From: a virus
Lineage: Duplodnaviria; Heunggongvirae; Uroviricota; Caudoviricetes
IMG/VR virus record: IMGVR_UViG_3300011115_000934
Location: 33,983-97,982 of that record
Reading direction: 5' to 3' (one strand)
DNA length: 64,000 nt
Shown: positions 1 to 64,000 of the stretch, one piece after another
Position numbering within the stretch: the stretch's first letter is position 1
Layout: each line of letters opens with the position of its first letter
Position numbers and translations under genes: made by a program
The notes under the pieces: model-generated
Databases searched by the model: none
What the model saw: only the letters and a program-made list of their open reading frames with translations
Told to the model about the DNA's origin: nothing

Positions 1-1
1 G

Positions 2-1237
2 CATGATGAGTCACAAATCAACAAGTATATTAACGAGGATGACTATTTACAATCGGATGACGAATCTTCAATGGCAAAGTCGCAATTAAAATCCATTCAA
101 TCAAATGCAAGTAAGTTAATAAATATAATTGGAGATGATGAGCAATTGGATGCTTGGATTCAATCTAAATTAACAAAAGCAGAAGACTATTTAGATGCAG
201 CAGCAGGATACTTAGAATCAGAAGAAGGAGAACAAGAGCAAGGATCCGTAACAGTAGCACTAGCATTAAATGAAAAAAAAGGAACTTGTTGTCATAAATG
301 TGGACATGTTCACGTGAAAGGAACACCACACCCTTCTCCATACTTTACAGGTAAAAGAAGTTGTGAGTTTAACAATACCAACGAAGCATTAGATGCAGTT
401 GGAAAAGAGGATGACGATATCAATAATGATGGAAAAGTTGATAAAACAGATAAGTATTTAAAAAATAGAAGAAGTGTTATTTCTAAAAAACTATCAGAAG
501 GAACAGTAAAAGATTTCTTTAAAGATCCAATGCATGCAGCGGATGCTAGAGGATGGATTAGAAATCCAAAACTAACAGATACTCAAAGAAGAGATAAGAT
601 TAAAGCAGTAATGAAAGATCCTTCTAAATTTAATGACTTAATGGATGCTTTTACAGATGAATTAGGAAACATAAAAAATGTAGTGTCTAAGAAAGAACTA
701 AAAGAAATAATGCTAGAAGCATACGTTGAGGTTCTTCAAGAAGAAGAAGGAGCAGTTCTTAAAACTTCTACTCAAGAAATATTAGGAAAATTTCCTACAG
801 TTAAGAAAACACTAACATCCCTATTCACATCAGAATTCCCAGAATTTGTAACGGACGTAAGATGGGTAGTTCCAAAACCTTCCACATTTGCAGTTGATCT
901 TAAAAATGGTCAATCATTCAATATTAAATGGATGGGTAAAGGATTCGAAGCACAAATTGAAGGTAAAAAATACTACCTAAACGATCTTCCAGATTATCAA
1001 CAAGCATTGGATAAATTAAACGACCTTCTTAAAAACGGACCAATCTCACAAGGTGAAGAACCAGGTGGAGAAGAATTCGGAGCACCAGCAGAACCTGCAG
1101 CAGCAGGAGGCGGTGGAGGTGGAGACTTTCCAGGTGGAGAAGCCGGAGGAGAAGAACCAGCAGCTGAATTCGGAGCAGAAGAAGCTCCAGCAGGAGATGA
1201 AGGAGGAGCAGAACCAGAAACACCAGAAGCACTATAA
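2..1237 (+). CDS. Acidic head-module protein, 5'-truncated by the window edge
   Basis: Frame is open from base 2 ([24 protein letters not shown]), so the ATG at 71 is probably internal. Contains a [14 protein letters not shown]-hand-like motif and a Glu/Gly/Ala-rich tail; lies upstream of the terminase. Confidence 0.7.
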
Positions 1238-2316
1238 TGAGCGTAGTAGATAAAATAGTTACAGAATGGGCCTTTCGTTGTAAGAAAGGATACCCAGATA
1301 TGAATAATCCTGATGATATGAAAATACTAAAAGAGATTTATTCACAGTTTGGTATTGTACAAGAAGAGGAAAAACCTGAGGAAGAGGAAATATCTATATC
1401 AGTAGCTGATATAAAAGGAGTATTAGGATCAATTAAAGACGATCAAGATGCAATAAAATATATATACAAATACATAAAAGGTAGATCAAGAAATACAGAA
1501 CTACAAACAGTATTGACTAGAGCAAACATAAATGCAAAAACTATATCAGGAATGAATGCTCCTAAGGCTATTTTTGACATACTAACACATAACGATGATT
1601 TAGAAAACTTTATGCAATACGTAAAGAGCGATAAACATCTAACCTATCCAACTTTAGGAGAAGGAGGTAACTTAGTCGATAAATTAGCAGTCACAGGTAT
1701 ATCGAGAAAGAGTATTGAAGAGCTTATTGGGTTAGGAGGATTTGAGGGAGGAAGAGGAGTTGGTAAGGGAGAAGTTGCATTAGCACTTCTTGTAGACGAC
1801 CTAAGCATGAGAGAAGGATCTGGAGACTTAGATTGGCAAGGAAAGTACGTAGAGGTAAAAGGATCAGGAGGACGTATGGGAGGTAGAAATACTAAAATTC
1901 CCGAAAACCTAAGCCTAGTAAAAAGATACAGACAAGCAAACCCACCAATTGCATCAAAAAGGTTAAACGAAATAATCCCAGCACTACTACAACAAGGTAC
2001 TCCAAAAGAAGATCTTCGCAAAGAGTGCGAGGAACTAATAGATAGCATATATCCACAAGGAAAAGGTAGTGCATACATTACAGCGGAAAACTTGGGTAAT
2101 TCAAAAGAGTTGAGAGCAGCATTTCAAAAAGCATATTTTTACAACTACCTAAATACAGAAGGAGTAGACTACTTGCTTATGCTAAATACATCTTCAACAG
2201 GATTGGGTAGGTACATTAATCTACCTGTAAGCAAAGTGGGAGCATATGTAGAAGAGCATCCAACAATAACTTCTCCAATAAACTTGGATGAGAGTACACC
2301 ACAGATAAAAGTATAG
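1237..2316 (+). CDS. Hypothetical protein with a possible PD-(D/E)xK nuclease domain
   Basis: GKGE...GDLDWQGKYVEVKG resembles a restriction-endonuclease-like D...ExK core; the start overlaps the upstream stop. Confidence 0.5.
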   Translation: MSVVDKIVTEWAFRCKKGYPDMNNPDDMKILKEIYSQFGIVQEEEKPEEEEISISVADIKGVLGSIKDDQDAIKYIYKYIKGRSRNTELQTVLTRANINAKTISGMNAPKAIFDILTHNDDLENFMQYVKSDKHLTYPTLGEGGNLVDKLAVTGISRKSIEELIGLGGFEGGRGVGKGEVALALLVDDLSMREGSGDLDWQGKYVEVKGSGGRMGGRNTKIPENLSLVKRYRQANPPIASKRLNEIIPALLQQGTPKEDLRKECEELIDSIYPQGKGSAYITAENLGNSKELRAAFQKAYFYNYLNTEGVDYLLMLNTSSTGLGRYINLPVSKVGAYVEEHPTITSPINLDESTPQIKV

Positions 2317-2333
2317 GTAACAGAAAAATAAAC

Positions 2334-2341
2334 TATTTATA
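2334..2341 (+). promoter_or_regulatory. Representative of the recurrent TATTTATA putative late-promoter motif
   Basis: Exact copies upstream of genes at 2334, 5605, 7494, 14608, 20458, 23683, 25838, 26393, 28149, 30907 and 48127. Confidence 0.7.
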
Positions 2342-2359
2342 AACAAAATAAAAACACAA

Positions 2360-3952
2360 ATGGCAGATAATTTTAATTTAAGAGCATTCTTATCAGAGAA
2401 TAAACTTACAAAGAACGCACAACTTCTAAAAGAGCAAGAATCACAACACACACCCGAAGAGGAACTATACTACAAAATAGTAGAACAACTTGATATAGCA
2501 GGCCTAACAGGAGAAGTAACTGTAGCACTTCACTCAACCCACGGTATGCCTAAACCAGAATTCCAAGTAATGAATGCAGATGATGCTGCGTGGATGATCG
2601 CAGAAGCAGTAGTAGAGGCCGAAGCAGATGTAGACGATATACTGTTTGCACAAGGTGATGAAATAGATCAACAAGGAGAACTTGACCCAGAAACAGAAGG
2701 ACTTGAATGTGGATTAGAGATTGCAATTGTAGATGTTGGTACCTATGAGATTTATCAAGGTTCTAACAAAGGAGGAGAAGACAATCTTGACGAAGGAAGT
2801 TACTCAGACAGCTACGATACACCAGCTGCTAAAAAAGTAGGAGGACAACTTCAATCAGCAATTCATGACGTACGGTCTCGTAGTGAGATTGATCCAACAA
2901 TAGATAAACTAATTGCAGCAGCAGAGCAAGAAACACAAAGTCAAGTAACTTCTTCTGAAAAAAGAATACTATCATCACAAGGATACCACATCTATAGCAA
3001 TAATGCAGAAATGGAAAGAGAAGGAACACAAAATAAAAAACCAATGATGAAAGAAACAAAATTAACTGCTAAAGAAAGACGTTTAGTAGAAATGGTAAAC
3101 AATGCCATGGGAATGAAAAAAGAAAACCACCTAGGATATGCAACTCATGACGAGGATCAAGAATTCGATCCAGGACATGACATCGAACAAGCACAACACG
3201 ATATTGAAAGACAATACGAGGGAGAAGATTACGGCACTAATGCAGTTACAGGAAAGCCTTTACCTAAACCAGATCCAATCGTAGAAGATGGAATGGCTGA
3301 CGAAACTGTAATACCTGAATACAATACAATCGACGAGTTAATGAATAGCATTGACCACGGAACTAACGAGGTAGCAGAAAAGCATAAAATGGAGCAAATG
3401 AAAAAGATTGCTGAAGCATTAAGAATGAAAGCAAAGAAAATGGAAGAAAGTGAGCATGCTGCACACATTAGTCCAAAAGACTTAAAGCAATTAGCAACAG
3501 ATGCTGCAAAGTTAGAAAAAGCAGCAGAAAAGTTAAAAGCAGCATTCGATAAAAAATTCAACAAAAAAGAAAAACCAGCTTCAGCTGCAAAAGCAGAAAA
3601 AGTAGAAGCATTACAAGAAAATAGAATGGAAAATTTTGATTTAAAAAAGTTCTTAGTAGAGAACAAATTGACTACCAACTCTAGAATGGTAAATGAAGAG
3701 TTAAAATTTATAGATGCGACTGATCCGGTAAGAAACAAAGGAGGTGACCAACACCTAAAACTTTCAGACTTAGTACCAGGAAAAACAGTAATTGCACTTA
3801 ATAAACATTACAGTAATAAAGCTGAATTAGAAGATGAAGCAGGAACCTTTATAGAAGTAGACGAAAACGATTACATACACTGGAAAACTAAGGACGGCAA
3901 AGATAAAGTATGGAAATACTTTGAAGATCTAGCAATAATTAAAAACCTATAA
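2360..3952 (+). CDS. Acidic putative head-internal (multi-module) protein
   Basis: 530 aa ORF preceded by TATTTATA. Near-duplicate motif at the N-terminus (MADNFNLRAFLSENKLT) and internally from 3626 (MENFDLKKFLVENKLT). Confidence 0.6.
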   Translation: MADNFNLRAFLSENKLTKNAQLLKEQESQHTPEEELYYKIVEQLDIAGLTGEVTVALHSTHGMPKPEFQVMNADDAAWMIAEAVVEAEADVDDILFAQGDEIDQQGELDPETEGLECGLEIAIVDVGTYEIYQGSNKGGEDNLDEGSYSDSYDTPAAKKVGGQLQSAIHDVRSRSEIDPTIDKLIAAAEQETQSQVTSSEKRILSSQGYHIYSNNAEMEREGTQNKKPMMKETKLTAKERRLVEMVNNAMGMKKENHLGYATHDEDQEFDPGHDIEQAQHDIERQYEGEDYGTNAVTGKPLPKPDPIVEDGMADETVIPEYNTIDELMNSIDHGTNEVAEKHKMEQMKKIAEALRMKAKKMEESEHAAHISPKDLKQLATDAAKLEKAAEKLKAAFDKKFNKKEKPASAAKAEKVEALQENRMENFDLKKFLVENKLTTNSRMVNEELKFIDATDPVRNKGGDQHLKLSDLVPGKTVIALNKHYSNKAELEDEAGTFIEVDENDYIHWKTKDGKDKVWKYFEDLAIIKNL

Positions 3953-3962
3953 GAACAAACAT

Positions 3963-3990
3963 AACCCACCCCACAAAGGTGGGTTTTTTT
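3963..3990 (+). terminator. Rho-independent terminator
   Basis: AACCCACC-ccacaaa-GGTGGGTT followed by a T tract; near-identical to the hairpin at 10550. Confidence 0.85.
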
Positions 3991-4024
3991 ATATCCATAT
4001 ATTTATTATATATAATTATATAAT

Positions 4025-5599
4025 ATGTCACAACAAGATATCAAACAAATAGTTGCACAGGAATACGTAAAGTGTGCAAAAGATCCGGCATACTTCATGA
4101 AGAAGTATTGCTATATTCAACATCCAACAAGAGGTAGAATTTTATTTAACCTCTATCCGTTCCAAGAAGGAGTATTACATTTATTCAGAGATGAAAAAAT
4201 GTTAATAACTCTTAAGTCAAGACAGTTAGGAATATCAACACTAGCCTCAGCATACGCTTTATGGTTAATGATCTTCCACAAAGATAAAAACGTACTAGCA
4301 TTAGCGATTACTCAAGCAACAGCTAGAAACCTTGTAACCAAAACAATTTTCATGTATGAGAATTTACCAAAATGGTTACAACTTCCTTTCTTAGAAAAGA
4401 ATAAGCTATCAATGAGACTTAAAAACGGTTCTAAAATAACAGCTAAATCTTCCAATTCAGATGCAGCTCGTTCAGAAGCAGTATCTTTATTACTAATAGA
4501 TGAGGCAGCTTTCATCGATAACATTGAAGAAACATTTACAGCAGCTCAACAAACACTTGCAACAGGGGGTCAATGTATGGCTCTTTCTACTCCAAATGGT
4601 GTAGGAAACTGGTTTCACAAAACATGGGAAAAAGCAGAAGCAGGAGAGAATGGATTTGTACCCATTAAACTAAAATGGGATGTACATCCTGAGAGAGCAC
4701 AAGACTGGAGAGATGAACAATCAAGACAATTAGGAGAAAAGCATGCAGCACAGGAATGTGATTGTGATTTCTTATCATCTGGAGATACAGTAATAGAAGT
4801 TGAGAATATGACCTTTTATGAAGAAACCTATGTAAAAGATCCAACTGAAAGAAGAGGGGTTGATGGAAATCTTTGGATATGGGAATCACCTGACTACCAA
4901 AAATCTTATATGGTTGTTGCCGATGTCGCTAGAGGGGATTCTACCGATTATTCTGGCTTCCATGTATTCGATATTGAAAGCTGTACACAAGTTGCAGAAT
5001 ACAAAGGTAAAATATCTCCTAAAGAATACGGAAACGTATTGGTAGGAATAGCAACAGAATATTGCGATGCACTTTTAGTAATAGAAAATGCAAATATTGG
5101 ATGGTCAACAATCGAACAAGTAATATCCAGAGAATATAAAAACCTATACTACTCGTCAAGATCGGATACTGAAACAGTTGAATCATATATGGCCAAATAC
5201 GAAAGAGATAAACTGGTACCAGGATTTACAATGTCTTTAAAAACCAGACCTTTAGTAATTGCTAAGATGACTGAGTACGTTCGAGAAAGATCAGTTATAG
5301 TACAATCAAAAAGGTTGCTAGGAGAAATGCGTGTATTCATATGGAGAAACGGTAAGGCCCAAGCACAATCAGGATACAATGATGATTTAGTTATGTCTTT
5401 TGCTACAGCTTTGTACGTAAGGGATACTGCAATTCGTATGAGACAACAGGGATTAGATCTTTCAAGAGCCACAATGAATGCATTTGTAGGACTGAACCAA
5501 AGGCAGACTGGAGTATATAACGTTGCTCCTAGACAAAATAATCCCTATCTTATGGAAACACCTGGTGGCCAAGAGGATCTTACGTGGCTATTAGGATAA
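4025..5599 (+). CDS. gp17: Terminase large subunit (T4 gp17-like)
   Basis: LKSRQLGIST Walker A region, LLLIDEAAFI Walker B, STPNG motif III, ADVARG nuclease Asp, C-terminal NDDLVM. Confidence 0.95.
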   Translation: MSQQDIKQIVAQEYVKCAKDPAYFMKKYCYIQHPTRGRILFNLYPFQEGVLHLFRDEKMLITLKSRQLGISTLASAYALWLMIFHKDKNVLALAITQATARNLVTKTIFMYENLPKWLQLPFLEKNKLSMRLKNGSKITAKSSNSDAARSEAVSLLLIDEAAFIDNIEETFTAAQQTLATGGQCMALSTPNGVGNWFHKTWEKAEAGENGFVPIKLKWDVHPERAQDWRDEQSRQLGEKHAAQECDCDFLSSGDTVIEVENMTFYEETYVKDPTERRGVDGNLWIWESPDYQKSYMVVADVARGDSTDYSGFHVFDIESCTQVAEYKGKISPKEYGNVLVGIATEYCDALLVIENANIGWSTIEQVISREYKNLYYSSRSDTETVESYMAKYERDKLVPGFTMSLKTRPLVIAKMTEYVRERSVIVQSKRLLGEMRVFIWRNGKAQAQSGYNDDLVMSFATALYVRDTAIRMRQQGLDLSRATMNAFVGLNQRQTGVYNVAPRQNNPYLMETPGGQEDLTWLLG

Positions 5600-5629
5600 G
5601 TTACTATTTATAAATAAAACATTTCACAA

Positions 5630-7489
5630 ATGGCAGAAAGAAATTTATTCACCTCACTCCAGAGACTGTTCTCAACAGACATATTAGTTAGAAACGTAGG
5701 AGGAGACGAGTTGAAGATTGCTGATGTTAACCACATTCAATCAACAGGGAAGTATCAAACCAATTCACTATTGGATAGGTTTTCTCGTTTATACATATAC
5801 AATAATAAAAACATATTTAATCCGAACCTAAACTACCAAACACTTAGGATACAACTTTATTCGGATTACGAAGCAATGGATACAGATGCAATTATTGCTT
5901 CCACTTTGGATGTACTAGCAGATGAATCCACTTTAAAAAGTGCAATGGGAGAAGTTCTTTCCATTAAATCTACAGATGAAAATATACAAAGAGTCCTTTA
6001 TAACCTTTATTACGATGTACTAAATATCGAATTTAATCTATGGTCATGGGTTAGAAATATGTGTAAGTATGGGGACTTCTTTTTAAAATTAGAAATATCA
6101 GAAAAATTTGGTGTTTATAATGTACTTCCTTATACAGTTTACCACATGGTAAGACATGAGGGAATGGATAAAGAAGATCCAACCAAAGTAACATTCTCAA
6201 TTGATCCAGACGGATTAGCAGCTTCATCAGATCCAAACTATATTCCAAATAATAGTAAACAAACAATCACTTTAGACAATTACGAAGTAGCCCATTTCAG
6301 ACTACTATCAGATACAAACTACTTACCATACGGTAGATCTTATATTGAACCAGCTAGAAAAATTTACAAGCAATTAACTCTTATGGAGGATGCGATGTTG
6401 ATTCATAGAATCATGAGAGCTCCAGAAAAGAGAATGTTCTACATTAACGTAGGATCTATTCCACCAAATGAAGTTGAGCAGTTTATGCAAAAAACTATTA
6501 ACAGTATTAAGAAAACTCCTTATGTTGATCCACAAACAGGTCAATATAACTTGAAGTTTAACATGCAAAACATGATGGAGGATTTCTACCTACCAGTTAG
6601 GGGTGGTGATACTTCAACTCGTATTGATACTACAAAAGGATTAGAGTATGATGGTACAAATGATATCGAATACTTAAGAGATAAAATGTTTGCAGCACTT
6701 AAAGTGCCAAAAGCATATTTTGGATACGAAAAAGATTTGACAGGAAAAGCAACTCTAGCAGCTGAAGATATTCGTTTTGCCAGAACAGTAGAAAGACTTC
6801 AAAGAATTGTAGAGAGTGAATTAACTAAAATTGGTTTAGTGCATTTATACGCTCAAGGATTTACAAAAGAATCTCTTACCAATTTTGAGATTAAATTAAC
6901 AACTCCTTCTATCATCTACGAACAAGAAAAAGTAGCTCTTTGGAAAGAGAAAGTTGACCTAGCAACTCAAATACAAGCAACAAAACTATTCTCATCAGAT
7001 TACATCTACGATAAACTATTTGATATCTCAGAAGACAGCTATAACGAAATGAGAGATCTTATTAGAGAGGATAGCAAAAGATCATTTAGAATATCTCAAA
7101 TAGAGAATGAGGGTAACGATCCAGTATCAACAGGAACTTCTTTTGGAACACCTCACGATTTAGCTACAATTTACGGATCAAGAGAGCAGGGAGAATTACC
7201 AGCAGGGTACGATGAGAATGCAACAATAGGAAGACCAAGAGAGAAATTCTCAATACTAGGAACACAAGCAGATCCAGTAGGAGGAAGAGATAGATTGGGA
7301 GTTCATGGAATGAAAGGTGGGTATCCAAGTGATCCTGAAAATGTAAGAGAAGGTATGAATAATACAATGTCAGTTTTTCTAAGAAACAAAGATCTGTTTC
7401 CAACCAAGAAACAAAACATCTTTGAGGAAGAGGTAGAAACACCATCAGATCTTTTAAATGAAAATAACATTAAAGATTTAGATAACTAA
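5630..7489 (+). CDS. gp20: Portal protein (T4 gp20-like)
   Basis: YGRSYIEPARKIYKQLTLMEDAMLIHRIMRAPEKRMFYINVG and EDFYLPVRGG..T.I.T motifs; follows the terminase. Confidence 0.95.
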   Translation: MAERNLFTSLQRLFSTDILVRNVGGDELKIADVNHIQSTGKYQTNSLLDRFSRLYIYNNKNIFNPNLNYQTLRIQLYSDYEAMDTDAIIASTLDVLADESTLKSAMGEVLSIKSTDENIQRVLYNLYYDVLNIEFNLWSWVRNMCKYGDFFLKLEISEKFGVYNVLPYTVYHMVRHEGMDKEDPTKVTFSIDPDGLAASSDPNYIPNNSKQTITLDNYEVAHFRLLSDTNYLPYGRSYIEPARKIYKQLTLMEDAMLIHRIMRAPEKRMFYINVGSIPPNEVEQFMQKTINSIKKTPYVDPQTGQYNLKFNMQNMMEDFYLPVRGGDTSTRIDTTKGLEYDGTNDIEYLRDKMFAALKVPKAYFGYEKDLTGKATLAAEDIRFARTVERLQRIVESELTKIGLVHLYAQGFTKESLTNFEIKLTTPSIIYEQEKVALWKEKVDLATQIQATKLFSSDYIYDKLFDISEDSYNEMRDLIREDSKRSFRISQIENEGNDPVSTGTSFGTPHDLATIYGSREQGELPAGYDENATIGRPREKFSILGTQADPVGGRDRLGVHGMKGGYPSDPENVREGMNNTMSVFLRNKDLFPTKKQNIFEEEVETPSDLLNENNIKDLDN

Positions 7490-7518
7490 ACACTATTTAT
7501 AACAAAGACATACCTAAG

Positions 7519-8373
7519 ATGCGTATTAAACACAGTAAGTATAAAAACACGGGCTTAATATTTGAACTATTAGTAAAACAAATAGCAGCGGACACCTTAT
7601 CGAAAAGAGACTCCCCAGCTTTGACAGTACTAAGAAAGTTCTATACAGGAAACACGACCCTTGTAAGAGAATTCAAATTATACGATTTTGTATTAAAAAA
7701 TAAAGGAGTAGGACCTAAAAAAGCAGAATCAATACTTAGCACAATTGTAGAGATTTCTAGAAAGCTTGATGCAAAGTCTCTTAGTAAACAAAAATACGAA
7801 TTAATAAAAGAACTTAAAAGTCACTACGATTTAGAAGAATTCTTTTCTATTAAAGTTGAATCATACAAGCCATTAGCAGCTCTTTACTGTTTGATGGAAG
7901 CACAATCAACAGCAGGTCTTGTAGACCTAGATGTATTTGTTGATAATAAAACTACAATACTTGAGCATTTAACTCAAAGTAAAACAGATAACGGACAAGT
8001 AAAAAATGCTTTAATTGAAGAGTATTCAAAATACGATAAAGATTTAAGACTTTTGACATATAAAATACTTTTAGAAAAATTTAACCACCAATACAAAGAT
8101 CTACTTCCAGAACAAAAGAATATTCTAAAAGAATTTATTGTATCTGTTAACTCTTCTACACGATTAAGAAACGTAGTAAATGAGGAAATGACGAAATTGC
8201 AAACACAAATTTCTAAATTAAAAAAGAATGTTACTGATAAAGTAGTAAAAATTAAATTAGAAGAAATTCAAAAAGCAATTGTTCCTGTAAAAAATACTCA
8301 AAAAGTAGACGATAATCATTTAGTATCTTTAATGCAGTACTATGAATTGGTAAATGAACTAAAAGCTCTATGA
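7519..8373 (+). CDS. Conserved head-module hypothetical protein
   Basis: 284 aa ORF between portal and protease, preceded by TATTTATA (7494). Confidence 0.7.
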   Translation: MRIKHSKYKNTGLIFELLVKQIAADTLSKRDSPALTVLRKFYTGNTTLVREFKLYDFVLKNKGVGPKKAESILSTIVEISRKLDAKSLSKQKYELIKELKSHYDLEEFFSIKVESYKPLAALYCLMEAQSTAGLVDLDVFVDNKTTILEHLTQSKTDNGQVKNALIEEYSKYDKDLRLLTYKILLEKFNHQYKDLLPEQKNILKEFIVSVNSSTRLRNVVNEEMTKLQTQISKLKKNVTDKVVKIKLEEIQKAIVPVKNTQKVDDNHLVSLMQYYELVNELKAL

Positions 8374-8741
8374 AAAGGTCAAAATTACTTGAGATAATAA
8401 GAGAAGTCCTAAGTGAAGACGGAGCAATAGGAAACGTAACTGGAGCTATGGATGGTGGAATGGGATCTCCTAAAACACCTAGAGCTTTTGCTAAACCAGG
8501 ACAAGGAGAAAATTCTGCTACTAAAGTAATGAAAAAGGATGGATTTAAAACAGTAGCAAGACCAAAACGTCCGTCAAATACTAAGATGTTTGACTATCTA
8601 GATGAAATGCATTTTGGAACTCCACATGCTTTTGTAACAGAAGCAGAAATGGAAAACAGTGATGCAGTTAAACATACAGAGGAAATGGGTTACAAGCTAG
8701 TAAAGAAAACCAACAAAGCATCAGATAAAAAGAATAAATAA
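8370..8741 (+). CDS. Hypothetical head-module protein
   Basis: ATGA overlap with the upstream gene; N-terminus MKRSKLLEIIREVLSE. Confidence 0.65.
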   Translation: MKRSKLLEIIREVLSEDGAIGNVTGAMDGGMGSPKTPRAFAKPGQGENSATKVMKKDGFKTVARPKRPSNTKMFDYLDEMHFGTPHAFVTEAEMENSDAVKHTEEMGYKLVKKTNKASDKKNK

Positions 8742-8742
8742 C

Positions 8743-9648
8743 ATGAGAACACTACAAGAAAAATATAATGCAATTCAAGAGGGAAAATTCTCTAAGGATC
8801 ATTTTTTAGCTGAAGCTAGAATGCAACAACCACAACTAGTAACTCGTTTCAACGGATACGACGATGCTGTTCAGATCCTTAAGAATAAAGGAATGATTAA
8901 AGAAGCTGTGGTAGAAGAAGCAAAACAACCAAAAGCAACAAAAAAAGGATTAGCAGATTACAGATATAAACCAACTAACGAAATGGACAAGTATCCATAC
9001 GAACAAATCCTAAGAGGTTTGAGAGTTGAGTTAGAGGGGTTAGGAGTTCAAGGAACACCAACTGCAGAACAATATGCAAAAGCATTAGCAACAGTATCTA
9101 AAAATTTAGCAAAAGATTCAATCTTCTATACAAATCAAGTAGCAGGTGTTAATCCAAAAGTAGATCTTCACGATAAAATGGTTCCTGTAACAGCAAAAAA
9201 TACTGTTGACACTTTCAACGGTATGAAAAAAGCTGAATTAAAAGAAGGATTCAAAAAACTAATCAAAAAAGTATTATCTGAAGAATTAACTGACGTAGAG
9301 AATTACAATAAGCCTGACGTGTATGAAATGTACGGAGAGGATAGTGTAGATGAATCAGCAATGGGAGACATCTACACTTTAGCTCAAGAGCATGATAGAT
9401 TTGAACACTTTGTACAAGCTGTAGAAGATGAGTTTGGACCAGTAGACGATATAGCAGAACTAGAGCACATTTTCAATGCTACAAGAGGTGAAGACGATAT
9501 TGACTATGGTGATGAGAACTTCTCAGATGCTGAAATTGATACAGAATACGAATCACCATCAGACAGAATGTATAACTCAGATGCATGGGTACAAGCACAA
9601 AGAGATATGATGGAAACAAAAAAATCGTTATCTGAATTATTAAAATAA
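8743..9648 (+). CDS. Hypothetical acidic head-module protein
   Basis: 301 aa ORF tightly packed in the head operon, with typical phage codon usage. Confidence 0.65.
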   Translation: MRTLQEKYNAIQEGKFSKDHFLAEARMQQPQLVTRFNGYDDAVQILKNKGMIKEAVVEEAKQPKATKKGLADYRYKPTNEMDKYPYEQILRGLRVELEGLGVQGTPTAEQYAKALATVSKNLAKDSIFYTNQVAGVNPKVDLHDKMVPVTAKNTVDTFNGMKKAELKEGFKKLIKKVLSEELTDVENYNKPDVYEMYGEDSVDESAMGDIYTLAQEHDRFEHFVQAVEDEFGPVDDIAELEHIFNATRGEDDIDYGDENFSDAEIDTEYESPSDRMYNSDAWVQAQRDMMETKKSLSELLK

Positions 9649-9653
9649 GTAAG

Positions 9654-10235
9654 ATGAACAATCCACTATTAATAAATGTAACTCCTTTCAAAGGACTTCT
9701 TACCGAAGTAAAAAACAGACCAGGTGTATTTGAGGTAACAGGTATTATGCAAAGAGCAGGAGCTAAAAACCAAAACGGAAGAATCTACAAAAGAGAAATA
9801 CTAGAAGATCAAGTAAGAGAGTATGTAGAGAATTTTGTAAAAGTAGGAAATGCTTACGGAGAATTAGATCATCCAGAATCAGCAATTGTATCTTTAAAAA
9901 ATGCATCACACGTTGTAAAAGACTTATGGTGGGATGGAGATGATTTAATGGGGAAAGTAGAATTACTAAACACACCTTCAGGAAACATTGTAAAAGAAAT
10001 ACTAAGAGGAGGACATACAATAGGAATATCTTCTCGAGGAACAGGATCAGTAACACAAACAAACGAAGGAACTTTAATGGTTCAACCAGACTTTGAATTA
10101 GTATGCTGGGATTTCGTTTCTAATCCTTCTACGCAAGGAGCTTTCATGAATCCAATTTCTTTAAACGAACAAAAACAAGCAGTAGGAAAATACGATAGAC
10201 TAGATTCTATCATTAACAACATATTAAGAGCATAA
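9654..10235 (+). CDS. gp21: Prohead core protease (T4 gp21-like)
   Basis: KNQNGRIY, GELDHP, GISSRGTGS and DFVSNPS motifs. Confidence 0.93.
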   Translation: MNNPLLINVTPFKGLLTEVKNRPGVFEVTGIMQRAGAKNQNGRIYKREILEDQVREYVENFVKVGNAYGELDHPESAIVSLKNASHVVKDLWWDGDDLMGKVELLNTPSGNIVKEILRGGHTIGISSRGTGSVTQTNEGTLMVQPDFELVCWDFVSNPSTQGAFMNPISLNEQKQAVGKYDRLDSIINNILRA

Positions 10236-10519
10236 TGGAAAACAATTTCGACATGCACCAATGGCGTGCAAATTTTTTAAAAGAAGACTATAAAATAGGA
10301 GGAGATAGTGGCTTAGATATACCAGGAGACGAGCCTACTCCCGTAAAAGTAGATAAAGTTGCACAAGAAGTAGGTAGCATTGCAAGTACAATAGAGGACA
10401 CATTTCAAGCATTTACTAAAGAGGTACAACAGAAGTACCCTGACATATTTCAGGATAAGAATATACTAGACCGTATCAATATGATGGCACAACAGATTAA
10501 ACGGTTAAAAGGACTATAA
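10235..10519 (+). CDS. Small hypothetical protein (candidate head-internal)
   Basis: N-terminus MENNFDMHQWRANFLKE resembles the motifs at 2360, 3626 and 38319. Confidence 0.6.
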   Translation: MENNFDMHQWRANFLKEDYKIGGDSGLDIPGDEPTPVKVDKVAQEVGSIASTIEDTFQAFTKEVQQKYPDIFQDKNILDRINMMAQQIKRLKGL

Positions 10520-10549
10520 AGAGGTATATAACAACTATACACAAAACAC

Positions 10550-10575
10550 ACCCACCCCATAAAGGTGGGTTTTTT
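10550..10575 (+). terminator. Rho-independent terminator
   Basis: ACCCACC-ccataaa-GGTGGGT followed by TTTTT. Confidence 0.85.
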
Positions 10576-10701
10576 ATGTTTTGTAAAACAGTATATATTT
10601 ATTTAAGAATATATCACGACCCTATGTGATATCTACTACAAAGTAAAACACTATTACGCTACTACTTAATAAGCGTACGACAATCAAAAAATCAAATTAA
10701 A

Positions 10702-12177
10702 ATGTCAAACAAAGATTTATTAAAGCAAGCTATTGCCGAAGCGAAAACTATTCGTGAAGCTGCAATTGCCAATGCTAAAGAAGCTTTAGAAGAAACATTG
10801 ACTCCTCACTTAAAAGAAATGCTTGCTCAAAAATTGCAAGAAATGGAAGATGCAGATGATGAGACAGTGGATGAAACTATTAACAACGCCGAAGCCGAAA
10901 GCTATTCTGAAAATCCATCAAAACATGGTAATTTAGAAGAAGCAGAAGAAGAGGAAGAGGAAGCTGAAGAAGAAGAAACTCCTGAAGAAGGAGAAGAAGG
11001 TGAAGAAGAAGAGGAATTAGAAATCGAAGACATGTCTGTTGAAGATTTAAAAGACCTAATCAGAGACATCGTTGCACAGGAAGTAGGTAATGACGAAGAA
11101 GCAGAAATTGAAACTGGTGAGGAGTCTGAGGACGATATGACTAGTGTAGATGATTCAGAAGAAATCGACATTAACGAATTATTAGCAGAATTAGAAGGAA
11201 TGGACGAATCATCTTACACCAAGAACCCAAAAGACTCAGACAAAAGTGGAGCTAATGATGGATTTACAAATCCTTCAAAAAGAACACCAGCAAACTCTAA
11301 ACATGGAAACACTTATCAAGCAGGTGCTGGTCATAAGCCAGGAAGAGAAACCTACACAAACGAAGGTGAAGAAGTAAATGAGGATTTACAAGCAGACGTA
11401 AAAGCTTTAGCCGCTAAGTACGGTCAAGCATTTGATGCTTGGATTACAAAAACTGGAGAAAAAATTCACGGTGGTCAAGGATTAGGTCTTACTAAAGGTG
11501 CATTCAAAGAAACAGTAAATGAGGACTTGAAGGCAGACATGGAAGCTTTAGCTAGTAAATATGGAAAAGCTTTTGATGCTTGGATTACAAAAACTGGAGA
11601 AAAGATTCATGGTGGTCAAGGATTAGGACTTACTAAAGGTGCATTTAAAGAAACAGTAAATGAAGATCTAAAACAAGACGTAGAAGCTTTAGCCGCTAAG
11701 TACGGAAAAGCATTTGAAGATTGGATTACAAGAACTGGAGAAAGGATTCATGGTGGTCAAGGATTAGGTCTTAATAAACCATCTAGAGGTATCGGAATGG
11801 AAGAAGAAGTATCTGAAGAATTAAACGAAGCTTTAAAAGCAGTTAGAATTCTAAGAAATCAACTTCAAGAAGTTAATCTTTTAAATGCAAAATTACTTTA
11901 TGTAAATAAAGTATTCAAATCAACTAATTTATCTGAAGGTCAAAAAGTAAATGTTATCGCAGCATTTGACAAAGCCGAAACAGTTAAAGAAGTAAAATTA
12001 GTTTTCGAAACAGTTTCTAAAAATGTAGTTGCTAAACCAGCTGCATTAAAAGAGCACAGATCTTTTGCTTCTAAAGCAACAGGTAACGCACAAACAACTG
12101 CACCAAAAGAAATCTTATCAGAAGTATCTGAGCAAGTTCAAAGATGGCAGAAGTTAGCAGGAATCATTAAATCATAA
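10702..12177 (+). CDS. gp22: Prohead core scaffold protein (gp22-like)
   Basis: Highly acidic, helical ORF directly upstream of the major capsid gene; C-terminal EVNLLNAKLLYVNK...RWQKLAGI. Confidence 0.8.
   Translation: MSNKDLLKQAIAEAKTIREAAIANAKEALEETLTPHLKEMLAQKLQEMEDADDETVDETINNAEAESYSENPSKHGNLEEAEEEEEEAEEEETPEEGEEGEEEEELEIEDMSVEDLKDLIRDIVAQEVGNDEEAEIETGEESEDDMTSVDDSEEIDINELLAELEGMDESSYTKNPKDSDKSGANDGFTNPSKRTPANSKHGNTYQAGAGHKPGRETYTNEGEEVNEDLQADVKALAAKYGQAFDAWITKTGEKIHGGQGLGLTKGAFKETVNEDLKADMEALASKYGKAFDAWITKTGEKIHGGQGLGLTKGAFKETVNEDLKQDVEALAAKYGKAFEDWITRTGERIHGGQGLGLNKPSRGIGMEEEVSEELNEALKAVRILRNQLQEVNLLNAKLLYVNKVFKSTNLSEGQKVNVIAAFDKAETVKEVKLVFETVSKNVVAKPAALKEHRSFASKATGNAQTTAPKEILSEVSEQVQRWQKLAGIIKS
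11374..11772 (+). repeat. Three tandem 141-nt (47-aa) in-frame repeats inside the scaffold gene
   Basis: AAT-GAG/GAA anchors at 11377, 11518 and 11659. Unit is VNEDLQADVKALAAKYGQAFDAWITKTGEKIHGGQGLGLTKGAFKET; the third copy diverges at its end. Confidence 0.95.
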
Positions 12178-12201
12178 AAATAAAAAACAAAAAACAACCA
12201 A

Positions 12202-13815
12202 ATGGAATTAAATCAATTATTCGAAGGTTCAAATAACTACAAGTCTTTACAAGCTGACGCAGCTCGTTTGTCTGGTAAATGGGCCAAATCAGGTTTGTTA
12301 GAAGGAATTTCTAACGAAATCGAAAGAAACAACATGGCTATGATTCTTGAGAATCAAGCAAAACAAATTGTATCTGAGGTATCTAACACAGGTAACGGTG
12401 CAATCGGAACAACTTCAGGTAATGCTGCAGGTGGTGCTGAGCAGTGGGCAGGTGTTGCTTTACCATTAGTACGTAAAGTATTCGCTCAAATCGCAGCTAA
12501 AGATTTCGTATCTGTACAACCAATGAACTTACCTTCAGGTCTTGTATTTTACTTAGACTTTAAATACGGTACTGCAACTGGTGGTAGAACTGCAGGTGAG
12601 AACATCTACGGTAACGTTTCTACAGCTAACTCTAAAATAGCAGTAGATAGTGAAGTATCAGGAGGTTTATATGGAGCAGGTCAGTTTGGATACTCAATTA
12701 ACCAAACATCTTCTGTTGTTCCAACTATTACAAACGGAACTGCAACTTCAGCTTCTATAGGATATCAAGATGGAATAAACCCAGCTTCTTTCAAAACTGC
12801 TGCAATCGCAATAACAAGCCTTTCAGGATCTGACATAGAGGCAGTTAGAGCCTTTAGATTATTGTCAGCATCAGTAGATGTAACAACTAACCCTGAATTA
12901 ACATTTGTTTCTAGTTCAGCAGGTGTCAACTTCGTAGTATTTGTTTCTTCTACAATAGGAGCAGCAGCTACTATTACAACTCCTAACGTTAGATTTACAA
13001 AACAACCACTTGACACTACAAGAGGTGACTTTGAAGATACAGGAGCTTCTACAGGATTCGGTAACATTACCATCCCAGAAATCAACGTATCTCTTGCTTC
13101 TGAAGCAATTGTTGCGAAAACAAGAAAATTAAAAGCACAATGGACTCCTGAGTTCGCACAAGATTTGAATGCTTACCACTCAATTGATGCTGAAGCAGAA
13201 TTAACTTCATTATTATCTGAATACATCTCTATGGAGATTGACTTAGAATTAATGGATATGTTGATTCAAGATGCAGCTACAACTGAAAGATGGTCAGCAG
13301 CAAACAACAAAACTTGGACAGGAACAGCTTGGTCTACTACAGCATCAGCTTTCTACAACACTCAAGGTCAATGGTTTGGAACTTTAGGTACTAAAGTACA
13401 AAAAGTATCTAACAAAATTCACCAAAAAACTTTAAGAGGTGGAGCTAACTTCTTAGTATGTTCTCCAACTGTAGCTACAATCTTGGAATCAATCCCTGGA
13501 TATGCAGCAGATACAAATGGTGATAAAATGGACTTCGCAATGGGAGTTCAAAAAGTAGGTAACTTGAATTCTCGTTTCAGAGTTTACAAAAACCCTTACA
13601 TGACTGAAAACGTAATCTTATTAGGATACAGAGGATCTCAATTCTTGGAAACTGGTGCAGTTTATGCTCCTTACATTCCATTAATCATGACTCCACTTGT
13701 ATACGATCCAGTTACCTTCACACCAAGAAAAGGTATCATGACTCGTTACGCTAAGAAAATGATTAGACCAGAATTCTATGGTAAAATCTTCGTATCAGAT
13801 ATCACTACAGTGTAA
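12202..13815 (+). CDS. gp23: Major capsid protein (T4 gp23-like)
   Basis: VQPMNLPSGLVFYL, TRKLKAQWTPEFAQDLNAYH, AVYAPYIPL, PRKGIMTRY motifs. Confidence 0.96.
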   Translation: MELNQLFEGSNNYKSLQADAARLSGKWAKSGLLEGISNEIERNNMAMILENQAKQIVSEVSNTGNGAIGTTSGNAAGGAEQWAGVALPLVRKVFAQIAAKDFVSVQPMNLPSGLVFYLDFKYGTATGGRTAGENIYGNVSTANSKIAVDSEVSGGLYGAGQFGYSINQTSSVVPTITNGTATSASIGYQDGINPASFKTAAIAITSLSGSDIEAVRAFRLLSASVDVTTNPELTFVSSSAGVNFVVFVSSTIGAAATITTPNVRFTKQPLDTTRGDFEDTGASTGFGNITIPEINVSLASEAIVAKTRKLKAQWTPEFAQDLNAYHSIDAEAELTSLLSEYISMEIDLELMDMLIQDAATTERWSAANNKTWTGTAWSTTASAFYNTQGQWFGTLGTKVQKVSNKIHQKTLRGGANFLVCSPTVATILESIPGYAADTNGDKMDFAMGVQKVGNLNSRFRVYKNPYMTENVILLGYRGSQFLETGAVYAPYIPLIMTPLVYDPVTFTPRKGIMTRYAKKMIRPEFYGKIFVSDITTV

Positions 13816-13835
13816 TCTAACTTAGAATAGAAATT

Positions 13836-13863
13836 AAAGAGAGCTTCGGCTCTCTTTTTTTTT
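13836..13863 (+). terminator. Rho-independent terminator after the major capsid gene
   Basis: AAAGAGAGC-TTCG-GCTCTCTTT plus T tract. Confidence 0.92.
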
Positions 13864-13910
13864 ATACAAACATTTCGTATATTTATTAGAAACAAATACA
13901 GTTTATATAC

Positions 13911-14597
13911 ATGGGATCTAATCACCACACCGATGAAGTTTTCACTCCAAAGAGAAAACCAAAAAATCCAATTAAGTTCCAACTCCAACTTAATGAAGAA
14001 CAAAAATTAGCAAAAGCACTTATTATTGAAAACCCAGTAGTCGTTCTAAAGGGAATGGCAGGTTCGGGAAAAACCTTAGTAGCAGTACAAGCAGCCCTTG
14101 ATATGCTATTCTGTAAAGAGGTAGAAAAGATTGTTATAACAAGACCTACCGTTGCTAAAGAAGAACTAGGGTTTCTACCAGGCGATCTTAAAGAAAAGAT
14201 GGATCCTTGGTTGGCACCAATTTATCACAACTTATATATGCTTTATGGAAAAGATAAAGTAGATAAGGAATTAGAACAAGGACATATCGAAATTGTACCA
14301 TTTGCATTTATGAGAGGTAGAACATTTGTTAACTCTTTTGTAATAGTAGATGAGGCTCAGAACGTTACTCAAGACCAAATGGAAACAGTATTGGGGAGAC
14401 TTGGTAAAGGATCCAAAATGGTAATCTGTGGAGATTTAGCTCAAATAGATTTAAAAATAAAAAAGGAAACAGGATTTTCTTTTCTAACAAGAGTTGAAGA
14501 ACAAGTAAAAGGATTTAAGATATTTGCTCTAAAAGCCAATCACAGACATGAGATCGTTTCACCTATTTTAAAAGTGTACCAAGACTTCAGGGATTAA
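13911..14597 (+). CDS. phoH: PhoH-family ATPase
   Basis: GMAGSGKT, ITRP, LGFLPGDLKEKMDPW, FMRGRTF, IVDEAQN, GDLAQID, HRH motifs. Confidence 0.95.
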   Translation: MGSNHHTDEVFTPKRKPKNPIKFQLQLNEEQKLAKALIIENPVVVLKGMAGSGKTLVAVQAALDMLFCKEVEKIVITRPTVAKEELGFLPGDLKEKMDPWLAPIYHNLYMLYGKDKVDKELEQGHIEIVPFAFMRGRTFVNSFVIVDEAQNVTQDQMETVLGRLGKGSKMVICGDLAQIDLKIKKETGFSFLTRVEEQVKGFKIFALKANHRHEIVSPILKVYQDFRD

Positions 14598-14629
14598 AGT
14601 AAACTGCTATTTATACATAAAAGATATCA

Positions 14630-15028
14630 ATGGCTGCAGGAATATACAATTTTACAATAGAACAAGGAACTACAGTAGACTTTGAGGTACAGTATAAAGA
14701 CTCAAATTTAGTACCTGTAGATCTAAGTGCCTACACTGGTAGAATGCAAATACGATCTACCTATGCAGATAACCAACCAACAACATACATTACTCTATCA
14801 AGCTCACGAGCACCTGATGGAACAGGTTTAAATTTTAGTGGAAGTGCTGCAAGAGGATTGAAACCACCTACAAGTGGTTCAATTGGAGTATACATATTGG
14901 CAGCATCTTCATCCGCTCTTAACTTTGCAAAAGCAAAGTACGACTTAGAATTATACTCAGGAAGCTTCGCAGTAAGATTGTTAGAAGGAACAGTAACACT
15001 AGATAAGGAAGTAACTCGAGTACCATGA
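14630..15028 (+). CDS. Putative structural protein (fibre adaptor-like)
   Basis: YNFTIEQGT...KYDLEL...RLLEG pattern typical of small proteins preceding phage tail fibres; TATTTATA at 14608. Confidence 0.55.
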   Translation: MAAGIYNFTIEQGTTVDFEVQYKDSNLVPVDLSAYTGRMQIRSTYADNQPTTYITLSSSRAPDGTGLNFSGSAARGLKPPTSGSIGVYILAASSSALNFAKAKYDLELYSGSFAVRLLEGTVTLDKEVTRVP

Positions 15029-17118
15029 TAGTAAACGTATTAACAGACGATGGAACTACTGTAGAAATAATTCAAGGTGGTTTACCTAACGTTGTAGAAG
15101 TTTTTCAATCTGCAGCACCACAGGTTGTAGAAATAGTTACGGCTGGACCTCAAGGACCTCAAGGACCAGCAGGAGCCACTGCTAGTACAGCATCCTTTGT
15201 AACAACTGCATCTTTCAATTCATATACAGGTTCAAGTACATCTCAATTTGCAGGTACTTCGTCATTTGCAACAACTGCTTCCTATGTACTAGGAGGTGGT
15301 GGAACTGGAGCAGGATTCCCATACTCAGGTTCAGCAGTCATAACAGGTTCATTAGCAATAACAGGATCATTAAGGGTAACTCAAGGAATAACAGGTTCTT
15401 TATTTGGAACTGCATCAACAGCAACTACTGCATCTTTTGCATTGACATCGTCAAACATTTCACCTGCTATAGCAAATAATATAAATAATTTAATACTAAC
15501 AGCAACAGGTGGAGGTACTATAAATGGTGAAAGTAATTTAAGATTTGACGGAACTACACTTGTAGCGAATTCAAACTTTCAACAAGGAGGTGATGTAACA
15601 GCAACTGGAGGATACTCACATGCTGAAGGAGGAGGAGGTACAGTAGCATCAGGAGACTATTCACATGCAGAAGGAGAGAGCACACAAGCAATAGGACGAT
15701 CTTCACACGCTGAAGGTAATAGCACAGTGGCATCAGGGAGTTGGCAACACGTACAAGGAGCTTATAACATATCTTCATCAGCTCAATCAGCTTTTATAAT
15801 AGGTAATGGTACATCAAATACAGCTAGATCAAACTTAGTATTTGCTTCTGGAAGTACTTTTCAGGTAACAGGATCATTACGAGTATCAGGCTCAATAACA
15901 GGATCACTATTTGGAACTGCTTCAAGAGCAGTATCAAGTTCATATGCTTTAAATGCTACCAATGCAACAAGTGCTTCAGACATCTCACCTGCTATTACAA
16001 ATAACCAAGACAACTATTTACTAACAGCAACAGGTGGAGGTACAATAAACGGTGAATACCAGCTAACGTTTGATGGAACTAGATTCATAGCTTATTCATC
16101 ATTTCAACAAGGAAATAGTACAGACGCAAGTGGAAACTATTCCAATGCTCAAGGAAGTTCAACAAAAGCTGAAGGAGTTAGCTCGCATGCAGAAGGAAGA
16201 AGTACCTCTGCAACAGGAGACTATTCACATGCAGAAGGATATAGTGCAAGAACGTATAGAGGCTATTCACATGCAGAAGGAAATCGTGCAAGATCTTATG
16301 GTAGCTACTCACATGCTGAAGGACAAGAAACTGAGACAGGAATTACAACTGCCTTTAAGTCAACAGTATCATCAGGAGTTTTTACTATTGAATCAGGATA
16401 TGGGGATATAACAAGTATCTTTACAATAGGAAACACACTAATATCAGATGACTCAGAGTATGATGCTTTATATGGAAAACAGCTATATACAATATCAGCT
16501 GTAGATTGGAACGGTACAAATACTATAATTACAATTACAGATAACTCAATTAATACATCTTATTCAAATATAGGAGATATTAGTTACATATTTCAATGGA
16601 AAGATTATAACGGTAACAAAACAATCTCTGGAGAAGCTTCACATACAGAAGGATATTTTACACAAGCAGTAGGAAAGAGTTCACATGCTGAAGGAAACGG
16701 TACAATGGCACTAGGAGATTATCAACATGTACAGGGTCAATTCAACATACCACTTACAACACCATCTTCTTTTATTCATGGAAATGGTACAGATAATGCA
16801 AATAGATCAAACTTAATACATGCACATGATTCTACAGTAGAGATAACAGGATCTTTAATAGTAACAGATACAATAACTGGAAATTTAACAGGAACAGCCA
16901 CAAATGCGACAAATGCAGATAATGCTACAAATGCTGCAAATGCAACTCAAGCAGTAAGTGCTTCTTTTGCAGTATCATCTTCAAGAGCAATATCGAGTTC
17001 TTTTGCAACAACAGCTTCATTTGCAGCTACAGCATCTTTTGCTTTAAATGCAGGAGGTGGTGGAATAGATTTAGGACTAGTACAAGCATTCTCAGTAGGA
17101 TTACAAAATATATTTTAA
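15025..17118 (+). CDS. Tail fibre / adhesin-like protein with YadA-head-like SHAEG repeats
   Basis: Short collagen-like GPQGPQGPAG, about 10 (S/Y)SHAEG repeats, duplicated SPAI..N..N..LTATGGGTINGE module, many S/T/A-rich TAS(F/Y)A repeats. Confidence 0.75.
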   Translation: MIVNVLTDDGTTVEIIQGGLPNVVEVFQSAAPQVVEIVTAGPQGPQGPAGATASTASFVTTASFNSYTGSSTSQFAGTSSFATTASYVLGGGGTGAGFPYSGSAVITGSLAITGSLRVTQGITGSLFGTASTATTASFALTSSNISPAIANNINNLILTATGGGTINGESNLRFDGTTLVANSNFQQGGDVTATGGYSHAEGGGGTVASGDYSHAEGESTQAIGRSSHAEGNSTVASGSWQHVQGAYNISSSAQSAFIIGNGTSNTARSNLVFASGSTFQVTGSLRVSGSITGSLFGTASRAVSSSYALNATNATSASDISPAITNNQDNYLLTATGGGTINGEYQLTFDGTRFIAYSSFQQGNSTDASGNYSNAQGSSTKAEGVSSHAEGRSTSATGDYSHAEGYSARTYRGYSHAEGNRARSYGSYSHAEGQETETGITTAFKSTVSSGVFTIESGYGDITSIFTIGNTLISDDSEYDALYGKQLYTISAVDWNGTNTIITITDNSINTSYSNIGDISYIFQWKDYNGNKTISGEASHTEGYFTQAVGKSSHAEGNGTMALGDYQHVQGQFNIPLTTPSSFIHGNGTDNANRSNLIHAHDSTVEITGSLIVTDTITGNLTGTATNATNADNATNAANATQAVSASFAVSSSRAISSSFATTASFAATASFALNAGGGGIDLGLVQAFSVGLQNIF

Positions 17119-17136
17119 TAAATTAAATAAAAAACA

Positions 17137-17559
17137 ATGGCAGTAAACACAGCACCAATATTCTCAGCAAAAGGAGCTATAGAATGGACAACGGTACAAA
17201 CATCAGCAAATACAACATATGACGGAACAATTGGTACACCAGCAATTGTATTTACAGCTTCCATAGATGGAGGATTTGTACAAAGACTAAGATTTAAAGC
17301 ATCAGGTTCAGCACAAGCAACTGTGGCTAGAGTTTTTATTAACAATGGGCAATCAACTGGATCGGCAGCAAACAACGTACTATTTGATGAAATTACACTA
17401 GCAGCTACTACTGCAACTCAAACAGCAGCTACAGTTGTTTACGAATTACCTCTAAACATTGCTCTACCAACAGGGTACAGAATTTTAACAACTTTAGGAA
17501 CAGTACAAACTACAGGTGGTTGGTATGCAGTAGCAGTTGGAGGATCCTACTCACTATAA
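17137..17559 (+). CDS. Putative tail-associated structural protein
   Basis: 140 aa beta-rich ORF (MAVNTAPIF) in the fibre cluster. Confidence 0.55.
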   Translation: MAVNTAPIFSAKGAIEWTTVQTSANTTYDGTIGTPAIVFTASIDGGFVQRLRFKASGSAQATVARVFINNGQSTGSAANNVLFDEITLAATTATQTAATVVYELPLNIALPTGYRILTTLGTVQTTGGWYAVAVGGSYSL

Positions 17560-17573
17560 TATAAATAAAAACT

Positions 17574-17753
17574 ATGAAATACTTATTAATGCAAAGCGAT
17601 GTAGAACCGTTTAATCAGTTCTATTATGTAGTAGATTCACAAGACGCAAACATCTTTATTAAAGCAACAGATTTAGAGTGCAATGAAATTTCATTACCAC
17701 CAGCTTTCAGTATTGTGGATCTAAATCCACAACAACCAACTTGTGCAGTTTAG
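17574..17753 (+). CDS. Small hypothetical protein (59 aa; absent from the ORF track)
   Basis: Manually translated MKYLLMQSDVEPFNQFYYVVD...PQQPTCAV*; fills the gap between genes and has an A-rich start context. Confidence 0.6.
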   Translation: MKYLLMQSDVEPFNQFYYVVDSQDANIFIKATDLECNEISLPPAFSIVDLNPQQPTCAV

Positions 17754-17762
17754 TAAAAAAAT

Positions 17763-18647
17763 ATGTTAGATATATCTCACATACCTTCTCAACAACAATC
17801 TACCTTTATACTTTACACTACAGGTGACTGGCAAACCTTTGTAAAACCTCGTAATGCAAAATTTATAGAAATATTTTGTTTAGGTGGAGGTGGTGGTGGG
17901 GGACACTGCACTATAAATGCTGCAGGTTCTGCAGGAGCTGGAGCAGGAGGTTCATCAGGAATTGTAAGAGGAATTATTCCTGCATTTCTACTACCGGATA
18001 CTTTATATATCCAAGTTGGAAAAGGAGGAGCCGGTGCTAAAACTAGTGGTGGTGGTGGTAGTACTGGAGGGATTAGCTATGTAGGATTGCAACCATCAAT
18101 ATCCGAACAAACTCTTGTTTGTAAATCATCAACTACAGGAGCTACAGGCGGACTAGCATCAGGAACAGCAGGCTCTGCAGGTTCAGTATCAGTACCAGCA
18201 TTATCTGCATTTGGTAATTTGGGACTATTTACAGCTATTATAGGAATTAATGGAAACAGTGGAGGTAACAATACAGGCACAGGAGGAACATCACAAACAG
18301 CATTAGCCTCTAACATAATAACAGGAGGAGCAGGTGGTGGTGGAAAAACCGCATCTGTATTTGGAGGTGGAGGTAGTATAGATCCAGCTACAGTTATATT
18401 AACTTCAATTGTAAAAGGTGGAATAGCATCAGGAGAAGATGGAGCAAGTGGATATGGAACTTTACAACCTTTTTGTGGAACAGGAGGATCCGGAGGAGCC
18501 GGCAGATCAGGGACAACTTTAGCAGGCGGAAAAGGTGGAAATGGATTCTACGGATGTGGCGGCGGTGGAGGCGGTGGGGCTTCTACTACTGGAGGGTTTG
18601 GTGGTGATGGTGGAGACGGAATAGTAATAATAACAGTTATATCATGA
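17763..18647 (+). CDS. Glycine-rich tail-fibre-associated protein, paralogue 1
   Basis: WQTFVKPRNAKF...GGGGGGG and C-terminal GGDGGDGIVIITV. Confidence 0.7.
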   Translation: MLDISHIPSQQQSTFILYTTGDWQTFVKPRNAKFIEIFCLGGGGGGGHCTINAAGSAGAGAGGSSGIVRGIIPAFLLPDTLYIQVGKGGAGAKTSGGGGSTGGISYVGLQPSISEQTLVCKSSTTGATGGLASGTAGSAGSVSVPALSAFGNLGLFTAIIGINGNSGGNNTGTGGTSQTALASNIITGGAGGGGKTASVFGGGGSIDPATVILTSIVKGGIASGEDGASGYGTLQPFCGTGGSGGAGRSGTTLAGGKGGNGFYGCGGGGGGGASTTGGFGGDGGDGIVIITVIS

Positions 18648-19510
18648 TAGACGTTTCATATTTTCAAACAAATAACGCTAACACACAAATATTTCAAAAT
18701 GGTGATACTTGGCAAACTTGGATAAAACCAAGAAATGCTAAAACAGTAAACTTCTTTGTTGTAGGAGCAGGTTCCGGTGGTGGAGGTGGATTCGTAGCTG
18801 CTGCTGGAAATAAAAGCGGTGGACAAGGAGGTTCTAATGGTGGTAATGTAAAACTAATACTACAAGCATCTCTTCTACCAGACATATTATATATTATTCC
18901 AGGAACTGGAGGAGCAGGTGGTATAGGAGGTAATCCTTCAACAGCAGGAGGAGCAGCAACTAAATCATTCGTATGCCTAACACCAGATACTGGAAGCGTT
19001 TCAAATATAGTCTGTACTTCAGGAAATGCAGCAGCAACAGGTGGTACAGGTGGATCTACATTAACTGCAACAGGTGGAGTTGGAGAAACCATAGCCACGA
19101 CTGCAAATATGATATTTGTAAATTTAGGAAATTTTATAGCAACAGCAGGTACTGCGGGGTCCTCTGGAGGATTAACTACTGGTGGAAATAATGGAGTTGT
19201 TGCATTCATGGTACCAGGTTCAGGCGGTGGAGGTTCATCCACAGCAGGTGGAAACCCGTCTGCTGCGGCAGGACCATTCCCTTTACAATCAGGAGCTACA
19301 ACTGCCACAGGTCCAAAAAACGGATTAATATTCTACAAACCTATTTTTGGATTAGTAGGAGGAGTTGGTGGAGGTGGAGGAACCACAGGAGTAAACGGCG
19401 GAAACGGAGCACCAGGATGTGGTGGTGGTGGAGGTGGAGCAGGAACCACATCAGCAGGAAATGGTGGAAGAGGTGGAGACGGATTCGTTATAATAACTAC
19501 AAACTTTTAA
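18644..19510 (+). CDS. Glycine-rich tail-fibre-associated protein, paralogue 2
   Basis: WQTWIKPRNAK...GAGSGGGGG and C-terminal GRGGDGFVIIT. Confidence 0.7.
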   Translation: MIDVSYFQTNNANTQIFQNGDTWQTWIKPRNAKTVNFFVVGAGSGGGGGFVAAAGNKSGGQGGSNGGNVKLILQASLLPDILYIIPGTGGAGGIGGNPSTAGGAATKSFVCLTPDTGSVSNIVCTSGNAAATGGTGGSTLTATGGVGETIATTANMIFVNLGNFIATAGTAGSSGGLTTGGNNGVVAFMVPGSGGGGSSTAGGNPSAAAGPFPLQSGATTATGPKNGLIFYKPIFGLVGGVGGGGGTTGVNGGNGAPGCGGGGGGAGTTSAGNGGRGGDGFVIITTNF

Positions 19511-19513
19511 TTT

Positions 19514-20416
19514 ATGTTAGATTTATCTCATATACCAAGTAATCAAGAAAATATAAAAGTATTCTACTCAAATGGAATTACAAATGCCTGGCAAACTTGG
19601 CAAAAGCCAAGAAAATGTCAATATGTTTGGATAATGTGTATTGGAGGTGCAGGTGGTGGTGGTGGAGGAACTTCGGGTGGTTTTCCATATTCAACAGGAG
19701 GAGGATCAGGAGCAGTAACGAGAGCTTTATTTAATGCAGCACACTTACCCAATACACTATATGTGCAAGTAGGTTTAGGTGGTGCAGGTGGACTAGAGGG
19801 GCTTAATGGATCATCAGGTACTAGAAGTAACATAAGTATCTTACCAAATACCACAGCAACAAATGTCGTATTAGCATCAGGCACTACAGCAGCCGTAGGA
19901 GGAAAAGGTGATGGGACAGCAACAAATGCTGCAGGAGAAACTGCATTTACTAGTGGTATAGGAGCTTTTGTAACTTTAGCTAATTTTATTTCAACAGCAG
20001 GAGTTACAGCAGTAGGAGTAGCATTGGCCCAAGCACCCGATTTAGTACCTTTTACTTCTCAAATAGTAACAGCAGGAGGTGGAGGTCCTAGTTATAATCC
20101 TCCATTACAACTAGCATTTAATGGTGCCTCAATATTATCGTCCAGCATTAGTTCACTAATCCCAGGAGGAGTGGGTACAAATACTTCAGGAAGTAATGCT
20201 ACAAATGGAGCAAATGGTATTACATCTTTTAATCCTTTTTTCTCAACAGGAGGAGCTGGTGGTGGAACCGCAGTAAGTGGTTCTGGAGGGAATGGTGGAC
20301 TTGGAGGAATAGGCTCAGGTGGTGGTGCTGGAGGGGCAGGAAACACATCTTTAGGATATACATCCGGAATAGGTGGGAAAGGTGGTGATGGTTTGGTTAT
20401 TATAGTATCGTTCTAG
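19514..20416 (+). CDS. Glycine-rich tail-fibre-associated protein, paralogue 3
   Basis: WQTWQKPRKC...GGAGGGGGG and C-terminal GKGGDGLVIIV. Confidence 0.7.
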   Translation: MLDLSHIPSNQENIKVFYSNGITNAWQTWQKPRKCQYVWIMCIGGAGGGGGGTSGGFPYSTGGGSGAVTRALFNAAHLPNTLYVQVGLGGAGGLEGLNGSSGTRSNISILPNTTATNVVLASGTTAAVGGKGDGTATNAAGETAFTSGIGAFVTLANFISTAGVTAVGVALAQAPDLVPFTSQIVTAGGGGPSYNPPLQLAFNGASILSSSISSLIPGGVGTNTSGSNATNGANGITSFNPFFSTGGAGGGTAVSGSGGNGGLGGIGSGGGAGGAGNTSLGYTSGIGGKGGDGLVIIVSF

Positions 20417-20484
20417 ATAGCAAACTTCAATAAAAACAAACTATTGGAATAGTTTGATATTTATAATAAAAATAAACATATAAC

Positions 20485-21642
20485 ATGGCCAATATTTCTA
20501 TATGGAACGGTAGTTCTACTTTTGCAGCCGGACAAACCCCTTTTGGATTCTACGATAGTGACACATCTTTTCGAACAGAAGCAGATAAAGTTGCAAAATT
20601 CTGTGCAATACGTTTAGGATACCCACTAATGGATGTAGAATTAAATTCAGGTTCATTCTATGCTTGCTTTGAAGAAGCACTTACTACTTACGGAAACGAA
20701 GTATACCAAGCACTTGCAGTTCAGAATTATATATCATTAGAAGGAGGAGATATTAACAATCCACTAAATGATGCAGTAGTAACTCCAAGTCTTCAAAATG
20801 TTGTTAGACTTTCAAACAGCTACGGAACAGAAGCTGGAGTAGGAGGAAATGTTACATTGAATAAAGGATATATAAACGTTTCTTCAAGCATACAAGAATA
20901 CGATCTAAAGCAATGGGCAATAAACGAGGGAATAACAGGAGGTATCGAAATACGAAAAGTATACTACGAAGCACCACCAGCCATCATGAGATATTTTGAC
21001 CCTTATGCAGGAACAGGTACAGGTATTCAATCACTTATGGATGCGTTTGATTTCGGATCTTTTTCACCAGGGGTGAACTTTTTATTAATGCCAATTTCTT
21101 ATGACTTACTGAAAGTACAAGCAATTGAATTTAATGACCAAGTAAGAAAATCAGCATACTCTTTTGAGGTACATAATAATCATTTAAGACTTTTCCCAAC
21201 TCCTAAATCAGATGGTTTAATTTGGTTTGAGTATTATAAATTAACAGACAAGCAATTACTAGACGATGCAGCTTCAACTCCTGGAGGAGTAGGAGGAGCA
21301 ATTACAAACGTATCAAACGTACCTTACGAAAATCCAACATACAGTGCAGTCAATTCAATTGGAAGACAGTGGATATACAAATATGCATTGGCTCTATCAA
21401 AGGAACTCTTAGCGTATGTTAGGGGTAAGTACACAACTGTACCAGTTCCTGGATCAGAAGCAACTTTAAACCAAGCAGACCTCTTAGCAGATGCTCGTTC
21501 AGAAAAAGAAGCATTAATTGTAAACTTAAGGGATATATTAGAAAAGACATCAAGGGTAAGTCAATTAGAAAGAAAGTCTCAAGAGGCTGGATTTTTACAG
21601 TCAGTACTTAAAGAAGTACCAATGGTAATATTTGTAGGATAA
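20485..21642 (+). CDS. Neck / head-completion protein (gp13-like)
   Basis: LGYPLMDVEL N-terminal motif, WIYKYALALSKELLAYVRGKY...TLN, C-terminal PMVIFVG. Confidence 0.7.
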   Translation: MANISIWNGSSTFAAGQTPFGFYDSDTSFRTEADKVAKFCAIRLGYPLMDVELNSGSFYACFEEALTTYGNEVYQALAVQNYISLEGGDINNPLNDAVVTPSLQNVVRLSNSYGTEAGVGGNVTLNKGYINVSSSIQEYDLKQWAINEGITGGIEIRKVYYEAPPAIMRYFDPYAGTGTGIQSLMDAFDFGSFSPGVNFLLMPISYDLLKVQAIEFNDQVRKSAYSFEVHNNHLRLFPTPKSDGLIWFEYYKLTDKQLLDDAASTPGGVGGAITNVSNVPYENPTYSAVNSIGRQWIYKYALALSKELLAYVRGKYTTVPVPGSEATLNQADLLADARSEKEALIVNLRDILEKTSRVSQLERKSQEAGFLQSVLKEVPMVIFVG

Positions 21643-21947
21643 TGAAAATAAAAAATTTAATTAACGAAGTAACTTTTACAATGTACCAAGGATTGGTACG
21701 AGTAGGACATACAGATGAAATAACAGCCTCAGAGGTAGCCGACTTTGTAAGAGCAATGCCAGGAGTAACAAGAGTATCAGCAGTAGATTCAAATGAAGAT
21801 ACCAATATAGTGATACTAAAAGTAAAAATACTAACTGCCAAACCAGGACCAGTAGTATTTGAAAAATTAAAAAAAGATACTTTTAAACTTGTACCAAATA
21901 TTAAAAAGGTAGAGATTTCAATAAAATCAATTGAGAAAATAGAGTAA
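21642..21947 (+). CDS. Hypothetical protein
   Basis: 101 aa ORF coupled to both neighbours. Confidence 0.6.
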   Translation: MKIKNLINEVTFTMYQGLVRVGHTDEITASEVADFVRAMPGVTRVSAVDSNEDTNIVILKVKILTAKPGPVVFEKLKKDTFKLVPNIKKVEISIKSIEKIE

Positions 21948-22435
21948 TGATATTTGGAAGCCAAAACGATTTTAAACTATTTGTAGGAATAAACAGAGAG
22001 CTACTATCAGATGTAATAGAGCAAGAAGTTTTATACCATAAGATATCTTTGGAACAAACTACAGCAAATATCTATGGAGAGGCACAAGATAAACTATACT
22101 GGTCTCCAATAAAATTAAACTGCTTAATTGATAGAGGAGATCAACAAACAACGGTAGATGATTTTGGACCAGACAATATAAGAAGCCTAAGTTTTAAATT
22201 TTTAAGACAAGATCTTAAAGATGCAAATACCTTCCCTGAGGTAGGAGATATTATACAGTGGAATGAAGATTATTACGAAGTTGATAATACAACAGAGAAC
22301 CAACTATTCCTAGGGAAAGACGAAAATTACAACCTAACCGATTACGGACCAAACTTTGGAGGAACACTTTCAATTATCTGTATTTGCCACTTAACAAGAG
22401 CAGACAAAGTAGGATTACTTAAACAAAGAATCTAA
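21947..22435 (+). CDS. Neck protein (gp14-like head closure)
   Basis: NIYGEAQDK and FPEVGDIIQWNEDYYEV motifs; synteny. Confidence 0.65.
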   Translation: MIFGSQNDFKLFVGINRELLSDVIEQEVLYHKISLEQTTANIYGEAQDKLYWSPIKLNCLIDRGDQQTTVDDFGPDNIRSLSFKFLRQDLKDANTFPEVGDIIQWNEDYYEVDNTTENQLFLGKDENYNLTDYGPNFGGTLSIICICHLTRADKVGLLKQRI

Positions 22436-23316
22436 TGGCATTAACAAGAAAACCTATACCAAAATCACAAGTTGAATTGTCTCAAGAGACGATCACACCC
22501 TATATAGATCAAGGTAAGGCTCCCGTACCTGCTAATAAAAAAAGAGAGAATCAAATATCACTAAAAGGAGATGATGTAAAACAACTCTCAGTAGGATTAA
22601 AAGACGTAGATGAATCAATCTTTTTTTACTTTAATAATGTTATTAGACCATCAGTAATCCAAAACAGTACTAAATTAAATGTACCAGTTCTATACGGATC
22701 ACCTGAAAGATGGGCATCTATGCAAAAGGATGGATTTTACAGAGATAATAACGGTAAGATTCAGACCCCACTTATCATGGTAAAACGTGATTCTATAGAG
22801 AAAAATAGGTCTTTGGGTAACAAAATGGATGCAAATAATCCAATTCACTTTGGTGTTTTTCAAAAAAAATACTCACAAAAGAACGTCTATGACCACTTTT
22901 CTACACTAAATAACAGACAACCAGTCAAAGAATACTACGGAGTTATCATGCCTGACTATGTAAATTTGGTTTACACTTGTGTAATTTTTACAGAATACGT
23001 AGAGCAAATGAATAAGATTATCGAATCTGTAAACTTTGCATCAGATTCATACTGGGGAGATCCAGAAAGATTTAAGTTTAGAGCAGCAATTGACAACTAT
23101 ACAACGACAACAGAGCTAGTAGATGGAGGGGATCGTACAGTAAAAACTTCTTTCCAAATAAAAATAGCAGGATATATTGTTTCAGATGCAATAAATACAT
23201 CAGTTGGTAATCCAAATAAGTTCTTTTCCAAAGCAGCAGTAACGTTTGGAGTAGAAACAGTAGGATCAATAGATGTACTAACAAACAAAACAGATCCAGG
23301 TACATCAATAAATTAA
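22435..23316 (+). CDS. Tail terminator / sheath stabiliser (gp15-like)
   Basis: VPVLYGSPERW...KIQTPLI motif; synteny upstream of the sheath. Confidence 0.6.
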   Translation: MALTRKPIPKSQVELSQETITPYIDQGKAPVPANKKRENQISLKGDDVKQLSVGLKDVDESIFFYFNNVIRPSVIQNSTKLNVPVLYGSPERWASMQKDGFYRDNNGKIQTPLIMVKRDSIEKNRSLGNKMDANNPIHFGVFQKKYSQKNVYDHFSTLNNRQPVKEYYGVIMPDYVNLVYTCVIFTEYVEQMNKIIESVNFASDSYWGDPERFKFRAAIDNYTTTTELVDGGDRTVKTSFQIKIAGYIVSDAINTSVGNPNKFFSKAAVTFGVETVGSIDVLTNKTDPGTSIN

Positions 23317-23344
23317 TTATGGTATACAATTAACAATAAAATTT

Positions 23345-23596
23345 ATGGAAACAAAAAAGTTACAAGAAACAGAAGTACAACAACTCAAATTAATTCAACA
23401 AAAAAACCAAGACATATTATTAGAGTTTGGACAAATTGAACTAATTAAATTAGAGCTAAAAAGCAGAGTACAAAGTGCAAAAGCATTTTTAGAAGAGCTA
23501 AGAGAAGAGGAAAAAACTCTATCTGAATATTTACAAAGTACATACGGAAAAGGAAGTGTAAATTTAGATAAAGGAGAGTTTACTCCTTTTGAATAA
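23345..23596 (+). CDS. Small coiled-coil protein
   Basis: Heptad pattern with C-terminal YGKGSVNLDKGEF. Confidence 0.6.
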   Translation: METKKLQETEVQQLKLIQQKNQDILLEFGQIELIKLELKSRVQSAKAFLEELREEEKTLSEYLQSTYGKGSVNLDKGEFTPFE

Positions 23597-23715
23597 TATA
23601 GAAGGGTTTTGATCCTCCTTTCCTATTTATTATAGAATATAGAACCTAGCACTATAGGAAGGTTTACCAAAACCACATGATATTTATAATAAATTAAAAA
23701 ACAAATTTACAAAAC

Positions 23716-25824
23716 ATGGCAGAATCAATTATCTCTCCAGGAGTATATACAAGAGAAAACGATACCTCTTTCATTACACCAGCACCAATTCAGGCAGGAG
23801 CAGCATTTGTTGGACCAACAGTTAAAGGGCCGGATAACCAGCCTCTTATCGTTACATCCTATAGTGACTACGTAAGAAAGTTTGGTGAAACCTTTTTATC
23901 AGGTTCTACCTTTTACGAATATCTTACCTCAGTATCAGTAAAAAACTATTTCCAGAATGGTGGTCAAACAGCTTTAGTAACAAGAGTCGTATCAGGATCA
24001 TACACAGGAGCAGTTTCAACTAACTTATTTACAGGAGCAAACAAAGCTACAGGTTCAGGAACATTTGCATCACAATCAGCAGATGGTCAACAGTATGCAA
24101 TATCGTATGCAGGAACTACTTACACATTTGTTGCCACTGGATCAATACCAACACCAACAGATTCACCTTCTAGTGGAGTGTTTTATTTTGCAACTGGATC
24201 ATCAATAGCAACTACAATTACAAATTTAGCTACTGAGATAAACCTATACCCAACATATCTACCAGTTTCAGCATCAGCTACTGCTACAGCATTGCAATTA
24301 TCATCTTCATTAGGTACTGTAGGAAATGGAATCACTTTCTTAACAGGGTCTATTGCAGGTGGAACACCAAACCTTACCTTAGCAACTTTAGGAGGTGGTA
24401 CAGATCAAGCACCATTCACTCTAACAACATTAGGAGAAGGGGCTATCTATAACAATGCAACAGGATCAGCAGATTCAGGAAGGTCAAACAGTGATGGATC
24501 CTTAGTATCAGGTTCAGCAGATAACGTAAGATGGGAAATTCAAAATACTAATACTACATTAGGAACATTTACAATAGTTGTAAGACAAGGAAATGATAAT
24601 ACTAACAACAAAACAATCCTTGAAACATTTACTGTAAATCTTGATCCAAACTCAGATAATTATATTGAAAAAGTAATTGGTAACCAATTTGTTTCAGTAG
24701 CAACAGATTCTTCAACAGGAACATCATATAACTACTTAAACGGAACATTCCCAAATAGATCAAGCTATGTTAGAGTATCTTCAGTAGCATTATCAACTCC
24801 AAACTACTTAGGTAATGATGGAGTGACAGTTAATAGAGATGCAGCTGGTAACTTATTCTCAACATACATACCAAGAATAGCATCAGGAGCATTCTACAAT
24901 GCAACAGGAGCAGCTAAATCAGGAGCTAGCTATTTTGGTGGAATTGGAACTACATCAGGAGAATCTCAAGGACTGGTACCTGCAAACTACACGACTGCAT
25001 TATCGCTATTATCAAATAAAGATGATTACCAATTTAATATCGTATCAGCACCAGGATTAATTAATAATGCAGGATTTACTTCTACAATAAGCTCATTTAT
25101 TGCATTAGCAGAAAATAGAGGAGATTGTATTGCAGTAGTAGATTTAGTAAAAACAGGATCTATTGTAAGTGATGTAACAGGTCAAGCAGTAACAATAAAC
25201 TCATCATACGCAGCAACATACTGGCCTTGGTTACAAATTCAATCAGCTACAGGTAGAAACGAATACGTTCCAGCAGGAACAGTAATACCAGGAGTTTATG
25301 CATTTACAGATGCTTCATCAGCACCATGGTTTGCACCAGCAGGACTTGTAAGAGGTGGAATTGGAGGAGTAATTCAAGCAGAAAGAAAATTAACTAAAGG
25401 TGATAGAGATGTTCTTTATGCAGGAAAAGTTAATCCAATCGCTTCTTTCCCAGGAACTGGTATATCAGTATTCGGACAAAAAACTTTACAAACTAAAGCA
25501 TCAGCATTAGATAGAGTAAATGTAAGAAGATTATTAATTGAACTTAAGAAATTTATTGGTGATCAAGCAAGAAACTTAGTATTCGAACAAAATACTATTT
25601 CAACTAGAAACAAGTTCTTAGCGACGGTCAATCCTTACTTAGAATCAGTAGTACAAAGACAAGGTCTTTATGCTTACAGAGTTGTAATGGACGATACTAA
25701 CAACACAGCAGACGTAGTTGATAGAAATCAATTAGTAGGTCAAATATTTATTCAACCAGCTAAAACAATTGAATTTGTAGTATTAGACTTCACAATTGAG
25801 CCAACTGGAGCAACTTTTGGATAA
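23716..25824 (+). CDS. gp18: Tail sheath protein (gp18-like)
   Basis: SPGVYTRE, AAFVGPTVKGP, YWPW, PWFAPAGLVRG, GQKTLQTKASALDRVNVRRL motifs. Confidence 0.96.
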   Translation: MAESIISPGVYTRENDTSFITPAPIQAGAAFVGPTVKGPDNQPLIVTSYSDYVRKFGETFLSGSTFYEYLTSVSVKNYFQNGGQTALVTRVVSGSYTGAVSTNLFTGANKATGSGTFASQSADGQQYAISYAGTTYTFVATGSIPTPTDSPSSGVFYFATGSSIATTITNLATEINLYPTYLPVSASATATALQLSSSLGTVGNGITFLTGSIAGGTPNLTLATLGGGTDQAPFTLTTLGEGAIYNNATGSADSGRSNSDGSLVSGSADNVRWEIQNTNTTLGTFTIVVRQGNDNTNNKTILETFTVNLDPNSDNYIEKVIGNQFVSVATDSSTGTSYNYLNGTFPNRSSYVRVSSVALSTPNYLGNDGVTVNRDAAGNLFSTYIPRIASGAFYNATGAAKSGASYFGGIGTTSGESQGLVPANYTTALSLLSNKDDYQFNIVSAPGLINNAGFTSTISSFIALAENRGDCIAVVDLVKTGSIVSDVTGQAVTINSSYAATYWPWLQIQSATGRNEYVPAGTVIPGVYAFTDASSAPWFAPAGLVRGGIGGVIQAERKLTKGDRDVLYAGKVNPIASFPGTGISVFGQKTLQTKASALDRVNVRRLLIELKKFIGDQARNLVFEQNTISTRNKFLATVNPYLESVVQRQGLYAYRVVMDDTNNTADVVDRNQLVGQIFIQPAKTIEFVVLDFTIEPTGATFG

Positions 25825-25865
25825 TTTAGAAACAAAGATATTTATAATAAAATAAATAAAATAAA

Positions 25866-26354
25866 ATGGCAGTATTAGATCCAAATGAAATTATGTTTAG
25901 AGCCTTCGAACCAATGGTTCAACACAGGTTCGTAATGTATATAGACAATATCCCAGCATTCATGATTAAAAACGTGAAAGCTCCAAACTTCACAGATTCA
26001 GAGATCAAACTTGATCACATTAACTCTTACAGAAAAATAAGAGGAAAAAGAAACTGGGAGAATATGGATATGACTTTATACTCACCAATCACTCCTTCTG
26101 GAGCTCAAGCAGTAATGGAATGGGCTCGTTTAGGATACGAATCAGTAACAGGTAGAGCTGGATATTCAGATTTCTATAAGAAAGATTTAACTCTTAACAT
26201 TCTAGGTCCTGTAGGAGATATTGTAGGGGAGTGGATTATCAAAGGAGCTTTCTTAACAAAAGGAGATTTTGGACAATTTGACTGGACTTCTGCTGACGGA
26301 GTAGTAGAGATAGGAATTTCAATTGCAATGGATTATTGTGTCCTCAACTATTAG
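25866..26354 (+). CDS. gp19: Tail tube protein (gp19-like)
   Basis: Follows the sheath; KIRGKRNWENMDMTLY, YKKDLTLNILGPVGDIVGEWIIKGAF. Confidence 0.9.
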   Translation: MAVLDPNEIMFRAFEPMVQHRFVMYIDNIPAFMIKNVKAPNFTDSEIKLDHINSYRKIRGKRNWENMDMTLYSPITPSGAQAVMEWARLGYESVTGRAGYSDFYKKDLTLNILGPVGDIVGEWIIKGAFLTKGDFGQFDWTSADGVVEIGISIAMDYCVLNY

Positions 26355-26387
26355 AGTCGTATACTAAATTACTACTTTTTAAAACTT

Positions 26388-26422
26388 ATGCCTATTTATA
26401 ATAAAGTAAATAGGCATTTTTT
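26388..26422 (+). terminator. Terminator-like hairpin containing the TATTTATA motif, immediately upstream of the HNH start codon
   Basis: ATGCCTATTTA (26388-26398) pairs with TAAATAGGCAT (26407-26417), then TTTTT, then ATG at 26423. Confidence 0.7.
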
Positions 26423-27049
26423 ATGGAACAGTATTTTAAAATTATTAGACAAGCAATACAAGAGGGTAGGAAAAAAGGACAAGGGACTTACTATGAGGCA
26501 CATCATATCATTCCTAGAAGTTTTAATAAGAAGTCAACAACAATACTACTGACACCCGAAGAACACTACACAGTTCATAAGATATTAGCAGAGTATTGGA
26601 AAGGACATTCAATCTATAGTAGGAAAATGTTATGGGCTTTCCATAGAATTTCTTTTGATGGTAAGAGGAAAATTACAAAAAAGGAGTATGGAGAAGCAAG
26701 GAGAATTTTACAAGAGTTGTGGCAAAGTGATAAATCTATTTCTCATAAAGAAAAAATAGCAATTGCACTAAAAGGGAATACAAATAATTCTACAAGAGTC
26801 TTCAAAGGAATGAAATCGGACATGACAGATGAAGGTAGAGCATCCCTATCAAAAAGCATTTCAAAAAGAAACAAGGGACTTAAGTTAGCAGCAAAAGGTC
26901 CATACACAGTAGTATTTGAAGATGGAAGAACTTATACAGAGAAATCCTACCAGGACATATCCAATCAGATAGGAATAGCATACGCTACACTCCAACACAG
27001 ACATAAAAATAATCCAGGAGAGTTTAAAAAAGGATGGAAAATACAATAA
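26423..27049 (+). CDS. HNH homing endonuclease
   Basis: YYEAHHIIPRSF...LLTPEEHYTVHKIL, basic NUMOD-like repeats, C-terminal HTH-like segment; inserted between tail tube and chaperone genes. Confidence 0.85.
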   Translation: MEQYFKIIRQAIQEGRKKGQGTYYEAHHIIPRSFNKKSTTILLTPEEHYTVHKILAEYWKGHSIYSRKMLWAFHRISFDGKRKITKKEYGEARRILQELWQSDKSISHKEKIAIALKGNTNNSTRVFKGMKSDMTDEGRASLSKSISKRNKGLKLAAKGPYTVVFEDGRTYTEKSYQDISNQIGIAYATLQHRHKNNPGEFKKGWKIQ

Positions 27050-27051
27050 GA

Positions 27052-27072
27052 CCTGGCAATCGTCAGGCTTTG
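27052..27072 (+). terminator. Probable terminator after the HNH gene
   Basis: CCTGGC-aatc-GTCAGG followed by a T-rich stretch. Confidence 0.5.
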
Positions 27073-27135
27073 TTGTTTTAAAAAAGTTTTAACCGTATAT
27101 TTATATATAGAAAAAGTTATTAACAAATAAAATTT

Positions 27136-27885
27136 ATGGAAAACAAATTTAACCTACCAACCGAAACGGTAGATCTTCCTTCAAAGGGACTTCTTTATCC
27201 AAAAGATTCTCCACTATCAGAAGGTAAAATTGAAATGAAATATATGACCGCTAAGGAAGAGGATATTTTAACAAATTCAAACTATATTAGACAAGGAGTA
27301 GTTATTGATAAACTACTACAATCATTAATTATCTCTCCAATTAACTACTCGGACTTGCTTATAGGAGATAAGGATGCAGTTATGATGGCAGCTCGTATTT
27401 TGGGGTATGGAAAGGATTACGACTTTCAATACGCAGGAGAAAAAATTACAGTAGATTTGTCTACGTTAAAACTTAAAGAACTAGACGAAAGTGTAATAAA
27501 GGAGAAAGGTAAAAATGAGTTTGAATATAAACTTCCAAATACTGACAATGTTATTACTTTTAGATTATTAACACAAAAAGATGATAGGGATATTGATGCT
27601 GAATTAGAAGGATTAAAAAAACTTAATAAGAATTCTAACAACGAACTAACAACACGTCTAAAGTATATGATACTGTCAATTAACGGTAACTACGAAAGAG
27701 GAACAGTAAGACAGTTTGTAGACACAGCATTTTTGGCTAGAGATTCAAGAGCATTTAGAGAGTACTACGCACAAATATCTCCAGGAGTAGAAACAAAAAT
27801 TAAATTTGAAACAGAGTTTGGTGACGAGGAGGACATCAACATTCAGTTTAATTCTAACTTTTTTTGGCCTGAGTCCGGAAACTAG
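27136..27885 (+). CDS. Baseplate hub / tail assembly chaperone (T4 gp26-like)
   Basis: VDLPSKGLLY, MKYMTAKEEDIL, C-terminal NFFWP; position between tube and tape measure. Confidence 0.8.
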   Translation: MENKFNLPTETVDLPSKGLLYPKDSPLSEGKIEMKYMTAKEEDILTNSNYIRQGVVIDKLLQSLIISPINYSDLLIGDKDAVMMAARILGYGKDYDFQYAGEKITVDLSTLKLKELDESVIKEKGKNEFEYKLPNTDNVITFRLLTQKDDRDIDAELEGLKKLNKNSNNELTTRLKYMILSINGNYERGTVRQFVDTAFLARDSRAFREYYAQISPGVETKIKFETEFGDEEDINIQFNSNFFWPESGN

Positions 27886-28138
27886 AGGAAACATTTTTAG
27901 ACAAATACATGAAATAGTATTTCATGGACAAGGAGGTTATGACTGGGAGGCAGTATATAACATGCCTGTATGGCTAAGGAGATTTACATTCAGTACACTA
28001 CAAGAACATTATGATAAACTAAATGCAGAAAATGATGATGAACTCAAACCAGTTAAAAACGGCAACAAAGTAGCACCACCAGATATTGTCCAAAAAGCAA
28101 TGACACCAACTTATAGTACGAAGGCATCCAGTAAATGA
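27860..28138 (+). CDS. gp51-like chaperone extension, probably reached by frameshift from 27136
   Basis: The +1 frame is open across the T7 run (FFGLSPETRGNIFRQIHEIVFHGQGGYDWEAVYNMPVWLRRF). The conserved-looking portion lies upstream of the first downstream ATG (27960). Confidence 0.6.
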   Translation, partial: FFGLSPETRGNIFRQIHEIVFHGQGGYDWEAVYNMPVWLRRFTFSTLQEHYDKLNAENDDELKPVKNGNKVAPPDIVQKAMTPTYSTKASSK

Positions 28139-28146
28139 TGCCTTTT
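28121..28146 (+). terminator. Probable terminator
   Basis: AAGGCATC-cagtaaat-GATGCCTT followed by TT. Confidence 0.65.
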
Positions 28147-28171
28147 GCTATTTATACATATATAGAACACT

Positions 28172-30892
28172 ATGGCAACTAACCAAGGACCACAAAAAAC
28201 TTTCGACGATTATTCTAAATTAATCACACAACTAGACGCTAAGATTAAAAACTTAGGTGGAGATGGTATTCCAAATCTACAGAATTTTTTAAAGTCTATG
28301 GGTAGTGACACTGCCTTAGCTGCAAAGCAGTTTGGACTTATGTCAAGAGAGGCTCGTGACTTGGAAGATGTATTTGGAGCAATCTCAACTACAATAAAAA
28401 ACGTAGTAGCAGATTTAGATAGATCAACAAAGTCAACTACTCTATTCAAAAGAGGATTAAATAGCGTAGAGGGGATAGCTAGAAAATTAGCAGATCACAA
28501 AAATGATGAGAATATACTTACTGTAAAGCAGCTAGGTAATCTAAATAAGCAATTAGGTCTTGAGATAGAAAACCTAAAGATAGCTCGTGAAAAAGCATCT
28601 GAAGAGCAAAAAACACTACAAAGAAAGATAACTTCCGGTAGAGCTTCTGCAGCAGAGGTACGGTATTCTGAAGAATTACACAACTACACTAAAGAAATAA
28701 ACTCAGCCTTAAACCTAAAGAATAGCTATCTTGATAAAATTGTAAAGCATTCTGAAAGAGAAATACAGATTGAGAGGGACATTCAAAAAACAATTGGACT
28801 TACAGGATTAGCTTTCAAAGGAATTGCAGGAACACTTCAAAAAATAGGAGTAGAATCCCAAGCTATAGAAGATCTTAATAAAAAAATCCGAGCTACAGCA
28901 AAAGAGACTGGAAGTGCTTGGAAGACAGCAGGTACGGCTATTGGTGGTACTTTTAAAATGATTGGTGAAAGCCTAAACGATCCAGCTGTTCAAATTGCTT
29001 TTGTAACAAAGTATTTTAAAACATTATACGAAATAGGTACACAGTTTAGTGCTAGGACTTTTGAAATACAGAAATCACTAGGACTCTCGACTTCTGCAGC
29101 AAAAGCTATGAATCAAGAATTCTATAGCATGCAGCAAAGTACTAATAATATTTATGCAAACTACAAAGATCTAGCAGATGCAAACGCAAACCTAAATGAA
29201 TCTTTAGGAACATCTGCTACTTTTTCTGCAGATATGCTTACAACGCAAGCTAAGATAATGCAGGTAACGGGATTGACTTCTGAAGAATCTGCTAAAATTT
29301 ACGAATACTCACTACTTAACGGACAAACCCAAGAGCAGACATATAACTCAATGGGTAAGACTAATAAGGGAGTTCTTAGTAATAAAAAAGTAATGCAAGA
29401 GGTTTTAAAGACAAGTGGACAGCTAGCAGCACAGTATAAAAACAACCCAGCATTACTTGCACAGGCAGTAGTACAAGTACAAAAGATGGGAATTAACTTA
29501 GAGCAAGCCAAAAAAATGGCTAGCGGACTACTAAACTTTGAAGATTCAATTGCCTCAGAACTAGAAGCAGAATTACTAACCGGACAAGAGCTTAATTTAG
29601 AAAAAGCAAGAGCACTGGCTCTTCAAGGTAAGACAGCAGAAGCAGCAGCTGAAATGCTGAAGCAAACAGGAGGTTTGGCTAAATTCCAAAGCATGAATGT
29701 GCTACAACAAGATGCATTAGCTAAATCGATGGGAATGTCTACAGATGAGCTAGCTGATTCGTTAGTAAAGGCAGAGCAGTTAAATAAATTAGGAGCCAGT
29801 GAGAAAAAAGCATTAGACGAAAAAGTAAGTGCACTAAAAAAAGCAGGAGACTTCGAAAAAGCATCTCAGCTAGAAACAATGGCACTACAAGGAAAAAAAG
29901 TCGAATTAGCAGCACAGGAATTAGACACACAAAGTAAGATCGACAAATCAGTAAGTTCGATCAAAGAATCTCTTAAATCGGCAATTGCAGGACCACTTGC
30001 AAGTGTAACAGATAAATTAGCAAGTGTACTAGCAGCAATGGCAGCTAATCCTGTAATAAAAGCAATGCTAGGAGTAGCAGGTGGAGCGGCAGCTATCTTA
30101 GCAGGAGTTATGGCAGGAGCAATGGCTATTAGTGCTGCAAAGAGTATGTTATTTGGTGCTAGAGGTTCAAACGCTACTAGACCAATGTACACCAGTGAGG
30201 TTGGTGGTGCAGGAGGTGGTGGCGGATTAGGAGACATGGTATCAGGATCACTAGGAAAAGGAGCCGGCAAAGCTGGTATGGGTAAACAACTTATGACACT
30301 TTTGAAAAATCCAAAAGCCTACATGAGAGCTTTGAAAATGGGAGGAGGACTTACGAAAATAGCAGGAGGAGTTGGATCACTACTTGGTGGAGTTGCACTA
30401 GATGCTGTAGCTGAAAATAGAATGAAAAAAGCTCAAGAACTACAACAAGCTGGTAAAATTAAAGAAGCTAGAACAGCTAGAAATATAGGGAAAGGTGCAG
30501 ATATAGGTAGCTTGGCTCTAACAGGAGCAGGTATAGGAGCAACAGTAGGTTCCATTATCCCTGGTGTAGGTACGGCCATTGGTGCAGGTGTTGGTGGAGC
30601 AATTGGAGCAGGATATGGAGCTTATAAAAACTTCTTTGCAGATGCCGAAGACATGAATGACTTTATCATAAGGCCAGGTACAAAACAGGTACTAAAAGCA
30701 AACAAAGGAGACTACATATTCGGAAGCACCAACAACCCAGGCAATGGAGCAGGAAATAGTAGTACTGGAGGAGGAAACGTAGAAGCACTATTACAGGAAC
30801 TAATCGCAGCAGTTAAGCAAAGTGGAAACATACACATTGGAGCTAATAAGCTAAATGAAGCCATAGGTATCAACCTGCATCCAATGAGATAA
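28172..30892 (+). CDS. Tape measure protein
   Basis: Long helical Ala/Leu/Lys-rich ORF with LLNFEDSIASELEAELLTGQELNLEKARALAL and Gly/Ala-rich hydrophobic C-terminal segments; follows the chaperones. Confidence 0.88.
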   Translation: MATNQGPQKTFDDYSKLITQLDAKIKNLGGDGIPNLQNFLKSMGSDTALAAKQFGLMSREARDLEDVFGAISTTIKNVVADLDRSTKSTTLFKRGLNSVEGIARKLADHKNDENILTVKQLGNLNKQLGLEIENLKIAREKASEEQKTLQRKITSGRASAAEVRYSEELHNYTKEINSALNLKNSYLDKIVKHSEREIQIERDIQKTIGLTGLAFKGIAGTLQKIGVESQAIEDLNKKIRATAKETGSAWKTAGTAIGGTFKMIGESLNDPAVQIAFVTKYFKTLYEIGTQFSARTFEIQKSLGLSTSAAKAMNQEFYSMQQSTNNIYANYKDLADANANLNESLGTSATFSADMLTTQAKIMQVTGLTSEESAKIYEYSLLNGQTQEQTYNSMGKTNKGVLSNKKVMQEVLKTSGQLAAQYKNNPALLAQAVVQVQKMGINLEQAKKMASGLLNFEDSIASELEAELLTGQELNLEKARALALQGKTAEAAAEMLKQTGGLAKFQSMNVLQQDALAKSMGMSTDELADSLVKAEQLNKLGASEKKALDEKVSALKKAGDFEKASQLETMALQGKKVELAAQELDTQSKIDKSVSSIKESLKSAIAGPLASVTDKLASVLAAMAANPVIKAMLGVAGGAAAILAGVMAGAMAISAAKSMLFGARGSNATRPMYTSEVGGAGGGGGLGDMVSGSLGKGAGKAGMGKQLMTLLKNPKAYMRALKMGGGLTKIAGGVGSLLGGVALDAVAENRMKKAQELQQAGKIKEARTARNIGKGADIGSLALTGAGIGATVGSIIPGVGTAIGAGVGGAIGAGYGAYKNFFADAEDMNDFIIRPGTKQVLKANKGDYIFGSTNNPGNGAGNSSTGGGNVEALLQELIAAVKQSGNIHIGANKLNEAIGINLHPMR

Positions 30893-30935
30893 TAAATTAA
30901 ACAAACTATTTATAATAAATTAAAACACAATTAAT

Positions 30936-31160
30936 ATGGGACTATTAGATCTACTACCAACATCTAACTTAGGATTAGACGGAGCAACACCAGCAATCAT
31001 ACCAAGTGCTAATCGAACATCAACATTACATTATCAATCATCGATTAATGATCAACCAAATATCGATCAAAGCCCTTCTGCATTAGACTTAGATGGTATT
31101 AAACCAGTTATTTCTCCTACAGGACAGCAACTTCCATATCTAGATCATTTACCAGGATAA
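30936..31160 (+). CDS. Small tail-module protein
   Basis: 74 aa, TATTTATA at 30907, internal LGLDG/LDLDG repeat. Confidence 0.6.
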   Translation: MGLLDLLPTSNLGLDGATPAIIPSANRTSTLHYQSSINDQPNIDQSPSALDLDGIKPVISPTGQQLPYLDHLPG

Positions 31161-31171
31161 TAAAAGACTAA

Positions 31172-32749
31172 ATGGCAAACGGATTAATAAACTTACAAAC
31201 AGACCTTACAAGTCTGAAGTATGGCTCTATGCCTCTTGGAAGTGATAAGCCCTATATAACTAAAAACATAGGACAGGCACCAGGAAGTCAAATTGGAGCA
31301 GAGATTTCACATCGCATTGACGATGTTTCGCGTATTGCCAAAATGCTGGTAGATAAACCAGGTATAAAATTTTTACTACATGAAGCTTTACTTCAACAAG
31401 TAAATGTAGGAGATAAAATAAAAAAAGCACAAAAAGGAGGAAAATCTTTAGTTGGAGCAGTTCTTCAACAAGCAGGAAGCACCCTACTAACAACAGCTAA
31501 GATCGTAGGATCAACTCTAGCACAAGTTCCAGTAAATGGAACAGGTACCCATTTCTTAAGAGGATTTAGAACCGATACATACCTACAACCATCAGGGCCA
31601 GGCAACATCTCAGCCTTTGCTTCTTTCTTTGGAGCAGGAGGAATTGAAGGAGCACAATATGTTCTGAGAGGAGAAGTAGTACCTGGAGTAGTAGAAAAAG
31701 GAAAATCAAACTTCTACGCAGAGGATAATACAATAACATCTGGTATTGAATCGTTAGACTTATCAAAAACATCCAATACATATACGCCAAGTAAGGATTT
31801 TAACAAAGCAATAACTCCAGAGGGGCAGGCTAGTAGAGTAACTCAACCCGACATAGTACAGGGAAGTGTTTCAAACTTAACAACAGGTAGCTACGGTCCA
31901 GACAATCTTAACATAGTCCAACCAACAACCTCAACATATTCAGAAAGTAGTACATATCTGGATAAAGAGAAGAAATTACCTACATTTAATAAAAACGTAA
32001 CAAAAGAGTACAGACTAAGATCAGGAGATCAGGGAGCTGCAATTAGTGAGAAGAAACAAGCAGCAAGAAGAAAGAGCGAGTACTGGTTTATGTCAGATAC
32101 CACTAATCCAACCAGATCGTTAGAGGTAGATAGAATAAACGTATTACGACCAAATAACGGAAAGGTAACTGGAGAAAGAGAGGGAAGAGATTTAATTAAA
32201 TTTAGGTTTCACATTCTTACAGCAGATGGAAAAGAAAAGGTGCTATACTTTAGAGCATTTCTTGATTCTTTTGCAGACAACTACTCAGGACAATGGAATC
32301 CAGTTAAATATTTAGGTAGAGCAGAAGATTTTCAAATCTATAGTGGCTTTCAAAGAAAAATTTCACTATCTTTTAAAATAGCAGCAGCTACTAGGGTAGA
32401 GATGAAACCGATATATCAAAAAATGATCTGGCTTGCATCAGCAACCGCTCCAACATATGCAAATGATGGACAGTTTATGAGAGGAACTATTACAAAGATA
32501 ACGGTAGGAGATTATATCTACGAACTACCAGGAGTTTTAAATAGTGTAGGATATACCTGGAATACGGAGTATCCTTGGGAAATAGCAATGCTAGAACCAG
32601 AAGGAAAGCAAGGAGATCCAGAAATGCAAGAATTGCCAATGGTAATGGACTGTAGCATAGACTTCACACCAATACATACATTTACTCCTACAACAGGACT
32701 TAATAAGTTTATCACAGCAGGAACAACACCAGCAAACACATACATATAA
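31172..32749 (+). CDS. Baseplate tail-tube initiator-like protein
   Basis: C-terminal YFRAFLDSFADNY...WNPVKYLGRAE..QIYSGFQRKISLSF domain; synteny after the tape measure. Confidence 0.65.
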   Translation: MANGLINLQTDLTSLKYGSMPLGSDKPYITKNIGQAPGSQIGAEISHRIDDVSRIAKMLVDKPGIKFLLHEALLQQVNVGDKIKKAQKGGKSLVGAVLQQAGSTLLTTAKIVGSTLAQVPVNGTGTHFLRGFRTDTYLQPSGPGNISAFASFFGAGGIEGAQYVLRGEVVPGVVEKGKSNFYAEDNTITSGIESLDLSKTSNTYTPSKDFNKAITPEGQASRVTQPDIVQGSVSNLTTGSYGPDNLNIVQPTTSTYSESSTYLDKEKKLPTFNKNVTKEYRLRSGDQGAAISEKKQAARRKSEYWFMSDTTNPTRSLEVDRINVLRPNNGKVTGEREGRDLIKFRFHILTADGKEKVLYFRAFLDSFADNYSGQWNPVKYLGRAEDFQIYSGFQRKISLSFKIAAATRVEMKPIYQKMIWLASATAPTYANDGQFMRGTITKITVGDYIYELPGVLNSVGYTWNTEYPWEIAMLEPEGKQGDPEMQELPMVMDCSIDFTPIHTFTPTTGLNKFITAGTTPANTYI

Positions 32750-32758
32750 AGTACTGTT

Positions 32759-33055
32759 ATGAAAAGATACGAGAACATAAAAGTATTACAATCGCCTGAA
32801 GGAAAGCAGTATAGAACAACAACAGTCTATCCCGAAACTCCTATAAGCGAAAATGACTACTATATAATTACAACTGCAGGAGATCGGTACGATACTTTAG
32901 CAGATCAGTTCTATAGTGACTATACGCTTTGGTGGATAATAGCAGCAGCAAACAATTCTGAAAGAGCTTCGTTAATTGTAGAACCAGGAATTCAAATTAG
33001 AATACCGGGAAACCTAGATACAATTCTAAGCAACTTTGATAAGATAAATAGGTAA
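32759..33055 (+). CDS. LysM-like baseplate protein (gp53/P2 gpX-like)
   Basis: GDRYDTLADQFYSDYTLWWIIAAAN...GIQIRIP. Confidence 0.85.
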   Translation: MKRYENIKVLQSPEGKQYRTTTVYPETPISENDYYIITTAGDRYDTLADQFYSDYTLWWIIAAANNSERASLIVEPGIQIRIPGNLDTILSNFDKINR

Positions 33056-33062
33056 ATAAAAA

Positions 33063-35777
33063 ATGGCAGAAGGTAAAATTATAGGAGGACCTTTTAGCGA
33101 TGAAGTTATAACTCAACTAGATGTGAGAAGTAAAATTGTTTCTAAAGGTACTAGAACTAACGACGACTTGCAGTACATAACTGCAAAGACAGGTTGGGTT
33201 AAACTTACGTCGGGAGTAAATGTAGGAGGTTCTTCTGAACTAGCCAAGAAATATATTATGATTGGTGGTGTTAAAGGAAGGACAGGTACAGATACTTATA
33301 GCAATTTTACAGGAGAAAACGGAAAAGGTTTTAGACCAATGCCAGGTATTACAGGAGTTCAAATAAATTCACTAGGACAATTTGGACAATTAAAAGAAGC
33401 TACAGTCACTTTCAACTGCTGGGACAGATCTCAAATAACAGAACTAGAACTTCTTTTTATGAGACCAGGATTTACAGCACTACTTGAATGGGGCCACAGC
33501 ATATACGCAAAATCAGAAACAAACTTCATAAAAACACCAGAAACAATACAGTCCTTCTTTACTACAGGAACTACAAAGGAGACACTATACAATGAAATAA
33601 AGGCTTTAAAAAAGAAAAGCGGATGTAACTACGAAGGTATGTTTGGCTTCATAAAAAACTTTTCATGGACTTACCGACAAGATGGAGGATATGATTGTAC
33701 AACTAGCTTAGTCTCAATAGGAGAGATTATGGAATCTCTAACAATAGACATAGACACACCTGCAATTACAACAATAGTAGGATCGTCAGGAGGCCAAGCA
33801 AGAATTATACCTGCTACAATGCTACAGGATGTTTTACAAACAGTTCTAGCAAGTCAGTCAAAAAGTGCTTGGCCCGACATACGAACCAAATTCCCAGAGT
33901 TTGCATCTAAGCATATAACCGTTGGAGGAAGAGATACGTTAGATGTAGTAAAGCTATTTTTATCTAGCAAAAAAATAGCAGGTGTAGAAAATAAGGATAC
34001 AGGTCAAAGCTTCCACTACATGTCACTAAAAAGCTTTTGTGAATTAGTAAATACGCTTATTATTGTAGATAATAATAAGAAAAGTGTTATAAGGCTAAAT
34101 ACAGATATACTTCCAATTGGCGGAGACAACAAAACAATGCCTACCTGTAGATTCAGAACTTATAAATTTCATACATCAAGCGATCCAGGAGTTTGTGTTT
34201 TAATGACTGAAGGATCAAAAAACTGGCCTTACGAAGAAGGTCTTATGGCAGAAATGCTATCTAATAGAGAAGGATCTACTGATGAAATTCTTAATATATA
34301 TGTAAATGTAAATTTACTAGAAAGTGCAATGGCAAATCTAATTGCAATGCCAGAGAAGGGTGATAGAAATCTTCTAAATTTAATGAATCCTATCTTTGCA
34401 GAAATAAACTCTGCACTAGGAGAGATAAACGATATAGGATTGCAGTATGAAGAAGAGGAGTTTACATACTATATAGTTGATAGAAAAGTACAAGTAGAAA
34501 CAAAAGATGTTTCTATACTGAATGTTACAGGACTTAAGTCAACTGTCTCACAGTTCAACTTCACCACCAAACTATCTCCAGCCATTACAACTATGTGTGC
34601 AATATCAGCACAAGCAGGAGCAACAGATGTAGGGTTAGAAGCAGGAGCATTGTTAAGATGGAATGAAGGATTAGAGGATAGGATTATTACTAAAAAATCC
34701 ATGAAGGTTGATGAACCAGCTTTTCCAACTGTTCCAACAACTTTCCCAATAGCAGGAATACCACCACCATCAGCAGCTACTCCACCAACACCGGAACAAG
34801 AAAGAGCCACTCAGCAGACTGATAGAAGAAATACAATTAAAAACACACTAGCACAGGTATACAACAGTAAGCAGTACGATAGTGAAGCAGTAGCAGTTGC
34901 AAGAACACAGTATGGACAATTTTCAACAAATTACGTACAGTTTTATGCAGAAAGTGGAGAAAACGCAGGAAACGCAGGACCAGCAGGAATTATTCCTTTT
35001 CAAGTAGGAATTGAAATGGATGGAATCGGAGGTATAAAAATCGGACAAGCCTTTAGAATTAATCAAGGAATAATGCCATCTAAGTATGATGGAGTAGTAG
35101 GATTTATTGTAACTGGAATAGATCATAGTATTGCAGGAAATAGATGGGTAACCAATATAAAAGCACAGACAATTGTACTCAAAGGAACAACAGCGAAAGG
35201 TTCAGGACCAGCTTATTCAAACGACTTTAGTAAAACAGGAGTTTCTCAAACTGAGATAAAGGTAAAAAACTTTACACCATCAACAGCTATAAACTTATCA
35301 GCAGACTGGATAACTCTAGCCTCTCAGCTAATTAGTAGTAAAGAAGGATTTACCCAGACAGCAACTTGGGATATAAATGCATATCGATTGGGATATGGTA
35401 CAGATCAAATTTACGATCCAACTACCAAATCTATTAGAAAAGTAAAAAATGGAGATAGTACGACACCAAGTGCGGCAATTGCAGTACTAAAGCAGGAAAT
35501 AGAAACTACTTACTACGGTAGAGTAGTAGGAACTGGAGGTGCTACTAAAATAGGTAAAGCTGATTGGGAAAAATTAAACAACAAACAAAAAGCAGCTTTA
35601 ATAAGCTATGTATATAATGTAGGTAGTTTAAGGAAAAAAATAAGAGCAGCTGTAGTAGGCGGAGATTATAAACTAGCTGCTGAACAAATACAAGCAGGAC
35701 CTGTAACCGCTGGTGGGAAGATTCTTCCAGGACTAGTAACAAGAAGAGCGCAAGAAGCTTCAATATTTCTTGCATAG
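33063..35777 (+). CDS. Baseplate hub protein with a C-terminal GH24 lysozyme domain
   Basis: N-terminal RPMPGITGV...ATVTFNCW hub domain. C-terminal KEGFTQTATWDINAYRLGYG (E-x8-D), KQKAALISYVYNVG, GLVTRRAQEASIF. Confidence 0.85.
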   Translation: MAEGKIIGGPFSDEVITQLDVRSKIVSKGTRTNDDLQYITAKTGWVKLTSGVNVGGSSELAKKYIMIGGVKGRTGTDTYSNFTGENGKGFRPMPGITGVQINSLGQFGQLKEATVTFNCWDRSQITELELLFMRPGFTALLEWGHSIYAKSETNFIKTPETIQSFFTTGTTKETLYNEIKALKKKSGCNYEGMFGFIKNFSWTYRQDGGYDCTTSLVSIGEIMESLTIDIDTPAITTIVGSSGGQARIIPATMLQDVLQTVLASQSKSAWPDIRTKFPEFASKHITVGGRDTLDVVKLFLSSKKIAGVENKDTGQSFHYMSLKSFCELVNTLIIVDNNKKSVIRLNTDILPIGGDNKTMPTCRFRTYKFHTSSDPGVCVLMTEGSKNWPYEEGLMAEMLSNREGSTDEILNIYVNVNLLESAMANLIAMPEKGDRNLLNLMNPIFAEINSALGEINDIGLQYEEEEFTYYIVDRKVQVETKDVSILNVTGLKSTVSQFNFTTKLSPAITTMCAISAQAGATDVGLEAGALLRWNEGLEDRIITKKSMKVDEPAFPTVPTTFPIAGIPPPSAATPPTPEQERATQQTDRRNTIKNTLAQVYNSKQYDSEAVAVARTQYGQFSTNYVQFYAESGENAGNAGPAGIIPFQVGIEMDGIGGIKIGQAFRINQGIMPSKYDGVVGFIVTGIDHSIAGNRWVTNIKAQTIVLKGTTAKGSGPAYSNDFSKTGVSQTEIKVKNFTPSTAINLSADWITLASQLISSKEGFTQTATWDINAYRLGYGTDQIYDPTTKSIRKVKNGDSTTPSAAIAVLKQEIETTYYGRVVGTGGATKIGKADWEKLNNKQKAALISYVYNVGSLRKKIRAAVVGGDYKLAAEQIQAGPVTAGGKILPGLVTRRAQEASIFLA

Positions 35778-35790
35778 ATAATAGAAACAA

Positions 35791-36450
35791 ATGGCAAATA
35801 CTCCAAAACGATATATACCAAAGTCGAAGTATAAAAAACCAAAATCTACAAGTGGAGGTGATTTTATTGAGCTAGAGTCTAAAAAACCATACAAAGGATT
35901 CTATATAGAAACCTACAAAGGAAAATTCTACGCAGGAAAGAGGCCAGAGGAAAACGGATTAGAATTGCAAAAACTTCCAAAAAAATCTTTAGGATTACCC
36001 CTAGGACTACTAGCACTATTTAGAGGATTTTTTAAGAAGAAGCCAACCCAATCTGAAATAGATAAAGGAATAATGAAGAGGTATTTTATACAAGATAAAA
36101 ACAACTATAAGGTACAAGAAACAGATTCAGACACCTATCAACAGGCTAAGGAAGTTCTTGTAAATAGTACCTTTGCAGAAATAGATTGGATACTAAAAGG
36201 ACCAGCTGAGGATACAATATTTGGGAACTATAAGTACGAAGGAGCAACATCAAAAAATAGAAAAGCAATTAAAGCACTAGAGAAAGTAATGCCTGGAATT
36301 TCAACCTTTGTGACAGACTACACATACTTAGTAGAAGAGCCAGTAGTAGCTGCACAACAGCAAGAAAAGACATCAGAAACTTTTATAGAACGAGATGTAG
36401 ATATTCAACTAGATAATGATCGAAAAGCAAATTTCGATACTAGAGAATAA
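35791..36450 (+). CDS. Hypothetical protein
   Basis: 219 aa ORF at the end of the tail module. Confidence 0.65.
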   Translation: MANTPKRYIPKSKYKKPKSTSGGDFIELESKKPYKGFYIETYKGKFYAGKRPEENGLELQKLPKKSLGLPLGLLALFRGFFKKKPTQSEIDKGIMKRYFIQDKNNYKVQETDSDTYQQAKEVLVNSTFAEIDWILKGPAEDTIFGNYKYEGATSKNRKAIKALEKVMPGISTFVTDYTYLVEEPVVAAQQQEKTSETFIERDVDIQLDNDRKANFDTRE

Positions 36451-36460
36451 AAATACAACA

Positions 36461-36487
36461 ACGCTTGCTTCGGTAAGCGTTTTTTTG
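36461..36487 (+). terminator. Rho-independent terminator
   Basis: ACGCTTGC-TTCG-GTAAGCGT followed by TTTTTT. Confidence 0.85.
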
Positions 36488-36513
36488 TATATTATAAAAA
36501 AAGGTTATAAGAT

Positions 36514-37839
36514 ATGTTCTATATTATAGAAACAGACGAGCAAATACAATTGCTTAAAAATTTAGGTAGGAAAGGGGGGTACGTAGAGGTTATTTCTTCA
36601 AATGATAATTACCATCCACTTCTTACATCTACAGTAGCAGTTTACCTAAGACCTTTAGATCACCATGAGGGATACATTATTCCAATAAATCATGATGAGG
36701 GATTAAATTTAGATAAAAATTGTGTCTATGACATTCTAAAACAATACACAACACTTTATACTTTGGATAAGAAACAGTTGATGTATCACTTTGTACTACC
36801 TTCTGTAATAGATCTTTCTTTACTTTATTCAATGACCAACTACAATAGGTTGGAACTTGCAAGATCAAACTCAACTTGCAACTGGTACTACAATCGTTTT
36901 TATCAATTCAAACAAATAAATGCTATTATTCCAATATCAAAGTTGTTTGAGAAATGTGAAGATAATTATAATACGGTATATCGTATATTGCAATATGAAA
37001 TACCAAATGGGTTTGACTTTTACAACAAAACAGCAACCTCGGTTTTCTTTATGATAGAAAGAGCTGGTTTAAGAATAATTCACGAACAATTTTTACAACT
37101 TTTTAAACCTAATAATGAATCCTATAGTATCGAGGATAATATTGTTTACACATCGTATAATCTGTATAACACTACATCTCGTCCGACAAATGCTTTTAAT
37201 TCTATAAACTTCGCAGCAATACCAAAAGCTCCTGAGTTTAGAAAAACAATTATACCTCAGAACGATGTATTTGTGGAGATGGACTTTGATGGCTATCACT
37301 TACGATTACTATGCGAACAAATAGGCTATCCACTAACAGATGAATCTGCACACATTCAATTAGCAAGACTTTACTTTGGAAAGGATGAAATAGCTGAAGA
37401 TGAATACGCAAAAGCAAAACAAATTAACTTCCATGCAATTTATGGAAAGATTCCACCTGAGTATGCTTTCCTAGATGTGTTTGAAAAAATACAAAATTAC
37501 ATAGATAGACTTTGGCAGCATTTCCAAGAAAAGGGATATGTGGAAGATCCAATCTCAGGTAAAAGATTTACTAGTGAATTGAAAGAGATGCATCCACAAA
37601 AGCTAATGAATTACATGATGCAGAGCTTGGAAACTAGCAGAAATATACTTATATTAAAAGATGTGTTAATGTTTCTCCAAGATAAAAAAAGTAAACTAGC
37701 ACTTTATACGTACGACGCCGTGATCTTCGATTTTGATAAATCAGACGGAAAAGATACTTTAGAATCTTTAGAAAAAATAATGAACCAAGGAGGAAAGTAT
37801 CCTATCAAGTTCAAATACAGTAATAACCTAGTTTTGTAA
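36514..37839 (+). CDS. polA: Divergent family A DNA polymerase (no 5'-3' exonuclease domain)
   Basis: YNLYNTTSRPT, motif A MDFDGYHLRLL, motif B KAKQINFHAIYG, NYMMQSLE, motif C YTYDAVIFD. Confidence 0.8.
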   Translation: MFYIIETDEQIQLLKNLGRKGGYVEVISSNDNYHPLLTSTVAVYLRPLDHHEGYIIPINHDEGLNLDKNCVYDILKQYTTLYTLDKKQLMYHFVLPSVIDLSLLYSMTNYNRLELARSNSTCNWYYNRFYQFKQINAIIPISKLFEKCEDNYNTVYRILQYEIPNGFDFYNKTATSVFFMIERAGLRIIHEQFLQLFKPNNESYSIEDNIVYTSYNLYNTTSRPTNAFNSINFAAIPKAPEFRKTIIPQNDVFVEMDFDGYHLRLLCEQIGYPLTDESAHIQLARLYFGKDEIAEDEYAKAKQINFHAIYGKIPPEYAFLDVFEKIQNYIDRLWQHFQEKGYVEDPISGKRFTSELKEMHPQKLMNYMMQSLETSRNILILKDVLMFLQDKKSKLALYTYDAVIFDFDKSDGKDTLESLEKIMNQGGKYPIKFKYSNNLVL

Positions 37840-37858
37840 AATAAAAACATATTTATAA

Positions 37859-38314
37859 ATGATACAAATAGATGTAGCGCCAACAATGTTCGATTACGAT
37901 ATCGAATATAATTTCAATTACGCCGACATGAGCAATAAGTTATTTTGTACTTTTTCATCTGAACAACAATTGGATGAGATTTTAAGTACAATACAAACCA
38001 AATACAAGATCATTTATAATAAGATTTTTGTTCTCTATTCAAAGAGCCAAGATGAATATATCTGTACATATAACGTAGAATTTGGAAACGTTTCTAATTT
38101 CCTAGAAAATACTATTCTAGTTCATAGAAAAAAAGAAAGCAATTCTCTATATACAATTAATTCACTTAACAGATTGATTGAGTCCTTAAACGGAGGAGTA
38201 TTGGATACAAGTTACAAAATAAACTGGATGGATTATCAAAATTGTATATTATTGACCAAAGGAAATGAATTAAAGCGAGTAAATACTAAACTTTTTCGTA
38301 TTATAGAGTTATAA
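37859..38314 (+). CDS. Conserved phage hypothetical protein
   Basis: KLFCTF...ICTYNV...HRKKESNSLYTINSLN; the true start may be the later MSNKLF. Confidence 0.6.
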   Translation: MIQIDVAPTMFDYDIEYNFNYADMSNKLFCTFSSEQQLDEILSTIQTKYKIIYNKIFVLYSKSQDEYICTYNVEFGNVSNFLENTILVHRKKESNSLYTINSLNRLIESLNGGVLDTSYKINWMDYQNCILLTKGNELKRVNTKLFRIIEL

Positions 38315-38318
38315 GTAA

Positions 38319-38606
38319 ATGGAATCATTTGATATAGCAAAATGGAAGAAGAACTTCCTAACTGAGAATACACAAGAAAAGTACCAAGTAGTATTTCACG
38401 ATTACGGTGGAGATGATGTTCCCTATACTGAAAAATTGTTTGATACTGAAATGGAAGCTGATAAGTTTGCTCAAGAGTACGAATCTGATGAAGAGGTAGA
38501 GGTTTATAGGGATGGTGATTACAGATACGAAACCAGATATAGATATTACAATCCCGAAGATAGGGAATCTTATTTTGGATATCACATAGAAAAAGTGGCG
38601 GTTTAG
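38319..38606 (+). CDS. Small acidic hypothetical protein
   Basis: N-terminus MESFDIAKWKKNFLTE. Confidence 0.65.
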   Translation: MESFDIAKWKKNFLTENTQEKYQVVFHDYGGDDVPYTEKLFDTEMEADKFAQEYESDEEVEVYRDGDYRYETRYRYYNPEDRESYFGYHIEKVAV

Positions 38607-38633
38607 TAAAAAAATTGCTATTTATATTAAATA

Positions 38634-38722
38634 AGAGTACTGCAACCACTCTATAAAAACATTACGGAGATTTTAAAATAATACCTTGTTGCAGAGGGTC
38701 TATTTTAATTTCTCCTTTTTTT
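38634..38722 (+). promoter_or_regulatory. Structured leader (two hairpins with complementary loops, ending in a terminator) upstream of the GIY-YIG gene
   Basis: AGAGT/ACTCT hairpin with loop CTGCAAC; GGAGA..TTAAAATA/TATTTTAA..TCTCC hairpin with loop GTTGCAG, then T7. Confidence 0.5.
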
Positions 38723-38729
38723 ATTTAAT

Positions 38730-39356
38730 ATGATAGGAATTTATAAAATAACAAATCCAAAAGGGAAAATTTACATAGGACAGAGTGTACATATCCAAAA
38801 CAGGTTTAGTGCGTATAGGAGATTATCAAACTGCTCAGAACAACATAAACTTTACAGATCTTTTTTAAAGTATGGTGTAGAGTTTCATATTTTTGAAGTA
38901 CTAGAAGAGTGTGTAGTAGAAAAACTTAATCAACAAGAAAGATATTGGCAAGACTTTCATAATGCAGTAGCAGAAGGACTAAACTGCATGCTAACAGGAG
39001 TGGATGATCGAATAGGAAGCCACTCACAGGAAACGATAGAGAAAATGCGAATAGCAGCAAAAGGAAGGCCAAAGTCGTTAGAGCATATAGAAAAAATAAG
39101 ACAAGCAAGATTGGGAACCAAGCAATCAGCTGAAACAAGAGAGAAAAGAAAACAGACTCTAAAAGTTATTTGTAGTTCTAAAGAATTCCTAGATAAAGTA
39201 ACAAGAAGAGCCGTTCTACAAATAAAAGACTCAGAAGTTGTACAGGAATTTCCATCCATACTAACTGCTAAGCAGCTTACTGGAATAACCACAATAGGTG
39301 ATTGTTTAGCAGGTAGAATAAAAGTTGCAGGAGGATTTATTTGGAAATATAAATAA
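38730..39356 (+). CDS. GIY-YIG homing endonuclease
   Basis: MIGIYKITNPKGKIYIGQS, ERYWQD, GLNC, NUMOD3-like repeats, C-terminal NUMOD1 (AGGFIWKY). Confidence 0.92.
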   Translation: MIGIYKITNPKGKIYIGQSVHIQNRFSAYRRLSNCSEQHKLYRSFLKYGVEFHIFEVLEECVVEKLNQQERYWQDFHNAVAEGLNCMLTGVDDRIGSHSQETIEKMRIAAKGRPKSLEHIEKIRQARLGTKQSAETREKRKQTLKVICSSKEFLDKVTRRAVLQIKDSEVVQEFPSILTAKQLTGITTIGDCLAGRIKVAGGFIWKYK

Positions 39357-39432
39357 AAGGAGTTGTAAAATTGAAAAAGGTTTCGTATATTAATAAAAAG
39401 TAAAATAAAGTTAAATTAAAAAAAGTTACATT

Positions 39433-40263
39433 ATGGATTTGAATGCAATTAAAAACAAGCTTGCCGCTCTAAACAGTGCAGGAAATCAAGATCGTGAAAA
39501 AGTTGATTTTGATAAAATTTACTGGAAACCAGTAAACGGAAAATCAACCATACGCATAGTTCCTTCAGCATTTAACGCTGCAGACCCCTTTACGGAACTA
39601 AAGCTACATTACAATATTGGCCGTTTTCCTATGATGTCCCTTTCCAATTATGGAAAACAAGATCCAATCGAAGAGTTTGTAAAAGAATTAAGAAAAACAT
39701 CCGATAAAGATAATTGGTCTTTGTCAGGAAAGTTGTCTCCTAAATCAAGATTCTTTGCTCCTGTTGTTGTAAGAGGAGAAGAAGAAAAAGGAGTTCGTCT
39801 TTGGTCATTCGGAGTAAACATTTATAAAGCATTACTTGCTTTAGCAGAAGATGAAGACATCGGAGATTTTACAGACGTAATGAGTGGATGGGATATGGTT
39901 GTAGAAAATACACCAGCTGCAGGACCAGGTCAGTTCCCAAGCACTACGGTTCGTATTAAACCAAAACAAACAGTATTGTCAGAAGACGACAGTAAAGTAA
40001 ACTCTTGGTTAAAAGATCAACCAAACGCATTAGAAGTACAAACCCAGTACGACTATGAATTTATCAAGAAAAAATTACAAGAGTACTTGAATCCAGGAGA
40101 GGAAGTTGCTGAAGCACCTGCAACTCCAACTGAGGCAATAGCACCAGTAGTAGAACCAGACCTGTCAGCAACTTTAGGAAATCAAAAAACAGATTTTACT
40201 TTAGAGACTGCTACAGAAGGAAACAAAAGTACAGTTAATAAATTTGACGATTTATTCAACTAA
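39433..40263 (+). CDS. gp32: Single-stranded DNA-binding protein (gp32-like)
   Basis: YWKP...TIRIVP, DPIEE, GVRLWSFG, acidic C-terminus FDDLFN. Confidence 0.85.
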   Translation: MDLNAIKNKLAALNSAGNQDREKVDFDKIYWKPVNGKSTIRIVPSAFNAADPFTELKLHYNIGRFPMMSLSNYGKQDPIEEFVKELRKTSDKDNWSLSGKLSPKSRFFAPVVVRGEEEKGVRLWSFGVNIYKALLALAEDEDIGDFTDVMSGWDMVVENTPAAGPGQFPSTTVRIKPKQTVLSEDDSKVNSWLKDQPNALEVQTQYDYEFIKKKLQEYLNPGEEVAEAPATPTEAIAPVVEPDLSATLGNQKTDFTLETATEGNKSTVNKFDDLFN

Positions 40264-40265
40264 GA

Positions 40266-41336
40266 ATGGCAAAAGCAAAATCACAAACCGCTAGCGAAAT
40301 AATCAAAGGCGGTTTTAGTTTGGACAACTTTAAAAAAAATAAAGGCTTTTCTAATACTTCAGTAAAGTTCAAGAGTCAGGATTGGATTAAAGTTTCAGAT
40401 GCATTCTCAGAAGTAACATCTCTCAAAGGAATTCCTATGGGACATATTACACTTCTAAGAGGACATTCAGATACAGGAAAAACAACCTTACTATTAGAAG
40501 CAGCAGTCCAAGCACAGAAAAGACAAATCCTTCCAGTATTCATTATTACTGAGATGAAATGGTCATGGCCACATGCTCAAATGATGGGTCTTGAGGTTCA
40601 AGAAGTTGTTGATGAGGAAACAGGAGAAATAACTGACTACAAAGGATTTTTCTTATATGCAGATAGAGGAACTCTAAATACAATAGAAGACGTAGCAGTT
40701 TATATCTTAGACTTAATCGATGAACAAAAGAAAGGAAACCTTCCTTACGATTTATGTTTCTTCTGGGATTCAGTTGGATCAGTTCCATGTGACCTATCTG
40801 TGAGATCAAATAAGAACAATAACGAATGGAATGCTGGAGCAATGTCAACTCAATTTGGAAATAACGTAAACCAAAAGATTATGTTATCAAGAAAAGAAGC
40901 AAGCAAGTACACCAATACATTAGTAGCAATCAATAAAGTTTGGACTGCAAAACCTGAACATCCAATGGGACAACCTCGTTTGGAGAATAAAGGAGGAAAA
41001 ACAATGTGGTATGATTCAACAGTAATCGTTACGTTTGGAAACATAACAAACTCAGGAACCAGTAAGATCAAAGCAGTTGCAAAAGGAAAAGAGTTTGAAT
41101 TTGCTAAAAGAACTAAAGTTCAGATAGAGAAGAACCACATCGATGGTATCCAATCAAGAGGAGCGATTATTATGACCAGTCATGGATTCATTGCAGACGA
41201 TAAGAAAGCAATTGATACATATAAGGATGCTCATAAAGGATCTTGGGCTAACACATTAGGCTCTACAGACTTTACGGTAATGGTAGAAGCAGATGTAGAA
41301 GAGGATACAACTAACCTAGAAGCATTAGATGATTAA
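40266..41336 (+). CDS. uvsX: RecA/UvsX-like recombinase
   Basis: P-loop GHSDTGKT, FFWDSVGS, VAINKVW, GGKTMWYDS. Confidence 0.88.
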   Translation: MAKAKSQTASEIIKGGFSLDNFKKNKGFSNTSVKFKSQDWIKVSDAFSEVTSLKGIPMGHITLLRGHSDTGKTTLLLEAAVQAQKRQILPVFIITEMKWSWPHAQMMGLEVQEVVDEETGEITDYKGFFLYADRGTLNTIEDVAVYILDLIDEQKKGNLPYDLCFFWDSVGSVPCDLSVRSNKNNNEWNAGAMSTQFGNNVNQKIMLSRKEASKYTNTLVAINKVWTAKPEHPMGQPRLENKGGKTMWYDSTVIVTFGNITNSGTSKIKAVAKGKEFEFAKRTKVQIEKNHIDGIQSRGAIIMTSHGFIADDKKAIDTYKDAHKGSWANTLGSTDFTVMVEADVEEDTTNLEALDD

Positions 41337-42351
41337 TTATTTAGATATCCTAAATAAAATTGAACAAAAGCCAGACAGAAAACTAAACGACCATGTTTTG
41401 ATTGTGGATAGCATGAACACCTTTATAAGGTCCTTTGCAATGTTACAATCTATGAATCCACAAGGCCACCACACAGGTGGTCTCGTTGGCTTCTTAAGGT
41501 CCTTAGGGTTCCTAACTAGAACAATTGATCCAACTAGAGTTATTTGTGTATTCGATGGACAGGCATCCTCATCAAGTAGGAAAACTATCAATCCAGAATA
41601 CAAAGCAACTAGAAATATTAAAAGGATTACTAATTGGGAATTGTTCGATGATAAAGACGATGAGTTTGCTTCAATGACTATGCAAATGCATAGATTGGTT
41701 GAGTACTTACAATGTCTACCAGTTACTCTAATATCAATAGATAAAGTAGAGGCAGATGATACAATTTCATATTTAGCACAAAAGTTTGCAGCTAATAATA
41801 AAAAAGTAACAATTGTGTCCTCTGATAAAGATTTTTTACAAATAGTAGATCAAAACATAGAAGTTTATTCTCCTATTAAGAAAAAAACATATCAAAAAAA
41901 AGATATACAAGAAGAAATAGGACTGATTCCTGAGAATTATTTAATAATGAAAGCATTGCTAGGTGATAACTCAGACAACCTTTCAGGGATAAAAGGATTA
42001 GGACCTAAAACATTATTGAAAGAATTTCCAGAGCTAATAAGCAAACCTGGAGTAACACTAAAAGATATTTACAATATTTGTGAACAAAAGTTGCAAACTA
42101 AGAAAATATTCGCTAGTATTATCTATGACTGGGATAAAGTAAAAACTAATTGGGAATTGATGAATTTATCCGAGCCAAGGTTGGGAGATTACGAAATTTT
42201 TCATATATTAGAGAAGATAAAAGAGCCAACACCAAATTTACAAGCAGTTACTTTTTTAAGCATGTTAGAGTCAGATCAAATTGAAGCTCTAAACAAAAAC
42301 GTTGAAGGATGGTTAGAATTATTTAGACCGCTTTCGACATATAAAAAATAA
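41329..42351 (+). CDS. 5'-3' exonuclease (Pol I 5' nuclease / T4 RNase H-like)
   Basis: LIVDSMN, CVFDG, YKATR, EADD, SSDKDFLQ, GDNSDNLSGIKGLGPKT. Confidence 0.92.
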   Translation: MINYLDILNKIEQKPDRKLNDHVLIVDSMNTFIRSFAMLQSMNPQGHHTGGLVGFLRSLGFLTRTIDPTRVICVFDGQASSSSRKTINPEYKATRNIKRITNWELFDDKDDEFASMTMQMHRLVEYLQCLPVTLISIDKVEADDTISYLAQKFAANNKKVTIVSSDKDFLQIVDQNIEVYSPIKKKTYQKKDIQEEIGLIPENYLIMKALLGDNSDNLSGIKGLGPKTLLKEFPELISKPGVTLKDIYNICEQKLQTKKIFASIIYDWDKVKTNWELMNLSEPRLGDYEIFHILEKIKEPTPNLQAVTFLSMLESDQIEALNKNVEGWLELFRPLSTYKK

Positions 42352-42371
42352 GTTATAATAAAATAAGTTAC

Positions 42372-43724
42372 ATGACATCATTAGCAAAATTATCTTCCTA
42401 CGGGAAAGGCTTTCAGTTGAAAGTATTAGGAGCACTACTAACAGACAAGAAATTCTTGCTCAACACAAGAGACCTACTAAGACCAGATTATTTTGATTCA
42501 GATGCTCACAGATGGATTTTAGAAACCACAATTAAGTACTACGACAAGTATCACACTACGATTTCTTTAGAAGCATTAAAAATAGAATTACAAAAAGTAG
42601 AGAATGATATTCTACAAGTAGCAGTTAAATCAGAATTAAGAAATTGCTATGAAGCAACTCAAGATGATTTAGCATACGTAGTAGAGGAATTTACAACCTT
42701 TGCTAAGAACCAAGAACTTAAAGCAGCATTGTTAAGTTCAGCAGATCTTTTGAACCAAGGAGACTTTGATGGAATCAGAGGAGTGATTGAAAAGGCTATG
42801 AGAGCTGGTATGGATAAGAACATGGGTCACGAATATAACAAAGACGTTGAGAGTCGTTATAGAGAAAACTACAGACCAACTATTCCATCACCTTGGCCAA
42901 TTCTAAATGAAACTATTGGAGGAGGATTCGGTCCTGGAGATTTAGCAATTATGTTTGGTAATCCTGGAGGAGGAAAATCTTGGACGATGGTTGCAATAGC
43001 AGCACATGCAGTACTATTGGGATACAATGTAAACTATTACACATTGGAGCTTGGAGAGGATTATGTAGGAAAGAGATTCGATTGCTACTTCACAGGTTAT
43101 GGAATTGAAGAAGTAAACAAACACAGAGGTGAAGTTGAAAAGATTGTAGGTAAATTGAAAGGAAAACTTATTGTAAAAGAATATCCACCAAAAGGAGCCT
43201 CAGTAAGTACAATCAAAGCACATATCCAAAAATGTATGGATGTTGATCACAAACCCGATATGATTATTATCGATTACGTTGATTATTTGAAAGCACCTTC
43301 AAAATCTCGTTTCACAGAAAGAAAAGATGAAATCGATGACGTATTCATTGCAACAAAAGGATTGGCTAAGGAACTTCAAATTCCTATCCTAACACCCTCT
43401 CAAGTCAATAGAATGGGAGCAAAGGATTCAGTTATTGAAGGAGACAAAGCAGCAGGGTCGTATGACAAGATGATGGTTGCAGATGTATGTTTATCTTTAT
43501 CAAGAATGAAAGAAGATAAGGTTTTAGGAACAGGACGTATCCACGTAATGAAAAATAGATACGGAATGGATGGTATGACTTGGGATGCAAAAGTCGATAC
43601 AAACAATGGTCATATTGAAATTCTAGGAAACATGCTAATAACCGAGTCAGGAGATAAACCTAGAGGAAATTTTAAAGAAATCGCGAATAAGTTCTTTCAA
43701 TTGGAGCAAGACGTTCCTTTCTAA
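42372..43724 (+). CDS. dnaB: Replicative DNA helicase (DnaB/gp41-like)
   Basis: GNPGGGKS, IIIDYVDY, SQVNR, KNRYG motifs. Confidence 0.92.
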   Translation: MTSLAKLSSYGKGFQLKVLGALLTDKKFLLNTRDLLRPDYFDSDAHRWILETTIKYYDKYHTTISLEALKIELQKVENDILQVAVKSELRNCYEATQDDLAYVVEEFTTFAKNQELKAALLSSADLLNQGDFDGIRGVIEKAMRAGMDKNMGHEYNKDVESRYRENYRPTIPSPWPILNETIGGGFGPGDLAIMFGNPGGGKSWTMVAIAAHAVLLGYNVNYYTLELGEDYVGKRFDCYFTGYGIEEVNKHRGEVEKIVGKLKGKLIVKEYPPKGASVSTIKAHIQKCMDVDHKPDMIIIDYVDYLKAPSKSRFTERKDEIDDVFIATKGLAKELQIPILTPSQVNRMGAKDSVIEGDKAAGSYDKMMVADVCLSLSRMKEDKVLGTGRIHVMKNRYGMDGMTWDAKVDTNNGHIEILGNMLITESGDKPRGNFKEIANKFFQLEQDVPF

Positions 43725-43778
43725 AATGCTATTTATTCTTACAGTCCTAATTTATAACAAATATTAAAAAAAGCGAAT

Positions 43779-44756
43779 ATGAGTCTAAAAGACGAACGCA
43801 TAGTTTACAAGCCTTTTGAGTACCAACAAGCACACGATTACTGGCTGAAAGCACACCAAGCCCACTGGCTACATACAGAAGTTCCAATGTCACAAGACGT
43901 AACAGATTGGAATTCGAATCTTAAACCACACGAAAAAAATGTTATAGGAGGAATCTTAAAAGGATTTGCTCAAACAGAAACAGTTGTAAATGATTATTGG
44001 ACAAACCTTGTTACAAAGTGGTTCAGAAAACCTGAGATCATTATGATGGCAGTTACCTTTGGAGCATTTGAAACTATTCATGCAGAGGCGTATGCTTTAT
44101 TAAATGAGCAATTAGGATTGGATAATTTTGCAGAATTTCTAGAAGATGAATCAACTGCGGCTAAAATTCAATCTTTAATGGATGTTAGAGATGGAAATAG
44201 CGGAGAAACAGATTGGCATGAAGCAGCTAGATCCTTAGCAATATTCTCAGCATTTACTGAAGGAGTAAACCTATTCTCTTCTTTTGCAGTATTGTTATCA
44301 TTTAAAATGAGAAACAAACTAAAAGGAGTAGGACAAATAGTTGAATGGTCTGTAAGAGATGAATCACTTCACTCAGAGGCAGGATGTTGGTTATTCAGAC
44401 AATTAATGAAAGAGTACCCAGAATTAAAAACAGAAAAACTTATTAATGATATTAGAGAAGCAGCAACCCTTGCTCTTCAACTAGAATTCAATTTTATCGA
44501 TAAGATATTTGAAATGGGAGATTTAGAAAATTTATCTAAAGAGGAATTAAAAAACTTTATCAAACACAGAGTAAATACTAAGATGGGAGATTTAGGACTG
44601 AAACCATTAATACCTTCAGATCAAATCGATAAAGGAGCTTTAAAACAAATGTTATGGTTTGATGCTGTAGTAGCAGGAAAACAGCACACAGACTTCTTTG
44701 CAAATAGAGTAACGAATTATGCCAAAGGGCATATGGATTGGGACAACGCATTTTAA
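43779..44756 (+). CDS. nrdB: Class I ribonucleotide reductase beta subunit
   Basis: ETIHAEAY, EGVNLFSSF, RDESLH, HTDFF..RVTNY motifs. Confidence 0.96.
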   Translation: MSLKDERIVYKPFEYQQAHDYWLKAHQAHWLHTEVPMSQDVTDWNSNLKPHEKNVIGGILKGFAQTETVVNDYWTNLVTKWFRKPEIIMMAVTFGAFETIHAEAYALLNEQLGLDNFAEFLEDESTAAKIQSLMDVRDGNSGETDWHEAARSLAIFSAFTEGVNLFSSFAVLLSFKMRNKLKGVGQIVEWSVRDESLHSEAGCWLFRQLMKEYPELKTEKLINDIREAATLALQLEFNFIDKIFEMGDLENLSKEELKNFIKHRVNTKMGDLGLKPLIPSDQIDKGALKQMLWFDAVVAGKQHTDFFANRVTNYAKGHMDWDNAF

Positions 44757-44765
44757 TTTAATTTT

Positions 44766-46475
44766 ATGGGAGTAGATTACAGTGCCTGGAAACCAGGCGT
44801 AGATTATCCAGACTGGATGAATGAAGTTTCTTTGGCTACAATTTCAAATGGTTATTTATTACCTGATGAGAATCCAAAGAAAGCTTACAGAAGAGTTGCT
44901 GATGCAGTAGCTAAAAGATTAGATCGTCCTGATCTAGCAAATAAGTTTTTCAAGTACATGTGGAAAGGTTGGTTAAACCTAGCTTCACCTGTATTATCAA
45001 ACACCGGAACTGACAAAGGACTTCCAATCTCATGTTTTGGTATAGATACTCCTGATTCGATCAGAGGTATAGGATTAACCAATGCAGAACTAATGAGACT
45101 TACCTCTTTAGGAGGAGGAGTTGGAATTGGACTTGGAAGAGTAAGAGGAAGAGGAGTAAAGATTGGAAATGGAGAAACAGGACAGTCAGAGGGAATTGTG
45201 CCTTGGGCTAAAATATTTGACTCAACTATTATTGCTACAAATCAAGGATCAGTTCGTAGAGGAGCAGCATCTGTAAATTTAGACATCAACCATATCGATA
45301 TAAAAGAATTCTTACGTATTAGAAGACCTCAAGGAGATCCAAACCGTCAGTGTTTGAATTTACACCAATGTGTTTCTATTGACGATAAGTTTATGAAAAG
45401 ATTAGAGCACAGAGATCCGGAAGCAATGGAACTATGGGTTGAGATTCTTAAATCAAGAGTTGAGACAGGAGAACCTTATATTATGTTTAAGGATAATGTC
45501 AACAATGCTAACCCACCAGCATATGTAAAAAACAACTTAGACGTTACAATGACAAACATCTGTTCAGAGATTGCTTTACATACCGATGAAGAACATTCAT
45601 TTGTTTGTTGTTTATCTTCTCTAAACATTACAAGATACGAAGAGTGGAAGGATACTGACTTAGTTGAGACAGCAATCTATTTCTTAGATGGAGTATTGGA
45701 AGAGTTCTTAATTAAAACAAATGGAAAAGATTCTATGATTAGATCTCACCGTTCTGCTAAAAAAGGAAGAGCATTAGGATTAGGAGTTTTAGGATGGCAT
45801 TCATTCTTACAAGCAAAAGGAATTCCATTCACTTCTATTGCAGCAACTTCTTGGACAAATAAAATTTTCTCTCAGATTAAAAACCAAGCAGAAGATGCTT
45901 CTAGAAAATTAGCAGAAGAATACGGAGAACCAGTTTGGTGTAAAGGAACAGGAATGAGAAACACTCACCTAATTGCAATTGCACCTACAGTTTCTAATTC
46001 AACAATCTCAGGAGGAGTATCAGCAGGTATTGAACCAATTCCAGCTAACGTTTATACGTTTAATTCTTCTAAAGGAACTTTCATTAGAAAGAATCCAGTA
46101 TTAGAAAAGTACTTAGAAGATAAAGGACATAACTCAGAAGAGGTATGGCAACAGATTCTAAAAGATAGAGGATCAATTGCAAATCTACCAGAAGACGTTA
46201 TGCCGTTTGACGATAAAGAAGTATTCTTAACATTTGCAGAAATAAACCAATTGGCCCTAGTTGAACAAGCTTCAGTAAGACAGAAGTACGTTGACCAGGC
46301 TCAATCACTAAACTTAGCATTCGATCCAGGAGATAGTCCTAAGTTTATAAACCTAGTTCACCAGACAGCTTGGAAACTTGGATTAAAAACGTTATATTAT
46401 TTACGAACGGATTCTGTCATAAACGGGGACATCGGAAGTAGAACTTCTGAAGACTGTTTAAGCTGTGACGGATAA
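44766..46475 (+). CDS. nrdA: Class I ribonucleotide reductase alpha subunit (no ATP cone)
   Basis: PISCF, TNICSEI, VCCLSSLN, IAPTVSNS, KTLYY, C-terminal CLSCDG. Confidence 0.96.
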   Translation: MGVDYSAWKPGVDYPDWMNEVSLATISNGYLLPDENPKKAYRRVADAVAKRLDRPDLANKFFKYMWKGWLNLASPVLSNTGTDKGLPISCFGIDTPDSIRGIGLTNAELMRLTSLGGGVGIGLGRVRGRGVKIGNGETGQSEGIVPWAKIFDSTIIATNQGSVRRGAASVNLDINHIDIKEFLRIRRPQGDPNRQCLNLHQCVSIDDKFMKRLEHRDPEAMELWVEILKSRVETGEPYIMFKDNVNNANPPAYVKNNLDVTMTNICSEIALHTDEEHSFVCCLSSLNITRYEEWKDTDLVETAIYFLDGVLEEFLIKTNGKDSMIRSHRSAKKGRALGLGVLGWHSFLQAKGIPFTSIAATSWTNKIFSQIKNQAEDASRKLAEEYGEPVWCKGTGMRNTHLIAIAPTVSNSTISGGVSAGIEPIPANVYTFNSSKGTFIRKNPVLEKYLEDKGHNSEEVWQQILKDRGSIANLPEDVMPFDDKEVFLTFAEINQLALVEQASVRQKYVDQAQSLNLAFDPGDSPKFINLVHQTAWKLGLKTLYYLRTDSVINGDIGSRTSEDCLSCDG

Positions 46476-46486
46476 AACTAAAAAAT

Positions 46487-46942
46487 ATGGCATTATTAAT
46501 TACTTCACTATTTCTAGCAATTGTAATTTTTCTACTAACTGTAAAACTAAAAGAGTATGTAGAGGAGGTAGCACAACTTAGAAAGCAAATTGAAGAAACA
46601 GCAGCATCTCATATAGTAGAGAAAGCAAAGGTAAAGAAAGACTCAATGTTTAGATCCTCAGCAGTAAATTGGGGAAAGACAATTGAACACTTTGTACCAT
46701 TCATGTCTAAGTTTCCTGTACCAGCAGAAGATGTGGTTTTCTTAGGGATGCCAATCGACTACGTAGGATTTACTCACACAGATAGTAAAACAAAATGTGA
46801 AGTGCACTTTATTGAAGTCAAGTCAGGAAATGCAGCTTTGATGGGTAAACAGAGAAATATTAAAAAAGCAATTCAAGAGGGAAGAGTTCACTGGCATGAA
46901 ATTGCAGTGGATGGAAACCGAGCAGAAATCAAAGAAGAATAG
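46487..46942 (+). CDS. Holliday-junction-resolvase-related endonuclease with an N-terminal TM helix
   Basis: GKTIEHFVPF...FLGMPIDYVGF...FIEVKSG...QRNIKKAI; PD-(D/E)xK fold. Confidence 0.75.
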   Translation: MALLITSLFLAIVIFLLTVKLKEYVEEVAQLRKQIEETAASHIVEKAKVKKDSMFRSSAVNWGKTIEHFVPFMSKFPVPAEDVVFLGMPIDYVGFTHTDSKTKCEVHFIEVKSGNAALMGKQRNIKKAIQEGRVHWHEIAVDGNRAEIKEE

Positions 46943-46955
46943 CTATTTATTAGAG

Positions 46956-48122
46956 ATGGACGTACTATCTAAAATAAAACAAATGTTATACCCTCTACTA
47001 ATCCTAGGGGGTATTTTGTCTACACAGAGTCAGACCTTTACGTACTCTGGGAATATTTATGGCTCAAATGCAGCAGGTATATCAGGTGTACCAGTCTCTC
47101 TTTACAAAAGGACAACTACTACAACTGCAAATGCAAACACTACTGTAAGAACATTTAAAACTCACGCCAGTAATGGAAGTACAAACCAATACGCTTCCTA
47201 TCCGTCGACTAGAGCAGAAATGGATAGATTGTTTAATACAGCTTATTCAAATACAGTTCTGTGGTGGACAGGTACAGTAAGTGCATTATACTCATTGAAC
47301 TTTAATGCAGCCAGTACACTAACAGCAGGAGGAGCATCAGTACCTAATAACGGTGATTACTACTCAGCAGAAGTTACATTTGTATTTACACCAAAAGAAA
47401 CAGGAACGTACTCATTTGGACTAACCTCGGATGATGGTGGTGACTTATGGTTAATGGGATATGGAAATGTAATTGAATGGTACGGAGGAAAAGGAACTGG
47501 CCAATACTTATACGGAAATGTAAATCTAACAGCAGGTACAGCTTATACTTTTATAGCCAGAATGCAAGAGTATGGAGGTGGTGATGGATTATTGGTATAT
47601 TGGAAAAGACCATCACAAGCCGGATACTCACTACAAACAGATGAGGTAGGAGGAACAACCACTACAACATCGGCTTGGGCAGTACAAACAACCACAACTA
47701 CATCAGCATTAGGAGCTTACTCTTTTTCAACACCCTCAGGAACAGGAGTAGAGTTTTACATTACATTCAATCCTCCAGCATTAACAGTACCAGTTCTTTC
47801 AGATGGAACACTTACAAATAGTATTGTAATAGGAAACACAGCATTAAAATCTGTAGATTATTTTAGATATGATGTAAATGGAGATAACAGATTCACAGTT
47901 TCAGATGTATATTCAATATTGGCTAGAAAATCTGGATTGCTTTCTGCCTTTACTCCAACACCACTTAGTAGAATTTTTAATTCAACAGAATGGTCAACTA
48001 TTAACGTATCGACAGCAAATCTAAAAGTATCGTATCCTGGAGTACAGACAGTAACAATTAACTCTCCTGTATCAGGAGGAAGTTCAAACTACTATGTTAG
48101 TAGATTAGGAAACACTAATTAA
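46956..48122 (+). CDS. Secreted PA14-domain protein with a dockerin-like EF-hand module
   Basis: Start revised to the ATG at 46956 (signal-like LLILGGILSTQSQ). PA14 signature GTYSFGLTSDDGGDLW...MQEYGGGDGL; YDVNGDNRFTVSD. Confidence 0.75.
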   Translation: MDVLSKIKQMLYPLLILGGILSTQSQTFTYSGNIYGSNAAGISGVPVSLYKRTTTTTANANTTVRTFKTHASNGSTNQYASYPSTRAEMDRLFNTAYSNTVLWWTGTVSALYSLNFNAASTLTAGGASVPNNGDYYSAEVTFVFTPKETGTYSFGLTSDDGGDLWLMGYGNVIEWYGGKGTGQYLYGNVNLTAGTAYTFIARMQEYGGGDGLLVYWKRPSQAGYSLQTDEVGGTTTTTSAWAVQTTTTTSALGAYSFSTPSGTGVEFYITFNPPALTVPVLSDGTLTNSIVIGNTALKSVDYFRYDVNGDNRFTVSDVYSILARKSGLLSAFTPTPLSRIFNSTEWSTINVSTANLKVSYPGVQTVTINSPVSGGSSNYYVSRLGNTN

Positions 48123-48191
48123 ACTATATTTATAAAAAGTAAGGTGCATGGGCACTCGGTTGTATTAAACAAATAACTTAAAAACAAAAAA

Positions 48192-49283
48192 ATGAAGAAA
48201 ATTCTTTTAATTTTAAGTGTGATGTTAGTAACACTATCGGGATTTGCACAACAAGTTGCACCAGATAACACTAAACCATACTTAGTATTCGACGCAAGTT
48301 ACAACTTAGCTCCTGTAGCATCAGGAACAAACACGCAAGTTGCAATTTATTACAGCAATCTTAACGCAACAGCTATTAAAGCTATTCAGTTTAGATTCTG
48401 GTATGACAAAACAGTTTTTGATGCTCCAACAGTAACTTATACTGGAGCTGAGACAAACAATGTATTCAACACAAAAGTAAACGCTACAGAAGGAAACGTA
48501 ACAGTTACTTGGGTTTACACAGGAACAAATGCTTCTTTTAATATTGTAAATGGAGCAATGTTCAATGCATCTCTACCATTTAAAGCAGCTTATACCAATG
48601 GTGCAGTAACTGCAATGGCATTTACAGGAGCAACAGCATTCTCAGCTTACGGTACTCTTGCAGCAGGAACAGATACAGCATTAGGATTACAAAACTACGG
48701 AGGTGCATTCACAGAACCAGTATTTAACTATGCAGCTACATTCTTAAATAACCCAACCAATCCTTCAACAGGTATTCCAGTAATCTTACAAAAATCTGCA
48801 AACGGAACAACTTGGACAGATGTAATGACTGTTAATACAGTAACAACAGGAGTAGCAGCATTTACAACTAACTTAGATCAAAACTACTGGCAGATTAGAG
48901 TAAAAGTAGCTCCAGGTACTACAGCACCAGCAGCAATTGCAGCAGCTGATGCAGATATGATTGCTCAAATTGCTACAGGATTACAAACACCAACTGGAAC
49001 TCAATTCTACACTGCTAACCCTAACCAAGCAAACGGAATTACAATTTCAGATTCATATACAGTATTCTCTAGATTGGCTCAAGGTTTAACAACCTATCCA
49101 GGTAACCCTGATATCTTATTCTTTACAGAAGCTCAATACAACACCATTGCAGCAGCTACAACAGATCAATCAGCAACAATTCCAGGAGTTTCAACTTTCC
49201 TTTCAGCTAACATCAATAATACAGTAGCAGCAAATTACTATCTGCTAGTATTAGGAGACGCCAACGGAACAGGTCATAACTAA
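48192..49283 (+). CDS. Secreted cohesin-like domain protein with a C-terminal module paralogous to 46956
   Basis: Sec signal MKKILLILSVMLVTLSGFA; IKAIQFRFWYDKTVF cohesin-like strand; shared ...PGV.T...NYY...LG..N tail. Confidence 0.65.
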   Translation: MKKILLILSVMLVTLSGFAQQVAPDNTKPYLVFDASYNLAPVASGTNTQVAIYYSNLNATAIKAIQFRFWYDKTVFDAPTVTYTGAETNNVFNTKVNATEGNVTVTWVYTGTNASFNIVNGAMFNASLPFKAAYTNGAVTAMAFTGATAFSAYGTLAAGTDTALGLQNYGGAFTEPVFNYAATFLNNPTNPSTGIPVILQKSANGTTWTDVMTVNTVTTGVAAFTTNLDQNYWQIRVKVAPGTTAPAAIAAADADMIAQIATGLQTPTGTQFYTANPNQANGITISDSYTVFSRLAQGLTTYPGNPDILFFTEAQYNTIAAATTDQSATIPGVSTFLSANINNTVAANYYLLVLGDANGTGHN

Positions 49284-49284
49284 T

Positions 49285-50016
49285 ATGGTACGCTATATAA
49301 TCATAGCGTTACTAACAATAAATTCACTCTACTCCCAGGTACAATTTCAAGTGCCTGGGATTACTGTGACTCCCTCCAATACAATAGATCTACCTATAAC
49401 AATCCAAACAAATGGAAATACAGTAGGGAGTTTAGAATTTGCTCTAAATTACGATCAAACAATTTTACAATTCTCAGAAATAGTATTATCAGAAAAAACA
49501 CAGACTTGGTTGACATATGTAATGGATACTGGAAGTGGAAAAGTAAGATGGGGTGGTTATGATAAATCACATGGTCAGCATTCTATCAATACACCAATTG
49601 CATTATTCATATTAAAATTTACTGTCCTAAATCCGAACTGGTTAACAACTCCTATTACAGTTGGAAGAAAGACAGCAGGAGATGTTCAAGGATGGGATAT
49701 CGCAGTAACAAATACAGATGGATATGTAAACTACAACAAAACTGGAATACCAGTTGATGAAACTAGAATTCAAGGAATCATACATCCAAATCCTACAGAT
49801 GGATTAGTAACTGTGGATTTAATATTACCGGTAAGTGGTTTTTATAAAACAACAATTCTTAATCTAAATGGTTCTGAACTAAGAAGAAGAGTAGAACAGT
49901 ACATCAAAGGAGTTAATATCCTAGAAGAGGATCTCACACCTTACCCTAGCGGTACCTATTTATTAAATATAACAACAAGGGACTTTACCCAAACATTTAA
50001 AATTATAAAAAAATAA
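49285..50016 (+). CDS. Cohesin-domain protein with a T9SS (Por) C-terminal sorting domain
   Basis: Signal peptide; VGSLEFALNYDQTILQF cohesin motif; IHPNPTDG...ILNLNG...PSGTYLLNITT...TFKIIKK type-A CTD. Confidence 0.85.
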   Translation: MVRYIIIALLTINSLYSQVQFQVPGITVTPSNTIDLPITIQTNGNTVGSLEFALNYDQTILQFSEIVLSEKTQTWLTYVMDTGSGKVRWGGYDKSHGQHSINTPIALFILKFTVLNPNWLTTPITVGRKTAGDVQGWDIAVTNTDGYVNYNKTGIPVDETRIQGIIHPNPTDGLVTVDLILPVSGFYKTTILNLNGSELRRRVEQYIKGVNILEEDLTPYPSGTYLLNITTRDFTQTFKIIKK

Positions 50017-50019
50017 GCT

Positions 50020-50334
50020 ATGTCAGAAGAAACAAACGAAGGTGGATTATCAGGATTGAAAAAAACCTTAATTGGAACTCTAGGAACTGTTGTAACAGCA
50101 GGAGGAGTATGGTTAACAACACACTTAGGTGGTGGTGAAGCTACAGATAAAGAAGAAGTAAAAACAGAAGTAGCAGCACCTGCAGCAGCAGCACCAGTTG
50201 TTATTAATTTACAAAACAACAACACAAACCAACAAAAACAATCAGGAGGTACACATACCATTGTTAAAGAAAGAGTAATTGAGAAAGCAGCTCCAGTACA
50301 ACAAGCAGCACCTGCTCAAAAAGAATCTTGGTAA
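50020..50334 (+). CDS. Small membrane-anchored protein
   Basis: Hydrophobic LIGTLGTVVTAGGVWL followed by an Ala/Pro/Asn/Gln-rich tail. Confidence 0.6.
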   Translation: MSEETNEGGLSGLKKTLIGTLGTVVTAGGVWLTTHLGGGEATDKEEVKTEVAAPAAAAPVVINLQNNNTNQQKQSGGTHTIVKERVIEKAAPVQQAAPAQKESW

Positions 50335-50337
50335 TAG

Positions 50338-50601
50338 ATGAAAGAAGCTGAAGGTTTTGCAGGTACATTTTTTTCTAAACTAAAAGAGCAATCTTTTACT
50401 ATAATCCTTATGGTAGGAGTTATTTGGTATCAAGGAGTGATGATGGAAGAAAGAGTAGCGTATTGGCAAAAGTTATACGAAGAGAAAGAAGCTTACATTG
50501 AACAAAGTACTAAAGACGACAAAGCGCTTTTATTGAATAGAATAGAATATTTACAACAACAGAGAGACAAATACGTAGAAGATTTACTAGAAAAAAAATA
50601 A
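50338..50601 (+). CDS. Small membrane protein with a coiled coil
   Basis: TM segment FTIILMVGVIWY. Confidence 0.6.
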   Translation: MKEAEGFAGTFFSKLKEQSFTIILMVGVIWYQGVMMEERVAYWQKLYEEKEAYIEQSTKDDKALLLNRIEYLQQQRDKYVEDLLEKK

Positions 50602-50604
50602 AAA

Positions 50605-51561
50605 ATGGCAGAAGAAACTATTGAAGTTACGACAGGTAACGAACAAGTAGGTGCATCAGCAGAAGCACACGCAGGAACAGAAGTAACAGATACATCAGTA
50701 TCAGCAAATGCAGGAGTATCAGCCGAAGCTCATGCCAATGTAGAAAATACAACAGAGGTTGTAGAAGGAGTAGATATCAACTCAGAAGCACACGCTACAG
50801 CAGAAGCATCAGTAGAGGCAGAAGCACAAGCAGGATGGGATGGACAAGACGCATCAGCATCAGCTGGAGTATCAGCTGAGGTAAGAGTAGAGGTAGGAGC
50901 TTCAACAGAAGTAGAAACTGATTACGGAACAGCAGGAGTACATGCCGGAGCATATGCAGAAGCACATGCAGGAGTTGGAGCAGATGCTTCAATAGGAGCA
51001 CACGGTGCTGAAGCAAATGCAGGAGCATCAGTAGGTACATCAGTAGGAGTAGAAGCTGGAGTAACAGCACAATCAGGTGATGTATCAGCAGAAGCTAATG
51101 CAGGAGTATCTGTAGGAGTACAAGCAGGTGCTGAAGTTGGAGGTGGAGCTACTTATGATGATGGAGCTATTACATTAGGAGTTGAAGGTGAATTAGCACT
51201 TTTAGTTGGAGTAGATATAGATGCATCAGTAACAATAGATGTATCAGATGAAGTTGAAGCAGCAAAAGAGGCAGCAGCACAAGCAGCTCAAGCTGCAGCA
51301 GACTTATTGGCATCTCAAGAAGCAGCAGAAGCACAACGTGTAGCAGAAGAAGCAGCTAGAATTGCACAAGAACAAGCAGCAGCAGCTCAAAGAGAATTAG
51401 AAAGACAAGCAAGAGAAGCTCAACAAGCCTATGAAGCAGCTCAAAGAGAATTAGAAAGACAAGCAAGAGAAGCTGAAAGAGTTGCAAGAGAAACTCAAGA
51501 CGCACTTGATAGAGCAGCTAGAGAAGCAAAACATCACTTAAACCCAAAGAACTGGTTCTAA
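50605..51561 (+). CDS. Ala/Gly/Val/Glu beta-strand repeat protein with a C-terminal coiled coil
   Basis: Repeated A.A.AG(V/A)S..A.A alternating pattern, then QRELERQAREA repeats. Confidence 0.7.
   Translation: MAEETIEVTTGNEQVGASAEAHAGTEVTDTSVSANAGVSAEAHANVENTTEVVEGVDINSEAHATAEASVEAEAQAGWDGQDASASAGVSAEVRVEVGASTEVETDYGTAGVHAGAYAEAHAGVGADASIGAHGAEANAGASVGTSVGVEAGVTAQSGDVSAEANAGVSVGVQAGAEVGGGATYDDGAITLGVEGELALLVGVDIDASVTIDVSDEVEAAKEAAAQAAQAAADLLASQEAAEAQRVAEEAARIAQEQAAAAQRELERQAREAQQAYEAAQRELERQAREAERVARETQDALDRAAREAKHHLNPKNWF
51382..51474 (+). repeat. 39-nt direct repeat (AAQRELERQAREA x2)
   Basis: gcagctcaaagagaattagaaagacaagcaagagaagct at 51382 and 51436. Confidence 0.9.
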
Positions 51562-51649
51562 TGGGAAATATAATAATGGGACTTGTGGTTTATGAATGCC
51601 TAAGAGCTATTTTATTAAATGCTGTAGGTAAATATAATAACAGAGAAAG

Positions 51650-52360
51650 GTGAAAAAATTCATAACATTATTATTAATAATATTTAGTTTAACAGGCTCT
51701 GCTCAAAAGATAGGGTCTGTTAAAACTGAAGTATATCAAGCAGATTTTGAAAAGAAACAATCACTGGCTGTGGTATCTGATTATGCTGGGGATGTTGTCA
51801 TTCCTATTCAGATTCTTAAAATTGGTATCAACGAAGAGTTGTACGAAATGTACCCTGAACTAAAAGATAAAAGAGTTGGTTTAGGAGTATCAAATATAGT
51901 ATTAGAATATCTAGAATCTACAAACAGATTTAAGTTTACAGAAGACAGAGAAGAAATAAAACAAAAAATGATTGCCCAACATATAGCTTCAGCTAAAGGT
52001 ATATCAGAAAATAAAATAGAAGTTAAAGGAAATGTTATATTAGCAAAGTATTTTGTTTATATAGAAGTATACGATTTCAGCATAGGTGAGGATGAAGAAG
52101 TTTCAACCTCTGGAGCTGAAATAAGACAGAAAACAATATTAGGGTTACAGATAAGATTTGTGGATGCACAAAGCGGTGAAATAATCACAGGATCAGGATC
52201 CGGTGAAGCAGTTACAGTGAAGAAAGCAAGCCTATTAGACGGACTCGACGATATTAAGTTTAACCAATCAACAATCGGAGTATCTACCAAAAAGTCATTA
52301 GAAACTGCCTCTTCAAGAGTAGTATCAAAATTGATTAAGAAGGGGATATTTCCGAACTAA
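51650..52360 (+). CDS. CsgG-like (curli secretion channel fold) protein
   Basis: GTG start, signal peptide; LGVSNIVLEYLESTNRFKFTEDRE and LGLQIRFVDAQSGEIITGSGSG match CsgG-family motifs. No lipobox Cys seen. Confidence 0.7.
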   Translation: MKKFITLLLIIFSLTGSAQKIGSVKTEVYQADFEKKQSLAVVSDYAGDVVIPIQILKIGINEELYEMYPELKDKRVGLGVSNIVLEYLESTNRFKFTEDREEIKQKMIAQHIASAKGISENKIEVKGNVILAKYFVYIEVYDFSIGEDEEVSTSGAEIRQKTILGLQIRFVDAQSGEIITGSGSGEAVTVKKASLLDGLDDIKFNQSTIGVSTKKSLETASSRVVSKLIKKGIFPN

Positions 52361-53847
52361 TGAAAAAATGGATTTCTTTATTTATATTTTTTGTTTTCCT
52401 ACAGGCGTCAGCCCAGTACAGCTACACCTATACAGACCCATGTACACTTCAGTTAAAGAGCGTATTTGTACCTGCTGGAGGTGGTGTAGTAGTAAACTAC
52501 TTCGATAACCACAATACATTCTCAGCAAATGACTTCTCCTCAGGAGCATTTGATAGTTGGATCACTCAAGTATCCCAACAAAATTCTAACTCACCTTGCC
52601 AAACAGTTACAACCACTTTAGTAAATAACATAACATCAACCGTAGTATCAAACACAGTTGGCATATTAACAAACGTTGTAGCAATATCTTCTCTAGCTCA
52701 ATCAATGGCTAGTATAAGTAGTTCTATAGGAAGTTCAATGTCTGCAACAGCAGGTGGTATTTCAAATACCAGCATTGGAAATGCAGTAGACAATAACCAA
52801 AGTAATTCAAATGGAAAATCAGATAGTAAAAACGGAGGAAGTACAGGAAGTGCTGGAAGTAATCAAACAAACAACCAAAATGAAGGAAGCACTACCCCTA
52901 GTACATCAACTGGAGGAAATACTAACCCAACAGGAGGAACAAGCACAAGCCAAGGAGGAAACCCTTCAAGTCCAAATCAACCAACTCAAGGAGGAGAACA
53001 AACGTCTCAACCATCTGTAGAAGGAGGAACATCCTCAGGGACAACAGGTAATACAGCAAACTCAATTTCAAATTCTGTAGATGGGGGATCTTCATCAGGA
53101 GCATCAAGCAATACAGCAAACTCAATTTCTAACTCTATAGATGGAGGAAGTAGTGAAGGTGGTAGTTCATCAGGAGGTTCATCTAGTTCTAAAAAACAAG
53201 CCAATGCTAAAACATCCTCAGGAAGTTTAATTGCCTCAGGAGATATGGTTGCCATTTCAAGTACGGATGGAACAACAGCAAACCAATATAAGATAGTAGC
53301 AAGTATAACACATGCTAATACTAGAGGTACAAGAATTAAAGGAGTACTGTTCAATTATACAACAGGAGCAAATAATGTAAATGTAACTCTATATAAATCC
53401 TGGATTAATAAAACAAGAAGTTTAAATACCATTGCAGCAAATTCTACTATGATGGATTTTGAAAAAAATATATTTAATACTACAACAGGATTAGAATCTT
53501 ACAAAATAAATAAAAGCATAACAGCAATGTTTGGTATGAATTTTACAGCAGGGAAGATGGGTGAGAGAAGCTTCTATAACTTATCTGCAGTAGGAGGAGG
53601 ACATGTTAGTACAAAAGTAACTGATAGAGTTTCAACTAGCTTTTTAGTTCTAGCAATCTATTCTCCGTTCACTCAATTCTATGATGGAAAGTGGTGGAGT
53701 GCAGGAGTTTTATTTGTACCATTTAATTCATGGGATTTTAAAATAACAAAGACGTTCAAATATAATGTAAGCTTTACAGGAGTTTATCAAATGAATGAAA
53801 GTTTTCTTAATTATCAAATATTAACCGGAGGCAAAATATCATTCTAA
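52360..53847 (+). CDS. Secreted protein with an S/G/N/T low-complexity linker and a probable C-terminal outer-membrane beta-barrel
   Basis: Signal peptide, two Cys, duplicated NTANSISNS(V/I)DGGSS, amphipathic strands ending in C-terminal Phe (GGKISF). Confidence 0.6.
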   Translation: MKKWISLFIFFVFLQASAQYSYTYTDPCTLQLKSVFVPAGGGVVVNYFDNHNTFSANDFSSGAFDSWITQVSQQNSNSPCQTVTTTLVNNITSTVVSNTVGILTNVVAISSLAQSMASISSSIGSSMSATAGGISNTSIGNAVDNNQSNSNGKSDSKNGGSTGSAGSNQTNNQNEGSTTPSTSTGGNTNPTGGTSTSQGGNPSSPNQPTQGGEQTSQPSVEGGTSSGTTGNTANSISNSVDGGSSSGASSNTANSISNSIDGGSSEGGSSSGGSSSSKKQANAKTSSGSLIASGDMVAISSTDGTTANQYKIVASITHANTRGTRIKGVLFNYTTGANNVNVTLYKSWINKTRSLNTIAANSTMMDFEKNIFNTTTGLESYKINKSITAMFGMNFTAGKMGERSFYNLSAVGGGHVSTKVTDRVSTSFLVLAIYSPFTQFYDGKWWSAGVLFVPFNSWDFKITKTFKYNVSFTGVYQMNESFLNYQILTGGKISF

Positions 53848-54299
53848 TGAAAAAACTATTACTACTATTACCGTTATTGTTCCTACTATCATCAGATACA
53901 GCACCAAAGTGTTACAAAGTAACCAAAGTTACAACCCTAGTAGAAGCACCTGAAATGAAAAAGGAAAGGATCTTATTTGGAATCAAACAGATGACAGAAG
54001 AAATCCTATCTGAAAAACACAACATATGCGAAGATGGAACTCCAGTTGAAGTTGAAATAATGTCAATTGAAGCTCCTTCTACATCTACCTCTTTTGGTCC
54101 ATTTGCAAAAGAGAAAAAAGAAACCATTGTCAAACTTAGAATCATAATTGGAAAAGATGATTACTGGGGACAGGGTAAAGCAAACGTCACAGTTCAGTCT
54201 ACATTCCTAGATCTAAACGACGATAACTTACCATTTAGTAAAACTGCATTTTCAGGAGCAGTTAAAAAAGCTTTGGTCGAAGCTGTTGGAGAAATGTAA
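53847..54299 (+). CDS. Secreted/periplasmic accessory protein
   Basis: Signal MKKLLLLLPLLFLLSS; closes the envelope locus. Confidence 0.6.
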   Translation: MKKLLLLLPLLFLLSSDTAPKCYKVTKVTTLVEAPEMKKERILFGIKQMTEEILSEKHNICEDGTPVEVEIMSIEAPSTSTSFGPFAKEKKETIVKLRIIIGKDDYWGQGKANVTVQSTFLDLNDDNLPFSKTAFSGAVKKALVEAVGEM

Positions 54300-54320
54300 A
54301 TAATTCCGTATCTTTAACAT

Positions 54321-54527
54321 ATGGAAGATAAGCAGTACACCATTACATACAGAAAGCAAAAATACGAACTAGATCCAGAATATTGGGACGAAGAACAGCC
54401 TAATAGTACTAGAGCGTTTCAATTAAGACAGCTTACGTATTGTGTAGAGATAGGAGATTTTACTACTCTAGAAAATAGAATAAACAATATGCTTAAATGG
54501 GGAGGTATAAAAAAAGTAGAGAAATAG
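54321..54527 (+). CDS. Hypothetical protein
   Basis: 68 aa ORF after a CGTATCTTTA promoter-like motif. Confidence 0.55.
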   Translation: MEDKQYTITYRKQKYELDPEYWDEEQPNSTRAFQLRQLTYCVEIGDFTTLENRINNMLKWGGIKKVEK

Positions 54528-54580
54528 TTGTATTTCTTAAATAAAATACCTATCTTATATTATAATCAAAAATCAAATCT

Positions 54581-54736
54581 ATGTCAAAGAATTCAACAAA
54601 GAGTCAGTATGAACAACTAATGGCTTGGTTACCAACTTTAAACCAACCTAAAGTAGCAAAAGAACAGTCATCAACCAAATTCAGCAAAGCTGATCACTAC
54701 AAATCAAAAGGAGCATATGGCAAAGCAGGTAATTAA
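54581..54736 (+). CDS. Small basic protein (51 aa; absent from the ORF track)
   Basis: Manually translated MSKNSTKSQYEQLMAWLPTL...YGKAGN*; follows a promoter-like motif. Confidence 0.55.
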   Translation: MSKNSTKSQYEQLMAWLPTLNQPKVAKEQSSTKFSKADHYKSKGAYGKAGN

Positions 54737-54983
54737 ATTTTACGCAGATTGGTGTGGACCTTGTACAGTATACGCACCAGCTTTTACTAAAGTAAGAGAA
54801 GAGTTAGAAAGTGATGAGATTACCTTCTTAGAAATTAATGTTGAGAACGATCCAGAGAACTTATCAGGACAGTACGGAGTAAGAGGAATTCCTCATACAG
54901 TTGTAATTACAGAGGGAGCTGAAACGCAAGCCAGATCCGGAAGAATAGCAGAAGACGAGTTAAAGCAATTTATTTTAAACTAA
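54717..54983 (+). CDS. trxA: Thioredoxin
   Basis: FYADWCGPC active site, GVRGIPH cis-Pro loop. Confidence 0.93.
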   Translation: MAKQVIKFYADWCGPCTVYAPAFTKVREELESDEITFLEINVENDPENLSGQYGVRGIPHTVVITEGAETQARSGRIAEDELKQFILN

Positions 54984-54994
54984 AAACTAAAAAA

Positions 54995-55306
54995 ATGTTA
55001 CGTAATCCAAACACCATCCCAGTAGGGGATACAGTTATAGAAGATCCAACACTAGAACCATACTTCATTGTTAACTCTAGCTCAGGAGGATACACAGTGT
55101 TCGAAAAAGTAAATAGAGGCAAGGACGATAGAGCGTATCTACGATCAGTTTGTTATCCATCAACATTCAATCATGCATTAAAAGTTATTGCCAAAGAAAA
55201 GCTAAATACAAGTGAGAACAATCACTACACTTCAATTCAAGAATATATTTCTAAATGGGAATCAATTACCAAATCAATTGAGAATGCAACTTTAATAGAG
55301 CTGTAA
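54995..55306 (+). CDS. Hypothetical protein
   Basis: 103 aa, phage-like codon usage. Confidence 0.6.
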   Translation: MLRNPNTIPVGDTVIEDPTLEPYFIVNSSSGGYTVFEKVNRGKDDRAYLRSVCYPSTFNHALKVIAKEKLNTSENNHYTSIQEYISKWESITKSIENATLIEL

Positions 55307-55307
55307 C

Positions 55308-55448
55308 ATGGGAGAAGTAATTGAACACGTATGCGGAGCATGTGGAGAAAATCATCCACATTTATTAAATATTTCTGCACTTTTTGTTGTCTTTGGAGGA
55401 TATTTTTCTTATATTAAATGTAAAATAAAATCATTATGGAACAAGTAG
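55308..55448 (+). CDS. Small Cys/His-motif membrane peptide (46 aa; absent from the ORF track)
   Basis: MGEVIEHVCGACGENHPHLLNISALFVVFGGYFSYIKCKIKSLWNK*. Confidence 0.55.
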   Translation: MGEVIEHVCGACGENHPHLLNISALFVVFGGYFSYIKCKIKSLWNK

Positions 55449-55684
55449 AATTAATATCGTTGTATGATTATTTAGGTTATGCAGCAGGTGCTGAGTTAGG
55501 AAAGCAAGTAGCGACAGCTGCTACTAGAGCTAAAGAACAATTTGGAAAAAGAACTATTAGCAATACTCGATATAAAGGAGAGGTACTGCTTTACAGAAGA
55601 GAGTTTCTAAAAGAGTATTTTAACAAACAACAAAATCCAGATATACAACTTTCAGTAAGTGATCATCAGGACTATAACCAATGA
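55436..55684 (+). CDS. Hypothetical protein
   Basis: 82 aa, SLYDYLGYAAG motif. Confidence 0.6.
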   Translation: MEQVELISLYDYLGYAAGAELGKQVATAATRAKEQFGKRTISNTRYKGEVLLYRREFLKEYFNKQQNPDIQLSVSDHQDYNQ

Positions 55685-55696
55685 CTGACAAAGAAC

Positions 55697-56062
55697 ATGT
55701 ACAAATCAACAACAACAAATTTAAACGGCTACTCAGGAACAGTAGGAACAGCAACTCCACTATCAGGAAACATTAATACGATAGGATCTTCAGGAACAGG
55801 GTTAACCACGTCAGGAAATTCATCATATTCATTATCAAATCAAATTCAAAATAACATGACACCAAAACAAGTAAACGTAGCAGTATTTACAATCACAAGA
55901 GACAAGAAAACAAATGAAATCAATTCAACAAAATTTGTAAAAGAATTATGGATTGAGCAAAAGAATGGAATATCAATCGACTTACTAGTTGCAAAACAAT
56001 TAGGAACTGATTTTGATCCAGAAACAACTATAATTAAAGTACTTTCTACAGTAAGTTTCTAA
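55697..56062 (+). CDS. Hypothetical protein
   Basis: S/T/G-rich N-terminal half. Confidence 0.55.
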   Translation: MYKSTTTNLNGYSGTVGTATPLSGNINTIGSSGTGLTTSGNSSYSLSNQIQNNMTPKQVNVAVFTITRDKKTNEINSTKFVKELWIEQKNGISIDLLVAKQLGTDFDPETTIIKVLSTVSF

Positions 56063-56331
56063 TGGCACAGTACAGAAAGAAGCCAGTTGTAATTGAAGCA
56101 GTTCAATTAGAAGACCTAGAAGTCTATACTTTAATGGCAATCCAACAATTTGTTGGATTAGCTAATGACAAGGTACTAGCTGTAAGCGATGGAGTGTTGA
56201 TTAATACCCTAGAAGGTACCATGAAAGCTTCAATAGGTGATTTCATTATAAAAGGAGTACAAGGAGAATTTTATCCATGCAAACCAGATATTTTTGAAAA
56301 AACTTACGAAAAAGTTGCAGAAGAAGAATAA
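56062..56331 (+). CDS. Conserved phage hypothetical protein (RKKPVVIEA family)
   Basis: YRKKPVVIEAVQ...TLEGTMKASIGDFIIKGVQGEFYPCKPDIFEKTYE. Confidence 0.8.
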   Translation: MAQYRKKPVVIEAVQLEDLEVYTLMAIQQFVGLANDKVLAVSDGVLINTLEGTMKASIGDFIIKGVQGEFYPCKPDIFEKTYEKVAEEE

Positions 56332-56373
56332 AGTTCGTATCTTTAAGTATTATTAATAACAAATAAAACAAAA

Positions 56374-56535
56374 ATGAAAAAATTAGTTTTAGTATTAGCT
56401 GTAATGGCTTTAGTGGCAGTAAGTTGTAATAAGGTGACTCCGTCAGCTAAATTAACAACAGTAGATTCAACAGCAGTAGCAACTGATTCAGTATCGGTTG
56501 ACACAACTGCAGTAGATACTACAGCTGTAAAATAA
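56374..56535 (+). CDS. Small Bacteroidota-type lipoprotein (53 aa; absent from the ORF track)
   Basis: MKKLVLVLAVMALVAVSC lipobox followed by VDSTAVATDSVSVDTTAVDTTAVK*; upstream CGTATCTTTA motif. Confidence 0.8.
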   Translation: MKKLVLVLAVMALVAVSCNKVTPSAKLTTVDSTAVATDSVSVDTTAVDTTAVK

Positions 56536-56644
56536 AACATCACCCAGTAGATAGGTCCGCCAAGAAAGTCTTTAAACAACGTGGGAACTGCGGCTCTCCC
56601 AATGTGGCTGGAATGTTTTATAAAAGTTACCAATGCTCGCTGTT

Positions 56645-56768
56645 AGTTGATGATGGTGCTAAACGGATGAAAAAGGGTTTATAGTAATCTAGAGTACAAG
56701 CAAATCATCAATCAGAAACCCTGATCTTGTATAAGCCCCGTAACTGATAACTCGGAAGGCTACAAGAA
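56645..56768 (+). ncRNA. Candidate pseudoknotted ncRNA
   Basis: TTGATGAT/ATCATCAA crossed by AGGGTTT/AAACCCT, followed by a CTTGTA/TACAAG hairpin. Confidence 0.45.
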
Positions 56769-56789
56769 AGACCAAGGTTGGTAAATAAA

Positions 56790-56877
56790 GAATCGGTTGG
56801 TGTCAACGGGACGAGTCCTGCTAGGGTTAACATGGACGGTAAGTCTGGATGAGGGTTCGAATCCCTCACCGATTCCA
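56790..56877 (+). ncRNA. Atypical tRNA-like RNA with a long variable arm (weak GCT anticodon arm)
   Basis: Acceptor (G)AATCGGT/ACCGATT(C), T arm GAGGG-TTCGAAT-CCCTC, variable hairpin GGAC/GTCT. Confidence 0.55.
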
Positions 56878-57036
56878 AAATAAAAACTACTTGAGTAAGT
56901 GGGAGTGGTCAATCAACAACCCAAAGAAGTTTCAGGTAAATCTATATGATACAGGACAGGCGAGCCTATAATAGAGTAAGTAGCAAGTTGATATGTTTTT
57001 TCAAGGATTGGATAGTTTTTAATATCAGCGAAAAAT

Positions 57037-57179
57037 AGTCAGGTGGCGGAAATGGAAGACGCGGGATAACTGTTAAAGGGTCCTTATAAACGGAGGTGAT
57101 GCTCCGGTCTGTAGTTGATTTGAGGGTTAGATCGAATCACGCAACTAAACTCATGCAGGTTCGAGTCCTGTCCTGACTA
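57037..57179 (+). ncRNA. Oversized (143 nt) tRNA-Leu-like RNA
   Basis: AGTCAGG/CCTGACT acceptor, Leu-type D arm GCGGAAATGGAAGACGC, T arm GCAGG-TTCGAGT-CCTGT, about 70-nt two-hairpin variable region. Confidence 0.65.
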
Positions 57180-57222
57180 CAAATTTAAGATTACCGTTCT
57201 TTGAATTTAAAAAAACAAAACT

Positions 57223-57528
57223 ATGGAACAAATTTTAGCATTTGTTTTAGGTGTTGGTGCAGTTGCCTTTGTATGGGCAGTTGTGGTAGCGTTTAAGACA
57301 ACAAAAAAAGTAAAACAGATTGAACAAGCAATCACAGGTCATCAAGAATGGATTCAAAGAAACGATGAAATGGTTAACAGAAGAATTGATCAAGAAATTG
57401 ATCGAGTAGACCTAATCTATACAAACGTACTATCAACTCTAGATTCTAGAATAGATAAATTAGATGCAAAATTCTGCCGTGACGGAAAAGCATTAACTGA
57501 GAAATCAAAGGAATTTTTAAAAGGATAA
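57223..57528 (+). CDS. Membrane-anchored coiled-coil protein
   Basis: N-terminal TM ILAFVLGVGAVAFVWAVVVAF. Confidence 0.65.
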   Translation: MEQILAFVLGVGAVAFVWAVVVAFKTTKKVKQIEQAITGHQEWIQRNDEMVNRRIDQEIDRVDLIYTNVLSTLDSRIDKLDAKFCRDGKALTEKSKEFLKG

Positions 57529-57589
57529 ATTAACCCAAAGAACGGTATTCTTTTTAGAAACAATCCTATTTATAGGAAAATATATACAA

Positions 57590-57766
57590 ATGAAAAAATC
57601 ACAATTAGTTCAAATTATAAAAGAGTCTTTAAACGAATCACAGAAAGACACCATAGCTCAGAAACAATTCAAAATGAATTACAGTCAATTGGGTAAGAAT
57701 GAAAAGGAATGGGTTGACGACGAGATTGATAATATAGAATATAAAAAGAATAAAGCAAAAAAATAA
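57590..57766 (+). CDS. Small protein (58 aa; absent from the ORF track), candidate head-internal
   Basis: MKKSQLVQIIKESLNE...; TATTTATA upstream. Confidence 0.65.
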   Translation: MKKSQLVQIIKESLNESQKDTIAQKQFKMNYSQLGKNEKEWVDDEIDNIEYKKNKAKK

Positions 57767-57827
57767 ATCAACCATTAGTTGGTTCGGAAAGGAAAAGTTC
57801 ATATATTTATATATAGAAACAAATAAA

Positions 57828-57983
57828 ATGAAAGCACAACAAAACATACATCAACTTAATAACGTAGCGCAGAGAGCCATTAGTATATGGTCGGATTCGT
57901 TATGTAATGATATTATATTTGAAGGAAGTGTTCTTGGCTTTACGTATAATAACGAACCGAAACAAACCAAAACCGGGATATGA
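57828..57983 (+). CDS. Candidate leader peptide (51 aa)
   Basis: MKAQQNIHQLNNVAQRAISIWSDSLCNDIIFEGSVLGFTYNNEPKQTKTGI*, followed 34 nt later by a terminator. Confidence 0.55.
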   Translation: MKAQQNIHQLNNVAQRAISIWSDSLCNDIIFEGSVLGFTYNNEPKQTKTGI

Positions 57984-58016
57984 TATAAATTATTTATACA
58001 TATAAATTCTAATAAG

Positions 58017-58050
58017 AACCCGGATCAAATAAAAAAGATTCGGGTTTTTT
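58017..58050 (+). terminator. Rho-independent terminator (candidate attenuator)
   Basis: AACCCGGATC-loop-GATTCGGGTT followed by TTTT. Confidence 0.85.
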
Positions 58051-58060
58051 ATTAAAAAAA

Positions 58061-58097
58061 AGTTGCTAGAAAGAAAAAAAGATCATATCTTTAGGCA
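58061..58097 (+). promoter_or_regulatory. Representative of the TTG-N(~19)-TA(T/C)nTTTA host-sigma-like promoter class
   Basis: GTTGC...ATATCTTTA; similar motifs near 39362, 54530, 56315, 58680 and 62348. Resembles the Bacteroidota -33 TTG / -7 TAnnTTTG consensus. Confidence 0.55.
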
Positions 58098-58108
58098 TAG
58101 AAATAAAA

Positions 58109-58672
58109 ATGATAGGAATTTACAAAATTACAAATCCGACAGGCAGAGTCTATATAGGGCAGAGCACTAATGTAGAACGAAGAAAGGAAGAGTATTCTGG
58201 TAAAAATAAAGGGAAAGGGCAGGTAGCATTGTGCTTGTCTTTAGAAAAATACGGTTTCTCTCAACATACTTTTGAAGTAATAGAAGAATGTGCTATTGAG
58301 AATTTAAACAAGAGAGAAAGATATTGGCAAGATTATTATAATGTATTAAAAGAAGGGTTAAATTGTAGACTTACAGGAACCGAGGATAAATCGGGACTAT
58401 TTTCTAAAGAAAGTATAGAGAAGAGAGTCGCTAATACAGACTACAAAGCCTTTCAGAAAAAAAGACTTGCAAGCAGAGATGAACACTTAATTTCTAAAAA
58501 GAAATACAAACCAATCCTCCAATATACAAAAGAGGGGATATTTGTTAAAGAGTGGGAATCCCTTAAACAAGCCGCTGACAGTTTAAAACTATATTATGTA
58601 AATATTACTAATTGCTTAAAAGGTAGGCAAAGGACAGCAGGAGGATTTGCTTGGGAGTATAAAAAAAATTAA
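58109..58672 (+). CDS. GIY-YIG homing endonuclease (SegB-like position in the tRNA region)
   Basis: MIGIYKITNPTGRVYIGQS, ERYWQD, GLNC, NUMOD1 tail (TAGGFAWEY); paralogue of 38730. Confidence 0.92.
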   Translation: MIGIYKITNPTGRVYIGQSTNVERRKEEYSGKNKGKGQVALCLSLEKYGFSQHTFEVIEECAIENLNKRERYWQDYYNVLKEGLNCRLTGTEDKSGLFSKESIEKRVANTDYKAFQKKRLASRDEHLISKKKYKPILQYTKEGIFVKEWESLKQAADSLKLYYVNITNCLKGRQRTAGGFAWEYKKN

Positions 58673-58759
58673 AAAAAAGTTGCTTCGTATTAAATAAAGT
58701 ATTATCTTTATTGAGTAGAAAATAACAAAGGATCTTTGACATATTGGATAAAATTAAAC

Positions 58760-58843
58760 GGAGAAGATCCGGCTGGATCAGGAGCTGCTCTTGAAAAGCA
58801 GTAGCGGGTTACACCGTTGTGAGTTCGAGTCTCACCTTCTCTT
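58760..58843 (+). tRNA. tRNA-Ser(TGA)
   Basis: CTGCT-CTTGAAA-AGCAG anticodon arm, long variable arm, GTGAG-TTCGAGT-CTCAC. Confidence 0.88.
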
Positions 58844-58848
58844 CAATT

Positions 58849-58919
58849 TGCCTGTTCGTATAAAGGTAGTACAATGCTCTTTGACAGCATCGGAGGAGGA
58901 TCGTTACCTCCACAGGCAA
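58849..58919 (+). tRNA. tRNA-Gln(TTG)
   Basis: TGCCTGT/ACAGGCA; ATGCT-CTTTGAC-AGCAT; atypical T loop ATCGTTA. Confidence 0.85.
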
Positions 58920-58928
58920 CAAATAATT

Positions 58929-59074
58929 GTAAGTATTGAAAGCCCATCCCAACACTTGATCAGTAAGTAGGACGGTTAGTAAAGAAAGCATTATCAGTAA
59001 GTAGTGGAGAAATCCATGCGGAGAAAACGATGCAAGACGCAAGTACAGGGAACCAGCCCGATGGCTTTGCTTAC
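58929..59074 (+). ncRNA. Candidate structured spacer RNA
   Basis: Closing helices GTAAGT/GCTTAC and AAAGCC/GGCTTT; internal TGGA-GAAA-TCCA hairpin. Confidence 0.4.
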
Positions 59075-59081
59075 GAAATTA

Positions 59082-59157
59082 CTGGATGTAGAGGAGCCCG
59101 GTTTATCTCGCTGGCCTTGGACGCTAGAGCACGCAGGTTCGAATCCTGCCATCCAGA
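59082..59157 (+). tRNA. tRNA-Pro(TGG)
   Basis: CTGGATG/CATCCAG; CTGGC-CTTGGAC-GCTAG. Confidence 0.92.
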
Positions 59158-59162
59158 CAATC

Positions 59163-59233
59163 GCCCTCTAGGCTTTAAAGTGAAGCACGATACTTTTAAT
59201 ATCGGGAAGAAGGAGCATTACCTTCAGGGGGTA
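59163..59233 (+). tRNA. tRNA-Lys(TTT)
   Basis: CGATA-CTTTTAA-TATCG; atypical T loop AGCATTA. Confidence 0.8.
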
Positions 59234-59287
59234 CAAAGTAGTTTTGAGGTTGGCGAATTCTACTATAAAAAAATAATCCATCTGCCA

Positions 59288-59358
59288 GCCTCGTTGGCGT
59301 AATGGGAGCGTATTTCTTTTACATGGAAATGGCAGTAGTTCGATTCTACTACGAGGTA
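59288..59358 (+). tRNA. tRNA-Val(TAC)
   Basis: GCCTCGT/ACGAGGT; TTTCT-TTTACAT-GGAAA. Confidence 0.85.
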
Positions 59359-59363
59359 CAAAA

Positions 59364-59434
59364 GGGGACGACAGGCAAGGTGCCGAGCAGCTCTGTAAAA
59401 GCTCACTGGGTAGGTTCGATTCCTACCGGCCCCA
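59364..59434 (+). tRNA. tRNA-Tyr(GTA), short variable loop
   Basis: AGCT-CTGTAAA-AGCT; GTAGG-TTCGATT-CCTAC. Confidence 0.8.
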
Positions 59435-59447
59435 CTTTATTAACCTT

Positions 59448-59520
59448 GGACCTTTGGTATAGCTGGTGCGTACGCTAGTCTGAAGAACTAGAGGAGTAGG
59501 TTCGATTCCTACAGGGTCCA
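59448..59520 (+). tRNA. tRNA-Phe(GAA)
   Basis: GGACCTT/AGGGTCC; CTAGT-CTGAAGA-ACTAG. Confidence 0.9.
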
Positions 59521-59670
59521 CAAACAAGGAAACAACCCCAGAGTTGGTAAGCGCTTACCCGGACTCAAGAGAAGTAAAGTTACTAGATGGGTGCGTAACG
59601 CCTTGGACTATTATGATTTAACAATGATACGAGCTTCATACGTTCGCAAAATAACATAATAGTCAAAATT

Positions 59671-59742
59671 GGACTTGTAGCTCAGAGGAAGAGCGTTTGC
59701 CTGTTAAGCAAAGGGTCGGGATTTCGAAATTCCCCAAGTCCG
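59671..59742 (+). tRNA. tRNA-Asn(GTT)
   Basis: GGACTTG/CAAGTCC; TTTGC-CTGTTAA-GCAAA. Confidence 0.92.
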
Positions 59743-59750
59743 CAAAAAAT

Positions 59751-59904
59751 GTTCGTATAGATGTGCTGTGGATACGCAGGAAACACATCGAGTGGGTTAA
59801 TGATGGTAGTAGGTATACAACACTCCTTAATACTAGGATTGGAGAGAAGAGCTGATGAATACTACAAGTAATTAACAAGGTTGGTTCGATTCCAGCTACG
59901 GGCG
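59751..59904 (+). ncRNA. Oversized (154 nt) tRNA-like RNA without a canonical anticodon arm
   Basis: GTTCGTA/TACGGGC acceptor, GTTGG-TTCGATT-CCAGC T arm; internal GATGTG/CACATC, GTTAAT/ATTAAC and GTAGTA/TACTAC helices. Confidence 0.6.
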
Positions 59905-59910
59905 CAAAAT

Positions 59911-59984
59911 AGGTAATTAGCTCAATTGGTTAGAGCACTCGCCTGATACGTGAGAGGTTATAGGTTCGATTCCTATATTACCTA
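59911..59984 (+). tRNA. tRNA-Ile(GAT)
   Basis: AGGTAAT/ATTACCT; CTCGC-CTGATAC-GTGAG. Confidence 0.93.
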
Positions 59985-59990
59985 CAAAAT

Positions 59991-60073
59991 GGAAAGTAAA
60001 TCAACTAGGAGTTGAGACCGCTTGCTAAGCGTATCGTGCCTTCGGGCATGGGGTTCGATACCTCTGCTTTCCT
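59991..60073 (+). tRNA. tRNA-Ser(GCT)
   Basis: GGAAAGT/GCTTTCC; loop TTGCTAA; variable arm GTGCC-TTCG-GGCAT. Confidence 0.85.
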
Positions 60074-60287
60074 CAATGTGTTGTTCCCTTGAGAAAGGAA
60101 TAAATATTAAGAGTATTAAATTGATATACTACAACACAGATGAACCCTCAGCATCAATTAAAAACCTATTCCCCGTCCTCACAAAGCATCTAAGGAATGC
60201 AGGAGTAGAATAGTACGTTCGGGGCCTCAGCGGTAAGACGCCGTAAAATCTAAAGTACAACGATAAGTTAATGGGTTCTTATCAACT

Positions 60288-60357
60288 ACCGACTTGATCT
60301 AGTGATCGAGGATATCTCATAAGTATTCTCAGACAAGAGCGTAACTTGTAGTCGGTA
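60288..60357 (+). ncRNA. Non-canonical cloverleaf with tRNA-Pyl-like architecture and a CAT anticodon
   Basis: ACCGACT-T-GATC-TAGT-GATC-G-AGGATAT-CTCATAA-GTATTCT-CAG-ACAAG-AGCGTAA-CTTGT-AGTCGGT-A. Confidence 0.65.
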
Positions 60358-60415
60358 CTGCATCTCCCAAGGGAGAAGGCTCTGGTTGACGATCTGACCT
60401 TATAGATCGTAACAT

Positions 60416-60489
60416 GGTGATTGTAGCTGAATTGGTAAAGCGTCTGATTGTGGTTCAGGAGATTGTGGGTTCGAGTCCCATCTTTCACA
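60416..60489 (+). tRNA. tRNA-His(GTG)
   Basis: TCTGA-TTGTGGT-TCAGG; encoded G-1 opposite A73; two T-T mismatches in the acceptor stem. Confidence 0.82.
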
Positions 60490-60495
60490 CTTAAC

Positions 60496-60568
60496 ATCCC
60501 TGTGGTGAAATGGTAAACACAACGAGTTTAAGCCTCGTAAGCTGCTGGTTCGACTCCAGTCAGGGATA
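60496..60568 (+). tRNA. tRNA-Leu(TAA), short variable loop
   Basis: ATCCCTG/CAGGGAT; ACGAG-TTTAAGC-CTCGT; variable loop AAGCT. Confidence 0.88.
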
Positions 60569-60573
60569 CAAAT

Positions 60574-60645
60574 GGTCTTATAGTTTAATTGGAAAAACTT
60601 ATCGCTACGAACGATAGAACAAAGGTTCGACTCCTTTTAAGACTT
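60574..60645 (+). tRNA. tRNA-Arg(ACG)
   Basis: TATCG-CTACGAA-CGATA. Confidence 0.9.
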
Positions 60646-60646
60646 C

Positions 60647-60827
60647 AAAATATAATTACAAAGCGTAGGTAAGAAGACGTGGAGAGACGTTACGCAAGGG
60701 TACACACTAAGGATAGGACCTCAATCTGCAAGCTTCAAAGCCCAGAGGAATCCCGACTCTCTAATGGTGTGTGAAGCACTGAGCAATCAGAAACCAGATT
60801 CCTGATAAAACTTACTAATTATATTTT
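60647..60827 (+). ncRNA. Candidate structured spacer RNA
   Basis: 12-bp closing stem AAAATATAATTA/TAATTATATTTT; GCGTA/TACGC, ACGT-GGAGAG-ACGT and CTGA-GCAA-TCAG hairpins. Confidence 0.5.
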
Positions 60828-60831
60828 AACC

Positions 60832-60903
60832 GCCCTATTAGTTAAACGGATATAACGAATCTCTTCTAAAGATTAATTCTAGGTTCGATTCCTGGATGGG
60901 GTA
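60832..60903 (+). tRNA. tRNA-Arg(TCT)
   Basis: AATCT-CTTCTAA-AGATT. Confidence 0.9.
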
Positions 60904-60977
60904 CAAAAAAATCGTCTTGGTAAAACAAGTTAAGTGACAGGGCCAAGTCACGGTAGAGTAAGCGATACTCTACAAAT

Positions 60978-61048
60978 GCGTTCCACAGACAAGGTGTCGG
61001 TACGGTCTCCAAAACTGTTACGGCTGGGTTCGATTCCTAGGGTTCGCG
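60978..61048 (+). tRNA. tRNA-Trp(CCA)
   Basis: ACGGT-CTCCAAA-ACTGT; CTGGG-TTCGATT-CCTAG; two T-T mismatches in the acceptor stem. Confidence 0.85.
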
Positions 61049-61126
61049 CAAATAAATTGTTCATAACTTTATGGCTAGTTCTATAATTTCTTAAAATTTT
61101 CGTATATTTATACTAAACGATAAGAT

Positions 61127-61828
61127 ATGAAAAAGATATGTACTAGATGTAAGGAAGAGAAACACTTAGATGAATTTAGTAATTATAAAAGCTCTAAAGA
61201 TGGTAAGCACATTTATTGTAAAGTATGTTCTAGGGATAAATCAAAAGAAAGATACTCTCAAGATGCTGAAAGAATAAAAAAGTATCGTGAGGATAATAAA
61301 GAAAAGATAAAAGAAATTAACAAAGCTTATAGTCTTAAAAATAAAGAAATACTAAATGCTCGTTCTAAGCAATGGAATTTAGATAATAAAGAAAAAAGAC
61401 AAGAGTATGTAAAGCAATGGGCTAGAGAAAATTACGAAAAGAATCATTCAAAAGTAAGAGAATATCAAAATACATACAATAGAAGTAAGTATGCCAACGA
61501 TCCTCTTTATAGACTTGCTCAACAACTTCGATCATTAATATACCAGAGTTTTAAGTATAAGTATAAAAAGCAAAAAAGAACACAAACAATACTAGGATGT
61601 ACTTATGAAGAGTTCAGAGTATACCTAGAGTCAAAATTTGAACCTTGGATGAATTGGGAAAACCAAGGATTGTACAACGGAGATTTTAATTTTGGTTGGG
61701 ACATGGATCATATAGTACCAGCTTCAAGTGCAAAAACTGAAGAGGAGATTTGTAAATTAAATCATTACACCAACTTACAACCCCTGTGTTCTAAAGTAAA
61801 TAGAGATATAAAGAAAAATAAAATATAA
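61127..61828 (+). CDS. HNH homing endonuclease with an N-terminal Zn ribbon
   Basis: CTRC...YCKVC, Lys/Glu-rich helical linker, WDMDHIVP...HYTNLQPLCSKVN; has its own CGTATATTTATA motif upstream. Confidence 0.85.
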   Translation: MKKICTRCKEEKHLDEFSNYKSSKDGKHIYCKVCSRDKSKERYSQDAERIKKYREDNKEKIKEINKAYSLKNKEILNARSKQWNLDNKEKRQEYVKQWARENYEKNHSKVREYQNTYNRSKYANDPLYRLAQQLRSLIYQSFKYKYKKQKRTQTILGCTYEEFRVYLESKFEPWMNWENQGLYNGDFNFGWDMDHIVPASSAKTEEEICKLNHYTNLQPLCSKVNRDIKKNKI

Positions 61829-61832
61829 AGTC

Positions 61833-62339
61833 ATGTCAAAATATCAGAGAACCTTAGTTATTGATTCAAGCTTTATGGCTCGCAGCATCATATCGACTGA
61901 GCGTGCTTTCGTGATTTCGTATAAGGGTAATGCAGAAGTTATAGCTGAACATCCAGAAACATTCGGATTAGTAAATCCAAAATTAGAAATTTTTAAACCT
62001 TCAATCATTAGGGTTTATAAATACGTAAAACAAAACATTCAAAAAGTTCCTCTAACAAGAGAGAATGTTTATCGAAGAGATAATTACGAATGTGTTTATT
62101 GTGGATCAAGCCACATCAAGTCACTAACACTTGATCATGTCATTCCACAATCAAAAGGTGGAGAAAATGCTTGGGATAATTTAGTAACAGCTTGTAGAAG
62201 TTGCAATTCAGAAAAAGCAGATTTAACTCTGGAGGAATATGGTAAAGAAATAGTAGAACCAAAAAGACCTCATTATCTGATGCTGATGAAACAACTAACA
62301 CACATTCCAGTGGAATGGGAAAAGTTTTTATTTTTCTAA
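61833..62339 (+). CDS. HNH endonuclease (McrA/HNH_5-like)
   Basis: RDNYECVYCG...TLDHVIPQSKGGENAWDNLVTACRSCN. Confidence 0.92.
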   Translation: MSKYQRTLVIDSSFMARSIISTERAFVISYKGNAEVIAEHPETFGLVNPKLEIFKPSIIRVYKYVKQNIQKVPLTRENVYRRDNYECVYCGSSHIKSLTLDHVIPQSKGGENAWDNLVTACRSCNSEKADLTLEEYGKEIVEPKRPHYLMLMKQLTHIPVEWEKFLFF

Positions 62340-62469
62340 CAAAAAGTTTGGATATTAGAAAATAAGTTCGTATATTTAAGTATAAGAAAAAATAAATCAC
62401 CTACTACGTAACCAACCGGTAAAAAAAATGGACACGTACTGTCTGGCAGGTCAGGCTAGGTGAAAATAT

Positions 62470-62579
62470 AAAAACTGATTTAGAGAACATATGCGGGAAA
62501 TAGTTGCAGCATAGATTAAAGTGCATACAACAAGTATATGGGTCCTACGATAAGGATACAAATCAACTAAATCAGTTTT
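62470..62579 (+). ncRNA. Candidate structured spacer RNA
   Basis: Perfect 13-bp closing stem AAAACTGATTTAG/CTAAATCAGTTTT enclosing several short hairpins. Confidence 0.5.
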
Positions 62580-62584
62580 AATTT

Positions 62585-62654
62585 GGGCAGGATGGTTATG
62601 GAGACCGGCAGGATTGCAAACTCTGCAGAGTAAGTTCGATTCTTACCTTGCCCT
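62585..62654 (+). tRNA. tRNA-Cys(GCA)
   Basis: GGGCAGG/CTTGCCC, loop TTGCAAA, U73 discriminator. Confidence 0.85.
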
Positions 62655-62749
62655 CATTGAAGGTTCGACCCTCTACCAAATGTGTTACACCCACAGATGG
62701 ACAACGAGAGGGAGCTACCGATTGATAAGTGACCGCACATGCGGTAAAT

Positions 62750-62823
62750 GCCCGAGTGGTGGAACTGGTAGACACGGCAGCCTTAGAAGCTGTAAATTGG
62801 GGGTTCGATTCCCCCCTTGGGTA
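62750..62823 (+). tRNA. tRNA-Leu(TAG), short variable loop
   Basis: GCCCGAG/CTTGGGT; GCAGC-CTTAGAA-GCTGT; variable loop AAATT. Confidence 0.88.
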
Positions 62824-62828
62824 CAAAA

Positions 62829-62895
62829 TTACAGTTAGCTTATAGTAAAGCAGCAGGGGCTAACCTGGAGAACGGATACGAGAACCGGCTGTAAT
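62829..62895 (+). pseudogene. Degenerate tRNA-like RNA
   Basis: TTACAGT/GCTGTAA acceptor, GCT/AGC D stem, CAGG-GGCTAA-CCTG 6-nt loop, aberrant T arm. Confidence 0.5.
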
Positions 62896-62902
62896 TTAAT
62901 TT

Positions 62903-62975
62903 GCTTCCTTAGCTCAATTGGCAGAGCACTTGTTTTGTAAACAAGAGGTTATCGGATCGTGGCCGGTAGGAAGCT
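62903..62975 (+). tRNA. tRNA-Thr(TGT)
   Basis: GCTTCCT/AGGAAGC; CTTGT-TTTGTAA-ACAAG; atypical T loop ATCGTGG. Confidence 0.88.
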
Positions 62976-63060
62976 CAAAAGATGAATTCGATCACACCTA
63001 GGGTTAGTGATTTAATTAAAGGATCCATTCAGTACACAAGGCTGAGATTCATCTTCAATT

Positions 63061-63133
63061 GCGATTATAGTGTTCAACGGTAGCACGTGGGCCTTCCAAG
63101 TCTGAAGTTTCGGTTCGAATCCGAATAATCGCT
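63061..63133 (+). tRNA. tRNA-Gly(TCC)
   Basis: GCGATTA/TAATCGC, loop CTTCCAA, U73. Confidence 0.9.
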
Positions 63134-63184
63134 CAGGGGTATGTAGGAGCCCAAGAGTATGTGATGAGCATACACCTACAACTT

Positions 63185-63256
63185 GCTGCCATCGTCTAAC
63201 GGCTAGGACCTATGGTTTTCATCCATAAAATCGGAGTTCGATTCTCCGTGGCAGTA
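63185..63256 (+). tRNA. tRNA-Glu(TTC)
   Basis: TATGG-TTTTCAT-CCATA. Confidence 0.92.
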
Positions 63257-63260
63257 CGAA

Positions 63261-63307
63261 ACCAGAAAGGCCATTGTTCACAACCTCTGGTGCGAAAAAG
63301 GTGAACA
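63261..63307 (+). ncRNA. Candidate H-type pseudoknot
   Basis: ACCAGA/TCTGGT crossed by TGTTCAC/GTGAACA. Confidence 0.45.
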
Positions 63308-63366
63308 CGAGGTTAAGGTACACTCGTAATAACAATATCTTGACAACCTGGAACAGACAGGTAACT

Positions 63367-63439
63367 GGGGTCATAGCTCAATTGGCTGAGCGCTATCTTT
63401 GCACGGTAGAGGATGTGGGTTCGAATCCCATTGGCTCCA
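63367..63439 (+). tRNA. tRNA-Ala(TGC)
   Basis: GGGGTCA/TGGCTCC with G3-U70; loop TTTGCAC. Confidence 0.93.
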
Positions 63440-63440
63440 C

Positions 63441-63593
63441 AAAACATTTAGTGAGGTAAGACTGGTAGGCTTTTAATCCTAAACCTAGAAATAGGAGGGA
63501 GAGGCTAACGAAAGAACCAAACGAGTAGTTAGTTGAAGGGATTTACTTGAAAGTTAAGTTTGGTGTAGAGTAAATTGTGTAGTTAGATGTTTT
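63441..63593 (+). ncRNA. Candidate kissing-loop spacer RNA
   Basis: Closing stem AAAACATTTA/TAGATGTTTT; loop-loop complement ACCAAAC/GTTTGGT. Confidence 0.5.
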
Positions 63594-63597
63594 AATT

Positions 63598-63670
63598 GGC
63601 TGAGAGGTGTTATAGGTAACATGCTGCACTGTCACTGCAGAGATTGCGGGTTCGATGCCCGTGTCAGCCG
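63598..63670 (+). tRNA. tRNA-Asp(GTC)
   Basis: CTGCA-CTGTCAC-TGCAG; G73. Confidence 0.9.
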
Positions 63671-63676
63671 CTATAT

Positions 63677-63750
63677 CGCGAGTTGGTAGAAGATGGTATC
63701 TCGCTAGGCTCATAACCTAGAGGTCGGGGGTTCGAATCCCTCACTCGCTA
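63677..63750 (+). tRNA. tRNA-Met(CAT), initiator-like
   Basis: Unpaired C1-T72; CTAGG-CTCATAA-CCTAG. Confidence 0.88.
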
Positions 63751-63755
63751 CAAAG

Positions 63756-63829
63756 GTCCTTTTAGCTCAGTTGGTCAGAGCAGCTCGCTCATAACGAGAA
63801 GGTCACAGGTTCGAGCCCTGTATAGGACA
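63756..63829 (+). tRNA. tRNA-Met(CAT) elongator (or Ile2 if lysidine-modified)
   Basis: CTCG-CTCATAA-CGAG; ACAGG-TTCGAGC-CCTGT. Confidence 0.88.
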
Positions 63830-64000
63830 CTAAATTTATCCGATATGAGAGCAATTCAATCGTCTCCAATGTAGTTTTAGCTATTAGCTAAAATTATGAC
63901 TCAGAAATTGAGAATTTGGAGAGTAGTCCCTACCAGCATGACTGGTGTTCAGGCTCCCACGTTTTTTGTTGAAACAACAGAAAATGGTAGAGAAGAAGCA

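Follow-up and report, generated by a model that had tools for sequence, protein, structure and literature searches.

In the textbook view, the tRNAs of bacterial systems share a canonical core. All known bacterial tRNAs are likewise described as canonical in the abstract of one study (PMC11551756). Two described tRNAs, tRNA-Pyl and the mitochondrial tRNA-Ser(UCN), have a compact design in common, the mitochondrial tRNA still being L-shaped, and the anticodon CUA, the discriminator G73 and the pair G1:C72 are universal features of tRNA-Pyl (PMC7609411). The word "phage" is absent from that 2020 review of non-canonical tRNAs, and our own full-text search of the literature, some queries of which were too broad, found no description of a compact-core phage tRNA.

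Here, we analyse a compact gene with the anticodon CAU that lies in the tRNA array of a Bacteroidota phage, within the window (the whole 64,000-nt stretch of DNA under study, to which coordinates refer unless stated otherwise). An earlier note, made from the sequence alone, had listed features of Methanosarcina tRNA-Pyl and claimed a match "point for point". The listed features are correct when compared with real genomes: a pattern built from them retrieved 53 loci, nearly all in Methanosarcinaceae and Methanococcoides with a few in Bacillota, and the common pylT sequence has U8, GAUC-AUGUA-GAUC, G26, a 6-bp anticodon stem, CUCUAAA, CAG and G73. The match itself stands for the compact architecture and breaks down for the length of the anticodon stem and the size of the D loop. 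With tRNA-Pyl of Methanosarcina barkeri and M. mazei, the phage gene shares the 7/5 acceptor/T arrangement, the single U linking acceptor and D arm, an identical D stem (G10-A11-U12-C13 / G22-A23-U24-C25) followed by G26, a tiny D loop without G18G19, an elongated anticodon stem, the CAG variable loop, the lack of T-Psi-C, and a length of about 69-70 nt without CCA. In contrast, it has the anticodon CAU instead of CUA, A73 instead of G73, a weak 1:72 pair instead of G1:C72, 7-8 instead of 6 bp in the anticodon stem, 3-4 instead of 5 nt in the D loop, and the T loop AGCRUAA instead of UUAGAUU; furthermore, and unlike tRNA-Pyl, it is carried by a Bacteroidota phage without PylRS.

The likeness was quantified by two covariance models, one built from the phage compact family (R1) and the other from ten pylT sequences (R2). 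R1 assigns 98 bits to the compact gene and 33.6 bits to Methanosarcina pylT, the best canonical array tRNA reaching 23.5 bits with filters off and the tRNA-Lys at 59163-59234 24 bits. Over positions 56000-64000, R2 ranks the compact gene first with 32.4 bits, followed by a Trp(CCA)-like gene (60978-61048, 31.9 bits) and a tRNA-Cys (62586-62653, 30.4 bits), with canonical tRNAs at no more than 18.9 bits. The search with covariance models that the earlier note had proposed thus came out divided, as the pylT-built model recognises the gene whereas the general tRNA model of Rfam (RF00005) has no match at 60288-60357, either at the gathering threshold or at E <= 10. The architectural likeness to tRNA-Pyl is real and measurable, and two further genes of the array share it. 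The absence of a PylRS, noted before for the window, holds for the entire 162-kb phage genome, in which the class II PheRS/PylRS-type core (PF01409) has no match, control genomes all being positive. Since G73, G1:C72 and CUA are absent, the compact gene should not be a PylRS substrate, and judged by its sequence it does not belong to the tRNA-Pyl family.

Structure of the compact gene and its genomic setting

The virus record is a complete genome (161,982 bp, direct terminal repeats, 35% G+C) encoding a tail sheath, a lysozyme-bearing protein and a ribonucleotide reductase, and the window comprises its bases 33983-97982. The closest isolate is Flavobacterium phage vB_FspM_immuto, whose sheath protein is 65% identical; this isolate has only four tRNAs, the compact CAU gene not being among them, and a nucleotide search of isolated phages, near and distant, returned no match to the gene. 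In the window, the tRNA array spans approximately 56.8-63.8 kb, where default ARAGORN and Rfam report 19 tRNAs each. At 56791-56876, ARAGORN places an 86-nt "tRNA-Pro(AGG)" that Rfam does not report and that forms no clean cloverleaf. The compact gene is organised as follows:

60288-60357, + strand: compact tRNA gene with anticodon CAU, 70 nt from position 1 to discriminator A73
60288-60294 pairing with 60350-60356, + strand: acceptor stem, 7 bp
60295, + strand: single linker U8
60296-60307, + strand: D arm GATC-TAGT-GATC with a 4-bp stem
60308, + strand: G between D arm and anticodon stem, unpaired or paired
60309-60315 pairing with 60323-60329, + strand: anticodon stem, 7 bp
60316-60322, + strand: anticodon loop CTCATAA, with the anticodon CAT at 60318-60320
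60330-60332, + strand: variable region CAG
60333-60349, + strand: T arm, 5-bp stem and loop AGCGTAA
60350-60358, + strand: acceptor 3' strand, A73 (60357) and C74 (60358)

Default ARAGORN calls nothing at these positions. The gene is detected by its -mt, -mtmam and -ps80 modes only, and the right 5' end is found by the two mitochondrial modes only, which report a tRNA-Met(cat) at 60288-60358 with an identical 5' end. Minimum-free-energy folding yields this cloverleaf (-22.8 kcal/mol, z = -3.1 against dinucleotide shuffles, 2 of 200 of which are as stable), so that both the complete cloverleaf described earlier, whose sequence we confirmed, and its stability relative to shuffled controls hold up. 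An optional eighth anticodon-stem pair, G60308:C60330, would shrink the variable region to 2 nt, and the D loop, 4 nt in the window, has 3 nt (TAG) in most relatives. Of the general tRNA features, the gene has the 7-bp acceptor, a T stem of 5 bp together with G53:C61, and an anticodon loop of 7 nt in which U33 and a purine at 37 are present. The elbow set G18, G19, T54, Psi55 and C56 is incomplete, with one D-loop G, C56 and R57 being kept.

From these features, a reduced elbow is probably formed by the single D-loop G together with the T loop AGCRUAA (C56, R57). In the T loop, read as A54-G55-C56-R57-U58-A59-A60, an A54-U58 pair could take the place of T54-A58, and one G of the D loop UAG(U) would be available to form an elbow pair of the G19:C56 type. 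With the D stem directly abutting the anticodon stem, the two would stack, giving a predicted stack of up to 12 layers, compared with 10 in canonical tRNA and 11 in tRNA-Pyl. Because covariation backs only the third and fourth anticodon-stem pairs, the top two pairs may instead act as a 26/44-like junction. We know of no tRNA with such a D/anticodon-stack geometry that has been demonstrated to work on a bacterial ribosome.

The flanks of the gene match those of the array, in which N73 is followed by C (usually CAAA) in all 19 canonical tRNAs and T stands at -1 in most; the compact gene has T at -1 and A73-C74. An acceptor of 8 bp (T-1:A73) with a C discriminator, as drawn by RNAalifold, was considered and found unlikely, as position -1 is C in one relative (L027) and T(-1)/N73-C is common throughout the array.

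Conservation, covariation and autonomy

Relatives of the compact CAU gene occur in 59 other viral or metagenomic contigs. Two independent pattern scans of IMG/VR, one with the 5' half fixed and the anticodon free, the other with the 3' half fixed and the D arm free, returned an identical set of 28 contigs, and a scan of metagenomes leaving the entire anticodon stem-loop free added 31. Together with the window, these yield 22 distinct variants, 21 of which have the same cloverleaf as their minimum-free-energy fold. On 15 distinct sequences, 99.2% of the cells in the covariation table are standard pairs, and both sides have changed in seven pairs (four of seven in the acceptor, one in the anticodon stem, two of five in the T stem). 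Among 500 shuffles, none attained the covariation score, and pairing falls to 27-43% when the 3' partners are slid out of register; covariation among related phages, which had been suggested as a check, thus bears out the helices in question. In the anticodon stem, pairs three and four show changes from G-C to A-U and from G.U to A-U. The 1:72 pair is weak throughout the family; G-C never occurs there, the pairs seen being A-U, G.U and U-A. Divergence within the family is shallow, mean column identity being 93%, and since the D stem and the four pairs beside the anticodon loop never vary, covariation says nothing on those pairs.

What does not vary is equally characteristic. Every one of the 59 other contigs has CTCATAA, even those from the metagenome scan, in which the loop was free to vary, and in the scans with the anticodon or the whole loop free, no anticodon other than CAU was found on the compact scaffold. 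Around it, 15 nt (ATAT-CTCATAA-GTAT) are constant in nearly all family members. The GATC stem of the D arm is invariant even in the scan leaving the D arm free, whereas the linker U8 is missing in two variants. The T loop reads AGCRTAA throughout, and G53:C61, C3:G70, A5:U68, A73 and C74 are invariant. The compact CAU gene is real and under selection for its cloverleaf. The description of a cryptic, non-standard third CAU tRNA in the array is upheld in that the gene is conserved and escapes both default ARAGORN and Rfam. Among prokaryotes, one genome from each of 185,579 species gave no match to the 5'-half pattern with the anticodon free, a result that excludes close sequence relatives only; at the level of similarity searched, the gene is phage-specific.

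In a looser scan, only CTCATAA, CAG and AGCRTAA were required, and the matches were scored by R1. It retrieved a gene in L135 (10934-11004, 52.8 bits, 63% G+C) with no other tRNA in the locus, one in L131 (7851-7923, 47.5 bits) that sits between tRNA-Leu(UAA) and tRNA-Ile(UAU), and one in L132 (3571-3643, 31.7 bits), from a 360-kb phage, which ARAGORN calls tRNA-Met. All three are CAU tRNAs with CAG and AGCRUAA as in the compact family, and their stems and G+C differ. Since these contigs come from unrelated phages, the combination of the AGCRUAA T loop with CAU extends beyond the Immutovirus-like clade.

The array between 56.8 and 63.8 kb was compared with those of nine relatives (L003, L006, L011, L018, L023, L025, L031, L037 and L044). 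These arrays are mosaics, in which some canonical tRNAs are 100% identical from phage to phage and others, in a shared slot, differ beyond recognition. Two homing endonuclease genes lie within the array:

58109-58672: GIY-YIG homing endonuclease gene
61833-62339: HNH homing endonuclease gene

The mosaic structure and the endonuclease genes inside the array suggest that cassettes may be exchanged among the arrays of related phages. The compact gene is the sole array gene recognisable in all nine relatives, with 52-68 of its 70 bases identical, whereas unrelated alleles have taken the place of several canonical tRNAs.

The syntenic order in related arrays is Ile(GAU), Ser(GCU), compact CAU gene and His. 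For instance, in L023, L025 and L041 a spacer of 3 nt separates tRNA-Ser(GCU) from the compact gene, and the distance to the tRNA-His behind it is at most approximately 8 nt; in L018, L031, L037 and L038, the sequence upstream is unrelated to that of the window. A first alignment had suggested a larger RNA of about 200 nt (60160-60359) with the cloverleaf as its 3' domain. This was rejected because L023, L025, L041, L018 and others carry the cloverleaf without the upstream 127 nt; the two are separate elements, and the cloverleaf behaves as an autonomous tRNA unit.

The neighbourhood holds two further elements. Directly upstream (60160-60287) lies a conserved, ORF-free structured RNA of 127 nt, which about 13 relatives share while others lack it, and which has no Rfam match at E <= 10. 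Three hairpins and one long-range stem covary in it: GCAU-CUAAGGA-AUGC changes to GUGU..ACAC, GCG-GUAAGA-CGC to GUG..CAC, GAUAAG..CUUAUC to GAUAGGG..CCCUAUC, and a GUAC/GUAC stem to GUGC/GCAC. Downstream, a 58-nt spacer (60359-60416) separates the compact tRNA from tRNA-His; it is near-identical in L002, L006, L026 and L027, is replaced elsewhere, and contains the short hairpins CTCCC..GGGAG and GATCT..AGATC.

Proposed decoding roles and competing readings

Besides the compact gene, the array contains two further CAU genes and five genes of atypical structure:

59163-59234: tRNA-Lys(UUU), T loop AGCAUUA, resembling AGCGUAA; found by ARAGORN -mt and -ps80; R1 24 bits
59364-59435: tRNA-Tyr(GUA), no long variable arm, small D loop; R2 18.8 bits
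59991-60075: tRNA-Ser(GCU), long variable arm, odd D arm; found by ARAGORN -ps80
60978-61049: Trp(CCA)-like, two U.U acceptor mismatches, small D loop; R2 31.9 bits
62585-62654: tRNA-Cys(GCA), A.C mismatch at the base of the anticodon stem, small D loop; R2 30.4 bits
63677-63750: initiator-like CAU tRNA, C1xU72 mismatch (not C1xA72), CGCG 5' end; identical in L003
63756-63829: CAU tRNA with a canonical body

The Lys, Tyr, Ser(GCU) and Trp genes escape the default tools and were found by relaxed or mitochondrial settings of ARAGORN. Default ARAGORN and Rfam miss the Lys gene, which folds into a cloverleaf (z = -2.9); Ser(GCU) is missed by default ARAGORN and by Rfam at the gathering threshold, and Cys(GCA) is reported by Rfam only (34 bits). 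Without its atypical genes, the array would lack Lys, Tyr, Trp and Cys; with them, every one of the 20 amino acids is covered. Ser(GCU), too, is present only in atypical form. Because Lys, Tyr, Trp and Cys are also atypical, the simplest reading of the compact gene would be an ordinary decoding role in a complete, structurally diverged set; in this phage, atypical shape appears to go along with decoding.

With respect to the kind of role, AUA makes up 25.6 of every 1000 codons, a frequency close to that of AUU and higher than that of AUG. Given that AUA is common and that the only other Ile tRNA is GAU, one CAU gene should be a lysidine-dependent Ile2, and the three genes most likely represent an initiator, Ile2 and an elongator Met. 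The initiator-like gene at 63677-63750 has only two G:C pairs beside the loop and an unusual D arm. For the compact gene, an initiator role was rejected, as its 1:72 positions are always paired, if weakly, and no G:C pair lies beside the loop (U-A, A-U, U.G), where bacterial initiators have three in a row; the one initiator feature that it does show, purine 11:pyrimidine 24 (A11:U24 in the GAUC stem), is common to tRNA-Pyl. The best E. coli match of the gene at 63756 is a tRNA-Ile(CAT) of the PGAP annotation, a weak match (78% over 63 nt, E = 0.2) with a shared acceptor 5' strand and D arm, and phage records mostly carry "tRNA-Met" as an uninformative default label. This gives a weak hint that 63756-63829 is Ile2, and the Met and Ile2 roles could be swapped. 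With the initiator assigned to 63677 and Ile2 to 63756, elongator Met is left for the compact gene.

Our preferred reading, to which we assign a probability of roughly 0.55, is that the compact gene is a working compact-core elongator tRNA, charged with Met by the host MetRS. It would be transcribed within the polycistronic phage tRNA array, excised by host RNase P and 3' processing enzymes, completed at its 3' end by the host CCA-adding enzyme, charged by host MetRS and used to decode AUG, with 63677-63750 serving as the initiator and 63756-63829 as the lysidine-dependent reader of AUA; expression, processing, Met charging and use by the ribosome are what we infer. No MetRS, TilS, PylRS-type core or CCA-adding enzyme was found in the phage genome and, as the phage lacks MetRS, TilS and the CCA-adding enzyme, those of the host must act. 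Charging by host MetRS is plausible because an unmodified CAU together with A73 would be enough for this enzyme. Recognition by MetRS depends nearly entirely on CAU: this anticodon on a tRNA-Val body gives full MetRS activity, equal to tRNA-Met, and a tRNA-Ile2 with unmodified C34 accepts Met (PMC9976931). The invariance of A73, C3:G70 and A5:U68 also fits a Met role. Against the Met reading stand the predicted stack of up to 12 layers, two above canonical tRNA and one above tRNA-Pyl, the weak Ile2 assignment of 63756, and A1:U72, since in tRNA-Trp this pair can act, depending on context, as an antideterminant for E. coli MetRS (PMC9976931).

Among the alternatives, the one that survives best, which we nonetheless regard as unlikely, exchanges the two elongator roles: the compact tRNA would be tRNA-Ile2, its C34 converted to lysidine by the host TilS so that it is charged by IleRS and reads AUA, and 63756 would be the elongator Met. 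AUA is as frequent as AUU and must be read by exactly one non-initiator CAU gene, and tRNA-Ile(GAU) stands two genes ahead of the compact gene. The near-invariant ATAT-CTCATAA-GTAT would suit an enzyme that recognises the anticodon stem, as has been described for short-form TilS. However, the unusual body would have to be tolerated by two enzymes, TilS and IleRS, and it lacks the D-loop/core determinants G16, D20 and D21 used by E. coli IleRS (PMC9976931); moreover, it is 63756 whose acceptor stem and D arm look like those of an annotated Ile2-type tRNA. In addition, the L131 relative already adjoins a tRNA-Ile(UAU), so that no Ile2 role would be needed there.

Somewhat less likely still is a tRNA mimic that would undergo tRNA processing but not decode. 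It would act as a sponge or decoy against a host defence aimed at Met or fMet tRNAs, such as an anticodon nuclease, a PIN toxin or an acetyltransferase, or else be some other protein-binding RNA. The idea draws on a set of RNA-repair-type genes at genome bases ~100058-102954, 2-5 kb downstream of the array and beyond the window end:

L137, 2159-5055: metallophosphoesterase (PF00149), AAA_33 kinase-like protein and RNA ligase (PF09414, 70 bits, PHA02142 OB fold)

This module is compatible with, and suggests, possible pressure from host defences that cut tRNAs, under which the nuclease-resistant decoder or decoy proposed in the earlier note would be conceivable; moreover, the anticodon stem-loop sequence is invariant and the geometry is unlike that of every tRNA known to work in bacteria. 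Yet the acceptor covaries, and A73 and C74 are fixed, as expected of an aminoacylated RNA and needless for a decoy; Lys, Tyr, Trp and Cys, which canonical genes leave uncovered, are provided by further atypical genes in the array; and no candidate nuclease or toxin is known for the host.

All readings other than Met, Ile2 and mimic are, even when taken together, highly improbable. A non-functional sequence, be it a tRNA pseudogene in decay or a cloverleaf arisen by chance, perhaps inside the minus-strand ORF 60282-60497, would account for the lack of default ARAGORN and Rfam matches and for the overlap with that ORF of 71 codons, but we consider it very improbable, as 59 other contigs preserve every helix, with compensatory changes, and the gene is better conserved than the neighbouring canonical tRNAs; the ORF itself is not conserved, since the sequence just past C74 differs among relatives. 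The most improbable reading, a true tRNA-Pyl homologue in an orthogonal pair with a PylRS-like enzyme, which would ignore the anticodon and so tolerate CAU, finds support in the reciprocal scores of 33.6 and 32.4 bits and in the shared U8, GAUC/GAUC D stem, G26 and CAG of Methanosarcina pylT, but is opposed by the absent identity elements, a complete phage genome without a class II PheRS/PylRS-type core, an anticodon stem one pair longer, and flavobacteria that, to our knowledge, are not known to use pyrrolysine.

Implications and relation to known tRNAs

Mitochondria and the Pyl system are evidently not the only settings in which a compact core can persist. Five of the approximately 25 genes in this array need relaxed or mitochondrial settings, and phage tRNA counts made by tRNAscan or ARAGORN are underestimates. 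For tRNA engineering, the compact gene also provides a naturally occurring scaffold, and it lends itself to testing whether the bodies of phage tRNAs diverge to evade host defences that target tRNAs. A broader proposal, speculative and in our own estimate doubtful, is that Bacteroidota phages, along with scattered others, may maintain a scaffold of the Pyl/mitochondrial type for sense decoding, the body of which would escape host tRNA-targeting defences or quality control while charging proceeds via the anticodon; if true, this would be a naturally evolved, partly orthogonal tRNA chassis.

With the mammalian mitochondrial tRNA-Ser(UCN) ("type I"), the phage compact tRNA has in common the 1-nt linker, the small D loop, the extended anticodon stem and the 3-nt variable region. 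In contrast, the mitochondrial tRNA keeps G18, G19 and T-Psi-C, which the phage RNA lacks, its anticodon stem has 6 bp as opposed to 7-8, and the genetic system and the amino acid differ. With the bacterial elongator tRNA-Met and tRNA-Ile2 (CAU), the shared features are CUCAUAA with U33 and A37, A73, G53:C61, the 7-bp acceptor and the 5-bp T stem, and C3:G70 and A5:U68 match E. coli tRNA-Met as well; unlike these tRNAs, the compact gene has a compact core without a ninth nucleotide, neither G18G19 nor T-Psi-C, and a longer anticodon stem. Finally, phage tRNAs such as the variants of T5 replace host tRNAs that were cut by defence nucleases, and the phage described here resembles these cases in that its array tRNAs are unlike those of the host and its genome contains RNA-repair enzymes. 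However, while the T5-type cases carry anticodon-loop substitutions in canonical bodies, in the compact CAU gene it is the architecture of the whole core that has changed.
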